Shown here in pieces: positions 1-64,000 of a DNA stretch of 64,000 nt (position 1 is the stretch's first letter; each line of letters begins with the position of its first letter). The stretch is from an uncultured Verrucomicrobiae bacterium (lineage in GTDB: Bacteria; Verrucomicrobiota; Verrucomicrobiia; Chthoniobacterales; JAFAMB01): the NCBI GenBank assembly GCA_963762565.1, contig CAVXLD010000010.1, forward strand, positions 288,001 through 352,000. The letters are read 5' to 3'. A model generated the notes under the pieces. That model saw only the letters and a list, made by a program, of their open reading frames with translations, had not been told where the DNA came from and made no database searches. Position numbers and translations under genes: made by a program.

Positions 1-50
1 GGTTCCAGATGAAAACGGGCATAAACTACTGAAAGGACCTATTTGAAGCA

Positions 51-68
51 CATTACCATTTGGTAATG
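51..68. promoter_or_regulatory. 18-bp palindrome CATTACCA-TT-TGGTAATG, candidate response-regulator (CusR/CopR-like) box
   Basis: Perfect inverted repeat ~30 bp upstream of a minus-strand ATG at 22 and next to an OmpR-family two-component pair. Confidence 0.4.
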
Positions 69-280
69 TTGGTAATCTCGCGAGCGCTAGCAGGATGATT
101 CGATCCATGTTTACGAAAGCGTGTCTCGCTGCCGGCCCCGGCCTCAGGAGCTTTTCGACGTTTTGCAGCAGTTTTGCAGCAACACCTTATCAGGTCTCCG
201 CTCGCAAATTATTAGGTCTGCTATCGCAAGTTCCGGTAGTTCCGTAGAAGCGATCTGCGATTGTGATCGCCGCGGCGCAA

Positions 281-1645
281 TCACGTTCTTACTCGTGGCA
301 AAACAATACGCGCGGTAAGGCCCGGACTAGCATCCTCCAAAGCAAAGGTGCCGGCGTGGAGATGGCTGATAGAGCTCACTATCGGTAACCCGAGACCGTT
401 CCCAGGTTGTGTGCGGCTCTGATCTCCGCGATAAAACCGCGTCATCACTTTTTCTCTTTCTTCAGTAGGGATGCCCGGCCCATCATCCTGAACCACTATG
501 GACACCGTGCTGCGGTCTTGAACTGCTCGGACTCGCACCGTGGCGTCGCTCCCGGCATACTTGAGCGCGTTATCCACCAGGTTCGCGGTTGCGCTGGCCA
601 AAAGATCTTTATCGCCGAGCGTGGTTGGTTCGCCTTCGATCCCGAGTGTCAGACGAATGCCTTTTGCCTCTGCCGCCGCGTCATAGAATTCGACGACATC
701 TGTCACAATTTCCTTGAGGGCAACTGGCTCAAAAGATTGGCGCCGAGTACCTGACTCCGCCTCGGCGATCTGAAGTAGCTTATCAAAAACAATCGTTAGG
801 TCGTCGATCTGATGGATCGCATTGGTAGCGGCATTGGAAAGCATCTTTACCGTTCGTTCCTCGCGCAGGGCCTCATCCAGCAGGCTACGGATGCGGCCTA
901 ACGGCGTGCGCAAATCGTGAGCGATGGCATTGGAAACATTCCGGACGCCCTCCATCAAATGCTGGATCTGATCCAGCATATTGTTGATGTCGTGGTTTAG
1001 ACGGGTGAATTCGTCGTCGGAGTCGAGCACCGGAATACGGCGGCTAAGATCCCCGGCTTCTATATCTAATACCGTATGCCGGATGGCAGCAACACGGTGC
1101 TCGAGTTGGTGGCGAAATAAGATTGCGCCGCCAATCGCAATCACGATGCCCAAAACGCCGCCAATCGCCAGAGAGCGCAGCACCAGTTGATTGATATCGT
1201 GGATATCCTGCATGTCTCGACCGACAATCAGGAACGCCCCATTCGGCAATTCGTGCGGTAGGAGCCGGCTAACGGACAGTTTGTCGTTGCGGATGACTTT
1301 TCGGTAGGTGAGACGATCCAGCGGCATCGAACTCCCGGTTACAGGGTCGATATTGCCGACAATCTTCTTCCCGTCCGGTCCTACCAGGAGATACACTTCT
1401 GTATCCGTGTCGATACCGTCGGTTAACAACTCCTCAATTCCTTCCTCAACCCCGGTCACTCCCCGTTCTTCGAAGCGCTTGTTAAGCCGGTCTAATTCTC
1501 CATAGAGTCTGGCATTGATCTCGCGACTGATGGCGCCAACCGTCCCAAAATACAAGATAGTCGAGATTACGGCGACAGTGGCGATTACCAGAATGCCGTA
1601 GCTCAGCGCCAGGCGGAACCCGACCGTTTTGAGTAACCTAATCAT
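281..1645 (-). CDS. Sensor histidine kinase (two TM helices, HAMP, HisKA, HATPase)
   Basis: H-box AHDLRTPL, N-box NLVDNALKY, DDGPGI and GNGLGL; ATG at 1645 overlaps the response regulator stop. Confidence 0.93.
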   Translation of the reverse strand: MIRLLKTVGFRLALSYGILVIATVAVISTILYFGTVGAISREINARLYGELDRLNKRFEERGVTGVEEGIEELLTDGIDTDTEVYLLVGPDGKKIVGNIDPVTGSSMPLDRLTYRKVIRNDKLSVSRLLPHELPNGAFLIVGRDMQDIHDINQLVLRSLAIGGVLGIVIAIGGAILFRHQLEHRVAAIRHTVLDIEAGDLSRRIPVLDSDDEFTRLNHDINNMLDQIQHLMEGVRNVSNAIAHDLRTPLGRIRSLLDEALREERTVKMLSNAATNAIHQIDDLTIVFDKLLQIAEAESGTRRQSFEPVALKEIVTDVVEFYDAAAEAKGIRLTLGIEGEPTTLGDKDLLASATANLVDNALKYAGSDATVRVRAVQDRSTVSIVVQDDGPGIPTEEREKVMTRFYRGDQSRTQPGNGLGLPIVSSISHLHAGTFALEDASPGLTARIVLPRVRT

Positions 1646-2336
1646 ATACTGAGACCATGTAACCGACGCCGCGCACAGTATGGAGCAACTGCGGAGAGAA
1701 CCCTTTGTCGATCTTCTGCCGGAGCCGGCTAATCTGAACATCAATTACGTTTGTTTGGGGGTCAAAATGGTACTCCCAAACGGCCTCCAGCAGCATAGTA
1801 CGGGTAACCACCTGACCTTGATGCCGTACCAGGTACTCCAAAAGTCGGAACTCGCGGGGCTGCAGAGCAATCACTTGACCAGCCCGTTCCGCTCGGCGCT
1901 TTGTCAGATCAAGCTTAAGATCTGCGATTTGCAACTCCGCTGCGTCTACATACATCGCGGATCGTCGCAGTAATGCTTGGACGCGCGCGAGTAATTCGGA
2001 GAAAGCAAACGGCTTGGTCAAATAATCGTCGCCGCCGCTGCGTAGCCCTCGGACCCGCTCGTCTAAACTCGCCAATGCACTCAGAATCAAGACTGGCGTC
2101 GATTTACGGAGATCGCGCATCTTCTGCACGATAGTAAGCCCGTCGATATTGCCAGGTAACAATCTGTCCAGGATCACCACGTCCCACTTCCCGTCTGCCG
2201 CCCGATTCAGGCCGTCAACGCCATTCTGGGACCAACTGACATCGAAACCCACCTCTCGCAGTCCGTTGCAAATATAGCGCGCAGTATCCGCTTCATCTTC
2301 GATTACCAGGCAACACTTTTTAACGCTACTCCTCAC
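1638..2336 (-). CDS. OmpR/CusR-family DNA-binding response regulator
   Basis: LVIEDE, ILDRLLP, DDYLTKPF, C-terminal TVRGVGY; GTG start at 2336 is my estimate. Confidence 0.93.
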   Translation of the reverse strand: MRSSVKKCCLVIEDEADTARYICNGLREVGFDVSWSQNGVDGLNRAADGKWDVVILDRLLPGNIDGLTIVQKMRDLRKSTPVLILSALASLDERVRGLRSGGDDYLTKPFAFSELLARVQALLRRSAMYVDAAELQIADLKLDLTKRRAERAGQVIALQPREFRLLEYLVRHQGQVVTRTMLLEAVWEYHFDPQTNVIDVQISRLRQKIDKGFSPQLLHTVRGVGYMVSVYD

Positions 2337-2459
2337 AACCAGTGATTCTAGATTCTGTCCGACCTGCTTACGGTTTCTTGAAACGCTTTGCTGTAATAAA
2401 ACCACTCAACAGTATTCAAGCGGCAAGCTCGACCACCCTAAACTTTTAACCAGTCTACC

Positions 2460-3776
2460 CTAAAAGGTCAAAGTCGAGCGTAGTCCGATCACAGTGGCAT
2501 TTCGCGCAGCAAAGGTTGCGCCGGGATTGACGATGTATTGGAAGTCCGGCTGCAAAGTTAACCAGGAGGTAAGCTTGGCTGCGTACGTCACTTCAATCAG
2601 AGTTTCAGATGTGTAATGCGATCCGCCTTGGTTGTTGCGATTTGCTTCTCGGCTGATCCCGCTATGAGTAACTCCAATGCCAAAGATGTCCTCATTGCGA
2701 CCTCCGAAAAGGCCATTGTAATTAAATCCGGCATCAATATAGCGCGATACAAAACCAAACTCCGGCGGCATAAATCCGATCCGGCAAAAGAGCTCTAAGC
2801 TGGGGGCCTTCGCCTGTTTATCAGTTACCGTTTTCTGCCAAATCGCCTGGTCAATTGTCGCGTAGAATCCATACCCGCTTCGATCGGCTGAATCCGGGTT
2901 GGAATTTAGGAAGCCGTCATATCGGCTATGGAACATGCATCCCAGTTTGTAAGTAGCCGGAAGACCAACCGCATCGGGCTCGCGGTTTACTTTGTAGTCG
3001 GCCTCCCAGAATGTCATTATTCCGTCTCTACCACGAATATTTGGGAGCCCGCTATTGTTTGTCTTTTCAGAAAGTGTGCTTCCACTGTAAAGGCCTATTT
3101 TGACATCTAGCCGTGGGATTGGGTGCCAGAGTAGGCGTATTCCGGGGGCCGACGACGGGTAAGTGGGCACAAATGGATAGTTATTGCCCAGGAATGTGTA
3201 AGCGCCGAAAGAGCCGCAAACGAAGAGATTCGAATAATCAGAATAATAGAACTCGTTGTCGGCTAGAAACTGGCCAATTTTGATCGAGAACCGGTCATCG
3301 AACATCGATTGTTCGTACCAATATTCCGCGAACCTGGCTGTGTCATAGCCATCGATATTGCTGACGGTACTGAGGTCCGCTGTATAGCCCTTCGATAAGC
3401 TCGAGCCATGAATTTCGAATCCTGAGATGTGAAAACTCCCTCCTTTCAAGCCGATGTTCTTTGACAGGTCGATATCGAGGTCCAGTTCCAGTAGACCCTG
3501 ATAGGTGGCCCCTGTCCGTATTCCGCCGCTTACATTTCCAAAAACGTCTGTAGTGTAGATCCCGCTTACCGTTATCCCAAGGCTATCAAGCGTTTTGCGT
3601 ACGCCGCCCAGACCACCCAGCGGAGAAGGGACTGGAGCAAATATTGGGGGAGGCGGTGGTGCCGCCGGGTTACCGAAATCCACCCCTTGTGCTGAGCAGA
3701 TTTTAGTACTCCCAAGGACAAGGCCGAATACGATAAAAATCAAATCCAGCGTTTCTGTCCGGATTCTCAAGCCCAT
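2460..3776 (-). CDS. Carbohydrate-selective porin, OprB family
   Basis: GNVSGG, EYWYEQ, IKIGQF, LQPDFQYIVNPG and C-terminal Phe; start estimated. Confidence 0.85.
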   Translation of the reverse strand: MGLRIRTETLDLIFIVFGLVLGSTKICSAQGVDFGNPAAPPPPPIFAPVPSPLGGLGGVRKTLDSLGITVSGIYTTDVFGNVSGGIRTGATYQGLLELDLDIDLSKNIGLKGGSFHISGFEIHGSSLSKGYTADLSTVSNIDGYDTARFAEYWYEQSMFDDRFSIKIGQFLADNEFYYSDYSNLFVCGSFGAYTFLGNNYPFVPTYPSSAPGIRLLWHPIPRLDVKIGLYSGSTLSEKTNNSGLPNIRGRDGIMTFWEADYKVNREPDAVGLPATYKLGCMFHSRYDGFLNSNPDSADRSGYGFYATIDQAIWQKTVTDKQAKAPSLELFCRIGFMPPEFGFVSRYIDAGFNYNGLFGGRNEDIFGIGVTHSGISREANRNNQGGSHYTSETLIEVTYAAKLTSWLTLQPDFQYIVNPGATFAARNATVIGLRSTLTF

Positions 3777-3938
3777 CCTGAAAGCGGAGGAGTTCAGGGC
3801 ACAAGAGGTCAATGCGTTTAGTTTGACAATTTCGTCATTTCTCGACACATCGTTCCAGGCAAACCGAATTTCAGTTCTTGATCCGGGCAGAGAATTTAAC
3901 GCTAAGGAATCTTCGTAACAACCCGCCTCGAACATGCA

Positions 3939-4478
3939 ATGACGCCTCAAATCGCTCTTCTCCGCGCCGTCAACGTCGGCGGTATTAAGGTTAGCATGGC
4001 AGATTTGAAGGCTTTATTAGTCGATCTCGGGTTCGAGGACGTCCGCACGTTGCTTAACTCCGGGAACGTCGTGTTCCGTGGAAAAAGCAAGACCGGAGAG
4101 GAACTCGAAAAGTTGTTGGAGACGGAGTTTGCCAAAAGAGCAGGCAGGCCGACAGAGTTTTTTGTGCGGACCGCCGAAGAATGGACATCGATCATTGACC
4201 GGAACCCGATGACCAACGAGGCGCGGCATGATCCAGGTCATCTTTTGATGGTAGTGCTAAAAAGTACTCCTACCAATCAAGAGGTTGATGCATTAAGAGC
4301 CGCTATTGTTGGGCCAGAGGTCGTGGAGGCCGACGGCAGGCAAGCCTACATTTATTATCCGGCCGGAGTCGGACAGTCCAAATTAACTGCCAAATTGATC
4401 GAAAAGAAGCTAGGCAGCCCGGGCACAGGGCGCAATTGGAATACGGTGTTGAAGTTAGCCACAATGGTCGAGGGGTGA
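3939..4478 (+). CDS. DUF1697-family protein
   Basis: ALLRAVNVGG, TLLNSGNVVF and TGRNWNTV motifs. Confidence 0.85.
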   Translation: MTPQIALLRAVNVGGIKVSMADLKALLVDLGFEDVRTLLNSGNVVFRGKSKTGEELEKLLETEFAKRAGRPTEFFVRTAEEWTSIIDRNPMTNEARHDPGHLLMVVLKSTPTNQEVDALRAAIVGPEVVEADGRQAYIYYPAGVGQSKLTAKLIEKKLGSPGTGRNWNTVLKLATMVEG

Positions 4479-4500
4479 TTGAGGACCCACACGGCGAAGC

Positions 4501-4720
4501 TCTTTGGTGGGGCGAGGCTCCCGAACGTCCGGAACAGTGTGACGAAGTTTCCGGTGGTGCCTGCCCAAACGATGGTTAGGCCACGAAACGCGCCGAGCCG
4601 TGGTCTATCGTGGGCCACGGCTCGGCGCGATCTTCGTCCTTTCTCACGGACTGGGAGAGCTCTGTGCGATTTGCTTCGGTTCAATCGTTCGGACGTTCGG
4701 GAGCCTCGCCCCACCAAAGA
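4501..4720. repeat. Family B (GTAG/GTGG-GGCGAGGCTCC) REP-doublet element
   Basis: 31-bp perfect IR 4501-4531/4690-4720 and inner IR CGCGCCGAGCCGTGG/CCACGGCTCGGCGCG. Confidence 0.85.
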
Positions 4721-4735
4721 TCACGCCCTTCGCAA

Positions 4736-5557
4736 CTACGCTCCATTCCCCTCAACCGGCTCATCCCCGCGGGCGGCGCCGGTCATGATCGCAACCACTT
4801 CGGACATGGTGTGCTTTTGTGGCGTCGCCACTGCCGCCCGGCGTCCAAGCCGCATAATCTGAATCCGGTCCGCCACCTCGAAAACATGCGGCATATCGTG
4901 ACTGATCAGAATTACCGCGAGCCCTCGATCACGAATCGTGCGAATCAAATTCAGCACCTGACCGGATTCACGGACACCAAGAGCTGCAGTCGGTTCGTCC
5001 ATAATAACCAACCGGCGAGCGAATATTGCGGCCCGGGCAACTGCTACGCCTTGGCGTTGTCCGCCGGAAAGCTTCTCCACCGCGCTATCGATAGCCGGAA
5101 GATGAAACTTGAGCTGATCCATTTCATGCTGGGCTTCACGTCTCATCCGGTTCTTGTCCAACAGCCTGAACCAGCTGCCCAGCGGTCCTTTTTGTCGCAA
5201 TTCCCTGCCCAGAAACAAATTTGTGGCAATATCTAGGGCAGGCGCGACCGCCAAGTCCTGGTACACCGTTTCAATTCCGAGCTTTCTGGCGTCTAGGGGA
5301 CTCCGGAAATGTACTGGTTTACCATCGAGCAAAACTTCTCCTTCATCCGGGACAACTGCGCCGCACAACACCTTGATCAAGGTGCTCTTCCCGGCGCCGT
5401 TGTCTCCCACCACGGCCAGCACTTCGCCAGCTCTCAATTCGAGGTCCGCATGATCCAAGGCCGTAACTTGCCCGTACCGTTTCGTGATACCTCGAGCTTC
5501 CAACACCACGGTGCCTTTCGGCGGCAAAGTCACTTTTGTACTGGCATCGGTTGTCAT
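4736..5557 (-). CDS. frcA: Sugar ABC transporter ATP-binding protein (FrcA-like)
   Basis: GDNGAGKS, LSGGQ, DEPT; single ATPase domain with IETVYQDLA. Confidence 0.88.
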   Translation of the reverse strand: MTTDASTKVTLPPKGTVVLEARGITKRYGQVTALDHADLELRAGEVLAVVGDNGAGKSTLIKVLCGAVVPDEGEVLLDGKPVHFRSPLDARKLGIETVYQDLAVAPALDIATNLFLGRELRQKGPLGSWFRLLDKNRMRREAQHEMDQLKFHLPAIDSAVEKLSGGQRQGVAVARAAIFARRLVIMDEPTAALGVRESGQVLNLIRTIRDRGLAVILISHDMPHVFEVADRIQIMRLGRRAAVATPQKHTMSEVVAIMTGAARGDEPVEGNGA

Positions 5558-6543
5558 CGCTGTTTCCTTCTCGAAATTTGATCCAGGGCTACCGCGCTAA
5601 TCACAAGAATGCCGGTTACCAGATCCTGCCAGAGCGGATCGATGCCGGTGAGGGTCAGACCGTTTCGCAACACGGACACAATCAAGGTGCCGATCAAGGT
5701 GCCCCATACGCTGCCCCGGCCACCAAAGAGGCTGGTCCCACCGATTACCACCGCGGTGATGCTATCAAGATTACCGTTCTGCAAAGCGTTAGGATCGGCG
5801 TTGGGTATACGTCCCAGCGCCAACCAAGCTCCTATTCCGTAAAGCAACCCAGCAAAGGTATAAACCGAGAGTAACCGGGCTTGGACCGGAATACCAACTA
5901 ACCGAGCGGCTTCACGGTTGTTTCCAATCGCATAAACATGCCGGCCCCAAGCAGTCTGACTAAGTAAATACCAGACGATAAGATAAAGGCCGAACATGAC
6001 GATCATCCCATAGGTGATCGAGGTGTCCCCAACCGGAAAAGCGTTTCCAGTCCAGGAAAGCAAATCGTCTGTAACCGGAAAGGCGCCACCTTGAGCCGTT
6101 AATCGCGTGATCGCGGTGATGATGCCAAGCAACCCCAGCGTCACGATAAATGGCGGGAGCATCAGGCGGCTGACTAGCAACCCTGCGATAAGCCCGAAGC
6201 TCGTACAGATGAAGAGCGCAAATAACAGAGAGATGACTGGGTTTTGCTGGTCCGCTACTAACCGCCCGGCAAGGATCGTTCCCAACACGGCGATACCCCC
6301 GTTGGCCAGGTCGATCCCCGCCGTCAGGATGATCATCGTTTGTCCGATTGCCAGAGTGCCGACAATGACGCTTTGTTGCACCACCAGCGAAAGATTGCTG
6401 GTAGCGAAGAAGGTCTTCGTCGACAACGAGAAGACGGCGCAAAAGACAATCAAAACAATCAGCGGGCCAAACGTCGGGGTGGTGATCAGCTTAGCGAGCC
6501 CGCTGCTCGGTCGCTTGGAAGCGCTGAGGCTGCTGGTGCTCAT
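5554..6543 (-). CDS. frcC: Sugar ABC transporter permease (FrcC/RbsC-like)
   Basis: TAGIDL, YAIGNNREAARLVG, AVVIGGTSLFGGRG. Confidence 0.88.
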   Translation of the reverse strand: MSTSSLSASKRPSSGLAKLITTPTFGPLIVLIVFCAVFSLSTKTFFATSNLSLVVQQSVIVGTLAIGQTMIILTAGIDLANGGIAVLGTILAGRLVADQQNPVISLLFALFICTSFGLIAGLLVSRLMLPPFIVTLGLLGIITAITRLTAQGGAFPVTDDLLSWTGNAFPVGDTSITYGMIVMFGLYLIVWYLLSQTAWGRHVYAIGNNREAARLVGIPVQARLLSVYTFAGLLYGIGAWLALGRIPNADPNALQNGNLDSITAVVIGGTSLFGGRGSVWGTLIGTLIVSVLRNGLTLTGIDPLWQDLVTGILVISAVALDQISRRKQR

Positions 6544-6577
6544 CGGCTAATCGAAGAGATGATATTGGCCGGATTAG

Positions 6578-6833
6578 CCGCGAAGCGGCTACAGAGAATA
6601 GCCCAGGTCTTTAGGCCTGGGTATGGTCCGGGCAGGACCTCGGCCCGAAGGGGCGACCGAGGTTTAAACGCGGCAATGGTCGAAAAAGCGTTCTTCATTT
6701 CTGAGCACGTAATCTCAACACACCGTTCACTCGAAAAACACCGCTTACATTCGGCCGCCCTTTCAGGGCGAATGGTCACGGGCCTCGAACCCAGGCCTAA
6801 AGGCCTGGGCTACAATGTGTAACCGCTTCGCGG
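6578..6833. repeat. Family F compound palindromic element inside the sugar ABC operon
   Basis: Arms CCGCGAAGCGGCTACA..TAGCCCAGGTCTTTAGGCCTGGGT / ACCCAGGCCTAAAGGCCTGGGCTA..TGTAACCGCTTCGCGG plus GCCCGAAGGGGC/GCCCTTTCAGGGC sub-hairpins. Confidence 0.8.
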
Positions 6834-6932
6834 TCGAGTCGAGAGACTCCCCGAAGGCGATCCCCTATTGATTCGAGGTCCATCGGGCGAACAGGTCTTA
6901 ACATGCCTGACAGCTGTACGTCCTACCGAGTC

Positions 6933-7988
6933 TTACGGTGCAACCATCGCAAGCAACCGATCTTTGCCTGCCACCGACCCATTCAACCCCCAGCAATTTT
7001 GCAGGCCCCATTTCGTATCCTTCGACTCAAGACCGCTAAAAGGTTTGTCGGTAATTAGGCTCGCTCCGGTATTAATAAAGCCGCTTGGCTTCTTCCCGGT
7101 CTTCACGTAGTCGACCACGTAATCGACTCCCTTGGTCGCCATGATCTTCGGAAATTGCATCACCGTGGCCACGATCTTGCCTTGTTGAACGTATTGGACA
7201 CCCAGACGCCCGCCGTCGATCGAAGTCAGAACGATATCCTTGGTTTTTCCGCGTGCCTTAATTGCGGCGTATGCACCTTCAGCCGCCGGTTCGTTAATCG
7301 TGTAGACAACGTTGATGTCGGGATGGGCGGTCAGCAAGTTCTCCATCGCGGTCTGACCTTCGTCCTGAGCACCATGTGTGTTCTGTTTTCCAACAATAGC
7401 CGGGTCTCCTTCCTTGATGCCGAACCCTTTCAAAAACCCGTCGTGTCGCTGGTTGTCAACAGTACCGCCAGGGGTACCATCCAGCATTGCCAGCTTGGGC
7501 TGCTTATCGCCTAGCGCCTTACGGGCATACTCGCCTTGAAGGACGCCCGCTTCGAAATTGTCTGTGGCTAGCGTCGCATCGACCGCATCAGCCGGGTCCG
7601 TGGCGGTGTCCAGCGCAATCACCAGGACTCCTTTGTCGCGCGCCTTTTTTATTATACCGAGCATACCGGTCGAGTTGTTCGGTGTGATCAGGATTCCCTT
7701 GACTCCCGCGCTGATCAGGTCCTCGACAGCAGCGACCTGCCCCTCGTTGTCGCCGTCGAATTTGCCGAATCGGGCGATTAGTTTCGCGCCTTGTTTTTCT
7801 GCTTCCGCGGTCGCGGCCTGGCGCAACTTAACAAAGTAAGGGTTAACTTCGGTCTTGGTGACAAGGCCAATAACGATCTGGTCGCCGGCGGCCTTCGCCG
7901 CTGGCGTCGGTTGATTAAGAAATGCCAACGTCACCCACATAAGGGAGGCGGCGGCAAGTTTCGTAGAGCGGGGGATATTAATGCGCAT
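6933..7988 (-). CDS. frcB: Sugar ABC transporter substrate-binding protein (FrcB-like)
   Basis: Signal peptide, LVTKTEVNPYF, ATDNF, YTINEPAA, CWG near C-terminus; ATG 7988. Confidence 0.88.
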   Translation of the reverse strand: MRINIPRSTKLAAASLMWVTLAFLNQPTPAAKAAGDQIVIGLVTKTEVNPYFVKLRQAATAEAEKQGAKLIARFGKFDGDNEGQVAAVEDLISAGVKGILITPNNSTGMLGIIKKARDKGVLVIALDTATDPADAVDATLATDNFEAGVLQGEYARKALGDKQPKLAMLDGTPGGTVDNQRHDGFLKGFGIKEGDPAIVGKQNTHGAQDEGQTAMENLLTAHPDINVVYTINEPAAEGAYAAIKARGKTKDIVLTSIDGGRLGVQYVQQGKIVATVMQFPKIMATKGVDYVVDYVKTGKKPSGFINTGASLITDKPFSGLESKDTKWGLQNCWGLNGSVAGKDRLLAMVAP

Positions 7989-8073
7989 AATGGGTTGGTT
8001 GGGATTGAAGGGGGGATAGAGTGGGTGGGACGAACAAATCTTTGCACCGCAAAGGCGCGGCGTGTCAACTATA

Positions 8074-8094
8074 AATAAATCGGAATGATTTATT
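8074..8094. promoter_or_regulatory. AATAAATC-N5-GATTTATT palindrome, candidate ROK-repressor operator
   Basis: Perfect 8-5-8 IR between divergent frcB and ROK regulator, beside a minus-strand TTGACA (8063-8068). Confidence 0.6.
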
Positions 8095-8188
8095 ATTTGC
8101 TGTTTCTTCTCCGCTCTTCTAGACTCGCCTTTAGCGGCCACTACCCCTTGTTCCCCAGACTGCTCGCCCTCAGTTAGTCATCGTCGGA

Positions 8189-9445
8189 ATGGATTCGAAT
8201 AAAATGCCCGACATTTTGTCTTCGCCTGGAACGTCTGGCCCTAGCACTACCCGGAACGTCGATCCGAGCCGCGGAACCAATCAGTCGGGTGTTAAGCTCT
8301 ACAACGAGCGGTTGGTTCTCTCCTTGATCCGAAGCCATCGAAGCCTCTCGAAAACCGAGATCGCAAGACGCACCGGTCTTTCCACCCAGACGAGCTCGGT
8401 AATCATGAAGCAGCTCGAAAACGACGGACTGCTAATTAAAGGAGCACCGATTCGGGGCAAGGTCGGGCAACCTTCTGTGCCGATGTCGCTTAACCCGGAA
8501 GGAGCTTTCTCGATTGGATTTAAATTCGGGCGACGAACCGCGGACCTGGTATTGATGGACTTTGTCGGCCAGGTTAGACGGATACTGCGCGATAATTACG
8601 CTTACCCCACCCCGAATGAGCTCGAACGATTTGTGCGTTCCGGAGTCGCGGAGATCATTGAGCACCTGAACGAAGAGCAAACCAAACGAATCTGCGGGCT
8701 TGGGATAGCTGCTCCTTTCGAAATGTGGGGCTGGGAGGATGAAGTTGGCGCGCCCCACGAGATACAGGAAGCCTGGCGAAGCTACGATATTAAGACGGAA
8801 GTGGAACGGCTGGTACCGTGGCCGGTACACTTTTGCAACGATGCCACGGCCGCGTGCGCTGCTGAACTGGCCTTTGGTAATCGGTCGCGATACACAAATT
8901 TTCTTTATATCTTCTTTGCCACGCTGATCGGGGGCGGAATCGTACTGAATGGGGCTCTTTATCCGGGTCGGGCTGGTTACGCCGGCGCGTTCGGCTCGGT
9001 ACTGGTGCCCGATATCAACGAATCAAACCCGCCGTCCACCAAGAGCTTAATTCGTTGTGCCTCTAATTATCTTCTTGAGAACATGTTGAAGGACGAGGGT
9101 AAGGACCCCTCCTTCCTCTGGCAATCACCGAATGACTGGAGCACGGCTGGCGCAACCTTGGAGGCGTGGATCGAGCAGGCCGCCACCAGCGTCAGCGTCG
9201 CGATCGCCTCAGCAATCTCGATCATCGATTTCGAGGCCATAGTGCTCGATGGAGCATTCCCGCAAGCAGTCCGATCCGCACTGGTCCAGCGGGTTCGTGA
9301 GAGATTTAGCCGCATGGATCTCCAAGGAGTTGCGCCGGCCGAGATTGTGGAAGGTGCGATTGGAAGGGATGCGCGGGTGCTCGGAGCGGCAAGCCTGCCA
9401 TTGTTGGCTGGTTTCGCTAGAGACCGCGACCTGCTTTTTTACTAA
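8189..9445 (+). CDS. ROK-family transcriptional regulator (FrcR-like)
   Basis: N-terminal HTH (NERLVLSLIR..EIARRTGLS), CNDATAACAAE, IGGGIVLNG. Confidence 0.9.
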   Translation: MDSNKMPDILSSPGTSGPSTTRNVDPSRGTNQSGVKLYNERLVLSLIRSHRSLSKTEIARRTGLSTQTSSVIMKQLENDGLLIKGAPIRGKVGQPSVPMSLNPEGAFSIGFKFGRRTADLVLMDFVGQVRRILRDNYAYPTPNELERFVRSGVAEIIEHLNEEQTKRICGLGIAAPFEMWGWEDEVGAPHEIQEAWRSYDIKTEVERLVPWPVHFCNDATAACAAELAFGNRSRYTNFLYIFFATLIGGGIVLNGALYPGRAGYAGAFGSVLVPDINESNPPSTKSLIRCASNYLLENMLKDEGKDPSFLWQSPNDWSTAGATLEAWIEQAATSVSVAIASAISIIDFEAIVLDGAFPQAVRSALVQRVRERFSRMDLQGVAPAEIVEGAIGRDARVLGAASLPLLAGFARDRDLLFY

Positions 9446-9485
9446 AGAGCCCGGAAATTTGGAAAGTGAGAACCAAAAGAGCATC

Positions 9486-9740
9486 CCCACTTCGCCAAGG
9501 CGGATCCAATCCGGACAGGACGCAGCACTCCAATGCTCCGACACTCCCCGCCCGCAACGCTTCGCGTAGCGATGCGGGCGGGCACCACTCAGCGCAGCCC
9601 GAATCGAGGACAGCCTGTCCGACGAAGCCCAAGCTCTATGTTGCCGACCGCTCAAGTCGGCCTCGCAAGCGAGGCACGCTCCACAACCGGCACACTGGCG
9701 AAGTCGGAAGGACGACGACGAGCACGCGTACGAAGCCCCT
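9486..9740. repeat. Composite repeat locus: 8-mer array plus CGTC arm carrying nested insertions
   Basis: Colinear with 36922-37046 but with extra segments 9547-9582 and 9614-9708 (the latter itself interrupted at ~9631-9694). Confidence 0.75.
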
Positions 9741-9747
9741 AGCGCGC

Positions 9748-10668
9748 ATCAGCTCGGACATCCTGATCGGCATTGATTGGGGTGGAACCAAGATCGAAGG
9801 AATGGCTCTAACCCAGGAAGGGAAAGAGCTGCTCCGGGTCCGCGAGGACACGCCGCGTCACGACTACGAAGGTTGCCTGCGAATCATTGTAAATCTCGTC
9901 GAACGTCTGGAGAATGAGATCGGCTGTCGCGGTAAAGTCGGGATCGGAATCCCGGGTTCACTGGAACCTAAGTCACGCCTAGGAAAAGGTGCTAGCTCGA
10001 CTTGGCTGCTCGGCAAGCCCGTGGAACGCGATCTGAGAACTGCGCTGGACAGAGAAATCCGCGTGGAGAACGATGCGGATTGTCTGGCGGCCTCTGAAGC
10101 CGTGGATGGCGCTGGAGCAGGATATCAGGTTGTCTTTGCTGTGATTCTCGGAAGTGGCGCCGGCGCCGGCATCGCTATCAATGGACGAGCCCATCACGGA
10201 CCGAACAACAGCGGCGGCGAGTGGGGTCATAACCCGTTGCCTTATCCAAACACTAGCGAAATTCCGGGATCGCCCTGTTACTGTGGCAAGCACGGTTGCA
10301 TGGAAACCTGGGTATCGGGCCGCGCGTTTCAGGCAGACTATGCGCGTCACTGCGCAATCGAGTTAGCCGCAAAAGAGATTATTGCGAGAATGCGTGCAGG
10401 AGAACATCTCGCCCGGCTGATTTGGCACCGCTACCTCGATCGAGTCGCCCGCGGATTGTCGATCGTCGTCAATACTCTTGACCCCGACATCTTCGTGATG
10501 GGTGGCGGCATGTCTAATGTCGACGAGCTCTATACCGAACTTCCGGCTCAATTGGCGCGATACACCTTTTCCACGGTATTCGAGACGCCGATTCGAAAAG
10601 CGATCCATGGAGATTCCAGCGGAGTGCGCGGGGCAGCGTGGCTGTGGAAAGAGTCTAGGCGCGTATGA
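9748..10668 (+). CDS. ROK-family sugar kinase (Mak/fructokinase-like); start codon uncertain
   Basis: IGIDWGGTK, ENDADC, GEWGH, CYCGKHGCME, HGDSSGVRGAAWLW; domain begins at an in-frame ATC at 9748. Confidence 0.88.
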   Translation: MSSDILIGIDWGGTKIEGMALTQEGKELLRVREDTPRHDYEGCLRIIVNLVERLENEIGCRGKVGIGIPGSLEPKSRLGKGASSTWLLGKPVERDLRTALDREIRVENDADCLAASEAVDGAGAGYQVVFAVILGSGAGAGIAINGRAHHGPNNSGGEWGHNPLPYPNTSEIPGSPCYCGKHGCMETWVSGRAFQADYARHCAIELAAKEIIARMRAGEHLARLIWHRYLDRVARGLSIVVNTLDPDIFVMGGGMSNVDELYTELPAQLARYTFSTVFETPIRKAIHGDSSGVRGAAWLWKESRRV

Positions 10669-10670
10669 CT

Positions 10671-10915
10671 GGAGGGGAGCCGCTTTGTAAGTTCGCAGCT
10701 CTGCCGGTTACTAGCAGGCGGCTCCCGGGAATAACCCAGCGTGACCCATTTATCTGGCAGCTTCCCGAATCAAAGGCTCCCACCTGCGGGCCGAAAAAGG
10801 TAGCGGACGCTGGACAATTCCCGGGAGCCGCTTGTTCACCACCCGTTTTGGCTACTCTTGGCATTCGACAGAACACATTGGATTCCTGAGACACATGGCA
10901 AAGCGGCTCCCCTCC
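10671..10915. repeat. Family A (GGAG-GGGAGCCGC) REP-doublet element
   Basis: GGAGGGGAGCCGCTTTG..CAGGCGGCTCCCGGG..CCCGGGAGCCGC..CAAAGCGGCTCCCCTCC. Confidence 0.85.
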
Positions 10916-10945
10916 AACTGAACCCCCTTAACCTTTCTCCTCCCT

Positions 10946-11722
10946 ATGCCCGACCTAACCGCCCGCTACGAATTCGCCTCCGACCTTATTAAAGAGGCCG
11001 GACAGCTTGCGCTCGATTACTTCCACCGACTCGGAACCCTGACAATCAAACAGAAAGGGCAACAAGACATGGCTAGTGAAGCGGATCTCAATGTCGAGAT
11101 GCTTATTCGGAACCGCCTGAGCAGCCGGTTCCCTGAGGACGCGTTCCTGGGGGAAGAGACCGGCCGCACGGAGTTCTCGGCCGGCCAAGGTGTTTGGGTG
11201 GTTGACCCGATTGATGGCACCCAACCTTTCATCAATGGTCTCGCCGGTTGGTGTGTATCGATCGCGTTCGTCCTGAATGGGAAACTGGAGATGGGCTTGG
11301 TTTATGGTCCGGCTCGCGGGGAACTGTTTCAAGGTTACCGGGACCAACCCGCGACCTTGAATGGTAACCCGATCCGAGTTGGCAACGCGAAGCGCCTAGT
11401 CGATGGCATTCTCGGCGTCGGCTACTCACCAAGGATACAACCAGATGAATTCCTGCCACTCTTTTCTCGTCTTCTAAACCAAGGATCAATGTTTTATCGG
11501 GAAGGTTGCGGCGCGCTAGCATTGTGCTACGTGGCCGCCGGGAGGCTGATTGGCTATGTCGAGCCTCATATCAATTCTTGGGATTGCCTCGGGGCTTTGG
11601 CCGTAGTGCAGGCTGCCGGCGGAGTCATTAACGATTTCCTCGCCAATGACGGTCTTTGGAACGGGAACCGCGTCATTGCAGGTCCACCGACGTTGTATTC
11701 GACGTTGGTCGGGTTGTTTTGA
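10946..11722 (+). CDS. Inositol monophosphatase family protein
   Basis: FLGEE, WVVDPIDGT, SWDCLGA motifs. Confidence 0.9.
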   Translation: MPDLTARYEFASDLIKEAGQLALDYFHRLGTLTIKQKGQQDMASEADLNVEMLIRNRLSSRFPEDAFLGEETGRTEFSAGQGVWVVDPIDGTQPFINGLAGWCVSIAFVLNGKLEMGLVYGPARGELFQGYRDQPATLNGNPIRVGNAKRLVDGILGVGYSPRIQPDEFLPLFSRLLNQGSMFYREGCGALALCYVAAGRLIGYVEPHINSWDCLGALAVVQAAGGVINDFLANDGLWNGNRVIAGPPTLYSTLVGLF

Positions 11723-11766
11723 AAGGGGGAACTGGTTGCCCTTTAGGGGAACGAGTTAGGATGTCG

Positions 11767-12207
11767 TGTTGCAGCTCTATCCCAATCGTTCTCGTCCTCG
11801 TCGTCGTCCTCGTCCTCGAAAGGCGTGGCACGTTGATGCGACGACCGATTGTCCAGCGCCCCGGAGGGGAGCCGCTTTGGCGTTAATCTGTCCGCCCTCG
11901 CGAAATTCGTCTCAACATTAATCCGGCTGAAACGTGCAAAAACAGGCGGCTCCCGGGAATGACCCAGCGGTCCGCAGGTCTATTTGCGGCTGTAAACGAA
12001 ATCGGCGCCGCGGGTGAATCATCGCGCTGGGTTATTCGCGGGAGCCGCCTGATGCGACATTTAGTGGTCGGATGAGCCCTGAAAGAAACATCGCGAGGTC
12101 GCCTTGTACATGCCAAAGCGGCTCCCCTCCAGGCGTTGGACAATCGCACATCGCATCAACGTGCCACGCCTTTCGAGGACGAGAACGATTTCGTAGAGCT
12201 GCGACAC
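11767..12207. repeat. Nested palindrome: CGTC-rich outer arms enclosing family A doublet (11863-12130)
   Basis: Outer IR CTCGAAAGGCGTGGCACGTTGATGCGA / TCGCATCAACGTGCCACGCCTTTCGAG; core is near-identical to the reverse complement of 33505-33770. Confidence 0.85.
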
Positions 12208-12253
12208 CGCAGCGTAGCTCCAAGTGCGCGGTTCCTCCGAGCGGTCTCCCACC

Positions 12254-13762
12254 TTACCGATACAACCGATGATTGATCGGCTGGAGCTGCGAAAAAAGGT
12301 CACGATAAATCTGGTACCGCGCCTCCAATTCTTTGGCCTGCTCTGCGTTAGGCTCCAAGCTAATCTCTTCCTGACGCACTGCAGCTGCCGCCGCCGAACC
12401 GCTTCCGTATACGCCCGTGCCGACGCCGGCCAATAATGCTACGCCTAATGCGACTGCCTCCCGAACGGGACTGATCTTCAAAGGCAGACCATAGACATCC
12501 GCTTTAATCTGGGCCAGCAGGCGGTTCTGCATTGGAATTCCGATTGTAATGATCTCCTTCGGTCGCGGTTGGCCAGCCACTGTTTCCATGGCTTCTACAA
12601 TTGCCCTTTCTTCGAACGCGATTCCCTCTAACACCGCTCTGAACATCGCAGCTCGAGTAGTAGTTGATCGAAGCCCGACAAACGCTCCAGCGGCGAGCGC
12701 ATCGGGAAAGGGCGTCAGGCTGCGAACCAGATGCGGAACAAAGATCGGTATGGCGTGATGGGTGCCCGCTGCTTCGCCGGTCAGGGTCGCAAAGTCCGCT
12801 TTGCCTCCCAACTGTTGCTGGAACCATTCGATGGCGGAGCCAGCCGTAAACAGCCCGCCGGTCAGATAAAAAACCGGTTCATCGATCCAGACTGCTCCTT
12901 GAGCTAAGCCGTGATCGGGAAGAGTCCGGCTGAAGTTCGGCTTATCGGCGATAGCTAGCAAGGTAGCAGAGGTCCCTAGGCTGTCGGTTACTACCTCTCT
13001 GGCCAACCCACTCACTGCAAATGTGCCACTAAGTTGGTCATGGACGCCGACACAAACCGTGCAGGTAATAGGAAGATTGGTTTCTTTAGCCGCAGCCGGC
13101 GTAACGGGTCCAAGCACACTCCCGCTTTGTAGAATGGGCGGCAAAATATCGGGATTGATGCCGACTTCAGTGAGCAGCTCGGTCGCCCAGATCCCCTTGG
13201 CTAGATTATAGGCCAATGTGCGACAGGCTAAACTAGGATCGGTCGCCGGCACGTTGCTAAGCCGGTAAGCAATGTAATCCGCCAAGTGGAGCCACCGCGC
13301 CGCTTTCGCGAATAGCTCAGGTTGATGATTCTTAACCCAAAGCAATTTGCACAGTCCGAACATCGGATCCGGATTCAGGCCGGAAAGCCGAAACAAGCGA
13401 TCGTATCCAATTCGGTCCCGGAGCCAGGCATATTCTTCTTTTGTCCTGAGGTCGAACCAGGCAATCGCCGGTCCCAATGAGGAACCGGCTTTATCGATCG
13501 GAAACAGCGATTCTGCCACACCGGCGACGGCAATCCCTTTGATACTTTCTGGCGATTCAACCCTGGCGACCACAGAGTGGATTGTCCGGCATACTGCCTG
13601 CCAAATCGGTTCGGGATCAAACTCGGTCCACCCTGGTTTGGGGTAGCTAAGCGGCGTCCTTTCATCGGCTTGGAATACGATTCCGCCTGCTGAATCGAGA
13701 GCCAGACATTTAATGTTCGTCGTTCCGACGTCGAGGCCGAGCAACAAGTCAAGGTGCGGCAT
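12254..13762 (-). CDS. FGGY-family carbohydrate kinase
   Basis: LGLDVGTTNIK, AWFDLR, GVHDQ, RAVLEGIAF; ATG 13762. Confidence 0.9.
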   Translation of the reverse strand: MPHLDLLLGLDVGTTNIKCLALDSAGGIVFQADERTPLSYPKPGWTEFDPEPIWQAVCRTIHSVVARVESPESIKGIAVAGVAESLFPIDKAGSSLGPAIAWFDLRTKEEYAWLRDRIGYDRLFRLSGLNPDPMFGLCKLLWVKNHQPELFAKAARWLHLADYIAYRLSNVPATDPSLACRTLAYNLAKGIWATELLTEVGINPDILPPILQSGSVLGPVTPAAAKETNLPITCTVCVGVHDQLSGTFAVSGLAREVVTDSLGTSATLLAIADKPNFSRTLPDHGLAQGAVWIDEPVFYLTGGLFTAGSAIEWFQQQLGGKADFATLTGEAAGTHHAIPIFVPHLVRSLTPFPDALAAGAFVGLRSTTTRAAMFRAVLEGIAFEERAIVEAMETVAGQPRPKEIITIGIPMQNRLLAQIKADVYGLPLKISPVREAVALGVALLAGVGTGVYGSGSAAAAAVRQEEISLEPNAEQAKELEARYQIYRDLFSQLQPINHRLYR

Positions 13763-13885
13763 TGGTGATGACTCTTTAGCCTGCATCGATGGCAATTGCC
13801 ACCTGCGAACGAGCGGAAACGAGCGTGAGCGAGCCAGAACGTCGAACTCCACGTCTGTGGCTGAGGCGCCTGTTCGGCGTTCCAA

Positions 13886-14152
13886 GGGTTACCCCAGGTG
13901 ATCAAGCCGGATGGCTTATACCAGAGTCAACAACGGTTCGGAATGTACCGGTGGCACGTGATGGATCCGATTCGTTTTCATCAGGATTTGCGCGTAACCA
14001 TCCAAGCACTGGGTTGGAGATCAACTCAGGAAGGTCAACGCCGCTATTTACCGTTACAGGACGACATCGCTTCAACCGCATTCTGGTACCAAACCGAACC
14101 CCACGCGGCCTTTCCAACGCTGCCGGATCTCAATTTCCTGGAAGTGATTTGA
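13886..14152 (+). pseudogene. C-terminal fragment of a DUF2961/GH172 glycoside hydrolase
   Basis: GLPQVIKPDGLY..QQRFGMYRWHVMDPIRF..DDIASTAFWYQ; in-frame stop at 13862, so no N-terminal part. Confidence 0.75.
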
Positions 14153-14420
14153 AGGCAGATGACGCCAAAGCGTTCTCGAAATATCCGCAGAGGCCACAGA
14201 TTACGCCACCGATGAGCGATTTCTCGCTGTAGCGTAGAGCCAATTGTAAGGCAGACGGCTACATCTGAACATCGTCGGTTTCGCTATCGCGCTGCTGTGT
14301 GAAGCAAACGTTGTGACATAGAGCGCCAAACCTGATAAATCTGCGTCACGACTTCCCCTGCGTCACCATGGCCTCGCAAGCGAGACATTTCCAGGGTTTC
14401 CCACTGAATCGGCATACCCC

Positions 14421-14837
14421 TCACTTCGCTCTGACCAGCAGAAGCGGGACATTGATGTTATGGCGGACGTGATGGGCTGTGGTGCCGAGGAATATATCGG
14501 CAACCAAACGATGCCCATGGGTGCTCATGGCGACAAGGTCGCAGCCCTCTTTTTCGACCCATTTTACAATTTCCTGTGAGGGATCCCCGTAAGCGAGTTC
14601 GGCGTCTGCCTTGACACCAACGGAACAAAACTCCTTCCGAACCTTTTCCAAATAAGCCTTATCTTCGGTAATTTCGTCGCTGATTGCTTCCGGACCGTAG
14701 GTCCGCGCCGCCCAACCATCGGCTACGTGCAATAAGACGACCCGGCTCTGCATGGCCACCGCCAGTGCCTTGATATGTTCAATGATCGCACGGTCGGTCG
14801 GGGTTGCTTCCAAGGTGACCAGGATTTTGTCGTACAT
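14421..14837 (-). CDS. Universal stress protein
   Basis: YDKILV, LLHV, DLVAMSTHG, FLGTTA, PLLLVR. Confidence 0.9.
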   Translation of the reverse strand: MYDKILVTLEATPTDRAIIEHIKALAVAMQSRVVLLHVADGWAARTYGPEAISDEITEDKAYLEKVRKEFCSVGVKADAELAYGDPSQEIVKWVEKEGCDLVAMSTHGHRLVADIFLGTTAHHVRHNINVPLLLVRAK

Positions 14838-14852
14838 GCGGGCCCCCGTTCT

Positions 14853-16264
14853 TTAGTGGCCTACTATAACCGCCCAGACCTGCTGTAGGGAATCCGGTAG
14901 ACTGTAAATGTCCATGACGGTAATCAGAATGGCGCTGACCCAGCCGCCAAACAATAGGAATCGGCGGCTGCGCCACTTGCCCATTCGTTTGCTCGAGCCG
15001 GCGAACAGTAGCAACGGAAACATAGCAAACGGTAATTCTAGACAAAGGACGACCTGGCTCAGGTTAATTAAGTCGGTGATACTGCCATCTCCGCGGAAAC
15101 TGATAATTAGAATCGCAGGGACTACCGCAATTGTGCGCGTGATCAGCCTGCGGACCCAAGGCTGAATGCGCCAACGCATAAACCCTTCCATGACGACTTG
15201 ACCGGCGAGAGTTCCGGTGATCGTGCTACTCTGTCCGCTGGCTAGAAGTGCAACAGCGAACAGAGTACTGGCCAAGGTCGTTCCCAGAAGTGGCGCCAAT
15301 GTCAAATGGGCCACTCGGATCCAATCGCTGTCTGGACTGAAATGCACTGTCTGGCCGCCGGCCGCGACCACGCTGGTTTTGCCGTAAAATACAATCGCCG
15401 CCAGTACCAGGATGGCTGCATTAACGAAAAAAGCGATGGTCAGAGCCATCGTGGTATCAACCGTATTGAAACGGATAGCGCGACGAATCGAAGGCTCGTC
15501 ATTCTGCAACTTGCGAGTCTGCACCAACGCGGTGTGCAAATAGAGATTGTGGGGCATAACGGTCGCCCCAATGATACCGATTGCCACTACCAGCATGCCG
15601 CTCTGGGTAAAGTCGGGGCGCACCATCGCATGAGCCATTTCGAGAAAATCCGGCCGGGTCGGCGCCAACCCGAAGATCTCGATCGCATAACAGCCGCCGA
15701 TGGTGACCACAAAAACGGCGACCACGGCTTCAATGAGCCGCATACCGAACCCTTGCAGAGCCAGGAGCAACAACACGTCGAACGCCGTGATGATGATCGC
15801 CCACTGCATCGGGATATGGAACAGCATGTTCAGCGCGACCGCACTACCGAGCGACTCGGCCAAATCCGTCATGCAGATCGCGAATTCCATCGAGATCCAG
15901 TTGGGCCAGCGGGTCCAACGCGGAGACCAATCGCGGCAACATTGAGCAAGATCCTTCCCGGTAGCAACGCCTAAGCGGGCAGCAATCAGCTGCAGGAAAA
16001 TCGCCATTAAACTCGCCAGCGCCACCACCCAGAGCAGGCCATATTTGAACTGGGCGCCACCTGCAAGATCGGTACCCCAGTTACCGGGATCCATGTAACC
16101 GACGCTCACCAGAATGGCCGGCCCAACGAACCCCGCCATTGTCGGATAAAGCCGGCTTTAGCCGGAGGTATTTCCACCGAACCATGCACGCCTTCTAGCG
16201 AAAGGTGTACGACATGTGACTCCTCGACTTTGGCCGGTTTCTCCTTGGTCAGTGGTTCCCTCAT
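14853..16264 (-). CDS. mntH: Nramp-family Mn2+/Fe2+ transporter with apparent frameshift near 16131-16134
   Basis: YMDPGNW and MPHNLYLH motifs in 14853-16139; N-terminal SLEGVHGSVEIP..GFIRQWR lies in another frame from ATG 16264. Confidence 0.88.
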
Positions 16265-16415
16265 AGGCGTTTTGGCGCTTTGACGGCTAAGGTCAATGTG
16301 CGCCGCTAACTCAACGGCCTGAGTATTAGTCAGCCCAGAAAAAGTTAGTCCGCCCTGAATTAGTTTACAAGAACTAAAGTCGTTTATAGACGCTAAGTGG
16401 CCTCTGTTTCCTCTG

Positions 16416-17324
16416 TTACCTCCTGTTTACAAACGCGTGTTCCCTGGCCAGCATCGCCATCTTCCGCTCTGTCCCCCATTGGTAACGGCCGAAATCACCC
16501 GTTGCCCGGATCACGCGATGGCATGGAATCAACACGGCCACCGGGTTTGTAGCCACCGCCGTCGCAGTAGCGCGCACCGCCAGCGGATTCCCGATCTTTT
16601 CTGCCAAAAAATGATAAGGAATCAAGAAGCCCGACGGAATCTCAATCAATGCCCGCCACACCTGGAGCCGTAACGGCGATCCTTTCAACAAGAGGCCAAG
16701 CCGCCGTTTGGGCGCCTCCCCGTTTAAGCGGACGTCGATCTCGCCCCGAATTTCGGCAACCGCCGTGGGATCATGAATCAACATCGCCTCCGGCCAATTG
16801 TTTTTGAGTTCGGTCAACGCATGCCTGGCGTCCTGGACAAAGGAAAATCGGCAGATCCCTCGAGGGGTCGTCGCCAGCAGCGCCGGCCCCAGGACGGTCT
16901 CCACCAGCGCCCAATGGATCTGCAACCCGGCCGAATTCTTGAATTCGCCGGGAGTCATATGATCGATGGTCAGAAAAAGATCGTGTAGCCTGGACGGCCC
17001 TGAAAGCCCGACCGATAGCGCCGTTGACAGCAAGGAGTTCGATTCCCGCAAGAGCGTCTTGGCATTCGTCAAAGTGATGAACTGAACGAACTCCTTTGGG
17101 GTTAATCCCGCGAATTCCACAAACAAGCGATGAAAATGGAATTCGCTCATTCCTAACTCCCGCGCCACTTCAGCCAATGCCGGTTGATCTTCAGACCGGC
17201 TAACCAATAGCCGGATTGCACGCTCCATTTTCGCAAAATGCGAAGACGGATTTTTTATTCGGCTCACAGACGTATCCGAAGCGGAAGACGGCCGGTTTTC
17301 TATGGACTGGCTGGATTCGGTCAT
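16416..17324 (-). CDS. Bifunctional AraC-HTH / O6-methylguanine-DNA methyltransferase (Ada-like)
   Basis: MSEFHFHRLF HTH, SGPSRLHDLF, active-site PCHRV. Confidence 0.9.
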   Translation of the reverse strand: MTESSQSIENRPSSASDTSVSRIKNPSSHFAKMERAIRLLVSRSEDQPALAEVARELGMSEFHFHRLFVEFAGLTPKEFVQFITLTNAKTLLRESNSLLSTALSVGLSGPSRLHDLFLTIDHMTPGEFKNSAGLQIHWALVETVLGPALLATTPRGICRFSFVQDARHALTELKNNWPEAMLIHDPTAVAEIRGEIDVRLNGEAPKRRLGLLLKGSPLRLQVWRALIEIPSGFLIPYHFLAEKIGNPLAVRATATAVATNPVAVLIPCHRVIRATGDFGRYQWGTERKMAMLAREHAFVNRR

Positions 17325-17368
17325 GATCGATCCTATCAGCCGATCGCAATTAACCGACCCGTTTCTTG

Positions 17369-18115
17369 CTACAACTGGATCCGGTAAAAGAAATAACTGC
17401 CCATCGCCAGGAACAGGATTGCGGCAAACGTGAGCACGCCAAAATCCATCGCTAGACCAAAATGAGAAGATCCTATGAGAGCGGCCCGGAGACCATCCAC
17501 CCCATAGGCCAGTGGATCAAATCTCGCCACGGCTTCCAAGACCGGTGGAGCATGGCGCAACGGATAAAGTGCGCCCGATAGGAAATAGATCGGCATCACT
17601 AAGAAATTCATGACCAATTGAAAGCCCTGAAAATCTGAAAGCAGCGACGCCACCGCAGTGCCAAGTGCGGTAAACAAGAACCCGATCAAGACCATAAAAG
17701 CGATCGCTACCGGAATCATCGCCCAATTGACCGGCCGAAACCCCGCCAGCGTACAAACGAATACCACGATAATACCTTGGAGAACGGCGACCGTCGCGCC
17801 TCCCAATGTTCTGCCCAGCATGATCAGAATTCTTGGCACGGGCGCAACCATCGTCTCCTTGAGAAACCCAAACTGTTTGTCCCAAAGGAGCTCAATCCCG
17901 TTGAACATCGCCGTGAAAAGAATCGTCATGCCGATCACCCCGGGAGCAAGAAACTGTAAGTAGCTCCCTTCGCCCGCTCGCTGAAAAATCGGCCCGAAAC
18001 CGAACCCAAACGCCACCAAATACAAAACGGGTTGGCCGAGGGAAGCAATGATCCGCGAACGCGACCGTATATACCGCGTCAACTGCCGAATCCAAAGTAT
18101 GTAAATGCAGCTCAT
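17369..18115 (-). CDS. ABC-2 type exporter permease (DrrB-like)
   Basis: FLAPGVIGM, GFLKETMVAP, FLSGALYP, DPLAYGVDGLR. Confidence 0.9.
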   Translation of the reverse strand: MSCIYILWIRQLTRYIRSRSRIIASLGQPVLYLVAFGFGFGPIFQRAGEGSYLQFLAPGVIGMTILFTAMFNGIELLWDKQFGFLKETMVAPVPRILIMLGRTLGGATVAVLQGIIVVFVCTLAGFRPVNWAMIPVAIAFMVLIGFLFTALGTAVASLLSDFQGFQLVMNFLVMPIYFLSGALYPLRHAPPVLEAVARFDPLAYGVDGLRAALIGSSHFGLAMDFGVLTFAAILFLAMGSYFFYRIQL

Positions 18116-18145
18116 CGATTTACGCCTGTTCCACTAAATGAAAAG

Positions 18146-18276
18146 ATCCGCAGATTACGCAGATTTCGTATTGGTATTTGAACACGCGTAATCAGGTAAA
18201 AACGCGACTCGCCCAAGACGAGCATTTCGCCGAGACCGATCCAGGCCTCGAACCGAAATCTGCGTAATCTGCGGAT
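18146..18276. repeat. Inverted element with 9-mer tandem arms (CGCAGATTA)
   Basis: 23-bp perfect IR 18146-18168/18254-18276 between ABC ATPase and permease. Confidence 0.8.
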
Positions 18277-18282
18277 ATAAAA

Positions 18283-19068
18283 TCATCTGCGGAACATCCT
18301 GGCCATGTTTCGCATGCGGTCGGCAGAAGAAACTTCCTCTTCACGAATCGCTGAGCCGGTTAAACTAAGGAAAGCTTGTTCGAGTGACTCGGCGCCAGTG
18401 GATGCTTTTAGCTCCGATGCCGTCCCTTCCGCCACAATCTTACCGTGGTCGATAATCGCAATCCGGTCAGCAACTCGTTCCGCCTCATCCATATAATGGG
18501 TGGTCAGAAAGACGGTAACCTGCTCCTCTCGATTGAGTTGTCTTACTTGAGCCCAGAGTTGATGCCGCGTTTGCGGATCTAATCCCAGAGTGGGTTCATC
18601 AAGAAAAATGATCTTAGGCGTATGTAGCAGGCAACGAGCGATTTCGAGGCGGCGCCGCATTCCGCCGGAAAACTCTTTAACAAACGAGTCTCTCCGTTCC
18701 CAGAGCCCAAAGATCTCTAACAGACGAGCGATGCGTTCGCGCCGTACTCGCTTCGGTACGTGGTACAGCACACCGTGAAATTCAATGTTCTCGTAAGCGG
18801 TGAGTTCTGTATCAAGACTCGGATCCTGGAACACGATACCGATTCTTTTGCGCACTTGATTGGGGTGCTTTGTTGGATCAAGACCGTCAATCGCCACCGA
18901 ACCGCCGGTTGGCGTCAGCAAAGTCGTTAACATCTTGATCGTGGTGCTTTTGCCTGCTCCGTTCGGTCCGAGAAAGGCAAAGACCTCACCCTTCTTCACG
19001 TTGAACGAAACGTCCTGAACTGCCGGAAAATCCCCGAAGCGCTTAGTCAGATTCTGAACTGAGATCAT
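18283..19068 (-). CDS. ABC exporter ATP-binding protein (DrrA-like)
   Basis: GPNGAGKS, FSGGM, LDEPT, TTHYMDEA. Confidence 0.92.
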   Translation of the reverse strand: MISVQNLTKRFGDFPAVQDVSFNVKKGEVFAFLGPNGAGKSTTIKMLTTLLTPTGGSVAIDGLDPTKHPNQVRKRIGIVFQDPSLDTELTAYENIEFHGVLYHVPKRVRRERIARLLEIFGLWERRDSFVKEFSGGMRRRLEIARCLLHTPKIIFLDEPTLGLDPQTRHQLWAQVRQLNREEQVTVFLTTHYMDEAERVADRIAIIDHGKIVAEGTASELKASTGAESLEQAFLSLTGSAIREEEVSSADRMRNMARMFRR

Positions 19069-19120
19069 TAGCCCCTCCTTGCTGCGAAAGCTGTAAGGCG
19101 TGGCGACGAGAACGTCAATC

Positions 19121-19369
19121 TTTAGGAGCTAGGAGGCGTGTCGGGGCTCTATCGTAATCGTTCTCGTCGTCGTCCTCGTCCTCGAAGAGCGAATTCCTCC
19201 CAAATTTTACGATAGACCAGGAATTTCGACTGATGCCAGAGATTCACACGGCGACCATGCAACACAAGCCAGCTAACACGCAACTTTCGAGGACGACGAG
19301 GAGGACGAGGACGATTACGATCAAGCCGCAAACGCGCCTCCTAGCTCCTAGATTCTAGCTCCTCCTAAA
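19121..19369. repeat. Nested palindrome: heptamer (AGGAGCT) arms enclosing CGTC-rich arms
   Basis: TAGGAGCTAGGAGG..TCGTAATCGTTCTCGTCGTCGTCCTCG / CGAGGACGACGAGG..CCTCCTAGCTCCTAG. Confidence 0.8.
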
Positions 19370-19375
19370 CGAAAA

Positions 19376-19403
19376 TTGCTCCCGAGCCCAAACTCGGGAG
19401 CAA
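19376..19403 (-). terminator. Rho-independent terminator of the Gly/Trp-rich peptide gene
   Basis: 11-bp stem TTGCTCCCGAG/CTCGGGAGCAA followed by a T-run on the minus strand. Confidence 0.7.
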
Positions 19404-19434
19404 ATCATCTTAAACTTGAACTGAGAGAATCAAA

Positions 19435-19728
19435 TTACCGGCGCCAGCCGCCGCGCCAACCCCCATGCCAGCCACCGCGCCAACCTCCACGCCAGCCCCA
19501 GCCGCCACGCCAGCCCCATCCGCCGTGCCAGTAGCCCCAGTAAGGACGGCCCCAGCCCCAACCACCATACCAGGATGGGTAGGGATAGTAGGCCGGCCCA
19601 TAAGACGGGCCTCCATAGTAAGCAGGGGCAGGGGCAGCCGAAACGGCTACTCCCGCGTCAGCTTTGCTAGGGACTAAGCAGAAAAGACCGGCGACAGCGA
19701 GGATCAATAACAGAAACCTCTTCATCAT
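19435..19728 (-). CDS. Small secreted Gly/Trp/Arg/Tyr-rich protein (97 aa)
   Basis: GAGGAG RBS, signal peptide MMKRFLLL..ADA, (GGW[RH])n tail, own terminator. Confidence 0.8.
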   Translation of the reverse strand: MMKRFLLLILAVAGLFCLVPSKADAGVAVSAAPAPAYYGGPSYGPAYYPYPSWYGGWGWGRPYWGYWHGGWGWRGGWGWRGGWRGGWHGGWRGGWRR

Positions 19729-19906
19729 TTTTACTCCTCTAATTTCCATCAAACTAATATCAATAAGCTTGCCTGCGGGCGAAGGTGACCCCTCGATCAT
19801 GACAGGCGGGCCACTCAATGAGACGTGATCAGTCACATTCCAGTTACAGCCGGACAAACGAGGACGATTTACGATAGAGCGACGCCCGCTGCTCCTCCTG
19901 GCTCCC

Positions 19907-20198
19907 AGTGTCCTGTCCCATAAATAACGTGGCTTTCGCCGTCGGTCAGTTGGCTGTTTTTCAAGGCGCGAGCGAAGCGCCCATATCTGGTTCATACGGG
20001 TCGAGCGAGCAACGCGGAAAAACAGCCAACTGGCCACGGCCCGGACGGTTGCGATGAAAATGGGCCGGCGGCTGCGTTGCTCGTCGGTTACGTATCGATC
20101 TAGATATGCGCCCTCTACCGCCAGTCCGGCTCGGACCGCCTTGCCGGCGGCCCATTTTGATCGCAACGAAAGCCACGTTATTTATGGGACAGGACACT
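19907..20198. mobile_element. 292-bp MITE-like element with 32-bp perfect terminal IRs
   Basis: AGTGTCCTGTCCCATAAATAACGTGGCTTTCG at 19907-19938 and its reverse complement at 20167-20198; splits a CCTAG heptamer array. Confidence 0.8.
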
Positions 20199-20227
20199 AG
20201 ATTCTCGATCCTAGCTCCTCTTTTCAC

Positions 20228-20256
20228 TTGACGCCCCAGCCCGAGAACAGCATCTT
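20228..20256 (+). promoter_or_regulatory. Candidate sigma70 promoter of rpmB
   Basis: TTGACG-N17-CATCTT 26 bp before the start codon. Confidence 0.4.
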
Positions 20257-20282
20257 TCCGCTCTTTTCGAAAAAGGGGTTCT

Positions 20283-20546
20283 ATGTCTAGAGTCTGCAGC
20301 ATCACCGGGGCAAAGCCCAGCAAGGGGCACATCATCCATCGTCGTGGTATGGCCAAGAAAAAAGGCGGCGTGGGCCAACATGTCACGGCAAACACACCAC
20401 GGCTTTTTGTACCGAATCTTAAGACTCGGCGGATCTGGGTACCCGAGCTCGAGCGTTTTGTAACCGTGAAGTTAAGCGCGCGCGCGCTCAAAACCGTCGC
20501 CAAAAACGGCGCCTATCAAACTCTCAAAGCAGCCGGCTTAGTTTGA
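20283..20546 (+). CDS. rpmB: 50S ribosomal protein bL28
   Basis: MSRVCSITG..RLFVPNL..LSARALKT. Confidence 0.95.
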   Translation: MSRVCSITGAKPSKGHIIHRRGMAKKKGGVGQHVTANTPRLFVPNLKTRRIWVPELERFVTVKLSARALKTVAKNGAYQTLKAAGLV

Positions 20547-20586
20547 AACAGCCTGCATCGCTCATCCGGTGGCTACCGGATGAGCG

Positions 20587-21555
20587 ATGCAAGCTGTAGA
20601 AAAGCGAAAGATTATTCCGGTGAGTGTCTTGACCGGGTTCTTGGGAGCCGGGAAAACGACACTCGTAAACCACATCTTGCGAGAACAGTCCGAATATAAA
20701 TTCGGTCTGATCATCAACGAGATCGGGGAAATTGGCATCGACGGCCAATTAGTCCAGACCGAGACCGAAGATGTGGTGGAGATGAGCAATGGCTGCATTT
20801 GTTGCACCATTAGAAAAGACCTGGTTAAAGGCATTCAAAAGCTCCTCAAAAGAGGCAACCTGGACTATATCCTGATCGAAACAACCGGGATCGCGGACCC
20901 TGGGCCGGTCGCGCAAACGTTTCTGAACGTCCCGCAACTTCAACAATACGCGCGGCTCGATTCGATTATCACGCTCGTCGATGCCGAGAATATTCGTCAC
21001 CAGCTCAAGGAGACTACGGTCGCGAAAGAGCAGGTCGCGTTAGCGGACTTTATCCTGTTGAACAAAACCGATTTGGTCAGCCAACAGGAACTGACTGCGG
21101 TGGAAGAATCACTCGCAACCATCAATCCGTTCGCCCGGGTGTTCCGGACTGAACACTCGAAGGTGAACTTGAAGGAGTTGCTCGACGTTGACGTCTTCAA
21201 TCTTGATCAGAAGCTTTCCGTTGACCCGGAATTCTTAAACGAATTGAAGAACGGCGAACATTCCGACATCAATTCTTTCTCATTCAAGTTCGATCGGCCG
21301 TTTGAAATTGAGGAATTTGATGAGCAGCTACAGTCGATCTGCGAAGGGAGTCAGGTTTATCGGGCCAAAGGCATCATCTGGGTCAGCGGTAATCCGCGGC
21401 GAGCGGTCTTCCACGGCGTTAACAACCGGTTCACTATCTATTGGGATAGACTGTGGGAAAAAGAAGAGCCTCGTTTCAGCCAGCTCGTCTTTATCGGCAA
21501 AGATCTGCAAAAAGAAACCTTCGCGGAGAAGCTCGAAGATTGTTTGGCAGGGTAA
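20587..21555 (+). CDS. COG0523/CobW-family metallochaperone GTPase
   Basis: GFLGAGKTT, GCICC, IETTGIADP, LNKTDL, RAKG. Confidence 0.92.
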   Translation: MQAVEKRKIIPVSVLTGFLGAGKTTLVNHILREQSEYKFGLIINEIGEIGIDGQLVQTETEDVVEMSNGCICCTIRKDLVKGIQKLLKRGNLDYILIETTGIADPGPVAQTFLNVPQLQQYARLDSIITLVDAENIRHQLKETTVAKEQVALADFILLNKTDLVSQQELTAVEESLATINPFARVFRTEHSKVNLKELLDVDVFNLDQKLSVDPEFLNELKNGEHSDINSFSFKFDRPFEIEEFDEQLQSICEGSQVYRAKGIIWVSGNPRRAVFHGVNNRFTIYWDRLWEKEEPRFSQLVFIGKDLQKETFAEKLEDCLAG

Positions 21556-21562
21556 GTGTTGT

Positions 21563-21815
21563 TAGGGCAAGGCTGCCGTAATTTGGTGGGGCGAGGCTCC
21601 GGAATAGCCGAAAAAGCGACGCAGCGCAGAATAACGTTTCGTCGGCATATCGGAAGCAACACCTGAAAACTGCCGAGCCGTGGGTCGCGCAACGCACGGC
21701 TCGGCAGCTTCTAGGTGTTGCTCACTCTAGACCAACGAAACATTTTCTGGCGCTGCGCTTACCGAAGGGCTGTTCCGGAGCCTCGCCCTACCAACTTTGG
21801 CGGGCCTCGCCCTAC
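21563..21815. repeat. Family B element with doubled outer arms
   Basis: TTGGTGGGGCGAGGCTCCGGAATAGCC / GGCTGTTCCGGAGCCTCGCCCTACCAA, inner CTGCCGAGCCGTG IR, extra outer TAGGGCAAGGC/GCCTCGCCCTA. Confidence 0.8.
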
Positions 21816-21819
21816 CTAT

Positions 21820-22821
21820 CTACGATTTCGCCGTGTCGCGCTGGGACTCGATCGAAGCCAGGTCGGCATCGACCATGATACGAACGAGTTCCTCAAATCG
21901 GACTTGAGGTTCCCAGTTCAACATCTTCTTCGCTTTGGTGGCATCGCCGATCAGCAGATCAACCTCGGCCGGGCGTTCATACCTACCGTCGTGTTTGACA
22001 AACTCTTTCCAATCAAGCCCAACTCGCTCAAACGCCAGCTCCACAAATTCACGAACGCTGTGGGTCTCATTGGTGGCCAGGATATAATCGTCAGGCCGAT
22101 CTTGTTGGAGCATCAGCCACATTCCCTGAACGTATTCAGGCGCGTATCCCCAGTCGCGTCTGGCATCAAGGTTTCCCAGATAAAGGGCTTTATCTAACCC
22201 ACATTTAATTCGAGCAACGGCTCGCGAGATCTTCCTGGTAACAAACGTCTCCCCTCGCCTGGGACTTTCGTGGTTAAAAAGGATCCCGTTGCTCGCATGC
22301 AACCCGTAGCTCTCCCGATAATTCACGGTTGCCCAATAGGAAAACACCTTGGCCACTCCATAAGGACTCCTTGGCCAAAAAGGTGTTCTTTCCGTTTGCG
22401 GCACTTCCTGTACTTTGCCGAACATCTCACTGCTGGAAGCTTGATAAAAACGGGGCTTAACTCCGGATTCGCGAATGGCCTCTAGAATTCGAATCGTACC
22501 GATGCCGGTGACATCCGCCGTATACTCTGGGATATCGAAGCTCACGCGAACGTGACTCTGGGCTCCCAAGTGGTAGATCTCGTCGGGCTGGAGCTTGTAA
22601 AGGAGCTTTACCAGGTGGCCTGAATCCGCCAGATCGCCGTAATGAAGAAAGAGCCGGACTCCGTGCACATGGGGGTCCTGGTAGAGGTGATCGATTCGTG
22701 AAGTGTTAAAGGTGCTGGCTCGACGAATGATCCCGTGTACCTCGTAATCTTTGCCGAGTAAAAAATCCGCCAGGTACGAACCGTCTTGGCCCGTGATTCC
22801 AGTGATTAAAGCGCGTTTCAC
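21820..22821 (-). CDS. gmd: GDP-mannose 4,6-dehydratase
   Basis: [39 protein letters not shown]. Confidence 0.96.
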
Positions 22822-22839
22822 TAAGTGTTTGAATCTCTA

Positions 22840-23619
22840 CTAGTCTATTTCGGGAATTCCAGGCGCCAGATCATGCAGAATCCGTCTCTGATGCTCAATG
22901 ATCCCGGCGATGGCTCGTTGACCGGCTGCTAACATCCCCGAAAGATCCGTTCCAGAAAAGGTTGCTTCTTCACCCGTCCCTTGAATCTCGATAAATTCTC
23001 CGCGATGACTCATCACCAAGTTAAGATCAACGGTGGCTTTCTTATCTTCCTTGTAATCCAAGTCAACGAACACCTGGCCCTCAACCATACCGACACTGAC
23101 CGCAGCGACCAAGGAACGCAAAGGCCATTTTTCGAGAGTGCCGGCAGCCATTAGTTTAGCAAAGGCAAGAGCAACTGCGACGGTCGCTCCCGAGATTGCG
23201 GCCGTCCGAGTTCCTCCGTCGGCCCGCAATACATCGCAATCCACCCAGACTGTGCGCGGCCCAAGCAGATCGAGATCGATCGCGGCTCTCAGCGAGCGTC
23301 CAATCAATCGTTGAATCTCAACCCCACGGCCGTCGAGTTTCCCTTTTGAAACATCTCGTGGCCGCCGCGTAAGGGTCGAATAAGGCAGCATTGAATATTC
23401 GGCCGTAATCCACCCCCCGAGAACGTTCTGCTCCTTCATCCAACGGGGTACGGTGTCCTCCAAGCACACCGCACAAATGACCTGCGTGTCGCCGGTTGAC
23501 ACCAAAACCGACCCACTGGCGTGGGGAGCGATGTTCGGCACGATTTTGAACGAACGCGCCTGATCGGACGATCGATCCTCAGAGCGTTGAATTACTGGTA
23601 TAGCCGGGTGTTCCTCCAT
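22840..23619 (-). CDS. rph: Ribonuclease PH
   Basis: GWITAEYSMLP, EIQRLIGRSLR, DCDVLRADGGTRTA. Confidence 0.95.
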   Translation of the reverse strand: MEEHPAIPVIQRSEDRSSDQARSFKIVPNIAPHASGSVLVSTGDTQVICAVCLEDTVPRWMKEQNVLGGWITAEYSMLPYSTLTRRPRDVSKGKLDGRGVEIQRLIGRSLRAAIDLDLLGPRTVWVDCDVLRADGGTRTAAISGATVAVALAFAKLMAAGTLEKWPLRSLVAAVSVGMVEGQVFVDLDYKEDKKATVDLNLVMSHRGEFIEIQGTGEEATFSGTDLSGMLAAGQRAIAGIIEHQRRILHDLAPGIPEID

Positions 23620-23645
23620 AGCGCGAAACGGCCAAGGATAGGAGA

Positions 23646-23987
23646 GGAGTTCAAGGAGTTCAAGGAGTTCAAGAACAGGTAGGGCGAGGCTCCGGAATCG
23701 GGGGTCGCCACCCGTGGAGCGCTGCCTCGCTTGCGAGGCCGATGGTGAGCAAGGGGAAATGTGACTCAGGCTAAAAAATGTGGCTGCGCTCTGTATGCTG
23801 GCGTGATTTCGGTGTTTGGTTTCTCTAGGTCCCTAAGCGGCGAAAATTGCACACGCTCAATAGCGCTGGCAGCCGACAAGCCTGCGACATCTGTGCCCCT
23901 GCTCACCATCGGCCTCGCAAGCGAGGCAGCGCTCCCCGGGTGGCGACCCCTATCCCAGGAGCCTCGCCGTACCGGTCCTTGAACTCC
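23646..23987. repeat. Three-layer nested palindrome: 9-mer GGAGTTCAA arms > family B (23679-23972) > GGAG-CGCTGCCTCGC doublet (23716-23935)
   Basis: 36-bp perfect IR 23716-23751/23900-23935 inside GTAGGGCGAGGCTCC/GGAGCCTCGCCGTAC inside GGAGTTCAA/TTGAACTCC. Confidence 0.85.
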
Positions 23988-24018
23988 GTCCCCCTCTAGT
24001 GGATGCTGCCTGCCGCTA

Positions 24019-24873
24019 ATGGAAGTCTTTGTTCAGGTCCCGGCATCGACCACCAATCTTGGTCCTGGCTTCGATTGCCTCGGCGTGGCCCTACAATTAT
24101 GGAACCGAACCCGAGTTCGCTGCGTCAACGGTTCAAGCCCGTCACTCAGCCCCCGTCCCAAGATGGTCGACGAAGCCGCCCAAGCTTTTTTCTCCAATTC
24201 CACTATTACTCCTTTCGAATTTGATTGGAGCTTACAAGGGGACGTGCCTCCAGCTCGGGGTCTGGGTAGCAGTGTGACTTTGCGGTTGGGCGTGCTCATG
24301 GGGCTCAACCAGCTCGCCGGCAATATTTATTCTACATTGGAGCTCAAACAGCTTTGTGACCGGCTGGAAGGCCACCCCGATAACACGGCCGCGGCGCTGA
24401 ACGGCGGTTTCACCGTGGTCAATGCCCGCAGGAAAGCGGTCCAGCGTTTTGATGTGTCCTCAGATCTCCATTTCGTGTTATTCATCCCGGACTTCGAAGT
24501 CGCAACTTCGGAAGCTAGGAAAGTATTGCCCGCAACCTATTCAAGGTCGGATATCGTGGAGAATCTCGCTAACGTCGCACTGATCGCCACAGCATTTGCC
24601 ACTCAGGACTACGAGTCTTTGCGCGGTGCGTTCACCGACCGCTTACATGAACCGTACCGAGAACCGTTGGTACCGATGTTGCGCGATGTGGTAAGCGCCG
24701 GTCAAAAGGCAGGCGCGCTCGGCGGTTTTTTGAGCGGCTCCGGTTCAACCGTTGCTTGTTTGACCACCCAAGATCCGCAACCGGTCGCGGACGCCATGCA
24801 AGCCGCCGCCGGAAAGGCCAAAGGCAAGATCACTATCGTGCAGGCCGATAATTCCGGCGCCCAGATCTTATAA
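24019..24873 (+). CDS. thrB: Homoserine kinase
   Basis: PASTTNLGPGFDCLG, PARGLGSS, EGHPDN, LSGSG. Confidence 0.95.
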   Translation: MEVFVQVPASTTNLGPGFDCLGVALQLWNRTRVRCVNGSSPSLSPRPKMVDEAAQAFFSNSTITPFEFDWSLQGDVPPARGLGSSVTLRLGVLMGLNQLAGNIYSTLELKQLCDRLEGHPDNTAAALNGGFTVVNARRKAVQRFDVSSDLHFVLFIPDFEVATSEARKVLPATYSRSDIVENLANVALIATAFATQDYESLRGAFTDRLHEPYREPLVPMLRDVVSAGQKAGALGGFLSGSGSTVACLTTQDPQPVADAMQAAAGKAKGKITIVQADNSGAQIL

Positions 24874-24885
24874 AGGAGATTCAAG

Positions 24886-26082
24886 ATGCCCGGTCGACTG
24901 GATGAACTCGAACAATACGCGATCGATGTCATTCTCGAGCGCCGCCACGGGATCCGGCCCAGCCTTCTCAGAATCACTCTCCGGCTCCTTTCTCATTTGT
25001 ATCTAGGGCTTGTCCAATTGCGCATTTATCTTTACCGGACCAGGATCTTAAGAGACCGCCAGCTCGGTTGTCTGGTAATCAGCATCGGCAATCTGACCGT
25101 CGGTGGAACTGGAAAGACGCCGGTCGTAGAAAAGTTTGCCCGCGCTTTGCAAAAGGGCGGCCGCCGGGTGGCGATCCTGAGCCGCGGATACAAGAGCGTT
25201 GATAGTCGAAAAAAGAAAACCTGGCTCGAAAAGATTTTGCGGAAAGGCGGTCAAACGCCGCCTCGGGTGGTATCGGATGGCCGGCGGATTCTGCTCGATT
25301 CAGCCAGTGCCGGAGACGAGCCCTATATGCTCGCGTCGAATCTCAAAGGCGTCGCCGTCGTGGTCGACAAGGACCGGGTTAAAGGTGGTCTGCATGCCAT
25401 AAAAGCGCTGCGCGCCGACACCCTTCTCCTCGATGACGGTCTTCAATACCTGCACCTCAAACATCGGCTCGATATCGTCCTGATCGACCGTCAAGCGCCG
25501 TTTGGAAACGAGTACCTTCTGCCGCGAGGCACGCTGCGCGAACCACCCAAGAATCTTCAGCGGGCCAACTATATCTTCATAACCAAGTGCAACGAAGAAC
25601 CGAACGACGAACTAATCGCGAGGATTCGTAAATACAATCGAACAGCCGAGATCATCGAATGCGCTCATAAGCCGCTCTATTTGCGACACCTTTACAAGGA
25701 TGAACGCCTTCCGCTGGATTATCTGCAGGGTTTATACATAGGCTCCGTTTGTGGAATCGCTGCTCCGGAAAGCTTTGAAAACGGGCTCCGGCAGTTGGGA
25801 GCACGCATCGAACTCTCGCGCAAATTCGCCGACCACCACCGGTACACCGAAGCCGAGCTCCAGAGCTTCCTGCAACGCTGCGTGAAACGTGACGTCAGTG
25901 CGGTGGTCACAACGGAAAAGGACGCCGTCCGATTCCCGGCCATCAGCCCATTGCCGCTTCCAGCCTACTACCTGAGAGTCGAGATCGAGATACTTCGTGG
26001 AGACGAGACCTGGGAACAATGCGTACAACGCATCTGCTCGCCTCGTAGCCTGCAACGTCCCCGGCAACTCTCCTACCTGTGA
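24886..26082 (+). CDS. lpxK: Tetraacyldisaccharide 4'-kinase
   Basis: [39 protein letters not shown]. Confidence 0.95.
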
Positions 26083-26161
26083 ACGCGATCGGCTTTCACA
26101 ATTCTAATTCGGCCAGTCACTTAAACAAAACGCCCTGAACCTTGTCTAACGGGGCAGCTTC

Positions 26162-27196
26162 ATGCAATCGCGCCACAACAAATTGAGGATAGGAATTGTC
26201 GGTGCCGGAAGTATCGTTAAAAAGCGCCACCTCCCCGCACTGAATCAGATCGAAGACGTCAAGATTGTGGGGGTCTGCAACTCCAGCTACGAAAGCTCAG
26301 AAAAGTTCTGTTCCCAATTTCTTCCAGAGGCGAAGCCTTACGCGAATTGGGCTGAATTGCTCGCTGAACCGGACATTGATATCATCTGGATCGGGACCTC
26401 TCCTTACTTACACGCCACGATAGCGGTTTCGGCGCTTGAAGCGGGGAAACATGTGTTCTGTCAGGCTAGGATGGCAATGAACCTAGTAGAAGCCGAAGAG
26501 ATGTGCGCCGCTTTGCAGCGACATCCGCATCTGGTCACCATGCTTTGCCCACCGCCGCATGGACTCCGCGGGAGCCGATTGATCCAGAAACTGATGGCCG
26601 ACGAGTATGTCGGCCGGCCGCATCACCTCCGTTTACACAGTTTTAGCGCAGAATATCTGGACCTGGACGCTCCTCCGCATTGGCGACAACGAGATGAATA
26701 TTCGGGCCTCAATGTCCTCACACTCGGGATCTACGCTGAAGTTCTTCAGCGTTGGTTCGGCCCGATTTCCAGTCTCGTGGCTCATCGAAAAACGATCGCG
26801 CCTTTGCGGCAGACCTACGAGGTCCGAATCCCGGATATGGTGACAGTCCTTTGCACCTTCACTAACGGCATAGAAGGCGTTCTTGAATTCAGCGGGATTG
26901 TTCCGCTTCCTGCACCTGACCGATTAGAGCTTTATGGTCATCGAGGAAGGTTGGCGTACGACTTTTCAAAGGACGTGATAACTGGAGCCCAGTTGGGTGA
27001 TTCTGCGCCGGCTGCGATTCCGGTCCCACCAGAATTAGAGCAAACTTGGCGGGTTGAAGCCGATTTTATTGCCGCCGTCCGGTCTCCTGGCGGAATCTTG
27101 CCTCAACCCGGCTTCGGCGAAGGGCTGCAATATATGAAGGTGGTCCAGGCGGTCGCCGATTCCATCGATCAGGGCCGGGAAATCGAAATAGTGTAA
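26162..27196 (+). CDS. Gfo/Idh/MocA-family oxidoreductase
   Basis: IGIVGAGSI Rossmann fold, ALEAGKHVFCQ. Confidence 0.88.
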   Translation: MQSRHNKLRIGIVGAGSIVKKRHLPALNQIEDVKIVGVCNSSYESSEKFCSQFLPEAKPYANWAELLAEPDIDIIWIGTSPYLHATIAVSALEAGKHVFCQARMAMNLVEAEEMCAALQRHPHLVTMLCPPPHGLRGSRLIQKLMADEYVGRPHHLRLHSFSAEYLDLDAPPHWRQRDEYSGLNVLTLGIYAEVLQRWFGPISSLVAHRKTIAPLRQTYEVRIPDMVTVLCTFTNGIEGVLEFSGIVPLPAPDRLELYGHRGRLAYDFSKDVITGAQLGDSAPAAIPVPPELEQTWRVEADFIAAVRSPGGILPQPGFGEGLQYMKVVQAVADSIDQGREIEIV

Positions 27197-27583
27197 ATCG
27201 TAATCGTTCTCGTTCTCGTCGTCGTCCTCGTCCTCGAAGGGTTTGTGAACGCCGGACGAGCTTGCGGATTCCACCCGCCCTGGAGCCCTGGAGGGGAGCC
27301 GCTTTATAATATTGCAGCTCTATCGGTTGGCAGCAGGCGGCTCCCACGAACGTCTCCACGTGATGCAGTTCTATCGCGAGTCGCGTTCTCACGGCAACGG
27401 AACAGATACGATGGGGAAACATCACGCTGGGTAGTTCCCGGGAGCCGCCCGCTAACAACGTTTGTCGGCCAGATCCTGCCCTGAGGCGAATATCGTGAGG
27501 TCGCCTCGCACGTGCCAAAGCGGCTCCCCTCCAGGTCCTGGGCAGCTACACGCGTTGTCCCCAAACCTTTCGAGGACGACAAC
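27197..27583. repeat. CGTC-rich arms enclosing family A doublet (27290-27532)
   Basis: GTCCTCGAAGGGTTT/AAACCTTTCGAGGAC outer IR and four family A half-sites. Confidence 0.82.
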
Positions 27584-27600
27584 AGCTCGCCGACGCTCGC

Positions 27601-28926
27601 CTACTCCGGCGCCACAGCCGCCGGCACCATGATGGCGTCTCGCATCCCGTGCACAATCTTTTTGTCCGGCGGAACAATGGTCGCTAGAACGCCTCCCAGA
27701 ACCACGTCCCGTGGAGAAACCACGAAGTAATAAGGGCAAAGACGAACCCTTCCGCGTAGAACCCGGATTTCGCCGCTTTGTACATCCAAGTATTTCTGCT
27801 CGAAAAGCCCTCCCCGATAAAAACGCTGCAAAATATACGGATTCGTTGAAAACGCTGCTAACGCCTTATCGATTTGCTCGGCCCAAATGTGGTGTGGCAA
27901 ATCGGGTGCGATATGGACGCCTCGGCTGCCCCAAGCCCGCTCCGAGAACCCGCTGATTTTGAGAACGAGTTCCCGTTCCTTTTGGCTGAACTCCTTGAGC
28001 TCCTTCCAATCTTGAACTTCTAGACCCGGGATCACGGCATTATGCGGCAAAGGGGTTGGATCCAAAATCCAGGTGTGAGGAAAGAAGCGGCGCAACAACC
28101 GCCAGTGCCGGTCACTAAGTTCGCGACGCCAGAACTGGGTTAACGGCCTCGACCAGAACAAACCAAACGCCAACTTTTCTTCTAAGAAAGGTTTTAGCGG
28201 CGGGGTGACTTGCAGGTTCCCTTTATGGATACCGTCAAACAGTTGTTCTCTGTAGCGCAGCTTACCAAGATCGAACAACTCGAAGAAACGATAGACCGGC
28301 ACATCTTGAGGAAAGGCCCAATCCTCCGCCCGGACGACTTCCCTGTCCGAGCTTCCCAGTGAGCGCAACCGCTCCACCAACCATTGCATTTCCGGCCGAT
28401 AGGTCGCTGACTCATCGGACACCGCGATGACTCCTTTTGGAAAAATCCGCCCAAACCCATTTACCATCCCGTTCCGGGTCCCGATCACGTCGAACCCTAG
28501 GTCGCTATACGTCTGATTCAGCCAGTCTGTAAGACCAATACCCCCCGGAACCGAATCTAATTCGGTGATGGTCCAACCCTGGTCAGTGAGAATGATGTCC
28601 GGCCGAATCACTGCGGGAAGGACATCGGGATTCGCGCGCGCCGCTCGAATAAGGTCAGGAGGTTTGCCAGCTTCAAAGTACTCCTTGATCCAACTCGGCT
28701 TTTTGCCCTTACAGCTTTGGAAATACAAACGGTTGGTAGCCCGGACGAATTTAAACAGCCAGTGCCCGAGGCGTTCCAGCTGGTCAACCACATCCGCAGA
28801 AAGGAGAAATGGCTCCGGAGAAACCAACCATTCTTTACCGGCAAACAAACCGGTGGCGGGCATGCTTTGCAGAACCGCGCGCGCCCGCTCCAGCTCGACG
28901 GAATTCAATGTGCTTTCGGCACTCAC
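27601..28926 (-). CDS. Uncharacterised protein with ATP-grasp/glutathionylspermidine-synthase-like motifs
   Basis: IRPDIIL..ITELDSVPGG, LVLK..G..WGSRGV, YILQRF; GTG start overlaps ruvA stop. Confidence 0.6.
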   Translation of the reverse strand: MSAESTLNSVELERARAVLQSMPATGLFAGKEWLVSPEPFLLSADVVDQLERLGHWLFKFVRATNRLYFQSCKGKKPSWIKEYFEAGKPPDLIRAARANPDVLPAVIRPDIILTDQGWTITELDSVPGGIGLTDWLNQTYSDLGFDVIGTRNGMVNGFGRIFPKGVIAVSDESATYRPEMQWLVERLRSLGSSDREVVRAEDWAFPQDVPVYRFFELFDLGKLRYREQLFDGIHKGNLQVTPPLKPFLEEKLAFGLFWSRPLTQFWRRELSDRHWRLLRRFFPHTWILDPTPLPHNAVIPGLEVQDWKELKEFSQKERELVLKISGFSERAWGSRGVHIAPDLPHHIWAEQIDKALAAFSTNPYILQRFYRGGLFEQKYLDVQSGEIRVLRGRVRLCPYYFVVSPRDVVLGGVLATIVPPDKKIVHGMRDAIMVPAAVAPE

Positions 28927-29519
28927 GCGAGTTTCTTTAGCGCTCGACGCACGAGCTCATCCGTCTCCAATTGCTCACCGGCATCGTGCACCTCGCGGAG
29001 CGCCTTTTGCGCTTCAACCTGTTTAAAGCCGAGCGAAATTAAGGCCAATACCGCATCATTCACTTTTGAAGCACCATCATGCCGGCCGGCAGCCGCCGCT
29101 TCCCAGGCTGCTGCGACACCGACCTTATCTTTCAATTCAAGAACAATTCGTTCCGCAGTCTTTTTCCCGAGACCGCTGATCCGGGCCAGCGCGACGATAT
29201 CATGATTCACAACCGCGGACTTGAATTGGGAAACACTCATACCGCTAAGCACCGCCAAGGCGAGCTTTGGCCCCACCCCAGTGACGTGTTGAAGTAGCAA
29301 ACGGAACAAGTCCCTCTCCGCAGAGCTCAAGAAACCAAACAAAAGATGCGCGTCCTCTCGTACCACCAAATGAGTCAACAACCGTACCCGCTGACCCACG
29401 GGAGGCAGATGTTCAAAACTGGAGAGTGGAATTTGCGCTAAGTAACCAACCCCATGTACAGAAACGATGACTTGAGTTGGCCAAGCCTCGGCTAGCTCAC
29501 CATCCAGAAAAGCAATCAT
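28923..29519 (-). CDS. ruvA: Holliday junction branch migration protein RuvA
   Basis: VHGVGY, VREDAHLLFGF, GVGPKLAL, GLGKKTAERIVLEL. Confidence 0.96.
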   Translation of the reverse strand: MIAFLDGELAEAWPTQVIVSVHGVGYLAQIPLSSFEHLPPVGQRVRLLTHLVVREDAHLLFGFLSSAERDLFRLLLQHVTGVGPKLALAVLSGMSVSQFKSAVVNHDIVALARISGLGKKTAERIVLELKDKVGVAAAWEAAAAGRHDGASKVNDAVLALISLGFKQVEAQKALREVHDAGEQLETDELVRRALKKLA

Positions 29520-30450
29520 GTTGAGCTATAGAAGTACCCGGTCGCTTCGAAACTTCAAATGCCACAACACGCTTAACGTTCGGCGTTTGGCGTTTGGCGC
29601 TCGGCGTTCGGCGTTTGGCGTTCGGCTTTCTGCACTTCGTTCAGGTCCTCCAGATGAACGCGGGCCCATCGCCGGGGAGGGATCGCTGCCTGTCCGACAT
29701 AGCCTTCTCTTCCTGGTTTCTTTTCTCCCGGCTTTGGCGACGTCGGATCCTCGCGATCCGTGGTTCGCGGAGCTGAGGGTCCTTTTAAGCCAGGGATTAA
29801 ATTACGCGCAAAAGCTGACAACGTCTTCCCGGCGCGCGGGGACGGGCGCCCTCCCCGATTGTTCCGCGCTTATCCACTTCGCCCGCTTCTTACTCTTCGC
29901 TTGTCTCTGCCTGTCCCTATCCGGAATCGCACGCGCTGAACCCGTCATCATCCTGGACCCCTATTTCTATCGAACGCCTGTATCCGAACCCATCGATGGG
30001 TCCAGCAAGACGGTACTAGCTTACTACGATGAAACCGGCGGGAGAGTGACATCACTCCCGAACCCTCCTCGCCAGCCCGTTTCTGAGCTCCACACCTTAG
30101 CGGTCGCCTATGCTCAATCGATCTTGAAACAAACGAGCCCCACGCTCATTCGCGATAAACACGGCGTCATTGCGGCCATTCGAATCGAAGGTCACGACCC
30201 CGCCTTTTCATCCATTCTTTTGACCCCAGGGTTTGCGGGGCGTTTCACGAACCTCTTAGGAAAGGATTGCTTGGTATCCGTGCCCAATCGCGAAACCGTG
30301 TATCTGTTCCCACGGCTGGGCGGTAACATGGAGCAATTCGCCATCCCGCTACGCGGGATCTACCACAATAGTGTATGGCCAGTCTCAACCGAGCTCTTCG
30401 AGTGGCGAAATGGCGCGCTTCACTCGATCAGAGACTTTGAAGCCGATTAG
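29518..30450 (+). CDS. Hypothetical exported protein; real start probably near 29870, not resolved
   Basis: Signal-peptide-like RFLLFACLCLSLSGIARA then a ~170-aa globular region; the first ~100 codons run through repeats. Confidence 0.55.
   Translation: MLSYRSTRSLRNFKCHNTLNVRRLAFGARRSAFGVRLSALRSGPPDERGPIAGEGSLPVRHSLLFLVSFLPALATSDPRDPWFAELRVLLSQGLNYAQKLTTSSRRAGTGALPDCSALIHFARFLLFACLCLSLSGIARAEPVIILDPYFYRTPVSEPIDGSSKTVLAYYDETGGRVTSLPNPPRQPVSELHTLAVAYAQSILKQTSPTLIRDKHGVIAAIRIEGHDPAFSSILLTPGFAGRFTNLLGKDCLVSVPNRETVYLFPRLGGNMEQFAIPLRGIYHNSVWPVSTELFEWRNGALHSIRDFEAD
29577..29626 (+). repeat. Heptamer tandem array (GGCGTTY) x ~7
   Basis: CGTTCGGCGTTTGGCGTTTGGCGCTCGGCGTTCGGCGTTTGGCGTTCGGC. Confidence 0.85.
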
Positions 30451-30700
30451 GAGATGAACCTGCGCGGCCGGGTTGGGGATGCTGGATAGTGGAGACAGTT
30501 AGTTTGGTTTGATTGACAGTTAATAGAGTAAATATGGAAATTATTAGCAAAGAATTTCAGGCCGCATAGGCATGCTTTTGGAAATTACTGAAAACAAATT
30601 TGTTATTTGTAACCGTCTATTTTGTTAGTACCGCTCTGTCGACATAAATAGTTTTATGTTATAATCCCCCGTTCCAACCGCACAGACCCGCTTTTTTCCC

Positions 30701-32830
30701 ATGAATGGCTCGACCGATGCCCCATTGCATCTCGATCATTGGCGCATTAACCGAGGTCGTATTGGCTTGGCAATTTTCGTTTTTCTCCTGACCCTGGGCG
30801 CTGCCGCCGTCTTCACCTATTTCGGTCCAGGCACCTATGTCGCATCGGCTACCGTCGAGGTCCAAACGAACGAGACTGGGCAGCCTGTCGCTCAAGCTTC
30901 GACCACAGACGAGACGAATGATTCGAATTTCGACGCAGGCCAACTTGAAGATTTCTTCAGCCATCAGGTGCTGGATCCAGTGATTCAGTCGTTGGATCTG
31001 CGGACGAAATGGTCCCAACAGGGTGCAGAGCTTTCGTTGGAAAGCGCATACGACAAATTGAGCGGCATGGTCGCTCTCGACGTACTGACCCAGCACTCCA
31101 TTCAGCTCAGTGTAGAAGCCGTCAGTCCAAAAGAGGCAATGCTCCTCGCCAATACCATTGCTCAAGAGTACGCCCATCAGCAAAGTTTGAAGCAGCAGAC
31201 GGCGATCAAAGAGGAAGCGGACCAACTCCAGAACAAGGCGCGACTGAGGGAGACTACCGTTAGTAACCTCTTTGCCGAAGCATCTCGTTTAAGAACTGCA
31301 GCCGGCTATGTAGATCCGAATCCGGACAGCAGCGACACTTCGCTACGGCCAGAGGAATCGACAACCCCGGCCAGTGAGGAAAAAGTGAGTGAAATCCAGG
31401 CGAAGATTGCGAACCTCAAAAGCAGGCTGGATACGCTGGACCACTTGAAGACCGATAACTTGGCGCAGGCGACTGCCTTGTTGAATTTGAACGACCCGGT
31501 GCTCGAACAGAAGTTCCCGCTTTATCAAAACGCCCTGGCGGAAAAGGCTCGCTTGCTTAGCTCCGGCTTGGGGCACAACCATCCTGACGTGCGGACGCTT
31601 CAGGAGCAAATCGACGCGATCGAAGAACAAATACGTCAGGAGGTCGCTACTATTCGTACCGAGTTATCCGCCCAACTGGCTACGGCGCAGAATGATTTAA
31701 TCACCATCGAGACAAACCTGAGCGCGAACCAGGGCGAGAAAAAAAGAAACGAGGCCAACGCGCAATATGTTGAGGCCAAGCAACGCTACGATTTGGCGCG
31801 TGAAGCACTGGCAAACGCGAAAGCATTGGCGACCGCCAAAGCCAAGCTGAACTCCGAAACCTCCCAGAGTACAAAAGCGCCTCAACCCGTGGTGATCAGC
31901 AAATTGGCTACGACCGCTTTGAGAACAGGCCGGTTCAGCGTTTCTTTCAATCTTCTGGTAGGCGCAGCCGCGGGTTTATTGCTTGGGCTCATAGCCGCTG
32001 TGTTGGTCGGCGCCTTGGATAGGAGCATTAAATCTCCGGAGGAGATTGAGAAGCGTTTCGGACTTCCTCTATTGGCGGTAATTCCGAGATATCGTTGGAG
32101 ACGCCGGCTTGATTCGGGAGACTCGAACAAGGAACCGTATGAAACACTCAGGACGAACGTCCAAATGGCTCGCCAGAGAGTTGCTGCTTCGGTCCTGGCA
32201 GTGGTAAGCGGCGGTTCTCAAGAGGGTAAGTCGACCACAGCAGCAAAGTTGGCCTTGGCTTACGCTGGCAGCGAGCACCAAACTTTAGTCATCGATGCAG
32301 CCCTGCGCCGCCCGATTCAACATCGCCTTTTCGGAATCGAGAACCGAATTGGCCTGAGCAATTATTTGCGGGGCGAAAAGACCGTCGAAGAAATCATTCA
32401 AGGTAGCGGGACTCCCAACCTATTTATCGTCACCAGCGGTCCGTCGGCCGCCGGTGCAATGAAGCACTTCACCTTGCCGAAATTCGCCGAACTAGTCGAG
32501 ACCGCCAAGGATTGGTTTGACGTAGTGATCTTTGACTGTCCATCCACCCTTGGACCAGGCGGTTCCACAGTGATCTGTGCTTTAGCCGAAGGCGTAATTA
32601 TCGTAGCCCAACACCGTCGAAATCCTTGTTCAATGGTAATTAGGACAAAGGACGCTTTGCAAAATCTGGGAACGAAGGTTCTCGGCGTCGTGTTGAACAA
32701 CGCGTGCATGAAACCTCGGACGAGAAATTTAGCGCCCAGCGTCGCTGTCCACAAAAGGCCGCAGGAAGAACTCGAAGCGGCCGAGTTTCAAACGGCTTTA
32801 AACCGATTGCGAGGAAATGACCCGTATTAG
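30701..32830 (+). CDS. Wzc-like polysaccharide co-polymerase / BY-kinase domain protein
   Basis: Two TM helices flanking a coiled coil (NHPDV), Walker A GGSQEGKST, GLSNYL, VIFDCP, LGVVLN. Confidence 0.85.
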   Translation: MNGSTDAPLHLDHWRINRGRIGLAIFVFLLTLGAAAVFTYFGPGTYVASATVEVQTNETGQPVAQASTTDETNDSNFDAGQLEDFFSHQVLDPVIQSLDLRTKWSQQGAELSLESAYDKLSGMVALDVLTQHSIQLSVEAVSPKEAMLLANTIAQEYAHQQSLKQQTAIKEEADQLQNKARLRETTVSNLFAEASRLRTAAGYVDPNPDSSDTSLRPEESTTPASEEKVSEIQAKIANLKSRLDTLDHLKTDNLAQATALLNLNDPVLEQKFPLYQNALAEKARLLSSGLGHNHPDVRTLQEQIDAIEEQIRQEVATIRTELSAQLATAQNDLITIETNLSANQGEKKRNEANAQYVEAKQRYDLAREALANAKALATAKAKLNSETSQSTKAPQPVVISKLATTALRTGRFSVSFNLLVGAAAGLLLGLIAAVLVGALDRSIKSPEEIEKRFGLPLLAVIPRYRWRRRLDSGDSNKEPYETLRTNVQMARQRVAASVLAVVSGGSQEGKSTTAAKLALAYAGSEHQTLVIDAALRRPIQHRLFGIENRIGLSNYLRGEKTVEEIIQGSGTPNLFIVTSGPSAAGAMKHFTLPKFAELVETAKDWFDVVIFDCPSTLGPGGSTVICALAEGVIIVAQHRRNPCSMVIRTKDALQNLGTKVLGVVLNNACMKPRTRNLAPSVAVHKRPQEELEAAEFQTALNRLRGNDPY

Positions 32831-33407
32831 ATGTCTATGCTTCGCTTTTCTGGGCGCCCTGATTTTCCTGGCTTCGTTCCCGGTTTTGGGTGGAGAAGTC
32901 ATTCTGCGCCCAACTGATACGATCGAACTCAAAATTGGGGGTGTTCCAGCTGCCGACGCCAAGGCGGTGACCGGCGCATACGTGATCGACGGGCAAGGCT
33001 ATGTAAGCCTGCCTAATCTGGGACGAATCAAGATCGGAGGATTGACCACCAATGCAGCTCAGACAGTGATTGAAACCAGATACCGAGCTCACGATGTTTA
33101 CACGAGGCCGACGATCACGATCACGATGGGAACAGCGCCTCGATGGGTCAATGTGGGCGGCGCGGTGAAAACTCCGCAACGGATGGCTTATAAGCCCGAC
33201 CTGACTATCCTAGCTACTATTGACGCGGCCGGCGGATTCTCGTCCGCTGCAGATGAGCAAAAAGTCCATCTCTTGCGAGCCGATGAGATGATGATCATCG
33301 ACGTTGAGAGAATCCGTGCGAATCCCTCCCTGGATGTCCCTGTAGAACCGGGCGACCGCATCGAGGTCCCATCGGAACAACCTCCGCTGCTTGGGGGAAG
33401 GAATTAA
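32817..33407 (+). CDS. Polysaccharide export protein (Wza-like, Poly_export + SLBB)
   Basis: IDGQGYVSLPNLG, VNVGGAVKTP, AAGGFS, PGDRIEV. Confidence 0.85.
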   Translation: MTRIRCLCFAFLGALIFLASFPVLGGEVILRPTDTIELKIGGVPAADAKAVTGAYVIDGQGYVSLPNLGRIKIGGLTTNAAQTVIETRYRAHDVYTRPTITITMGTAPRWVNVGGAVKTPQRMAYKPDLTILATIDAAGGFSSAADEQKVHLLRADEMMIIDVERIRANPSLDVPVEPGDRIEVPSEQPPLLGGRN

Positions 33408-33411
33408 AAGC

Positions 33412-33903
33412 AGGAGCTAGGAGGGGCGCTGAAGCATGCATCGTAATCGTCCTCGTCCTCGATAGGCGTGGCACGTTAACAAGGCGTTTTTGTTCCCAGC
33501 GCCCGGAGGGGAGCGCTTTGGCGCGTAGGACACGACCTCGCGGTATTTGTTTGAGCGCTTAATCCGACCACGAAACGTCACAACAGGCGGCTCCCGCGCA
33601 TAACCCAGCGCGATGATTAGCCGCTGGCTCCGATTCCTTGTACCCGGCGGTAGACCTCCGAACCGCTGGGTCGTTCGCGGGAGCCGCCTGTTTTTGCACG
33701 TTTCGGACGGATTAATGTTGAGACGAATTTCGCAAGGGTGGACAGATTAACGCCAAAGCGGCTCCCCTCCGGGACGTCGGGTAATGGCGCATTGCACTAA
33801 CTGCCACCCGCCCATCGAGGACGACGACGAGGACGAGGACGAGAACGATTGCGATAGAGCCGCGACACCCCTCCTAGCTCCTAGATTCTAACTCCTAGCT
33901 CCT
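33412..33903. repeat. Three-layer nested palindrome: heptamer arms > CGTC arms > family A doublet (33505-33770)
   Basis: All three arm types occur symmetrically; core matches the reverse complement of 11863-12130. Confidence 0.85.
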
Positions 33904-33907
33904 CGCC

Positions 33908-34480
33908 TCACGCATCACTAACCAGATCCCGGTTCTTGGCCAGATACGAAAGACCGGAGAAAAGGGTCAATACTACCGCAACCGAGAGGATAACGCTGCC
34001 GATGGCGGAAACGATATTTTGGGCGGTAGCAGAAAGGTGAGTCCAAGAAGCCTCGTTAATACTCTTCAAGAGAAGGTAATACACCACCGTAACCATCTGC
34101 CACACGGTTTTGTGTTTCCCGAGGCGCTCGGCCGGAAGGGTTCTACCTCGGGAGATACCGATCAAACGAAGACCGGTAATCAGAAATTCTCGGCTTACGA
34201 TGATAATCACGGCCCAGGCGGGCAGATCCTTGGATGCCACCAGACAGATAAAAGCCGACACAATCATAATCTTGTCGACGAGAGGATCCATCAGTTGCCC
34301 GAAAACCGTCACCAGCTGATATCGGCGGGCGATATAGCCATCGGCATAGTCGGTGAAACTAGCCACAAGAAACAACAACAGCGCAATCGTCTTGCTCCAG
34401 TGCCAATCCACACTGAGCAGCCAAACAAAAGGGAATACTAAGACAAGCCGCCAAAGGGTAAGCTGATTTGGCAGATTCAT
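33908..34480 (-). CDS. pgsA: CDP-diacylglycerol--glycerol-3-phosphate 3-phosphatidyltransferase
   Basis: MNLPNQLT, DYADGYIAR, DPLVDK, REFLITGLR, GKHKT. Confidence 0.93.
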   Translation of the reverse strand: MNLPNQLTLWRLVLVFPFVWLLSVDWHWSKTIALLLFLVASFTDYADGYIARRYQLVTVFGQLMDPLVDKIMIVSAFICLVASKDLPAWAVIIIVSREFLITGLRLIGISRGRTLPAERLGKHKTVWQMVTVVYYLLLKSINEASWTHLSATAQNIVSAIGSVILSVAVVLTLFSGLSYLAKNRDLVSDA

Positions 34481-34875
34481 GCCGAGCGCAATTTTGTCTG
34501 AATGGGATGTTTCCAGATGGGCACTCGCGCCTTCAGCAACTCCACTAGACGCTGGCTGCCTGCGAAAGCAGCTCCGCGGTGACGAGCGGTAACCCGGACA
34601 ATGAGGGATGCTTCGCCCGCGGGAACAAAACCAATCCGATGGTGGACGATAACAGATCCTAAAGAGTATTTTTGGGCAATTTCCTCGGAAATTCGTCCGA
34701 GCTCCGCTTCCGCCATCTCTACAAAAGCCTCGTACTCCAGACCTGAGATAGTCGCATCATTCTCGTCCTCTCGGACTACCCCAAAAAAATCCACCACCGC
34801 GCCATGCTCGGTCGAAAATGCGGAAGGCAAGGGCAGCAAAGGTTCCCGAGTAATTTTCACCTCGCATCGGTGCAT
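34477..34875 (-). CDS. moaE: Molybdopterin synthase catalytic subunit
   Basis: GAVVDFFGVVR, LEYEA, HHRIG, LKARVPIWK. Confidence 0.92.
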   Translation of the reverse strand: MHRCEVKITREPLLPLPSAFSTEHGAVVDFFGVVREDENDATISGLEYEAFVEMAEAELGRISEEIAQKYSLGSVIVHHRIGFVPAGEASLIVRVTARHRGAAFAGSQRLVELLKARVPIWKHPIQTKLRSA

Positions 34876-34936
34876 GAAGGCATTCTAATGCGGTCTGGCT
34901 CATATTTGCAAAGCCGGTTAGGCACGAAGCGAAGAA

Positions 34937-35228
34937 GTTGGTAGGGCGAGGCTGCGGCATACCTAAGGGCCGTTCGCACGGCGACAAAATGTCACCTATC
35001 GAGGGTACCCCGCGACGAAAGGCTGCCGAGCCGGTAACCCAGCACGTAACCAGAGCAACAGAGGTCGTCGTGTTACAAATGGCTCATTCCGTGGGTAGGG
35101 GCGTCTCGGTCTGGTTCCACGCTGGGACATCGGCTCGGCAGCTCGTTGGCCTCGCGCTCTCAAAGACGACGAGACGCCAGCACCCCTGGGAAAGCGGCTC
35201 GGTTGAATCGGAGCCTCGCCCTACCAAC
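34937..35228. repeat. Family B element
   Basis: GTTGGTAGGGCGAGGCT/AGCCTCGCCCTACCAAC and inner GCTGCCGAGCCG/CGGCTCGGCAGC. Confidence 0.82.
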
Positions 35229-35402
35229 ATAGAGCGCGCCCCACTTGCGCAACCATACTGCGTGGCGTACTGCCAATTGTTCCTACTGGTTTCTCTTGGA
35301 GGCCTCACTTCCGCCGTCGTCCGGCCGAGCCGGACTAGGCGGACAAGTACGAGACCGACTTCAGAACAGGGTCTCACCCGGATAAACCTAGATTTTCGCA
35401 AT

Positions 35403-36821
35403 ATGACAAACGCATCTGACATCGGCCTGGTTGGCCTCGCGGTGATGGGGGAAAACCTCGTCCTGAACATGGAAAGCAAAGGTTTTTCGGTCTCGGTTTA
35501 CAACCGGACGACCGAGGTTACCGATAAATTCGCGGCGGGACGAGCCAAAGGGAAACGAATCGTTGCCACTCATTCCATCGATGAATTCGTGAAAAGTCTA
35601 GCCCGCCCACGCAAGGTGATGATCATGGTGAAAGCCGGTGCGGCTGTCGACGCCGTGATCGACCAACTGCTACCTCAGTTGGAGCAAGGGGACGTTATTA
35701 TCGATGGCGGCAACTCGCTCTTCATCGATACTCAGCGGCGCGACAAGGCGCTAACCGGTAAAGGATTCCATTTTCTCGGCATGGGCGTCTCCGGAGGAGA
35801 AGAAGGCGCACTCAAAGGTCCATCCTTGATGCCAGGAGGTTCTAAGGATGCATGGGAAATCGTAGCCCCGATATTCCAAAAAATTGCCGCTCAGGTCGAC
35901 GGGGATGCGTGCTGCCGTTACATGGGGCCGGACGGCGCAGGTCACTATGTGAAGATGGTGCACAATGGAATCGAGTACGGCGATATGCAGCTGATCTGCG
36001 AAGCGTACGCCATATTACGAGACCTGCTCGGGGTCAATGCGGCGGAGCTGCATGATATTTTCTCGGATTGGAACCGCGGCGACCTGGACAGTTTCCTGAT
36101 CGAAATCACCGCGAACATTTTTACTAAAACAGATCCTGACACTGGGAAAGCACTCGTTGACGTCATCCTAGACAAAGCCGGACAGAAAGGGACCGGCCGC
36201 TGGACGCTGCAGTCCGCGATCGAACAGGCGGTTGTGGTGTCCACTATCAATGCGGCCGTAGAAGCGCGGGTCTTGTCGGCTATGAAAGATCAGCGGGTAC
36301 GCGCATCGAAACAGTTGCCGGTCCCGGCGAAATTCAATTACACCGGCGATCGCCAAGCTCTGATCGACGCAGTACGCGACGCGCTCTACGCCTCGAAAAT
36401 TATTTCTTACGCCCAAGGATTTTCCCTGTTCGAAGCCGCTGGTAAACAGTTCAACTGGAACCTCCACTATGGAGACATCGCCACCATCTGGCGTGGAGGA
36501 TGCATTATCCGGGCAAAATTCTTGAACCGAATCAAGGAAGCTTTTGATCGGGAGCCTAATCTGGAGAACCTGATGCTGGACCCGTTCTTCAAAGGAGTCC
36601 TCAGCAACGCCCAAACGAATTGGCGCACCGCGGTCTCGTTGGCCATCCAGGCCGGTGTTGCCGTCCCTGCTTTTAGCGCCTCTCTGGCTTATTTCGACAG
36701 CTATCGGCAAGAACGTTTGCCGGCTAACCTGTTACAAGCTCAACGCGATTATTTCGGCGCGCATACTTACGAGCGCGTTGATAAGCCTGGCGTATTCCAT
36801 ACCGAATGGCTGAAGGTCTAA
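35403..36821 (+). CDS. gnd: NADP-dependent 6-phosphogluconate dehydrogenase
   Basis: IGLVGLAVMGENL, YNRT, KMVHNGIEYGDMQ, QAQRDYFGAH; ATG 35403. Confidence 0.96.
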   Translation: MTNASDIGLVGLAVMGENLVLNMESKGFSVSVYNRTTEVTDKFAAGRAKGKRIVATHSIDEFVKSLARPRKVMIMVKAGAAVDAVIDQLLPQLEQGDVIIDGGNSLFIDTQRRDKALTGKGFHFLGMGVSGGEEGALKGPSLMPGGSKDAWEIVAPIFQKIAAQVDGDACCRYMGPDGAGHYVKMVHNGIEYGDMQLICEAYAILRDLLGVNAAELHDIFSDWNRGDLDSFLIEITANIFTKTDPDTGKALVDVILDKAGQKGTGRWTLQSAIEQAVVVSTINAAVEARVLSAMKDQRVRASKQLPVPAKFNYTGDRQALIDAVRDALYASKIISYAQGFSLFEAAGKQFNWNLHYGDIATIWRGGCIIRAKFLNRIKEAFDREPNLENLMLDPFFKGVLSNAQTNWRTAVSLAIQAGVAVPAFSASLAYFDSYRQERLPANLLQAQRDYFGAHTYERVDKPGVFHTEWLKV

Positions 36822-36824
36822 TAC

Positions 36825-37046
36825 GGAATAGCCGCGAAACCTGTCGCGCCGTAGGCCTGGCGAAGGCGGAAGAGCGCAAAGAACGCAAAAGTAGACAAAA
36901 CAAGAAGCCCTGAAAATCACTCCAACTGCGCGGACACGAGATGCAAATTCGGACTAGCGCAGCACTCCAGTACTCCAATACTCCATCACTCCGCGCGGCC
37001 GGATTCGAGGACGAGGACGACGACGAGGACGAGAACGAAGCCTCCT
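36825..37046. repeat. 9-mer array interrupted by a 32-bp micro-hairpin, then 8-mer array and CGTC arm
   Basis: GGAATAGCCGCGAA[36839-36870]AGAGCGCAAAGAACGCAAA; (ACTCCA)n 8-mer array; CGAGGACGAGGACGACGACGAG. Confidence 0.8.
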
Positions 37047-37062
37047 TCGGCACACCAGACGC

Positions 37063-37950
37063 ATGCAATTAATCGACGGAAAAGCAATCGGCGAAAAAAT
37101 CAACGAAGAGACGAAGCGAAAGACTGAGGACTTGAAACGGCACGGGGTCGTGCCGGGACTAGCCGTGGTACTGGTCGGGACTGATCCAGCTTCAGTGTCG
37201 TATGTCCGGAGCAAGGACAAGATCTCCCAGGAATTCGGGTTCCACTCTCGAAAGATCGAGCTACCTGAACAAACCAGCGAGGCTGAGCTCCTTCAAATCG
37301 TCAAAGAGTTAAACACCGATTCGCAAATCCACGCGATCCTGGTACAATCGCCGCTCCCAAAGCAGATCGACGAATTAAAGATCACTCTCGCTCTGGACCC
37401 AGCCAAGGACGTGGATGGATTCCATCCCACCAACGTAGGCAAGCTTGCCATCGGTGATCCCTCCGGGATCGTGCCTTGCACTCCCTTGGGTTGCCAAAGA
37501 TTGCTGCTCGAGATCGGGGCTCCTATCGCAGGTAGCCGGGTCGTGATCCTCGGTAGAAGCATGCTAGTAGGGAAACCCCTCGCCTTTTTACTGATGGCTA
37601 AAGGTCCAGGAGGTGACGCCACCGTCACCGTCGTCCACTCCAGAAGCCGGGACCTAGTGGAAATTTGTTCATCCGCCGAAATTCTCATCGTCGCCATGGG
37701 ACAACCCGGATTTGTAAAAAAGGAACATGTTCGAGAGGGCGCTATCGTAATCGATGTGGGCACCACGCGCGTTGAGGATCCCACCCGGAAAAAAGGCTTC
37801 CGAATCGCCGGCGACGTCGATTTTGACCAGGTCGCTCCGAAAACCCGTGCCATTACACCCGTACCCGGCGGCGTCGGTCCAATGACAATCGCAATGCTGA
37901 TGCAGAATACTCTGAAGGCCTGCCAGCAGCAGACAGGGCTTTTCGTGTGA
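37063..37950 (+). CDS. folD: Methylenetetrahydrofolate dehydrogenase/cyclohydrolase
   Basis: [32 protein letters not shown]. Confidence 0.96.
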
Positions 37951-37952
37951 CT

Positions 37953-38120
37953 GGAGGGGAACCGCTTTGTAGGTTGGCAGTTTTGCAGGTTAGCAGCCGG
38001 CAACTCCCGGGAACTACTCTCTCGCTGCATTCGCGGCGAAGTCAATATAGCGGGGCTTCTGAGGCACATGCCAAAGCGGCTCCCCTCCATCCTTGAACTC
38101 CTTGAACTCCTGAACTCCTT
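37953..38120. repeat. Internally deleted family A element plus TTGAACTCC 9-mer array
   Basis: GGAGGGGAACCGCTTTG..CAAAGCGGCTCCCCTCC (to 38088), then (CTTGAACTC)x~3. Confidence 0.78.
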
Positions 38121-38128
38121 TTCCTCGG

Positions 38129-39427
38129 ATGCATAGTTTTCATTATCGTGACCACCAGCTCTTCTGTGAGGACACCGATGTAGCCCAGATCGCCGAGACT
38201 CATGGGACACCGCTCTACGTTTACAGCCAGTACACGGTACTGGACCACTTCCAGCGGCTGAACACCGCCCTCAAAGGTCTTGATCACGAGATCTGCTATG
38301 CCGTAAAGGCGAACCCGAATCTTGCCCTATTACGTCTCTTAGCTAACGCGGGCGCCGGATTCGATATCGTGTCGGGAGGCGAACTTTATAAAGTTCTCTC
38401 CAGCGGCGGGTCTGCTGCCAAGTGCACTTTTGCCGGCGTCGGAAAGACCAGGGAGGAAATTGCCTACGCGCTCCATAACGACGTCCTAAGCTTCAACGTC
38501 GAGTCTGAGGAAGAGCTTCTCACTATTCAGGAGGTAGCCAAGTCTCTGGGAAAGGCCGCACCGATCGCGATCAGAGCGAATCCCGACGTCGATGCAGCCA
38601 CTCACAAGTATATTTCGACGGGCAAAAGCCAGAACAAATTCGGAATTGGTCTGGATCGGATCGAAGCCGTCTATGAGCTCGCAGCCGGGCTCAGTCACGT
38701 AAAGATCACCGGTATTCAAACCCACATCGGTTCCCAAATCCGAGAGAGCAAACCGTTCGTCGAGGCGTTGCAGAAGCTGGTTCCGCTAGTAAAGCGGCTC
38801 CGTGAACGGTACGGGATAGACTTCTTCAGCATTGGTGGAGGCATTGGCATCGTCTATGAAGGGTCGCTGGAAAGCGGCCGGGAAGAATGGTGGTCAGACG
38901 AGACGACTAAACCGGGTATGACCATCGAAGAATACGTGACCGCCATAGGACCGCTGCTGGAAGACATCGGGGTTCGGGTTTTACTCGAGCCTGGCCGCTT
39001 CCTGGTCGGCAACGCGGGCATTCTCCTTTGTCGGGTCCTTTATATAAAGGAAACACCCGCCAAACGATTTGTGATCGTGGACGCCGGGATGAATGACCTG
39101 ATCCGGCCTGCCCTCTACGATGGTTTCCACGAAATCGTCGCGGTTACACGAAACCCCAAGTTAGATCCGATCATCGCGGACGTTGTGGGACCAGTGTGCG
39201 AGAGCGGAGATTTCTTTGCGCTGGACCGAAAAATACCCGGGTGCGAATCCGGTGATCTGCTCGCGGTGATGAGCGCCGGTGCTTATGGGTTCGCCATGGC
39301 ATCGAATTACAACTCTCGTCCGCTACCGGCCGAAGTGCTGGTAACCGGCAACAGTTCTCAATTGATCCGCCGTCGCCAGAATTATGCCGATCTGGTGGAG
39401 TTCGAATTGGGCGCTGACGAAGATTGA
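38129..39427 (+). CDS. lysA: Diaminopimelate decarboxylase
   Basis: YAVKAN, HIGSQI, LEPGR, GPVCESGD, GAYG..MASNYN. Confidence 0.96.
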   Translation: MHSFHYRDHQLFCEDTDVAQIAETHGTPLYVYSQYTVLDHFQRLNTALKGLDHEICYAVKANPNLALLRLLANAGAGFDIVSGGELYKVLSSGGSAAKCTFAGVGKTREEIAYALHNDVLSFNVESEEELLTIQEVAKSLGKAAPIAIRANPDVDAATHKYISTGKSQNKFGIGLDRIEAVYELAAGLSHVKITGIQTHIGSQIRESKPFVEALQKLVPLVKRLRERYGIDFFSIGGGIGIVYEGSLESGREEWWSDETTKPGMTIEEYVTAIGPLLEDIGVRVLLEPGRFLVGNAGILLCRVLYIKETPAKRFVIVDAGMNDLIRPALYDGFHEIVAVTRNPKLDPIIADVVGPVCESGDFFALDRKIPGCESGDLLAVMSAGAYGFAMASNYNSRPLPAEVLVTGNSSQLIRRRQNYADLVEFELGADED

Positions 39428-39519
39428 GCCCGTGCCGCACGAGGCGCTTCGTACTCGTCCTCGCAATTGAACATGGCCCAGCGCCGGGAGGGATCGCGTC
39501 CTTGCGATCCGCGGTTCCT

Positions 39520-39727
39520 GGAGGGGAGCCGCTTTGTAAGTTGGCAGCTCTTTCGGATTGCAGCAGGCGGCTCCCGCGAAGTACCCAGCGTTTGCCATGC
39601 AGGACGGACGCGCTTGGCAAAGCCACTGATTCGCAAAGCCCCGTAGAACTGCCTACTCTGGGGCCGTGCTCGGGAGCCGCCTGCTGCCAACTTACAGAGC
39701 TGCCAACTTACAAAGCGGCTCCCCTCC
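39520..39727. repeat. Family A element
   Basis: GGAGGGGAGCCGCTTTGTAAGTTGGCAGCTCT / AGAGCTGCCAACTTACAAAGCGGCTCCCCTCC perfect arms. Confidence 0.85.
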
Positions 39728-39786
39728 AGGTCTTGGGCGGCTGGTAGGCGCCGAGCTTTTGCTAACCTTGCCGGGTCATTTCTCAC

Positions 39787-40302
39787 CTACAACTCCCCCA
39801 ACTGCCGCAAACGCGCCCGGACCGATGCCGATTCCTCGGTTTTCGCACGTTCCAAAAGCGGCGCGATTTGACCTCGATACTTCGGATAGAGCTCGGCCAG
39901 CCGATGTAACCCGCTATAAGCCCAGGACCGAACAAACAGGTTGCGGTTTAGCGTCCATCCAACCAGCCCCTGTTTGAGCTCCGGCGCACATGAACTTGGA
40001 ATGGGCAACCCCGGTAACATCTGCAACAGATGCAATCTTGATTCCCAACGATTGACCGACATCAGTAACTCTAATAAACGCGCAACCAGCGGTTCCGGGA
40101 ATTCAGCTCCCCTCTCCTGATACCGCTTTAACAACCAAGTCGCTCCGACCTGCGAAGTTCCCTCGGCCGTTTCCGCAAACCAGACGAGATGCTGCAGAAG
40201 CTTAGTGTCGGGCGCCCAGGCCTCCGAGATCCGTACCAATCGATCGATATTCTTCCCATCAAATTCATCCAAAAGCGTATCCAGGGCAGAATAGGCAGAC
40301 AT
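39787..40302 (-). CDS. Hypothetical helical (HEAT-repeat-like) protein
   Basis: 171-aa ORF with GAGGGAAG RBS; ATWLLK, FVRSWAYSG, SASVRAR. Confidence 0.7.
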   Translation of the reverse strand: MSAYSALDTLLDEFDGKNIDRLVRISEAWAPDTKLLQHLVWFAETAEGTSQVGATWLLKRYQERGAEFPEPLVARLLELLMSVNRWESRLHLLQMLPGLPIPSSCAPELKQGLVGWTLNRNLFVRSWAYSGLHRLAELYPKYRGQIAPLLERAKTEESASVRARLRQLGEL

Positions 40303-40626
40303 CGTCTTCCCTCAATCATCGCCATGATTGGCAACGAATAGAACCGTGCTGTAACCAAATCTGATTTTCAAGCGGTAGAGATGAGCTCCCGACTACGCCA
40401 AGCCTACGTCGCGGCCAAGCTCTGCCATTTTGAACGCCTTACGACAAGGGCGCGCCATAGCGAAGCGACGGCGGCCTGCTAATCTCCCAGTTTCGCTCCA
40501 TGCCGTCCCAGAAATGAAACGACGATTGGCCTGCAACTGCCTGTCGTGAACAGCGTCCCTTCCGATCAAGCTAGCTCTTTTGCCGGATCACATCGCCAGC
40601 GACCGTTCATCCTGCATGAGAACAGC

Positions 40627-40643
40627 TTGGCACCGCCAGTGCT
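40627..40643 (+). promoter_or_regulatory. Candidate sigma54 promoter
   Basis: TTGGCAC-N5-GTGCT with exact GG-N10-GC spacing, 58 bp upstream of ATG 40702. Confidence 0.55.
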
Positions 40644-40701
40644 TAATGGGTGACTCGAGAGGCAAATCCCTCTCACCACTAATCAGAAAATCCCATACAA
40701 C

Positions 40702-40941
40702 ATGAAAAAGCTCCTCTTAACAATAACCATGGCCGTCAGCGGCCTTGGTGGTTTGGCAACTTCCGCGCAAGCGCACCCGGGTTATCACTGTGGATACCAC
40801 TACGGTTGCGGATACCGCTACGGATGCGGATACCACTACTGCTACCATGGCGGTAACTGCGGCTATTGGTATTGGAACAACGGTTGCCGTTATTTCCGCG
40901 TAGTCGTTGTACCGCCTCCTCCGGCCCCTTGGTGCCCCTAA
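40702..40941 (+). CDS. Small secreted Cys/Tyr/Gly/His-rich peptide (79 aa)
   Basis: Signal peptide MKKLLL..SAQA; (CGYxYG) repeats from 18-bp tandem DNA units. Confidence 0.75.
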   Translation: MKKLLLTITMAVSGLGGLATSAQAHPGYHCGYHYGCGYRYGCGYHYCYHGGNCGYWYWNNGCRYFRVVVVPPPPAPWCP

Positions 40942-41055
40942 GGAGTTAACCGCTAACAGTTAGCCTTTGCGGTTAATCCCATGTCGATGGAGGCCCCCAT
41001 CGACCACGGAGTTGACCGTTTGCAGTATTTAAGATTAACCGCACTAAGACAGGTA

Positions 41056-41230
41056 TTTCTTTGCGCTCTTTGCGTTCTTTCGCGGCTATTCCTCTTCCAA
41101 TCGCGAGCGACATACGAGCATAGAACGCTATGAGCAATTGGGCGTGCGTAAGGATGTTCCCTTGCTTACCACGGCCTCGCTACCTGTCGCGCCGTAGGCT
41201 GGGCGAAGGCGGAAGCGAGGCGCGCTCCAC
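41056..41230. repeat. Intact 9-mer arm (41056-41091) and GGAG-type REP split by the 32-bp micro-hairpin (41182-41213)
   Basis: TTTGCGCTCTTTGCGTTCTTTCGCGGCTATTCC; GGCCTCGCT[insert]AGCGAGGCGCGCTCCAC. Confidence 0.78.
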
Positions 41231-41236
41231 GGGTCG

Positions 41237-44200
41237 TTAACCGCCAACCGGTAACCGATCCGGCAGATAATTCAGGTTCGGTCCTAACCAGCGCTCTAGC
41301 TCCTCTAACGGCATCCCTTTCCGAACCTGATAATCTAACACTTGATCGCGATCGATCTTGCCAACACCGAAGTATTTGGCTTCAGGATGCGCAAAATAGA
41401 GGCCGCTCACGGATGCTCCCGGCCACATGGCAAAGCTCTCTGTGAGTTGGATGCCAGCATTTTCTTCAGCCTGTAGCAGGTCGAACAAAATCGCTTTCTC
41501 CGTATGGTCAGGACAGGCCGGATAACCCGCCGCCGGTCTGATGCCGCGATATTTTTCCTGGATCAGATCTTCTCTGGTCAGATGCTCGGTTAGCCCGTAC
41601 CCCCATTCGCGCCGAACCTTTTCATGCAGATATTCGGCAAACGCTTCTGCCAGCCGATCCGCCAGCGCTTTGGTCATGATCGCGTTGTAATCGTCGTGAT
41701 CCGCCTCAAATTGGCGAGCTAGTTCATCGGCCCGATGTCCGGCGGTCACTGCAAACGCACCGATATAATCCGCTCTCCCTTTCGGCGCGATATAATCAGC
41801 CAAGCAATGGTTAAACTGGCCGGCGGGTTTTTGCATCTGCTGGCGTAATTGGTGAAAGGTCGCCAAGAGTTCGGTTCGGGTTTCGTCCCCGTAAACTTCG
41901 ATATCGTCACCGATACTATTCGCCGGCCAAACACCATAAACACCCTTAGCGACTAACAACCGGCTGTTGACAATGTCCTGGAGCAGTTTCTGGGCATCCT
42001 CATACAGCAGGCGAGCTTGTTCGCCAACGTCCGGATCATCGAAAATCTTCGGGAATCGGCCCCTGAGCTCCCAGGTGTGGAAAAAGGGAGACCAATCAAT
42101 ATACGGTACCAGTTCATCTAATGATTGGTTAGCAAGCACCTGAACTCCGAGAACGCTCGGTTTATCGATAGAGGTGCTCGTCCAATCAAAGACCGGCTTC
42201 CGGTTACGCGCTTCTTCGATGGTGAGTAATTGCTTTTCTGCGGTTCGCCGAAGGAATTCTTCGCGCAGATGCTCCTGCTCCTTTGTGTTCTTACTAACGA
42301 ACTCTGGGCGTAACTCCTCACTGATTAGCGAACCAACCACGTTCACCGCGCGGGATGCATCCAACACATGGATCGTCGGACCGCTATAATGCGGAGCGAT
42401 TTTCACAGCGGTGTGGGCTTTGCTGGTGGTTGCCCCACCGATGAGCAACGGCAGCGTATACCCCAGCCGCTCCATTTCCTGAGCTACGTGCGCCATCTCG
42501 TCCAAAGACGGCGTGATCAAACCGCTGAGACCGATAATGTCTGCGTGCTCGGCTGCCGCTGCCTCGAAGATTTTCTCGGCCGGAACCATCACCCCCAAGT
42601 CTTTTACCTCGAAGTTATTGCAGGCTAACACGACGCCCACGATGTTTTTGCCGATATCATGAACATCGCCTTTCACTGTCGCCAGCACCACTTTTCCCTG
42701 CGAACGTCGAGTGGGCGAGCTCGCCTGCTCCGCTTCCATGTAGGGCAACAGGTAAGCCACCGATTTCTTCATCACTCGGGCGCTCTTTACCACCTGCGGC
42801 AGAAACATTTTACCTGCGCCGAATAGATCGCCCACTACGCTCATGCCACCCATCAACGGGCCTTCAATCACCGAGAGTGGTCTGCCGTATTTTTGAAGGG
42901 CTTCAGCCGTATCCGCATCGATGTATTCGACGATTCCCTTGATCAAGGCATGAGAAAGCCGCTCTTCAACCGTGCTCGATCGCCAGGCTTCATCTTTCGC
43001 CTGTGCTTTCCCGCTGCTCTTGACCCGTTCTGCATACTCAACCAGGCGTTCCGTCGCATCTTTCCGACGGTTTAAGAGCACATCTTCAACCGACTCCAAT
43101 AATTCCGGCGGGATCGCTTCGTATACGGCCAGTTGCCCGGCGTTCACAATCCCCATATCCAAGCCCGCCGCGATCGCATGATACAAAAAGGCGGCATGAA
43201 TCGCCTCGCGCACCGCATTATTTCCCCGGAACGAGAATGAAATATTGCTTACACCGCCGCTCACCCGGCAATGAGGCAAATGCTGTTTGATCCATTTCGT
43301 CGCTTCGATAAACGCGATCGCGTATTCCGCATGCTCTTCGAGGCCGGTCCCTACCGTGAGGATGTTCGGATCGAAAATGATATCCTGCGGCGGGAATCCG
43401 ATTTCTTCGGTTAGGATCCGATAGACCCGGGCGCAGATCTCGGTCTTGCGAGCGAAGGTGTCTGCTTGGCCGGACTCGTCAAACGCCATCACTACTACCG
43501 CGGCGCCGTAACGACGGACAAGCTGCGCTTGGCTCCGAAACTTCTCTTCGCCTTCCTTCAGGCTGATCGAGTTTACAATCCCTTTTCCTTGGATCGATTG
43601 GAGGCCGGCTTCGAGGACACTCCATTTAGAGCTGTCAACCATCACTGGTACCCGAGAGATATCCGGTTCAGCAGCCACCAGGTTCAAAAACTTCCTCATG
43701 GAGGCTTCCGAATCGATCATCCCTTCATCCATGTTGATGTCGATGATGTTGGCTCCACCCTCGACCTGCTGCCTGGCAACAGCCAAAGCCCCTTCAAAAT
43801 CGCCGCCAAGAATTAACTTCGAAAATTTGGGCGAACCGGTGATGTTGGTACGCTCACCGATCATGGTGAACCCGATCCCGAATGTGTACGGCTCAAGGCC
43901 GCTGAGCTGGGTACGAACCTCGAGCTTGGGCAATGCTCGCGGCGGTAGACCAGCGACTGCCTTAGCCAGCATCTCAATGTGAGCCGGGGTGGTGCCGCAA
44001 CAGCCGCCAACAATGTTCAGCCAACCGAGTTCCGCCCATTCCATTAGTTGCGGCGTCAACGATTCCGGAGTTTCGGGAAACCCGGTCGGCGACAACGGAT
44101 CGGGCAAACCCGCATTGGGATAGCAAGAGACGTAGATTGGAGCTATCCGCGCGAGTTCTTCGATATAAGGACGCAGTTCTTTCGGCCCAAGTGCGCAGTT

Positions 44201-44950
44201 CAACCCCACGCTAAGAAGCGGCGCGTGGGAGATTGAGATCCAAAAAGCTTCTGTCGTTTGCCCAGTTAACGTCCGGCCGCTGGCATCGGTGATTGTGCCG
44301 GACGCCATCACCGGAACTCGGAACCCGAGCTCGGCAAATAACTCTTCGATGGCAAACAGCGCTGCCTTGAGATTCAGGGTATCGAAGGTCGTCTCGACCA
44401 GAAGCAGGTCAGCTCCTCCCTCGATCAACGACCTGGCTTGTTCGGCATACGCCTCTTTGACCTGCGCCCAGGTCACCTCGCGTTTACCGGGATCATTGAC
44501 GTCCCGGGAGATCGACAACGTACGATTCAGGGGTCCGATAGAACCAGCCACATACCGGCGATGTCCCGGATCTTTGTCCATCACCTCCCGGACCGCGTCT
44601 TTAGCCAGCTTCGCTGCCGCTCGGTTGATTTCAGGCACATAACGTTCGAGCGCAAAGTCCGATTGCGCGATAACCGTGGCGTTGAACGTATTGGTCTCGA
44701 TGATATCAGCGCCAGCCTCGAGATATTCGACGTGGATCTGCCGGATGATCTCCGGTCGGGTCAGACAGAGGACATCGTTATTATTCTTGAGCGAAGCCGG
44801 GTGGTCCCGAAGAAGATCACCCCGATAATCTTCCTCTTTCAGTTTGAAGCGCTGAATCATGGTCCCCATCGCGCCGTCGAGGATCACAATCCTTTTGGCG
44901 AGGAGATCAACGATATCAAAGGCATCAGAATGGCGAAGATTGTCCGGCAT
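41237..44950 (-). CDS. metH: Cobalamin-dependent methionine synthase
   Basis: [40 protein letters not shown]. Confidence 0.97.
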
Positions 44951-45087
44951 ACCTTAAAAAACCTGTAACATCAGCAGGACGGTGGCGCAACGAATAGATT
45001 GATTTATCATGATGGATTGATGGGTTGCTTGATGCGCGTACTTTTTTTGGTAGATCGTTACCTGAAAATACAACAAAGATGGCTTAC

Positions 45088-45368
45088 TCGTAATCGTCGT
45101 CGTCCTCGAGAAATGTGTTTTGCCTAGCGCATTGCTCTCACCCAGGATTCAATTTGCCCAGCGTGCCTGGAGGGGAGCCGCTTTGTCGGTTGGCAAGTCT
45201 ATCGGTTGCGAGCAGGCGGCTCCCGGGAATGACCCGGCGCACCGCTTTTGCCGAGCGCGAATCCCTCGTTAGATCTGTGGTTCCCATCTGGCTGATAGAA
45301 CTTCCAAGTCCTCGGTCATTCCCGGGTGCCGTCTGCTGGCCCCGAAAGCTTTCGGAGGACGATTACGA
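45088..45368. repeat. CGTC arms enclosing a one-ended family A element
   Basis: TCGTAATCGTCGTCGTCCTCG / GAGGACGATTACGA; GGAG arm at 45169, right outer half-site absent. Confidence 0.75.
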
Positions 45369-45387
45369 AAAAAACCGCGGCCAGTCC

Positions 45388-46233
45388 TTATTTTCCCAGA
45401 AGCAACACATCCAGCCCAACCGCCAGGACAAAAACCACACTGACAAACGCGTTGCTCTGGAAGAACGCCCGATTGATCCCCGCCAGATCCAGATTAGCTG
45501 CCGCTCGGTGTTCGTAAAATAGCGCGCCGCCAACCGCCAGCAGCGAAAGATAATAAATCCAGCCCAGGTTGCTCACTAACCCGAACCCAAGCAGGCAGAG
45601 CAGCAGAATAACATGCATCCCCTGAGCTAGCCGAAGACTCGCGGGTACTCCGTACCGGACCACCATCGAGTGCAGACCCTGTTGCCGGTCGAACTCATAG
45701 TCTTGAGTCGCGTAAATCAGGTCGAAGCCGCCCACCCAAAAGATGACGCCGAGAGCCAAAATAATCGGAGGCCAGGCAAATTGGCCGCGCACAGCTAACC
45801 AAGCGCCGACCGGAGCAATCGCTAACGAAAGCCCCAAGAAAAACTGGGTGTATGACGTAAATCGTTTTGTGAACGAATAAAGAAAGATCACCGCCAGAGC
45901 GACCGGCGACAAAAGAAAACAAACCGGGTTGACGAAGGAACAGATCACGAGAAACGCCAGACTTGAGAACCCGACCAAGCCGTAAGCAGTCGCCTTTGAC
46001 ACAAGCTTATGCCGGCCGGCAGTCCGCGGGTTCAGTTTGTCCATTTCCCAATCGGCGATCCGGTTGAACGCCATGGCCGCCGTTCGGGCGAAGACCATGG
46101 CTAGGAGAATCAACCCGATCGTGACCAGACTCGGCAGTCCTTTTGCGGCGACCAGCATCGACCCCACCGCAAAAGGCAGCGCGAATACCGTGTGAGAGAA
46201 GCGGATAAATTTTAGAATGCGCTGCAGCATCAT
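45388..46233 (-). CDS. UbiA-family polyprenyltransferase (MqnP-like)
   Basis: FSHTVFALPF, ARTAAMAFNRIAD, NPRT, YSFTKRFT, FDLIYATQD; ATG 46233. Confidence 0.9.
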   Translation of the reverse strand: MMLQRILKFIRFSHTVFALPFAVGSMLVAAKGLPSLVTIGLILLAMVFARTAAMAFNRIADWEMDKLNPRTAGRHKLVSKATAYGLVGFSSLAFLVICSFVNPVCFLLSPVALAVIFLYSFTKRFTSYTQFFLGLSLAIAPVGAWLAVRGQFAWPPIILALGVIFWVGGFDLIYATQDYEFDRQQGLHSMVVRYGVPASLRLAQGMHVILLLCLLGFGLVSNLGWIYYLSLLAVGGALFYEHRAAANLDLAGINRAFFQSNAFVSVVFVLAVGLDVLLLGK

Positions 46234-46236
46234 TTG

Positions 46237-46909
46237 GTAGGGCGAGGCTCCTATGACGCCTAAAATGGATCGCAACGCAACCGTTCTCAATTTTACCCGG
46301 TGACGAATTACACCTGAACGCTGCCGAGCCGTCGGCCCCAACGTTTACGCCGCACCACGCCAATACTCCTTCACTCCGCTGGCGCAGATTCGAGGACGAC
46401 GAGTAACTCAGAAACGCTGCGCATTCAAAGGCTGGGAAATGAACGGGATAGAGTTCGTGAACGCTCTTCGTGGACGAGCACCAAAGGCCTGGAGGGGAGC
46501 CGCTTTGTAGGTCAGCAGCTCTATCGGGCGGCAGCCACTGAAAGCCTTCGGGGTAGACAGGCGGCTCCCGGGCACGGTCCAGCGCTAGGCAGTTCTGGAG
46601 GCGGCTTCCAAATCGGCGGGTTCTCCACCACGTCCTTTGTATGGCTAACGGTGGGTAATTCCCGGAAGCCGCCTGTCTACCCCGAAGGCTTTCGGTGGCT
46701 GCCGCCCGATAGAACTGCCACCTTACAAAGCGGCTCCCCTCCAGGCGTTGGGCGAGCGACGACGCGTGTTCTTTCGGGAGAACCAAGCGCCGGGTGACTT
46801 GCCACGCCCTGGGACCGGCTCGGCAACCCGTAGGCATCGGAACATAACAAATCGGATCAGATCAATTTCTTCGGGAATCTTCTAAGGTTGTTCGGGAGCC
46901 TCGCCCTAC
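46237..46909. repeat. ~670-bp nested palindrome: family B > 8-mer/CGTC arms > family A (46491-46742)
   Basis: GTAGGGCGAGGCTCC/GGAGCCTCGCCCTAC ends, inner GCCGAGCCG/CGGCTCGGC, family A core with 23-bp inserts in both arms. Confidence 0.85.
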
Positions 46910-46912
46910 CAG

Positions 46913-48199
46913 CTATTTGCTATTCTGCGCCGCCCTGAACACCCCATAGATCAGCCGCGCGCCCTTCGAATACGTCAGGTACGCCCACGCCCATTGGAGG
47001 AAGACAAAAACCTGGTTTCTGAATCCGATCAGAAAGATCAGGTGGATAAAGAGCCAACTGAGCCAGGCGAGAAATCCGCCAAAACGGACCACCTTAAGAT
47101 CCGCTATCGCTCGATTGCGACCGATGGTGGCCATTTGCCCTTTATCATGATAGCGAAAGGGCAACATCGGCCGGCCCTCGGCCGCCGCTAGAATGTTCCT
47201 GGCTGCGTGACGGCCCATCTGCATTGCCACCGGGCAGACTCCAGGAAGCGGTTCGCCGGTTTGATAGGTGAAAACCGCCATATCGCCAATCACGAAAATC
47301 TCTGGATGCCCCGGAACGGTCAGGTCTTCGTTCACCTTAACCCGGCCGGCGCGGTCGAGCTCAACTCCCAGACTCTTGCCCAACGGCGAAGCCGCATTAC
47401 CCGCCGCCCACACAATGGTCCGGGCGGGAATTAGCTCGTCGCCGACGTACACACCATCAGGTCCGACGTCTTTCACCATGACCCCGGTCCGGACTTCCAC
47501 CTTAAGTTGCCCCAATTGTTTGCGAGCAGATTCGGATAACCCCGGCGTAAAAGCCGGCAATACCCGGGGAGCAGCATCCACCAGCACGATTCGCGCATCC
47601 TTTGGGTTAACGTGATGGAAATCATCCGCCAGACTCTTGTGCGCCAGCTCAGCAATAGCGCCGGCCATCTCAACCCCAGTTGGTCCAGCGCCCACCACCA
47701 CAAAGGTCAACGCTTTCTGGCGTTCGGCGGCGGTCTCCGCGATTTCGGCTGCTTCGAACGCAAACAGAATCCGGCGCCGCAGTTCCAATACGTCCGGCAG
47801 ATTCTTCAAGCCTGGCGCGAACTGTTCCCATCCGTCGTGGCCAAAATACGAATGGCGCGCGCCAGCCGCCACGATCAGATAATCGTAGGGAACTTTTCGG
47901 TCTGCACAGACCACCGCCTTTTCGGCGACATCAATTCGATCAGCATTGGCCAGCACAACCTCCAGGTTCTCGGCGTGCTTCAGAATGTGGCGAATTGGTT
48001 GGGCAATATCTCCGGGAGAAAGCCCGGCTGTAGCCACCTGATAAAGTAGCGGCTGAAATAAGTGATGATTGGTTCGATCCAACAGAATCATCGAGACCGG
48101 TTTGTTCGCCAATTCTTTGGCTGCATACAGCCCACCGAAACCGCCACCGATGATAACAACTCGCGGTGTTTTCTTGCGTTCAACAGACTCAGCATTCAT
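46913..48199 (-). CDS. ndh: Type II NADH:quinone oxidoreductase
   Basis: GGGFGG, FQPLLYQVAT, GAGPTGVE, IGD, YHDKGQMATIGR. Confidence 0.92.
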   Translation of the reverse strand: MNAESVERKKTPRVVIIGGGFGGLYAAKELANKPVSMILLDRTNHHLFQPLLYQVATAGLSPGDIAQPIRHILKHAENLEVVLANADRIDVAEKAVVCADRKVPYDYLIVAAGARHSYFGHDGWEQFAPGLKNLPDVLELRRRILFAFEAAEIAETAAERQKALTFVVVGAGPTGVEMAGAIAELAHKSLADDFHHVNPKDARIVLVDAAPRVLPAFTPGLSESARKQLGQLKVEVRTGVMVKDVGPDGVYVGDELIPARTIVWAAGNAASPLGKSLGVELDRAGRVKVNEDLTVPGHPEIFVIGDMAVFTYQTGEPLPGVCPVAMQMGRHAARNILAAAEGRPMLPFRYHDKGQMATIGRNRAIADLKVVRFGGFLAWLSWLFIHLIFLIGFRNQVFVFLQWAWAYLTYSKGARLIYGVFRAAQNSK

Positions 48200-48285
48200 A
48201 GAAATTAATTCGCCACTGCAACTCGGGACGTGCGGGTTGCACTTAATTTAATATGGTGACGCGGTAGCGAATCAATTTCCACTGC

Positions 48286-48303
48286 TTGTGAAAAATTTCA
48301 CAA
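48286..48303. promoter_or_regulatory. Rex-type operator TTGTGAA-AAAT-TTCACAA
   Basis: Perfect match to the Rex consensus TTGTGAA-N4-TTCACAA, between divergent ndh and nuoD. Confidence 0.8.
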
Positions 48304-48387
48304 ATAATCGCTTGCGGCTCTGTTTTGGTGATCCTTAACTGTTAATGGCTGGCCCCGGGTCCGTCGACTCGGCGTCTTTTGAACCTT

Positions 48388-49638
48388 ATGGCTACCTCCC
48401 ACACAATCGAAACCCCGGATACCTTGGCTCGCACGGCCAAGTCATTGGAAACAATCAGTGATTCGGAGCTCCTCGGCGAAAAGCTCGTTATTAATATGGG
48501 CCCCTCCCATCCGGCAACTCATGGGGTCCTAAGAATCGTTCTGGAGCTGGATGGAGAAATCATTACCAAAGCCATACCTGACATCGGTTACCTCCATCGC
48601 GGCGACGAAAAGATCGCCGAGAATATGCAGTTTAACCAGTTTGTCCCGTACACAGACCGGTTAGACTATCTGGCCCCGCTGGCGAACAATGTAGCTTACG
48701 CCCTGGCCGTCGAGAAGCTCATGGGTTGGGAGCTTCCGCCGAGAGGAAAAGCGATTCGGGTGATCGCTTGCGAAGTTGCCCGGATATCCTCTCACCTCTT
48801 GGGCTTGGGTGCCTTCGCAATGGACGTGGGCGCCACCACCGTCTTCCTTTACACGTTCACCGAGCGAGAGAAACTTTATAACCTGATTGAGCTCCTTACC
48901 GGAGCCAGATTTACGACCTCATATACTCGGATCGGGGGACAGATCCGAGACCTGCCCGATGGGTTTATCCCGGCTCTAAAGAAATTTCTGGACGAATTCA
49001 TCCCGCAACTGAATGAACTCGACCGGTTACTGACTCGTAATCGGATCTGGGTTGACCGGACTAAAGGGCTCGGCGTGATCTCGAAGGAGGACGCAATCAG
49101 TTTTGCGATCACCGGCCCAAACATCCGCGGTTCAGGCATCGACTACGATGTCCGCAAAGCTCGCCCGTACCTCGACTACGATAAGTACGACTTCGATATC
49201 CCGATTGGCACGGTTGGGGATGCCTACGACCGGTACCTGGTGAGGATCGAAGAGATGCGGCAGAGCGTAAACATCCTCAGGCAAGTCATAGAGAAGTTGC
49301 CCGCCGGTCCCATCGACGTTCGCGATCCGAAGAACATGCCGCCGCCTAAGACCGAAGTACTGATGAAAATGGAGGAGCTAATCCATCATTTCATTATTCA
49401 TACCGAAGGAATTGATGCGCCGGTCGGCGAGGTTTATTTCGGCGCTGAGAATCCGAAAGGGGAGTTGGGTTTTTATATCAACAGTAAAGGAGGAGGTGTC
49501 CCCTATCGGTTAAAAATCAGGGCTCCTTCCTTCGTGAACCTAAGTATCTTGTCGAAGATTTTGCCGGGTCACATGATGTCTGATGTGGTCGCGATTTTAG
49601 GCAGTCTTGATTTTGTGATGGGCGAATGTGATCGCTAG
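48388..49638 (+). CDS. nuoD: NADH-quinone oxidoreductase subunit D
   Basis: NMGPSHPATHGVLR, GYLHRG, DRLDY, DFVMGECDR. Confidence 0.96.
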   Translation: MATSHTIETPDTLARTAKSLETISDSELLGEKLVINMGPSHPATHGVLRIVLELDGEIITKAIPDIGYLHRGDEKIAENMQFNQFVPYTDRLDYLAPLANNVAYALAVEKLMGWELPPRGKAIRVIACEVARISSHLLGLGAFAMDVGATTVFLYTFTEREKLYNLIELLTGARFTTSYTRIGGQIRDLPDGFIPALKKFLDEFIPQLNELDRLLTRNRIWVDRTKGLGVISKEDAISFAITGPNIRGSGIDYDVRKARPYLDYDKYDFDIPIGTVGDAYDRYLVRIEEMRQSVNILRQVIEKLPAGPIDVRDPKNMPPPKTEVLMKMEELIHHFIIHTEGIDAPVGEVYFGAENPKGELGFYINSKGGGVPYRLKIRAPSFVNLSILSKILPGHMMSDVVAILGSLDFVMGECDR

Positions 49639-49642
49639 GCAT

Positions 49643-49936
49643 ATGCGAACCGCGTACCTCATCGTCGGGTTATGCGCGGTGCTATTAGCGGGAGGTTGCA
49701 AACGAGAAATTGCGAACCGCAACCTGGTGCAGGTAAAGAGGAACATGAGCCCGAAGGAAGTGGAGACGATCCTTGGGCAACCAGACTCGACGGATCGGAA
49801 AGACGACGATGGCGACGGTGAAAAAAAATATGCAGGGTTGGTCACTTACTACTATCTCCAGGATGGACAGAAGATCGCTCTTCAGTTTTTTAACGGTCAT
49901 CTTGTTCGTGAACCGGATCTTTTGAAAGAACACTAG
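49643..49936 (+). CDS. Small lipoprotein (SmpA/BamE-like motif) inside the nuo operon
   Basis: Lipobox LLAGGC; MSPKEVETILGQPD. Confidence 0.75.
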   Translation: MRTAYLIVGLCAVLLAGGCKREIANRNLVQVKRNMSPKEVETILGQPDSTDRKDDDGDGEKKYAGLVTYYYLQDGQKIALQFFNGHLVREPDLLKEH

Positions 49937-49938
49937 GC

Positions 49939-50433
49939 ATGGAAATTCCCCAGGAGTTAGCAGATCACATCGACGAAGTGATCACGCATTACCCGGTGTC
50001 AAAACGAAGCGCTACGCTTCCTCTGCTTCACCTGATACAAGAGCACTTCGGTTATATCAGTGACGAAGCAATCACCTGGGTGGCAGCGAAGCTCGAGTTA
50101 GAGCCGATCAACATTCTCGAACTGGTCACCTTCTACCCGATGTTCCGGCAAAGCCCGCCAGGGAAACATCACATCCGGGTTTGCCGGACCTTATCCTGCG
50201 CGATGGCCGGGAGTTACTCTTTGCTTGATACGTTTTGCAAGCACGCCAATATCGAGAAACCGGCCGGCAACCATCACGCCCATCTGCTTAAGGGCGCGGA
50301 CGGAAAATACAGCATCGAATTTGTGGAATGCCTGGCCAGCTGCGGAACGGGGCCGGTCTGCATGATCAATGATGACTTCTACGAAGCGGTTTCTGAGGAC
50401 AGTGTCCCTGAATTACTAAAGAAATATCAGTGA
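49939..50433 (+). CDS. nuoE: NADH-quinone oxidoreductase subunit E
   Basis: VTFYPMF, CRTLSC, ECLASC. Confidence 0.94.
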   Translation: MEIPQELADHIDEVITHYPVSKRSATLPLLHLIQEHFGYISDEAITWVAAKLELEPINILELVTFYPMFRQSPPGKHHIRVCRTLSCAMAGSYSLLDTFCKHANIEKPAGNHHAHLLKGADGKYSIEFVECLASCGTGPVCMINDDFYEAVSEDSVPELLKKYQ

Positions 50434-50434
50434 T

Positions 50435-51823
50435 ATGCCAGCCATCGATCGCACTCCCCATCCCCGCGAAAGACGAATCGTCTTTAAAAACATCGATCGC
50501 GAGGGTTGGACCCCAGATATCGACTGTTACCTGAAGGATGGCGGCTATGAAGAGCTAAAAAAGGCTCTTACGATGCAGCCACAGGACATCGTCAGCGAGG
50601 TGAAAACATCCGGGGTTCGCGGACGTGGCGGCGCCGGGTTCCCCTGCGGAGCAAAATGGGGATTCATCCGGCCGGGCGAAACGAAACCGATTTATTTGAT
50701 TTGCAACGCCGATGAGTCTGAACCGGGTACCTTCAAAGACCGATACATTATCCACCAGGATCCCCACCAGCTGCTGGAAGGGATGATCATCTCTTGCTTC
50801 GCAGTGAATGCCCGACTGGCCTACATCTATATTAGAGGTGAGTTCCCGTTAGGCGCGAAGATCCTGGAGCAAGCGATTAAGGAAGCCAAGGAGCACAGCT
50901 TTCTGGGGAAGAACATCCTGGGGAGCGGATTTGATCTCGAGATTTACGTTCACCGCGGTGCAGGCGCTTACATTTGCGGTGAAGAAACTGGGTTGATCGA
51001 GTCGTTGGAAGGAAAACGGCCGTATCCCCGGATCAAACCGCCGTACTTCCCGGCCGCTCTCGGCTTGTACATGTCGCCGACAGTCGTGAATAACGTCGAG
51101 ACTTTATGCGACGTTAAGCACATCGTTAAGATGGGCGGCGCCGAATACGCAAAGATCGGTCGACCAAATAATACCGGCACCCGGTTGCTTTGCGTAAGCG
51201 GTGATGTCCAAAAGCCGGGCTATTACGAGTTCGAAACCGGTGGCCTCACTATGGGCGAGCTGATTTACGACATTTGCGGCGGACTTCGGCCTGGCCGCAA
51301 ACTGAAGGCGGTGATCCCAGGTGGCAGCTCGGCCAAAGTCTTACGGGCAGACGAACGTTACAAGATCAAGAACAAGCAACCGGACGGAACTACCGTCGAA
51401 GAAGAGATCGGGATCGACGACATTCGCATCGATTTTGACACCTTAGCGGCGGTCGGATCCATGGCGGGATCCGGAGGAGTCATTGTAATGGATGACACCC
51501 GCGACATGGTCTGGGCTCTGAACAACATCAATGAATTTTACGGCCATGAAAGTTGTGGCCAATGCACGCCCTGCCGGGAAGGATCTCTTTGGATGCAGAA
51601 GATTACCGCGCGTCTGCTTGATGGGGGCGGTGCGGAAGGCGATCCCGACACGTTGACGACGGTAGCGGACCATATCGCCGGGCGAACCATCTGCGCTTTT
51701 GGCGAAGCCTGCGCATGGCCTACGCAAAGTTTTGTCGCGAAATTCCGCGACGAGTTCGTGGCATATGCTTCTAAGAACGGAAAATCCGCCTCGAACAAAT
51801 CGGAGGATAAAAAGCAGGGCTAG
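50435..51823 (+). CDS. nuoF: NADH-quinone oxidoreductase subunit F
   Basis: GRGGAGF, NADESEPGTFKD, GAGAYICGEET, CGQCTPCREG. Confidence 0.96.
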   Translation: MPAIDRTPHPRERRIVFKNIDREGWTPDIDCYLKDGGYEELKKALTMQPQDIVSEVKTSGVRGRGGAGFPCGAKWGFIRPGETKPIYLICNADESEPGTFKDRYIIHQDPHQLLEGMIISCFAVNARLAYIYIRGEFPLGAKILEQAIKEAKEHSFLGKNILGSGFDLEIYVHRGAGAYICGEETGLIESLEGKRPYPRIKPPYFPAALGLYMSPTVVNNVETLCDVKHIVKMGGAEYAKIGRPNNTGTRLLCVSGDVQKPGYYEFETGGLTMGELIYDICGGLRPGRKLKAVIPGGSSAKVLRADERYKIKNKQPDGTTVEEEIGIDDIRIDFDTLAAVGSMAGSGGVIVMDDTRDMVWALNNINEFYGHESCGQCTPCREGSLWMQKITARLLDGGGAEGDPDTLTTVADHIAGRTICAFGEACAWPTQSFVAKFRDEFVAYASKNGKSASNKSEDKKQG

Positions 51824-51829
51824 ACGGTT

Positions 51830-53500
51830 ATGAGTGAATCTTTGCCACTTCTCAACGTACAGATCGACGGCGTCTGGTACCAGTTCCCGAAGGGAACACG
51901 CGTTATCGAAGCTTGTACTCAAGCCGGGAAATTTGTTCCCCGATATTGTTACCATCCCAAACTGAGTTCTCCGGGTAACTGCCGGATGTGTCTGATTGAG
52001 ATGGGCATGCCCAGGATGGGTCCGGATCGCAAACCGGAGCTCGGGCCGGACGGTAAACCGATGATCAACTGGATGCCGCGGCCGCAAATTTCCTGCGCTC
52101 AAGATATCACTGAAGGCATGGGGGTAAGAACCGACTCGCCGCTCGTACAGGACTGCCGGCATGGGGTAATGGAGTTTCTTCTCATTAATCATCCGCTGGA
52201 TTGTCCGATCTGCGACCAAGCCGGCGAATGCGAGCTCCAAGAATTCAGCGTCCAGTATGGAACCGGAGGCTCCCGATTCCATGAAGAAAAAGTCAAGAAG
52301 CCCAAGCACGTAAACCTCGGCCCCAGAGTTACCTTAGATGACGAGCGTTGCATCCTTTGTTCCCGATGTATCCGCTTCATGAAAGAAGTGGCTCATGACG
52401 ATGTCCTGGGGTTCGCCAGCCGCGGGAGTCATTCTTATTTGACCGCTCACCCCGGACGCGTCCTGGACAGTAATTACTCGCTTAACACCGTCGACATCTG
52501 TCCAGTCGGTGCGCTCACCAGCACCGATTTCAGATTCAAGATGCGGGTATGGTTCCTTAAGGAGACTAAAAGCATCTGCACGAGCTGCGCTACCGGCTGC
52601 AACACACTCATCGGCAGCCGCCAAAACGCTATCTATCGCCAAACTCCGCGCGAGAACGACCACGTGAATTCGGCTTGGATGTGCGATTACGGCCGGCTGA
52701 ATATTCATTTTGTCAATTCGACCGAACGTCTGACCGAGCCCCAGATCCGGAACTTGTCCATGCTGGAAGCCGCCAGTTGGACTGCGGCACTGGCCAGGGC
52801 GACCGAAGATCTGAAGCGATTCCAGCCCACCGAGATTGCCGTTATCGCTTCCGGCAAGATGACCAACGAAGAACTTTGGTTCGCCAAGAAGCTGATCGAC
52901 TCGGTTAAGACGCCAAATTATGACATCGTGCCCCGAACCGGGCCGTCTGACGAGCTTCTGCTCAATGCCATCCGCAACCCCAATACCATTGGGGCCCAGC
53001 TCTTAGGTCTTTGCGAGAATGAACCCGGCGCTAAGCTTCAACAAATCGCCGACGGGGTCAGCCGGGGCCACATCAAAGCTGTCGTCACCTTGCAAGAGGA
53101 CCTGACCGCGGCCGGCTTCAAGGCAACGGACCTGGAAAAGCTAGGAGCGCTCATCGTGATGGATATTTTGCCGAATGAGACCACGAAACTCGCGACGACC
53201 CTTTTGCCGTCGGCTTCGTTCGCCGAAAAACGCGGATCGATGATCAACGTTAAGGGCCGGCTACAAAGGTTAAACCGAGCGATTCAATCACCCGGCAATG
53301 CCCGGGAAGATTGGGAAATATTACGGGACCTGATTCAACAATTGACGGGCGCAAACGGCGTTTACCAGATCGAGGACGTCTTCAAACAGATGGCCGAGAG
53401 CATGGCGCCATTGCAAGGGCTAAGCTTGAGCAAGATTGGTGACTTGGGAGTACAACTAGAAGGGTTGGGTTCACCTGCACCGGTAACAGCCTCGGCCTAA
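51830..53500 (+). CDS. nuoG: NADH-quinone oxidoreductase subunit G
   Basis: GNCRMC, HPLDCPICDQAGEC, CILCSRC, CTSCATGC. Confidence 0.94.
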   Translation: MSESLPLLNVQIDGVWYQFPKGTRVIEACTQAGKFVPRYCYHPKLSSPGNCRMCLIEMGMPRMGPDRKPELGPDGKPMINWMPRPQISCAQDITEGMGVRTDSPLVQDCRHGVMEFLLINHPLDCPICDQAGECELQEFSVQYGTGGSRFHEEKVKKPKHVNLGPRVTLDDERCILCSRCIRFMKEVAHDDVLGFASRGSHSYLTAHPGRVLDSNYSLNTVDICPVGALTSTDFRFKMRVWFLKETKSICTSCATGCNTLIGSRQNAIYRQTPRENDHVNSAWMCDYGRLNIHFVNSTERLTEPQIRNLSMLEAASWTAALARATEDLKRFQPTEIAVIASGKMTNEELWFAKKLIDSVKTPNYDIVPRTGPSDELLLNAIRNPNTIGAQLLGLCENEPGAKLQQIADGVSRGHIKAVVTLQEDLTAAGFKATDLEKLGALIVMDILPNETTKLATTLLPSASFAEKRGSMINVKGRLQRLNRAIQSPGNAREDWEILRDLIQQLTGANGVYQIEDVFKQMAESMAPLQGLSLSKIGDLGVQLEGLGSPAPVTASA

Positions 53501-53504
53501 AATT

Positions 53505-54662
53505 ATGGCGGATATTCTTTTTGCGCTGCTGTTTGCTCTCATTAAGGCGGTGGGATTGGTCTTCTTGATCATCCTCCCCATGGTTTCGTATACGGTTTAT
53601 GCCGAACGCCGGGTCAGTGCGATGATCCAGGATCGGCTAGGCCCAAATCGGGTAGGTCACTTCGGACTAGCTCAACCAATTGCGGATGCGGTGAAGCTGT
53701 TGCTCAAGGAAGACTTCACACCCGCCAGCGTTAATAAGTTCTACTATTGGTTAGCGCCTGCCTGCGCCATGGCGCCGTCGCTAATGGCGCTCGCGGTAAT
53801 CCCTTTCGGCAGCAACTGGTTCGGTCAGCCGATGGTAGTGGCCAATGTGGATATCGGGGTTCTTTGGGTATTCGCGGTTTCTTCCCTCGGGGTCTACGGT
53901 ATCGTCTTGGCCGGCTGGTCGTCGAATTCTAAGTACCCATTCCTCGGTGGTATCCGGTCAAGTTCGCAGATGATCTCATACGAGCTGTCGCTCGGCCTGT
54001 CCGTTATCCCGATTTTCTTAATCTGCGGCACCTTGAACATGCCGGCGATAGTAAAGTACCAAATCGAGAACGGCTGGCTGATCTCACCCATCTGGCTCAA
54101 AGGCATCTCGTTCACTGGTATCGATTTCGGACTTCTAGCTAGCTCGATATTCAGCGTAAACGCTCTCTTCAAGCTCCTGCTTTGGGTTCCGCTGTTTGTC
54201 TCTTTCGTTGTATTCATGGTCTCGATGTTCGCCGAGACCAACCGTTTACCATTTGATTTGCCGGAGTCGGAAACGGAGTTAGTCGGTGGTTATCACACCG
54301 AATACTCCTCGATGAAGTTCGCTCTGTTCTTCCTCGGAGAATATGCGGCCATGATTACCGGTAGCGCCGTAATTGTGACCTTGTTTTTTGGCGCCTGGCA
54401 CATCCCGTTTCTACCGACTGATCCCCAGCAGCTTCCGCTGCTCTGGGGCTGGCCGATCTGGAGCATCCTTCTAGGTTTCCTCCACATCGTAGCCTTTTTC
54501 GTTAAAGTTGCGATATTGCTCTTCTTCTTCATTTGGGTCCGTTGGACCTTTCCTCGGTTTCGTTATGACCAGTTGATGCGGTTGGGCTGGTATTTCTTCT
54601 TCGAAATCGCGTTAGCAAACATCTTGTTGGTTGCACTAATCTTGGCGTTCGCGCCTAAATAA
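53505..54662 (+). CDS. nuoH: NADH-quinone oxidoreductase subunit H
   Basis: GPNRVG, QPIADAVKL, ETNRLPFDLPE, PRFRYDQLM. Confidence 0.96.
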   Translation: MADILFALLFALIKAVGLVFLIILPMVSYTVYAERRVSAMIQDRLGPNRVGHFGLAQPIADAVKLLLKEDFTPASVNKFYYWLAPACAMAPSLMALAVIPFGSNWFGQPMVVANVDIGVLWVFAVSSLGVYGIVLAGWSSNSKYPFLGGIRSSSQMISYELSLGLSVIPIFLICGTLNMPAIVKYQIENGWLISPIWLKGISFTGIDFGLLASSIFSVNALFKLLLWVPLFVSFVVFMVSMFAETNRLPFDLPESETELVGGYHTEYSSMKFALFFLGEYAAMITGSAVIVTLFFGAWHIPFLPTDPQQLPLLWGWPIWSILLGFLHIVAFFVKVAILLFFFIWVRWTFPRFRYDQLMRLGWYFFFEIALANILLVALILAFAPK

Positions 54663-54673
54663 ACGCGCTGCTT

Positions 54674-55204
54674 ATGGCTTACACTGTCGCCCGCCCGAAA
54701 TTATCCTTTGGTGAAAAGCTTTATCTGCCGGCCGTCATCGCCGGCTTGAAGATCACCATTGGTCACCTGATCAAAGTTCTCACCGGAAAGACCAAGGTTA
54801 CCATGCAGTATCCCGAAGAACGTTGGGATACCCATTTGCCGGAGCATTATAGAGGAGCTCCCACCTTGGTTACGGACGAACATGGACGCGAGCGTTGTGT
54901 GGCTTGCCAGCTGTGCGAATTCATTTGTCCGCCCCGGGCGATTACCATCAAGCCCGGCGAGATCCCGGAGGGCGATCGCTGGCGTAAGGTGGAGAAGTTT
55001 CCTAAAGAATTTGAGATCGACATGGTCCGCTGTATCTATTGCGGCCTTTGCGAGGAAGTCTGTCCGGAGCAAGCAATTTTCTTGCGGAAGGACTATGCCA
55101 TCACAGGGCTGAGCCGCGCCGAGATGGTTCACAAGAAAGACCGTCTCTACGAACTCGGCGGGGTCATGACCGGCTTAGTGTTTAAGTGGAACGAAAAAAA
55201 ATAA
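54674..55204 (+). CDS. nuoI: NADH-quinone oxidoreductase subunit I
   Basis: Two CxxCxxCxxxCP motifs, TMQYPEE. Confidence 0.95.
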   Translation: MAYTVARPKLSFGEKLYLPAVIAGLKITIGHLIKVLTGKTKVTMQYPEERWDTHLPEHYRGAPTLVTDEHGRERCVACQLCEFICPPRAITIKPGEIPEGDRWRKVEKFPKEFEIDMVRCIYCGLCEEVCPEQAIFLRKDYAITGLSRAEMVHKKDRLYELGGVMTGLVFKWNEKK

Positions 55205-55208
55205 ACCC

Positions 55209-55712
55209 ATGCCCGCCGCACTCTTTTGGACCTTCGTTCTGTTCATGCTGTTTTTCGGCGGCATGGTCGTGGTTAACCGAAGCCCCGTTGCCAGTGCCTT
55301 AAGTTTGGTCGTGTGCTTTCTTGGGCTAGCCGCTCTCTATATTTCGTTGGACGCATTTTTTCTCGGTGTCATCCAGATCCTGGTATACGCCGGCGCCGTC
55401 ATGGTGCTGTTCTTATTCATTATCATGCTACTCGACTTGAAAGCCGAGCAGCGGCGTCACTTCAATTTGATCGCGATGTTTGGCGGCGTCGTGGTGGTCG
55501 TTTTGTTTCTCAAGGTCCTGTGGGATGTGTGTTACGGATTTCATGGTGGTGATGCCGTATTCCCTGCCATCCAGAACACAGAGCACGGTGATACTTGGCA
55601 GGTCGGGATGGCGCTTTTCCAGCAATACAAGCTGCCGCTACAGATGATCGGCGCATTGGTGGTAGTCGCTTCCGTCGGCGCTGTTCTGCTCAGTAAGAGA
55701 GAATTGAAATAG
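55209..55712 (+). CDS. nuoJ: NADH-quinone oxidoreductase subunit J
   Basis: QILVYAGAVMVLFLFIIM. Confidence 0.94.
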   Translation: MPAALFWTFVLFMLFFGGMVVVNRSPVASALSLVVCFLGLAALYISLDAFFLGVIQILVYAGAVMVLFLFIIMLLDLKAEQRRHFNLIAMFGGVVVVVLFLKVLWDVCYGFHGGDAVFPAIQNTEHGDTWQVGMALFQQYKLPLQMIGALVVVASVGAVLLSKRELK

Positions 55713-55741
55713 ACCGCGAATAGACGCGAATGGACACGAAT
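55710..55741 (+). repeat. Three ~10-mer tandem units (TRGACRCGAA)
   Basis: TAGACCGCGAATAGACGCGAATGGACACGAAT between nuoJ and nuoK. Confidence 0.6.
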
Positions 55742-55756
55742 CTAAGAGAATGAAAT

Positions 55757-56074
55757 ATGGCCACCCTGAATGACTATCTGCTGGCTAGCGGTCTCCTGTT
55801 TACTGTCGGATTCGCTGGAGTCCTGTTAAGACGGAACATCATTATCATCTTTATGGCGTTGGAGTTGATGCTTAACGCCGCCAATTTGTCGTTAGTCGGT
55901 TTTTCGCGTTTCCATGTCCGGGCCGGGCTGCCGGATTATAACGCGCAGGTGTTAGTTTTCTTTATCATCACGGTGGCGGCGGCCGAGGTCGCGGTCGGCT
56001 TGGCAGTGATCGTTGCCCTTTACCGCGCCAAACAGACCACCCACATTGAGGACCTCAATTCGCTGAAATTCTGA
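55757..56074 (+). CDS. nuoK: NADH-quinone oxidoreductase subunit K
   Basis: [22 protein letters not shown]. Confidence 0.95.
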
Positions 56075-56077
56075 CGA

Positions 56078-57868
56078 ATGAACTCGGCTCCCTGGATTAT
56101 TCTCTTTGCTCCCCTGGTCGCTGCGGCGGCGATTGCTATCGCGACTCAGCCTTTCAAGAAAGTGAGTTCGTACCTGTCGGTAGCGGCGGTCGCGGTCTCT
56201 TTTGTATTCAGTCTAGTGGTGTTTGCCAGCCCAAATCAGGACGCCAGCTTTAACTGGATCGATTTAGGGACCTTCCAAGTTCGGCTTGGCTACCTGATCG
56301 ACGACTTCAGCAGAATGATGCTGCTTGTCGTCTCGGGAGTTGGTCTGTTGATCCACGTTTATTCGATCGGCTACATGCACGACGACCGGGGACGCTCTCG
56401 TTATTTCGCCGGCCTGTCGCTCTTCATGTTCTCCATGCTCGGCATCGTCCTGGCCAACAACTTCATCATGATGTTCATCTTCTGGGAGCTGGTCGGGGTA
56501 AGCTCCTACATCTTGATTGGGCATTGGTTCGATCGTCCGTCCGCAGCAGATGCCGCTAACAAAGCTTTGATCGTCAATCGGATCGGTGACTTCGGTTTCA
56601 TGCTGGGCATTTTAATGGTGTGGTCCGCCTCGGGCACGGTGATGTTCGGTGAGCTGTCTTCAAAATGGACCACCCTTGGTTTAGGAACCGTTTATGCCAC
56701 GGCCGCCGCCCTCCTGATCTTTTGCGGCGCCGTAGGTAAGTCTGCCCAATTCCCGTTGCATGTCTGGCTGCCGGACGCGATGGAAGGCCCGACGCCCGTA
56801 TCCGCCTTGATTCACGCGGCGACCATGGTGGCTGCGGGTGTCTACATGTTGGCCCGGGTTTATTTCCTTTTTGCCGGTTCCGCTGCCGCTCTAAGCGTCG
56901 TTCTGTGGATCGGTGTACTGACCTCTCTGCTAGCGGCCTTGATGGCCACCCAACAGTCCGATATCAAACGGGTTTTAGCTTATTCAACGCTGTCTCAGTT
57001 GGGTTTGATGGTGTCTGCCATCGGTTTGGGTGTGCCGGTTTCAGCCCTTTTCCATCTGTTCACGCACGCCTTTTTCAAAGCCCTGCTCTTCCTCGGCGCC
57101 GGTTCGGTGATTCATTCACTGCACAACGAGCAAAACATGTGGCAGATGGGCGGGCTGCGGAAGAAGATGCCCCTCACGTTTTGGACATTTCTGATAGCAA
57201 CCTTAGCGCTGTCTGGATGTCCTCCCCTGGCCGGATTCTGGAGTAAAGATGGTATCGTGGCCGCAGCCTTCGAACACAACATGGCGGCAGGTCTCGTAAT
57301 CTCGGTGATCAATTTCTTCACCGCTTTTTACATGGCGCGGCTCTTCGTCGTGGCGTTCCTAGGTACAGCTCGTTCGGAAGCTGCTGATCATGCCCACGAG
57401 TCACCTCCGGTAATGGCGGTCCCGTTGGTTCTGCTGGCGATTCCCAGTCTTATTGCCGGCTTCCCACCAATCGAACATATTTTCTTCCCAGAGGCCGGAG
57501 GTGCAGAGCCATCGATCGGGGCAATTGCAGTCTCTTTAGCGGTGTTCGTAGCGGGCATAGCTGCCGGATTTGTTCTTTACCGGGGCAAGACCAGCGATCC
57601 GGTCAGCATTCCCCTATTCGCTCATCGGTTCTACATCGACGACTTCTACTCTGTCCTCGTCAAATGGACCCAAGACGCGCTGGCCGGAATCGCGGCTTTC
57701 GTCGATCGCTGGGTGATCGACGGAGGATTGGTGCGCGGTTTGGGAGGGACGACCTGGGGCTTCGGGTTCGCCCTGCGTTTTCTGCAAATTGGTAACCTCC
57801 AAGCCTACGCTTTTCTTTTCGGTTTCGGGGTGGTGCTTCTCCTCTACTTGATCCTTTTCGCCACATGA
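56078..57868 (+). CDS. nuoL: NADH-quinone oxidoreductase subunit L
   Basis: GKSAQFPLHVWLPDAMEGPTPVSALIHAATMV. Confidence 0.96.
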   Translation: MNSAPWIILFAPLVAAAAIAIATQPFKKVSSYLSVAAVAVSFVFSLVVFASPNQDASFNWIDLGTFQVRLGYLIDDFSRMMLLVVSGVGLLIHVYSIGYMHDDRGRSRYFAGLSLFMFSMLGIVLANNFIMMFIFWELVGVSSYILIGHWFDRPSAADAANKALIVNRIGDFGFMLGILMVWSASGTVMFGELSSKWTTLGLGTVYATAAALLIFCGAVGKSAQFPLHVWLPDAMEGPTPVSALIHAATMVAAGVYMLARVYFLFAGSAAALSVVLWIGVLTSLLAALMATQQSDIKRVLAYSTLSQLGLMVSAIGLGVPVSALFHLFTHAFFKALLFLGAGSVIHSLHNEQNMWQMGGLRKKMPLTFWTFLIATLALSGCPPLAGFWSKDGIVAAAFEHNMAAGLVISVINFFTAFYMARLFVVAFLGTARSEAADHAHESPPVMAVPLVLLAIPSLIAGFPPIEHIFFPEAGGAEPSIGAIAVSLAVFVAGIAAGFVLYRGKTSDPVSIPLFAHRFYIDDFYSVLVKWTQDALAGIAAFVDRWVIDGGLVRGLGGTTWGFGFALRFLQIGNLQAYAFLFGFGVVLLLYLILFAT

Positions 57869-59343
57869 ACGTACTAGTCCATCTCACTTATCTGGGGCCG
57901 TTAGTTGCCGCCATCCTAATCCTATTTGGATTTGCACCGCGTAGGACGGCCATCACCGGCGCCGTTGTTGGGCTAATTTCTTCGCTGATTCTTTTCTTGG
58001 GTTATGATCACACCGCAGGGGGATACCAATTCGTTTCCGCGCTGCCCCTGGTCCCCGCCTGGGACCTGAAGTTCTACGTTGGTGTAGATGGACTGAATGC
58101 GACCATGCTGTTCCTCACATCCCTGGTCGCTCTGGCAGCTGCCTGGATGTCGCCTAGAGCAGAAGAGAATCTGCATCGATATATGGCCTGCGTGATGGCC
58201 ATTGCGGCTGGTGCAGCCGGTGCTTTTGCTTCTTTGGATCTCTTCTTCTTTTATGCGTTTCACGAGATGGCGTTGATCCCCACTTTTTTGATGATCGGGA
58301 TCTGGGGGACCGGAAACCGGCAAGCCGCCGCCTGGAAAATTACGATCTATCTGTCGATCGGAAGCATTATCCTCTTGGTTGGGTTGATCGGGGTTTATCT
58401 CATGGTTCCGGAGAAGGACCGAACCTTCGATATCGTCAAGCTCCAAGCCATGGCCGCTCACGGGGTATTCACCGGCCCGGACGCAAATTGGATCTTTTTG
58501 CTCCTGCTTTTCGGCTTCGGCACGCTGGTTTCTTTGTTCCCGTTTCATACCTGGGCTCCCCAGGCTTATGCAGCCGCTCCGGTGCCGGTAGCGATGCTTC
58601 ACGCAGGCGTATTAAAGAAATTCGGCCTGTACGGCCTGCTTCGGGTTGCTCTCCCGCTGATGCCGGAGGCCGCGCGTCATTGGTCCTGGCTGCTTCTGGC
58701 GCTGCTGGTTGGTAACATCTTGTTCGTCGGGCTTGCCACCATTTCCCAGAAACAGCTCGACCTGACCCTGGGCTACTCCAGCGTGATGCACATGGGTTAC
58801 ATTTTCTTGGGACTGGCTAGCTTCAATCTGATTGGGATCGATGGAGCCGCCCTCTTGATGCTCGCTCACGGTCTATCCATCGCTGCATTGTTCGCTATTT
58901 CCGGGGAACTGCGTAAGCAAACGGGAACGCTCGATTATCGCGATTTAGGAGGCCTCGCTAAGTCGATGCCTTTACTCAGTTTCTTATTTGGATTGGCTCT
59001 GTACGCCTCTATCGGTCTGCCCGGTTTTGCGAATTTTGCTTCTGAGCTCCTCGTCTTTTTCGGTGCATTCAAAACCGCAACCCCCGGCGCCCCCTTCAAT
59101 GGTTACGAGATTGCAACGGTTTGCGCTCTGTGGGGTCTGGTCATCTCGGCGGTCTACATGCTGCGCGCTTATCGCAGTATCTTTTTCGGCGAACGTCCCA
59201 GCCGGTGGGCCAACGTAAAGGATGTCACCTTGGGCTTGGGTTGGCCGATCTTATTGCTTCTCGCCGGTCTGCTCTTCTTCGGGTTCGCTCCACAAACCGT
59301 CCTGCAAAAGGTCGAACCAGGTATGGCCCTCTTTTGGAAATGA
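57865..59343 (+). CDS. nuoM: NADH-quinone oxidoreductase subunit M
   Basis: GVDGL, FPFHTW, YSSVMHMG, GLPGFANF. Confidence 0.93.
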   Translation: MNVLVHLTYLGPLVAAILILFGFAPRRTAITGAVVGLISSLILFLGYDHTAGGYQFVSALPLVPAWDLKFYVGVDGLNATMLFLTSLVALAAAWMSPRAEENLHRYMACVMAIAAGAAGAFASLDLFFFYAFHEMALIPTFLMIGIWGTGNRQAAAWKITIYLSIGSIILLVGLIGVYLMVPEKDRTFDIVKLQAMAAHGVFTGPDANWIFLLLLFGFGTLVSLFPFHTWAPQAYAAAPVPVAMLHAGVLKKFGLYGLLRVALPLMPEAARHWSWLLLALLVGNILFVGLATISQKQLDLTLGYSSVMHMGYIFLGLASFNLIGIDGAALLMLAHGLSIAALFAISGELRKQTGTLDYRDLGGLAKSMPLLSFLFGLALYASIGLPGFANFASELLVFFGAFKTATPGAPFNGYEIATVCALWGLVISAVYMLRAYRSIFFGERPSRWANVKDVTLGLGWPILLLLAGLLFFGFAPQTVLQKVEPGMALFWK

Positions 59344-59347
59344 CTTT

Positions 59348-60781
59348 ATGTCTCCGATACTCGTTGAACTGATTGTTTTGGCCTTAGGCCTCGGTTTGTT
59401 GTTAGCAGAGTCGTTCGCCGACCGTCTCAATCGCAACACCATCGCGATAATCGGTATCATCGGGCTCGCGTGCGTTTTTCTGCTGCTCCAGTTCGGAAGT
59501 TTTTCCGCCAGCGAAATTGCGGGTTATACCCAAGATAAGGCCGCTCTGTTCTTCAAAAAGTTCGCCTTGGTCACCACCATCATCGTGTTGATCATGTCGA
59601 TCGATTATTCGGATACCGTCAGAAAATTTGTTCATGGGATCTCTCCTCAAGCTGGCATCGGCGAATTCTATTCATTGCCGATTCTGACTTGCGCCGGCTT
59701 GATGTGGATGGCTTCAGCCACGGATTTTGTTCTTATCTTTATCTCCTTAGAGCTGGTCACCGTCTCTTTTTATACCCTGGTCGCGTTCACCCGGCGCAAC
59801 CCAGCTTCATTGGAAGCAGGTGCCAAATATTTGATCTTGGGCGCGCTATCTACCGGTTTCTTCGTATACGGTATTACTTGGATCTACGGGGTCACCGGGA
59901 ATACCAATTTGGCCGGCATCGCTAAAGTGCTGCCGTCAATTCCTGCTTCGGATCAATCCGGACTTTTATTCGGAGCGATGCTCGTGCTCGTCGGTCTCGG
60001 CTTCAAGGTAGCGGCGGCGCCTTTCCAGTTCTGGGTACCGGACGTGTATCAGGGAGCGCCCACGCCGATCACCGCTTTTTTGTCCGTCGGGTCGAAAGCG
60101 GCCGGATTTATCGTTTTGCTAAGAGTCCTCGAGGCCTTTCAAACTCTGCCGGCAGTCGAGTCCAAGCTAACTTTCGCCATTGTGTTGCTGGCAGCCGCAA
60201 CTTTGGTTTATGGAAATCTAGCCGCTCTACCGCAAACCAATTTCAAGCGGCTATTGGCCTACTCCAGTATTGGGCACGCTGGTTACTTGCTGATGGCGGT
60301 TGCCAGTCTCGGCGCTTTGGACGCCGGCTTGGCCGTCGTGGTTTACCTGGCAGCCTATCTACTGATGACCCTGCTCTCCTTCATCATCTTAATTATTGTG
60401 GCCAAAAATTCGGAGGGCGACGATATCACTCATTTCAATGGTCTGAGTAAGCGCTCGCCTTTCCTAGCCTTTAGCTTGCTCATCGCGATGGCCTCTCTGG
60501 CCGGCGTCCCGCTAACCGCCGGCTTCCTGGGTAAATTCCTTGTTTTCAAAGTGGCCTTCGAATCACAACAATTCCTACTCATCTTACTTGCCGTCATTAC
60601 CGTCGGTTGCGGGTTCTATTACTATCTGAAGGTGGTACGAGCGATGTATTGGCAAACAACCACCGGAGCGCCCACCGCCATTCCCGTAAGTCTGCTCTCC
60701 ACGATTACCATCGGAGCACTGGTGATCCTCATTTTTCTCTTCGGTATCTTCCCAGGGTTGGGAGCGGGACTGCTAAGCTGA
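59348..60781 (+). CDS. nuoN: NADH-quinone oxidoreductase subunit N
   Basis: FKVAAAPFQFWVPDVYQGAP, KRLLAYSSI; ATG 59348. Confidence 0.95.
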   Translation: MSPILVELIVLALGLGLLLAESFADRLNRNTIAIIGIIGLACVFLLLQFGSFSASEIAGYTQDKAALFFKKFALVTTIIVLIMSIDYSDTVRKFVHGISPQAGIGEFYSLPILTCAGLMWMASATDFVLIFISLELVTVSFYTLVAFTRRNPASLEAGAKYLILGALSTGFFVYGITWIYGVTGNTNLAGIAKVLPSIPASDQSGLLFGAMLVLVGLGFKVAAAPFQFWVPDVYQGAPTPITAFLSVGSKAAGFIVLLRVLEAFQTLPAVESKLTFAIVLLAAATLVYGNLAALPQTNFKRLLAYSSIGHAGYLLMAVASLGALDAGLAVVVYLAAYLLMTLLSFIILIIVAKNSEGDDITHFNGLSKRSPFLAFSLLIAMASLAGVPLTAGFLGKFLVFKVAFESQQFLLILLAVITVGCGFYYYLKVVRAMYWQTTTGAPTAIPVSLLSTITIGALVILIFLFGIFPGLGAGLLS

Positions 60782-60782
60782 C

Positions 60783-60962
60783 AAAACTCGCCTTAGGCTC
60801 GTTTTGAATAGCAAATAGCAGATCGCACATAGCAAAGGGTCTCCCGGACTTCCCTGCCTTGGATTTCCGAAGTTATCCCCATTTGCTATTTGCTATTGAA
60901 ACGAGCCTAACAGACCGTTGAAAAACCAGTGTTTTTCAACAGTCTGCTAAGGCGAGTTTTTC
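60783..60962. mobile_element. Terminator-like hairpin carrying a 112-bp MITE-like insert (60796-60907) and a 36-bp micro-MITE (60911-60946)
   Basis: AAAACTCGCCT/AGGCGAGTTTT outer stem; TA on both sides of GGCTCGTTT..AAACGAGCC; CTAA on both sides of CAGACCGTTGAAAAAC-CAGT-GTTTTTCAACAGTCTG. Confidence 0.8.
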
Positions 60963-61039
60963 CCTTCTTGCACCTCGTATCCCCTATTGTATCCTGCCAC
61001 CTGCTTCTAGATTCCAGCTTGTAGATCCTATATCCTGAT

Positions 61040-62521
61040 ATGCTCGACACCCTTCGTAAACGGCAAAAAACCCTGCTGATTATCATCACGGGCGTCACCA
61101 TCATAACCTTTATCGTCTTTCTCAACCCCACGACTCGGATGCGAGGTGGTCCCCAAGCCGTCATCGGGACCATCAACGGTCGATCTATCTCCCTCGAGGA
61201 TGTACAGAAGCTGAACAATGTGCAGAGTCTTGCCTACGGTCTCGGTCTCTATGATCTCGTTCAGCATTTATCGCCGGGCCAGAACGAAGCACGGACCCAG
61301 GACGAGCAAGCCCTCGGCTTTGCCTGGAACTTACTGCTCCTAAGAGACGAAGCCAAAGCCCTCCAGGTTGAGCCGTCCGACGACGAGATCCGGAATGCCG
61401 AAAAGGATCTCTCCGTTTTCCAAACCGACGGTCATTTCGACCAGGATAAGTATAAAAAGTTCACGGTGATCGCGAGCATGAGAGGTTTCACTCCTGCTGA
61501 CATCGACAACGTCGTGGCGGACAACCTTCGGGTTCAAAATGTTTATCGCCTGGTTACGGCTGCATCCCCGATTCCCGACTCAATGTTGCGACACGATTAT
61601 GAGCGTGGCCAGTCCAAGATGAATCTCGCCGTGCTGTCATTCAAAGCTGCCGATTTCAAAGACAATCATGATTTCTCCGATGCTGAGGTGAACTCCTACT
61701 ACCAGGATCACAGCAACCGATATGAATTGCCGGAGAAGCGAAAGATTGAATTCGTCGCCTTTACCTTGACCGACAACCAGAAGAAGCTGGAGAACAAAGA
61801 AAAGCAGACTGTACTGAAATCACTGGCGGACAGCGCCGAGGCATTTCAACAAGACGCTTCCGAGCATCCGGCCGATTTCGATAAGGACGCTAAAGCGAAA
61901 GATCTGAAGGTCGACCAAACCGGCATGTTCACCAATAAAGATCCTGATCCGCTGATCGCCAAGGAGACCGGTCTGGTGACAGCCGCCAATAATCTGGGCA
62001 AGGAACAACCGGTGACGGACGTAATTCAGGGCGCTGATGGTTTCTATGTTGCGAAGGTGGTAGATATTGACCCGGCCCACACAGCGCCCCTGGCAGATGT
62101 ACGCGGTGAAGTTGTCGCGGAGATGAAAGCCGACGCTGTGCATGCCGATATTCTGAAGGAGATGAAGGGTGGCGCTAGTTTCTTAGATGCCGCCAAGAAG
62201 GCCGGTGTTACGCCTGAAACTCCGCCGGCTTTCAGTCTGGTTGAAGTAGGTCAAGAGCAGTCTATCGCGCAGCTAATCAGGGAGAACGACCTGGAGTTGG
62301 CTCCTGGAGACACATCAGACGTTCTATCTCAGGGGCAAGACAGTGTGTTCATCCATTTGCTCAGCCGAGATCCAATTGATGAGGCCAAGTACGCCGAGTT
62401 CAAGAAAGCAAATTTGACGGCCATCAACGATCAGTACGGTGACTTCGTGTTCAAGGAATGGCTTAGGGTGGCGCTGCAGAAAGCGGGCGGTTCTCCGTTA
62501 GCCAGGTATCAAGCCAGCTAA
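61040..62521 (+). CDS. SurA-N/PpiD-like membrane-anchored periplasmic chaperone
   Basis: MLDTLRK plus TM helix, GTINGRSI, PSDDEI, FQTDGHFD, PEKRKIEFV. Confidence 0.8.
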   Translation: MLDTLRKRQKTLLIIITGVTIITFIVFLNPTTRMRGGPQAVIGTINGRSISLEDVQKLNNVQSLAYGLGLYDLVQHLSPGQNEARTQDEQALGFAWNLLLLRDEAKALQVEPSDDEIRNAEKDLSVFQTDGHFDQDKYKKFTVIASMRGFTPADIDNVVADNLRVQNVYRLVTAASPIPDSMLRHDYERGQSKMNLAVLSFKAADFKDNHDFSDAEVNSYYQDHSNRYELPEKRKIEFVAFTLTDNQKKLENKEKQTVLKSLADSAEAFQQDASEHPADFDKDAKAKDLKVDQTGMFTNKDPDPLIAKETGLVTAANNLGKEQPVTDVIQGADGFYVAKVVDIDPAHTAPLADVRGEVVAEMKADAVHADILKEMKGGASFLDAAKKAGVTPETPPAFSLVEVGQEQSIAQLIRENDLELAPGDTSDVLSQGQDSVFIHLLSRDPIDEAKYAEFKKANLTAINDQYGDFVFKEWLRVALQKAGGSPLARYQAS

Positions 62522-62664
62522 ATTTCAGAACTAACCAGTTTGGCATTCGTCCCGAATCGCTCTTAGTTCGGCGAGAGCTTCGAACTCCTTTGGCCGGCCA
62601 GACGCGCCGTCCCGCGCTAACTTCCTTCCGGGACAAATTACCTCCCTCATGCGACATTTCTCGC

Positions 62665-63027
62665 ATGGAAGAAATTCCTGAGAGTGTGGCCGACCTGTTT
62701 GATGACGCCAATGGCGATTTGGCGGTCGGCGATCTGCCTTCGGCAATCGAAAAGTATCGGAAGTGCACCGAAATAGAGCCCACCTTTTTCGACGGCTGGC
62801 ACGCTCTGGGAATGGCGCTGATGAAGGACGGACACTACCCCGAAGCAATCGAAGCCGGGAACAAAGCGGTCGATCTCCGGCCAAACGATCAACTGGCTTG
62901 GTCAAGCCTGTCTTTGTTTTACGTCCGAAATCATCAAATCAAAGAAGCCGAGGCTGCCAGCGGCAAAGCTAGAATCCTTTCCTGGGGAGGAAAGGTCGTT
63001 CGAGATACAGATAAACCAAGAAGCTAG
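62665..63027 (+). CDS. Tetratricopeptide repeat protein
   Basis: AIEKYRK..P..FDGWHALGMAL, AVDLRPNDQLAWSSL; ATG 62665. Confidence 0.85.
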   Translation: MEEIPESVADLFDDANGDLAVGDLPSAIEKYRKCTEIEPTFFDGWHALGMALMKDGHYPEAIEAGNKAVDLRPNDQLAWSSLSLFYVRNHQIKEAEAASGKARILSWGGKVVRDTDKPRS

Positions 63028-63193
63028 GAGCTAGAATCTAGGAGCTAGGAGGTGCTGGGTCCGACACCTTGCACCAGCCAAGGATCACCAATGGAACCTT
63101 TTAACTTTTCACTGAGGCTGGGACGCATCCCGTAGGTATAAATTCCCTTCAACCCCGGGGCCCCTCCTAGCTCCTAGATTCTAGCTCCTAGCT
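63022..63193. repeat. Heptamer-arm (AGCTAGG) inverted element
   Basis: 31-bp perfect IR 63022-63052/63163-63193. Confidence 0.85.
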
Positions 63194-63255
63194 CCTTGTT
63201 TGTCTTTTCGACCTTTGCGATCTTGTTGTGCAATTTTTAGGGAGAATTCCATCAG

Positions 63256-64000
63256 GTGAAATATTTCGTTACCACGGCAATCGACTATACGAACGCGGCG
63301 CCGCACATCGGACACGCCTACGAGAAAACCTTGGCCGATGTGATTATCCGTTATCGCCGGACTCAAGGGCCTGCTTTCCTGTTGATCGGAGTCGATCAAC
63401 ATGGCCAAAAGGTGCAGCAGGCGGCCCAGCGAGAAAACATTGCTCCGGCAGATTTTGCTCAGCGCGTCACTGAACAATTCCTGGCTCTTTGGGACAAGTT
63501 AAATATCCAGCGCGATGGCTGGGCAGCTACCACCGATCCCCGGCATAAGCGGGCGGTTCAGAAGGTGTTGCAGGTTCTCCACGATGAAGGAGAACTCTAC
63601 AAAGAGAAATACGCTGGCTACTACAGCGTCCGCCAGGAACAGTTCCTGACTGATAAGGAACGAAACGCCGATGGCGAATTTGGACCCGAATGGGGGGAGG
63701 TCATTCTGCTTGAAGAAGAAAACTGGTATTTCCGTTTAGCCAAGCATAAAGACTGGCTGCAAAACTTCGTTCGTACCCACCCGGATTTCGTAACGCCAGC
63801 GTTTCGACAGGTAGAACTGCTGAATGCGATCGAGCGCCTCAGCGGGGACCTCTGTGTCTCTCGCCCTCAGGAACGGCTTTCCTGGGGTATCGAGTTCCCG
63901 TTTGACAACGAGTACGTGACCTATGTTTGGTTCGACGCCCTGCTCAACTATGTAACTTTTGCAGGTTATGAGGCAGATCCCGGCAGTGACCTGCCTGACT
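63256..64000 (+). CDS. metG: Methionine--tRNA ligase (runs off the window end)
   Basis: From GTG 63256: KYFVTTAIDY..PHIGHAYE, GVDQHGQK, YVWFDALLNY; not in the ORF track because it is open-ended. Confidence 0.93.
   Translation, partial: MKYFVTTAIDYTNAAPHIGHAYEKTLADVIIRYRRTQGPAFLLIGVDQHGQKVQQAAQRENIAPADFAQRVTEQFLALWDKLNIQRDGWAATTDPRHKRAVQKVLQVLHDEGELYKEKYAGYYSVRQEQFLTDKERNADGEFGPEWGEVILLEEENWYFRLAKHKDWLQNFVRTHPDFVTPAFRQVELLNAIERLSGDLCVSRPQERLSWGIEFPFDNEYVTYVWFDALLNYVTFAGYEADPGSDLPD

What the first reader, a model, noticed from the sequence alone, without database searches (positions are those of the whole stretch)
36839..36870. A ~32-bp CCTG-tagged micro-hairpin that inserts into unrelated host repeats without clear target duplication
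Seen: ACCTGTCGCGCCGTAGGCCTGGCGAAGGCGGA interrupts a 9-mer arm here; the empty form is at 41056-41091 (reverse strand). A 30/32-identical copy at 41182-41213 sits in the loop of a GGCCTCGC/GCGAGGC REP (empty forms ~9659 and ~23911). Variants CCTGTCCGAC..GTCGGA interrupt a CGTC arm (9614-9708; empty ~37006) and a GGGATCGC..TCCTYGCGATCCG motif (29689-29747; empty ~39490). A reverse-strand relative without the tag lies at 40389-40413. The stem covaries (CGCC/GGCG versus CGAC/GTCG), so the fold is conserved. Inference: a very small mobile unit (tetramer tag plus imperfect hairpin, as in HUH-transposase substrates) that targets other repeats.
Basis: partly seen in the sequence, partly recalled or inferred. 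Interest (0 to 1): 0.8.

Follow-up and report, generated by a model that had tools for sequence, protein, structure and literature searches.

The report
Tiny hairpin repeat nested in repeats
A 32-base hairpin-forming DNA block has been dropped, as one clean piece, into at least ten unrelated repeat families of a soil Verrucomicrobiota genome, so it looks like one of the smallest mobile DNA units known in bacteria, although the enzyme that moves it was not found.

Summary
The 32-nt unit R-CCTG-Y-CGCG[C/A]C-GTAGGCTTGGCGAA-G[G/T]CGG-R is present at 36839-36870 and 41182-41213, with a tag-less relative at 40389-40413(-). The genome holds about 160-175 copies, and none are expected by chance. A blind mutual-information scan picked out exactly the two variable stem pairs, which change as Watson-Crick pairs.

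Copies lie in ten recognisable host repeats and in 35 other contexts. Removing exactly 32 nt restores sequences that occur elsewhere as empty hosts, with at most a 1-nt redundancy and no target duplication. Longer relatives of about 59 and 95 nt share the same two ends around variable cargo.

The unit is concentrated in one Chthoniobacterales family: 15 of 36 genomes, against 2 of 300 elsewhere in the phylum.

The link to an HUH transposase is not supported. No Y1 gene is flanked by the unit, there is no fixed target word, and there is no strand bias. Stem subtypes follow the host, so most copies probably spread together with their hosts after rare insertions.

My verdict is a REP-like micro-element, a new variant of a known kind. 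Earlier work in this scan had already described the nested-repeat architecture of this genome on other DNA.

The parts
36839..36870 (+). S unit (32 nt): R + CCTG tail, 6-bp stem with bulged G, 14-nt loop starting GTAG. It is inserted in a B-type host.
   Evidence: Deleting it restores a B-type empty sequence.
36827..36838 (+). Left arm of the B host (AATAGCCGCGAA).
   Evidence: 75 exact AATAGCCGC[AG]AA sites occur in the genome.
36871..36891 (+). Right arm of the B host (AGAGCGCAA AGAACGCAA AAG, a 9-mer array).
41056..41091 (-). Empty B host (AATAGCCGCGAA directly followed by AGAACGCAAAGAGCGCAAAG).
41182..41213 (+). S unit, second copy (30 of 32 identical), in the loop of a REP-C hairpin.
   Evidence: With phase-30 deletion it restores GGCCTCGC+AAGCGAGGC, which has 25 exact paralogues.
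41173..41232 (+). REP-C host around the second copy: GGCCTCGC (41173-41180), AGCGAGGC (41214-41221) and the tail GCGCTCCACGG.
   Evidence: 424 empty GGCCTCGCRAGCGAGGC occur in the genome.
40388..40420 (-). Core-like unit without the CCTG tail (A-T stem subtype); right half of an F-type inverted doublet.
40448..40476 (-). Left half of the F doublet (…CGCTTCGCTATGGCGCGCCC), a diverged inverted copy of the core.
9614..9708 (+). L form (95 nt): the same two ends (CCTGTCCGACGAAGCC … TGGCGAAGTCGGA) enclosing a REP-C, inside GAGGACAG^AGGACGACG.
   Evidence: 51 copies of 94-98 nt.
29689..29747 (+). M form (59 nt): the same ends around a variable 28-nt interior, in the loop of the GGGATCGC/GCGATCC hairpin.
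   Evidence: about 102 copies of 55-63 nt.
39490..39511 (+). Empty GGGATCGCG-TCCT-TGCGATCC hairpin (host of the M form).
23911..23927 (+). Empty REP-C.
37001..37045 (+). Uninterrupted GAGGACG-type array (G host).

Best explanation
The 32-nt block is the minimal member of a family-specific superfamily of REP-like, non-coding hairpin micro-elements. It has an unpaired 5' tail (R-CCTG), a 6-bp stem with a bulged G whose pairs are kept by compensatory change, and a conserved 14-nt loop that begins with GTAG. Shown: it has entered many unrelated sequences as one clean 32-nt piece without target duplication. These sequences include the loop of a REP hairpin, the end of a MITE-like repeat, several tandem 9-mer arrays and unique DNA. 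Longer relatives keep the same left and right ends around variable cargo, so the 32-mer is essentially the two ends abutted. Its own loop in turn receives other small modules. Inferred: rare insertions are catalysed in trans by a sequence- and structure-specific enzyme that recognises the tail, stem and loop. A Y1/HUH protein of the RAYT kind is the obvious but unproven candidate. After each founding insertion, most further copies arise when the host repeat carrying it is itself amplified or converted.
For: Copy number and specificity: nhmmer gives 159 hits at E<=1e-3 and 175 at E<=0.01. A covariance model built mostly from other genomes finds 149. Chance controls give 0. Structure kept by compensation. 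Discrete insertion: deleting exactly 32 nt gives an exact 22-mer empty paralogue for 34 of 159 copies, and 31- or 33-nt deletions give fewer (best cells 28 and 20 sites against at most 10). Hosts: ten signatures (26, 17, 15, 14, 12, 11, 11, 10, 4 and 4 copies) plus 35 other contexts. Empty hosts far outnumber filled ones: 424 REP-C and 438 D ends. Independent events within one host: five different left junctions in REP-C (a, ta, ac, aa, gaa), and only the last of five near-identical tandem REP-C units at C1:532770-532990 is filled. Independence from host D: G002 has 291 D ends but only 2 cores. Shared ends with variable cargo: S 122, M about 102, L 51, and 3 triple-nested copies. Lineage-specific bursts: 91, 61, 41, 4, 2 and 1 copies in six species of one genus.
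Against: No enzyme was linked to the unit: 0 of 9 own Y1 genes are flanked by it, and 2 of 41 Y1 loci have a single copy nearby. Y1 genes occur in 38 of 40 family genomes, whether or not those genomes carry the core. There is no fixed target word and no strand bias. No clean 32-nt presence/absence was seen at an orthologous site. At the gnd locus the host and the core are shared by G000 and G004 and both are missing in three other species. At two further loci the whole spacer is replaced. Public contigs break at the repeats. Units in one host are more alike than units in different hosts (3.37 against 5.53 differences; 0 of 300 permutations), and stem subtypes are host-specific, which fits few insertions followed by host-driven spread. 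Folding energy is no better than for shuffled sequence.
Confidence: 0.6

Rival explanations
1. The unit is a passive module and is not itself mobile. The core fused with each host only a few times long ago, and all present copies come from amplification, recombination or gene conversion of the host repeats that carry it.
For: Stem subtypes are host-specific and units within a host are more alike. The M and L forms occur in one host each. The host-plus-core at the gnd locus is older than the split of two species at about 84% identity.
Against: There are ten hosts plus 35 other contexts. Five junction variants occur in REP-C, and one filled unit stands among five tandem twins. G002 is rich in host D but nearly free of the core. 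Even this view needs at least ten clean 32-nt insertions.
Confidence: 0.2
2. The insertions arise without an enzyme, by copying errors. Hairpins stall replication, the nascent strand switches to another hairpin repeat as template, copies it and returns, which pastes one module into the loop or edge of another.
For: Several insertion sites are hairpin loops: REP-C, the GGGATCGC hairpin, the K stem and the core's own loop. The base before the unit equals its last base in 99 of 159 copies, a possible 1-nt microhomology.
Against: The same two ends are found to the base in unrelated, non-hairpin hosts such as the 9-mer arrays. One nucleotide of homology is too little to guide a switch. The asymmetric conserved tail and loop argue for recognition by a protein.
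Confidence: 0.1
3. The unit is a selected cis-acting site. The hairpin would be a binding site or an RNA stability or processing element, recruited repeatedly because it is useful.
For: The loop sequence and stem pairing are conserved across genera. Copies are enriched between convergent genes (42) over divergent genes (19). In five paralogous 3.7-kb units at C10:96-115 kb, an outer stem covaries around the core.
Against: There is no orientation bias relative to flanking genes (35 against 32). G-T mispairs are no commoner than C-A mispairs (6 against 6), so there is no sign of RNA wobble tolerance. Copy number ranges from 1 to 91 within one genus. Most copies sit inside other selfish-looking repeats. 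There is no Rfam match.
Confidence: 0.1

Closest known systems
REP / REPIN elements mobilised by RAYT (TnpA-REP) transposases (Nunvar 2010 PMC2817692, search listing and abstract only; Bertels & Rainey 2011 PMC3116915, passages read; Di Nocera 2013 PMC3733652, abstract, section 7 and passages read)
   Same: Both are short, high-copy, mostly extragenic hairpins with an unpaired tetranucleotide at one foot. Stem sub-families differ by complementary changes. Both are enriched downstream of genes, and copy number is lineage-specific. This genome has bona fide RAYT genes with their own REPINs.
   Different: The tail here is CCTG (C-Y-N-G), not GTAG or CGTC, and GTAG sits inside the loop. Units are mostly singletons, not doublets. 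No RAYT gene is flanked by them.
CGTC-tagged REPs, and GTAG-23 units of T. roseum inserted in small palindromes (Di Nocera 2013, PMC3733652, section 7 and discussion read)
   Same: The paper reports CGTC REPs that lack a dedicated flanking transposase. It also reports REP units inserted within small palindromes of which hundreds of empty copies exist. Both match what is seen here for REP-C and the GGGATCGC hairpin.
   Different: The tag, stem length (6 bp against 8-9) and loop (14 nt against 4-5) all differ. Here one unit enters at least ten different hosts and is itself a host.
Small dispersed repeats (SDR) of heterocyst-forming cyanobacteria (Elhai et al. 2008, Genome Res 18:1484; not held; cited as ref 43 of PMC3116915; content recalled)
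   Same: As I recall, these are 21-27-nt hairpin-forming repeats found nested in other repeats, in tandem heptamer arrays and in each other, without target duplication and with no known enzyme.
   Different: The phylum and the sequence differ. I could not re-read the paper, so the comparison rests on recall.
IS200/IS605-derived miniature elements (general knowledge of the family)
   Same: There is no target duplication, the unit is a hairpin with an adjacent short word, and the ends are asymmetric.
   Different: Those elements insert 3' of one fixed tetra- or pentanucleotide, carry separate left and right hairpins, and show lagging-strand bias. None of these features is seen here.

Membership tests
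REP/REPIN-RAYT | 20-40-nt, high-copy, mostly extragenic palindromic unit | tested here: met
   32 nt; 159-175 copies. 128 of 175 lie outside any crude ORF of 110 aa or more; the other 47 overlap crude ORFs that were not checked one by one.
REP/REPIN-RAYT | Unpaired terminal GTAG (or CGTC) tag at the hairpin foot | tested here: not met
   The unpaired tail is R-CCTG, varying as C-Y-N-G. GTAG forms the first four bases of the loop.
REP/REPIN-RAYT | Units arranged mainly as inverted doublets (REPINs, HH/TT dimers) | tested here: not met
   Among 175 hits, 15 neighbouring pairs within 4 kb are inverted, and 7 of those lie within 800 bp. Only the F and J contexts (15 copies) are doublets, each with a diverged partner.
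REP/REPIN-RAYT | A cognate RAYT gene flanked by the same repeat | tested here: not met
   0 of 5 own RAYT genes; they carry GTCCCnnnGGGAC/CCAGGCA-type or other repeats instead. 2 of 41 Y1 loci (12 own, 29 from relatives) hold one copy within 1.5 kb.
IS200/IS605-type miniature element | Insertion 3' of one fixed short target word | tested here: not met
   Left flanks differ..TAGA..AAAA..CGCA..GAGG..CAAG..GACG..CGTA..CAGA.
IS200/IS605-type miniature element | No target-site duplication | tested here: met
   Deleting 32 nt restores the empty host. There is at most a 1-nt redundancy, seen in 99 of 159 copies.
IS200/IS605-type miniature element | Orientation bias with respect to replication | tested here: not met
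   55/42 against 41/37 by local GC skew, Fisher p = 0.65. Contigs are unordered, so the skew sign is only a proxy.
MITE | Terminal inverted repeats of 15-30 bp plus a target duplication | tested here: not met
   Only the 6-bp stem is inverted, and there is no duplication.
Cyanobacterial SDR | Very small (under 30 nt) hairpin repeat nested in other repeats without duplication (recalled definition) | tested here: inconclusive
   The behaviour matches. The paper could not be read, so no feature-by-feature or sequence comparison was made.
Any curated RNA family (Rfam 15) | Match to a covariance model | tested here: not met
   The window at gathering threshold gives only Acido-Lenti-1, elsewhere in the window. 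Five core-bearing loci at E<=1 give only a sub-threshold chance miRNA hit.

The most novel reading that the evidence does not exclude
The CCTG-tailed hairpins form a third tag class of REP-like elements. Their mobile unit is a single 32-nt hairpin, not a doublet, and an as yet unidentified enzyme pastes it, without duplication, preferentially into single-stranded loops and edges of other hairpin repeats. That would make it about the smallest bacterial transposable unit, and would show a hairpin-into-hairpin mode of transposition that builds the layered intergenic palindromes of these soil Verrucomicrobiota.
Probability: 0.25. Interest if true: 0.8.

Novelty: new variant of a known kind. Interest (0 to 1): 0.5.

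Why it matters
If single 32-nt hairpins can move on their own, the accepted minimum for a bacterial mobile unit (the REP doublet) is too large. The enzyme responsible must then read a tail, a bulged stem and a loop, and not long inverted ends. This genome offers an unusually clean substrate for testing that. It has one short defined unit, hundreds of empty and filled target hairpins in one cell, graded relatives that carry cargo between the same ends, and sister species with 1 to 91 copies. The unit also explains part of how the layered intergenic palindromes of these abundant soil bacteria are built.

Tried and rejected
1. Transposase association. I examined Pfam Y1_Tnp loci in the own genome and in 40 family genomes. 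None is flanked by the unit. In G020 a 48-nt relative lies 18 nt from a RAYT's own REP, but on one side only.

2. GxxExxY (PF13366) and four-helix-bundle (PF05635) genes. Only 1 of about 12 GxxExxY loci is bracketed by copies (C11:64714-65516), and those copies sit inside another repeat.

3. Autonomous element. I paired orphan left and right ends 0.2-6 kb apart and found no convincing gene-carrying element.

4. Orthologous empty sites. The gnd spacer, the spacer after window 40941 and two spacers on C12 show whole-spacer turnover and no clean 32-nt indel.

5. Public reads. Four soil runs were laid, but Logan contigs end at the repeats. One roughly 97% identical strain lacks window 41033-41204, and the junction letters were not shown.

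6. Thermodynamics. The isolated 32-mer folds no better than shuffles, and its minimum-energy fold is an alternative that the A-T stem subtype cannot form.

7. Inner GTAG + GCCTT/AAGGC hairpin. I rejected this because the G[G/T] covariation breaks it.

8. Phylum-wide conservation. I first inferred this from record titles. I rejected it after 2 of 300 other genomes matched, with one copy each.

9. Elhai 2008 could not be fetched. A search for Chthoniobacter + REP + RAYT found no paper on these repeats.

Full report
WHAT IS THERE

The window is G000:C10:288001-352000 of a 6.12-Mb, 54% G+C genome in 15 contigs. Record titles of related hits place it in soil Verrucomicrobiota, order Chthoniobacterales.

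At 36839-36870 the sequence ACCTGTCGCGCCGTAGGCCTGGCGAAGGCGGA lies between AATAGCCGCGAA and AGAGCGCAAAGAACGCAAAAG. The same host without the 32 nt lies at 41056-41091 on the reverse strand.

A copy identical at 30 of 32 bases, at 41182-41213, sits between GGCCTCGC-t and AGCGAGGC. The uninterrupted hairpin GGCCTCGCAAGCGAGGC stands at 9657-9673 and 23911-23927.

- the long variants at 9614-9708 and 29689-29747;
- the empty GGGATCGCG/TGCGATCC hairpin at 39490-39511;
- the reverse-strand relative at 40389-40413.

HOW MANY, AND IS IT CHANCE

The exact 32-mer is unique. With up to 2, 4 and 6 substitutions it has 31, 71 and 113 matches.
- A profile of the unit finds 159 hits at E<=1e-3 and 175 at E<=0.01, out of 242 reported at E<=10.
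- A covariance model built from 82 copies of other genomes plus 3 window copies finds 149 at E<=0.01. Only 150 of 4474 first-look candidates were scored.
- A degenerate 25-nt pattern gives 3 window matches against 0.00 expected.
- The 28-nt pattern gives 91 matches in the genome. The pattern read backwards gives 0 in all 61 genomes searched.

ANATOMY

The consensus is R-CCTG-Y-C-G-C-G-M-C-GTAGGCTTGGCGAA-G-K-C-G-G-R.

I computed mutual information between all column pairs of 159 ungapped copies with 6-nt flanks. Apart from flank-flank pairs, which reflect host families, the two top pairs were M with K and Y with the final R.
- M with K: CG 121, AT 32, other 6.
- Y with R: TA 83, CG 61, TG 6, CA 6, other 3.

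These are the two variable pairs of a 6-bp stem, Y-C-(G bulge)-C-G-M-C pairing with G-K-C-G-G-R, around a 14-nt loop.

On 77 distinct copies, mostly from other genomes, the search pattern left M and K free. There, M-K is AU 39, CG 38 and never unpaired. Y-R is CG 49, UA 17, UG 5, other 6. No shuffle of 500 reaches the covariation score (0.283 against 0.107), and slid registers give at most 0.063. The other four pairs were fixed by the pattern and say nothing.

The fold is not unusually stable: z is -0.16 and -0.08 as DNA. The minimum-energy fold is an alternative that the A-T subtype cannot form. The evidence for structure is therefore the covariation, not the energy. G-T mispairs are no commoner than C-A mispairs (6 against 6), which gives no hint of selection at the RNA level.

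IT IS A DISCRETE INSERT

The flanks of the 159 copies fall into ten recognisable hosts:
- A, arrays of TAGGTCCCA-type 9-mers: 26 copies;
- C, the REP-C hairpin loop: 17;
- B, AATAGCCGC + GCGCAAA 9-mers: 15;
- E, GGAGTTCAA arrays: 14;
- D, the end GGTGGGGCGAGG^CTCCCGAA of a MITE-like repeat: 12;
- H: 11;
- F doublets: 11;
- G, GAGGACG arrays: 10;
- I: 4;
- J: 4;
- 35 copies fit none of these.

To place the ends objectively, I deleted every combination of left and right cut from each copy and asked whether the joined 11+11 nt occur elsewhere in the genome. The 32-nt diagonal dominates, with 28, 20, 13 and 7 sites in its four phases. The best 31- or 33-nt cells have at most 10.
- 34 of 159 copies have an exact empty paralogue after a 32-nt deletion.
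- The phase is ambiguous by 1-3 nt, because the base before the unit equals its last base in 99 of 159 copies.
- So there is no target duplication beyond a possible single base.

Empty hosts are far commoner than filled ones: 424 REP-C and 438 D ends.

Within REP-C the left junction comes in five forms: a, ta, ac, aa and gaa. In a run of five near-identical tandem REP-C units after C1:532770, only the last is filled. Both observations point to several separate events in one host family.

RELATIVES WITH CARGO, AND NESTING BOTH WAYS

I searched for the left end (C-Y-N-G-Y-C-(G)-C-G-M-C-R-W-A-G) followed within 200 nt by the right end (GCG-N-M-G-K-CGG-R). This gave four size classes:
- 122 units of 29-32 nt;
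- about 102 of 55-63 nt, always in the loop of a GGGATCGC/GCGATCC or GGGCGCGC/GCGCGCC hairpin;
- 51 of 94-98 nt, always in GAGGACAG^AGGACGACG and each containing a REP-C;
- 3 of 125-126 nt, in which that REP-C in turn carries a 30-nt S-like unit in its loop.

So the core sits in REP-C loops, and REP-C sits in core-like loops.

The core loop also receives a 24-nt module (…TTCGGCGAGCTCAGTCGAG…). That module occurs 18 times in the genome, in several contexts. The 32-mer is best seen as the two conserved ends abutted.

Two contexts, F and J, are inverted doublets whose left half is a diverged inverted copy of the core. J also carries pieces (CTACTATC, GTCCCTACGGGAC) of the REPIN that flanks a true RAYT gene at C7:408772.

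DISTRIBUTION

The 28-nt pattern occurs in 15 of 36 other genomes of the same family (5 of 11 genera). It occurs in 0 of 24 genomes from 15 other families of the order.

An even sample of 300 further genomes of the phylum (85% complete or more, none from this family) gave 2 genomes with one copy each.

Nearly all came from Chthoniobacterales-type MAGs. Single hits came from MAGs labelled Opitutaceae, Akkermansiaceae, Kiritimatiellae, Lentisphaerae, Ignavibacteriaceae and Acidobacteriota. I cannot tell whether those reflect transfer, ancient descent or mis-binning.

Within the genus the counts are 91, 61, 41, 4, 2 and 1.
- REP-C counts rise and fall with the core: 424 here, then 188, 181, 22, 22 and 4.
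- D ends do not: G002 has 291 D ends and 2 cores.

WHAT MOVES IT

This is the weak point.
- The genome has five RAYT-type genes of about 150 aa, each flanked by its own inverted repeats, and four 350-aa Y1-plus-HTH genes. None is flanked by the core. One has a REP-C array with a single filled unit 930 bp downstream.
- Of 41 Y1 loci (12 own, 29 from relatives), 2 hold one copy within 1.5 kb.
- Y1 genes are present in 38 of 40 family genomes, irrespective of the core.
- Left flanks share no fixed word.
- Orientation is unbiased with respect to neighbouring genes: 35 co-oriented against 32 anti-oriented. Convergent spacers (42) exceed divergent ones (19).
- Orientation is also unbiased with respect to local GC skew (p = 0.65).
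- Copies are mostly singletons.

These results argue against an IS200/IS605-like mechanism, and they fail three of four REP/RAYT membership features.

The one shared feature is the heptamer CCGTAGG. It occurs both in the core (stem end plus loop start) and in the GTCCCGTAGGGAC hairpins that flank true RAYTs here. This is a lead only.

HOW MUCH IS INSERTION AND HOW MUCH IS HITCH-HIKING

Units in one host differ at 3.37 positions on average, and units in different hosts at 5.53 (0 of 300 label permutations reach this difference). Stem subtypes are nearly host-specific:
- T-A/C-G in hosts A, B, C and I;
- C-G/C-G in D and G;
- C-G/A-T in E and F;
- T-G/A-T in J.

So most copies probably arose by amplification or conversion of a filled host. 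The minimum number of true insertions is of the order of the number of contexts: ten hosts plus up to 35 others.

ORTHOLOGOUS EVIDENCE IS THIN

- Downstream of gnd, G005 has an 18-nt spacer, G003 a short one, and G002 a fragment of another element.
- G004 has the same B host with a core that carries the extra 24-nt module in its loop. That insertion therefore predates the split of two species at about 84% identity.
- Other spacers are wholly replaced between species.
- Public soil contigs stop at the repeats.

COMPARISON WITH WHAT IS KNOWN

The element behaves like a REP. It also behaves, as I recall them, like the small dispersed repeats of cyanobacteria (Elhai 2008, not readable here).

Di Nocera et al. 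(PMC3733652, section 7 and discussion read) already report two relevant things. REP units are inserted in small palindromes that also exist empty in hundreds of copies. A whole REP super-family (CGTC) has no flanking transposase. Both are close precedents.

What differs here:
- the tail (CCTG);
- GTAG inside the loop;
- the singleton habit;
- the breadth of hosts;
- the two-way nesting;
- the graded series of cargo-bearing relatives.

No Rfam family matches. A search for Chthoniobacter + REP + RAYT found no paper on these repeats.

Earlier agents of this scan described the general nested-palindrome architecture of this same genome on other windows. The present unit is a newly resolved, very small component of it.

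VERDICT

The unit is real, has defined ends, is structurally constrained and has been inserted into many hosts. It is best classed as a new variant of REP-like micro-elements. Interest is moderate.

Noticed in passing
window 6576-6621 (-): Match to Acido-Lenti-1 RNA (RF01687) at 37.6 bits, just over the gathering score of 37. It is the only Rfam family found in the window.
   Followed up: no
window 40560-40941 (+): A small secreted Cys/Gly/Tyr/His-rich ORF (40702-40941) and about 140 nt of leader upstream are conserved in four sister species, while the surrounding spacers are replaced. There is no Rfam hit, so this could be an unrecognised leader or riboswitch.
   Followed up: partly
window 41033-41204: A soil strain about 97% identical (run X5, one contig) joins 41032 directly to 41205. 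It therefore lacks the empty B host, the spacer, and the left part of the REP-C plus core.
   Followed up: partly
genome-wide; e.g. G000:C7:97176, C10:21044, C12:347796; G004 orthologue of window 36839 (L020:2920-3325): A second micro-module of about 24 nt (GGAC-TTCGGCGAGCTCAGTCGAG-YCGC) occurs in 18 copies. It is found inside core loops, exactly at the junction between L elements and their host, and inside RAYT-type REPINs.
   Followed up: partly
G000:C5:14863, C5:10268, C14:157114: Triple nesting: a 30-nt S-like unit lies in the loop of a REP-C, which lies inside an L element, which lies inside a GAGGAC array.
   Followed up: no
G000:C10:96000-115000: Five paralogous units of about 3.7 kb each end in a hairpin whose outer stem (TTTTCAGCAG/CGCTGAAA and variants) covaries around an embedded core.
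   Followed up: no
G000:C10:82900-83040 (L133:900-1040), L041, L119: Downstream of an RRM/RGG RNA-binding protein gene, three species keep a core-like hairpin at the same place. One species has a plain loop. Two have a 16-nt TCCCA..GGGAC hairpin in place of the loop centre.
   Followed up: partly
genome-wide and G001-G005: The 16-nt end GGTRGGGCGAGGCTCC occurs 438 times here and 291 times in G002, mostly as inverted pairs 200-300 bp apart. REP-C counts vary from 4 to 424 among six species of the genus.
   Followed up: partly
G000:C11:64500-65700: A GxxExxY (PDDEXK_3) gene is bracketed by long inverted copies of a repeat, and each copy carries a core.
   Followed up: partly
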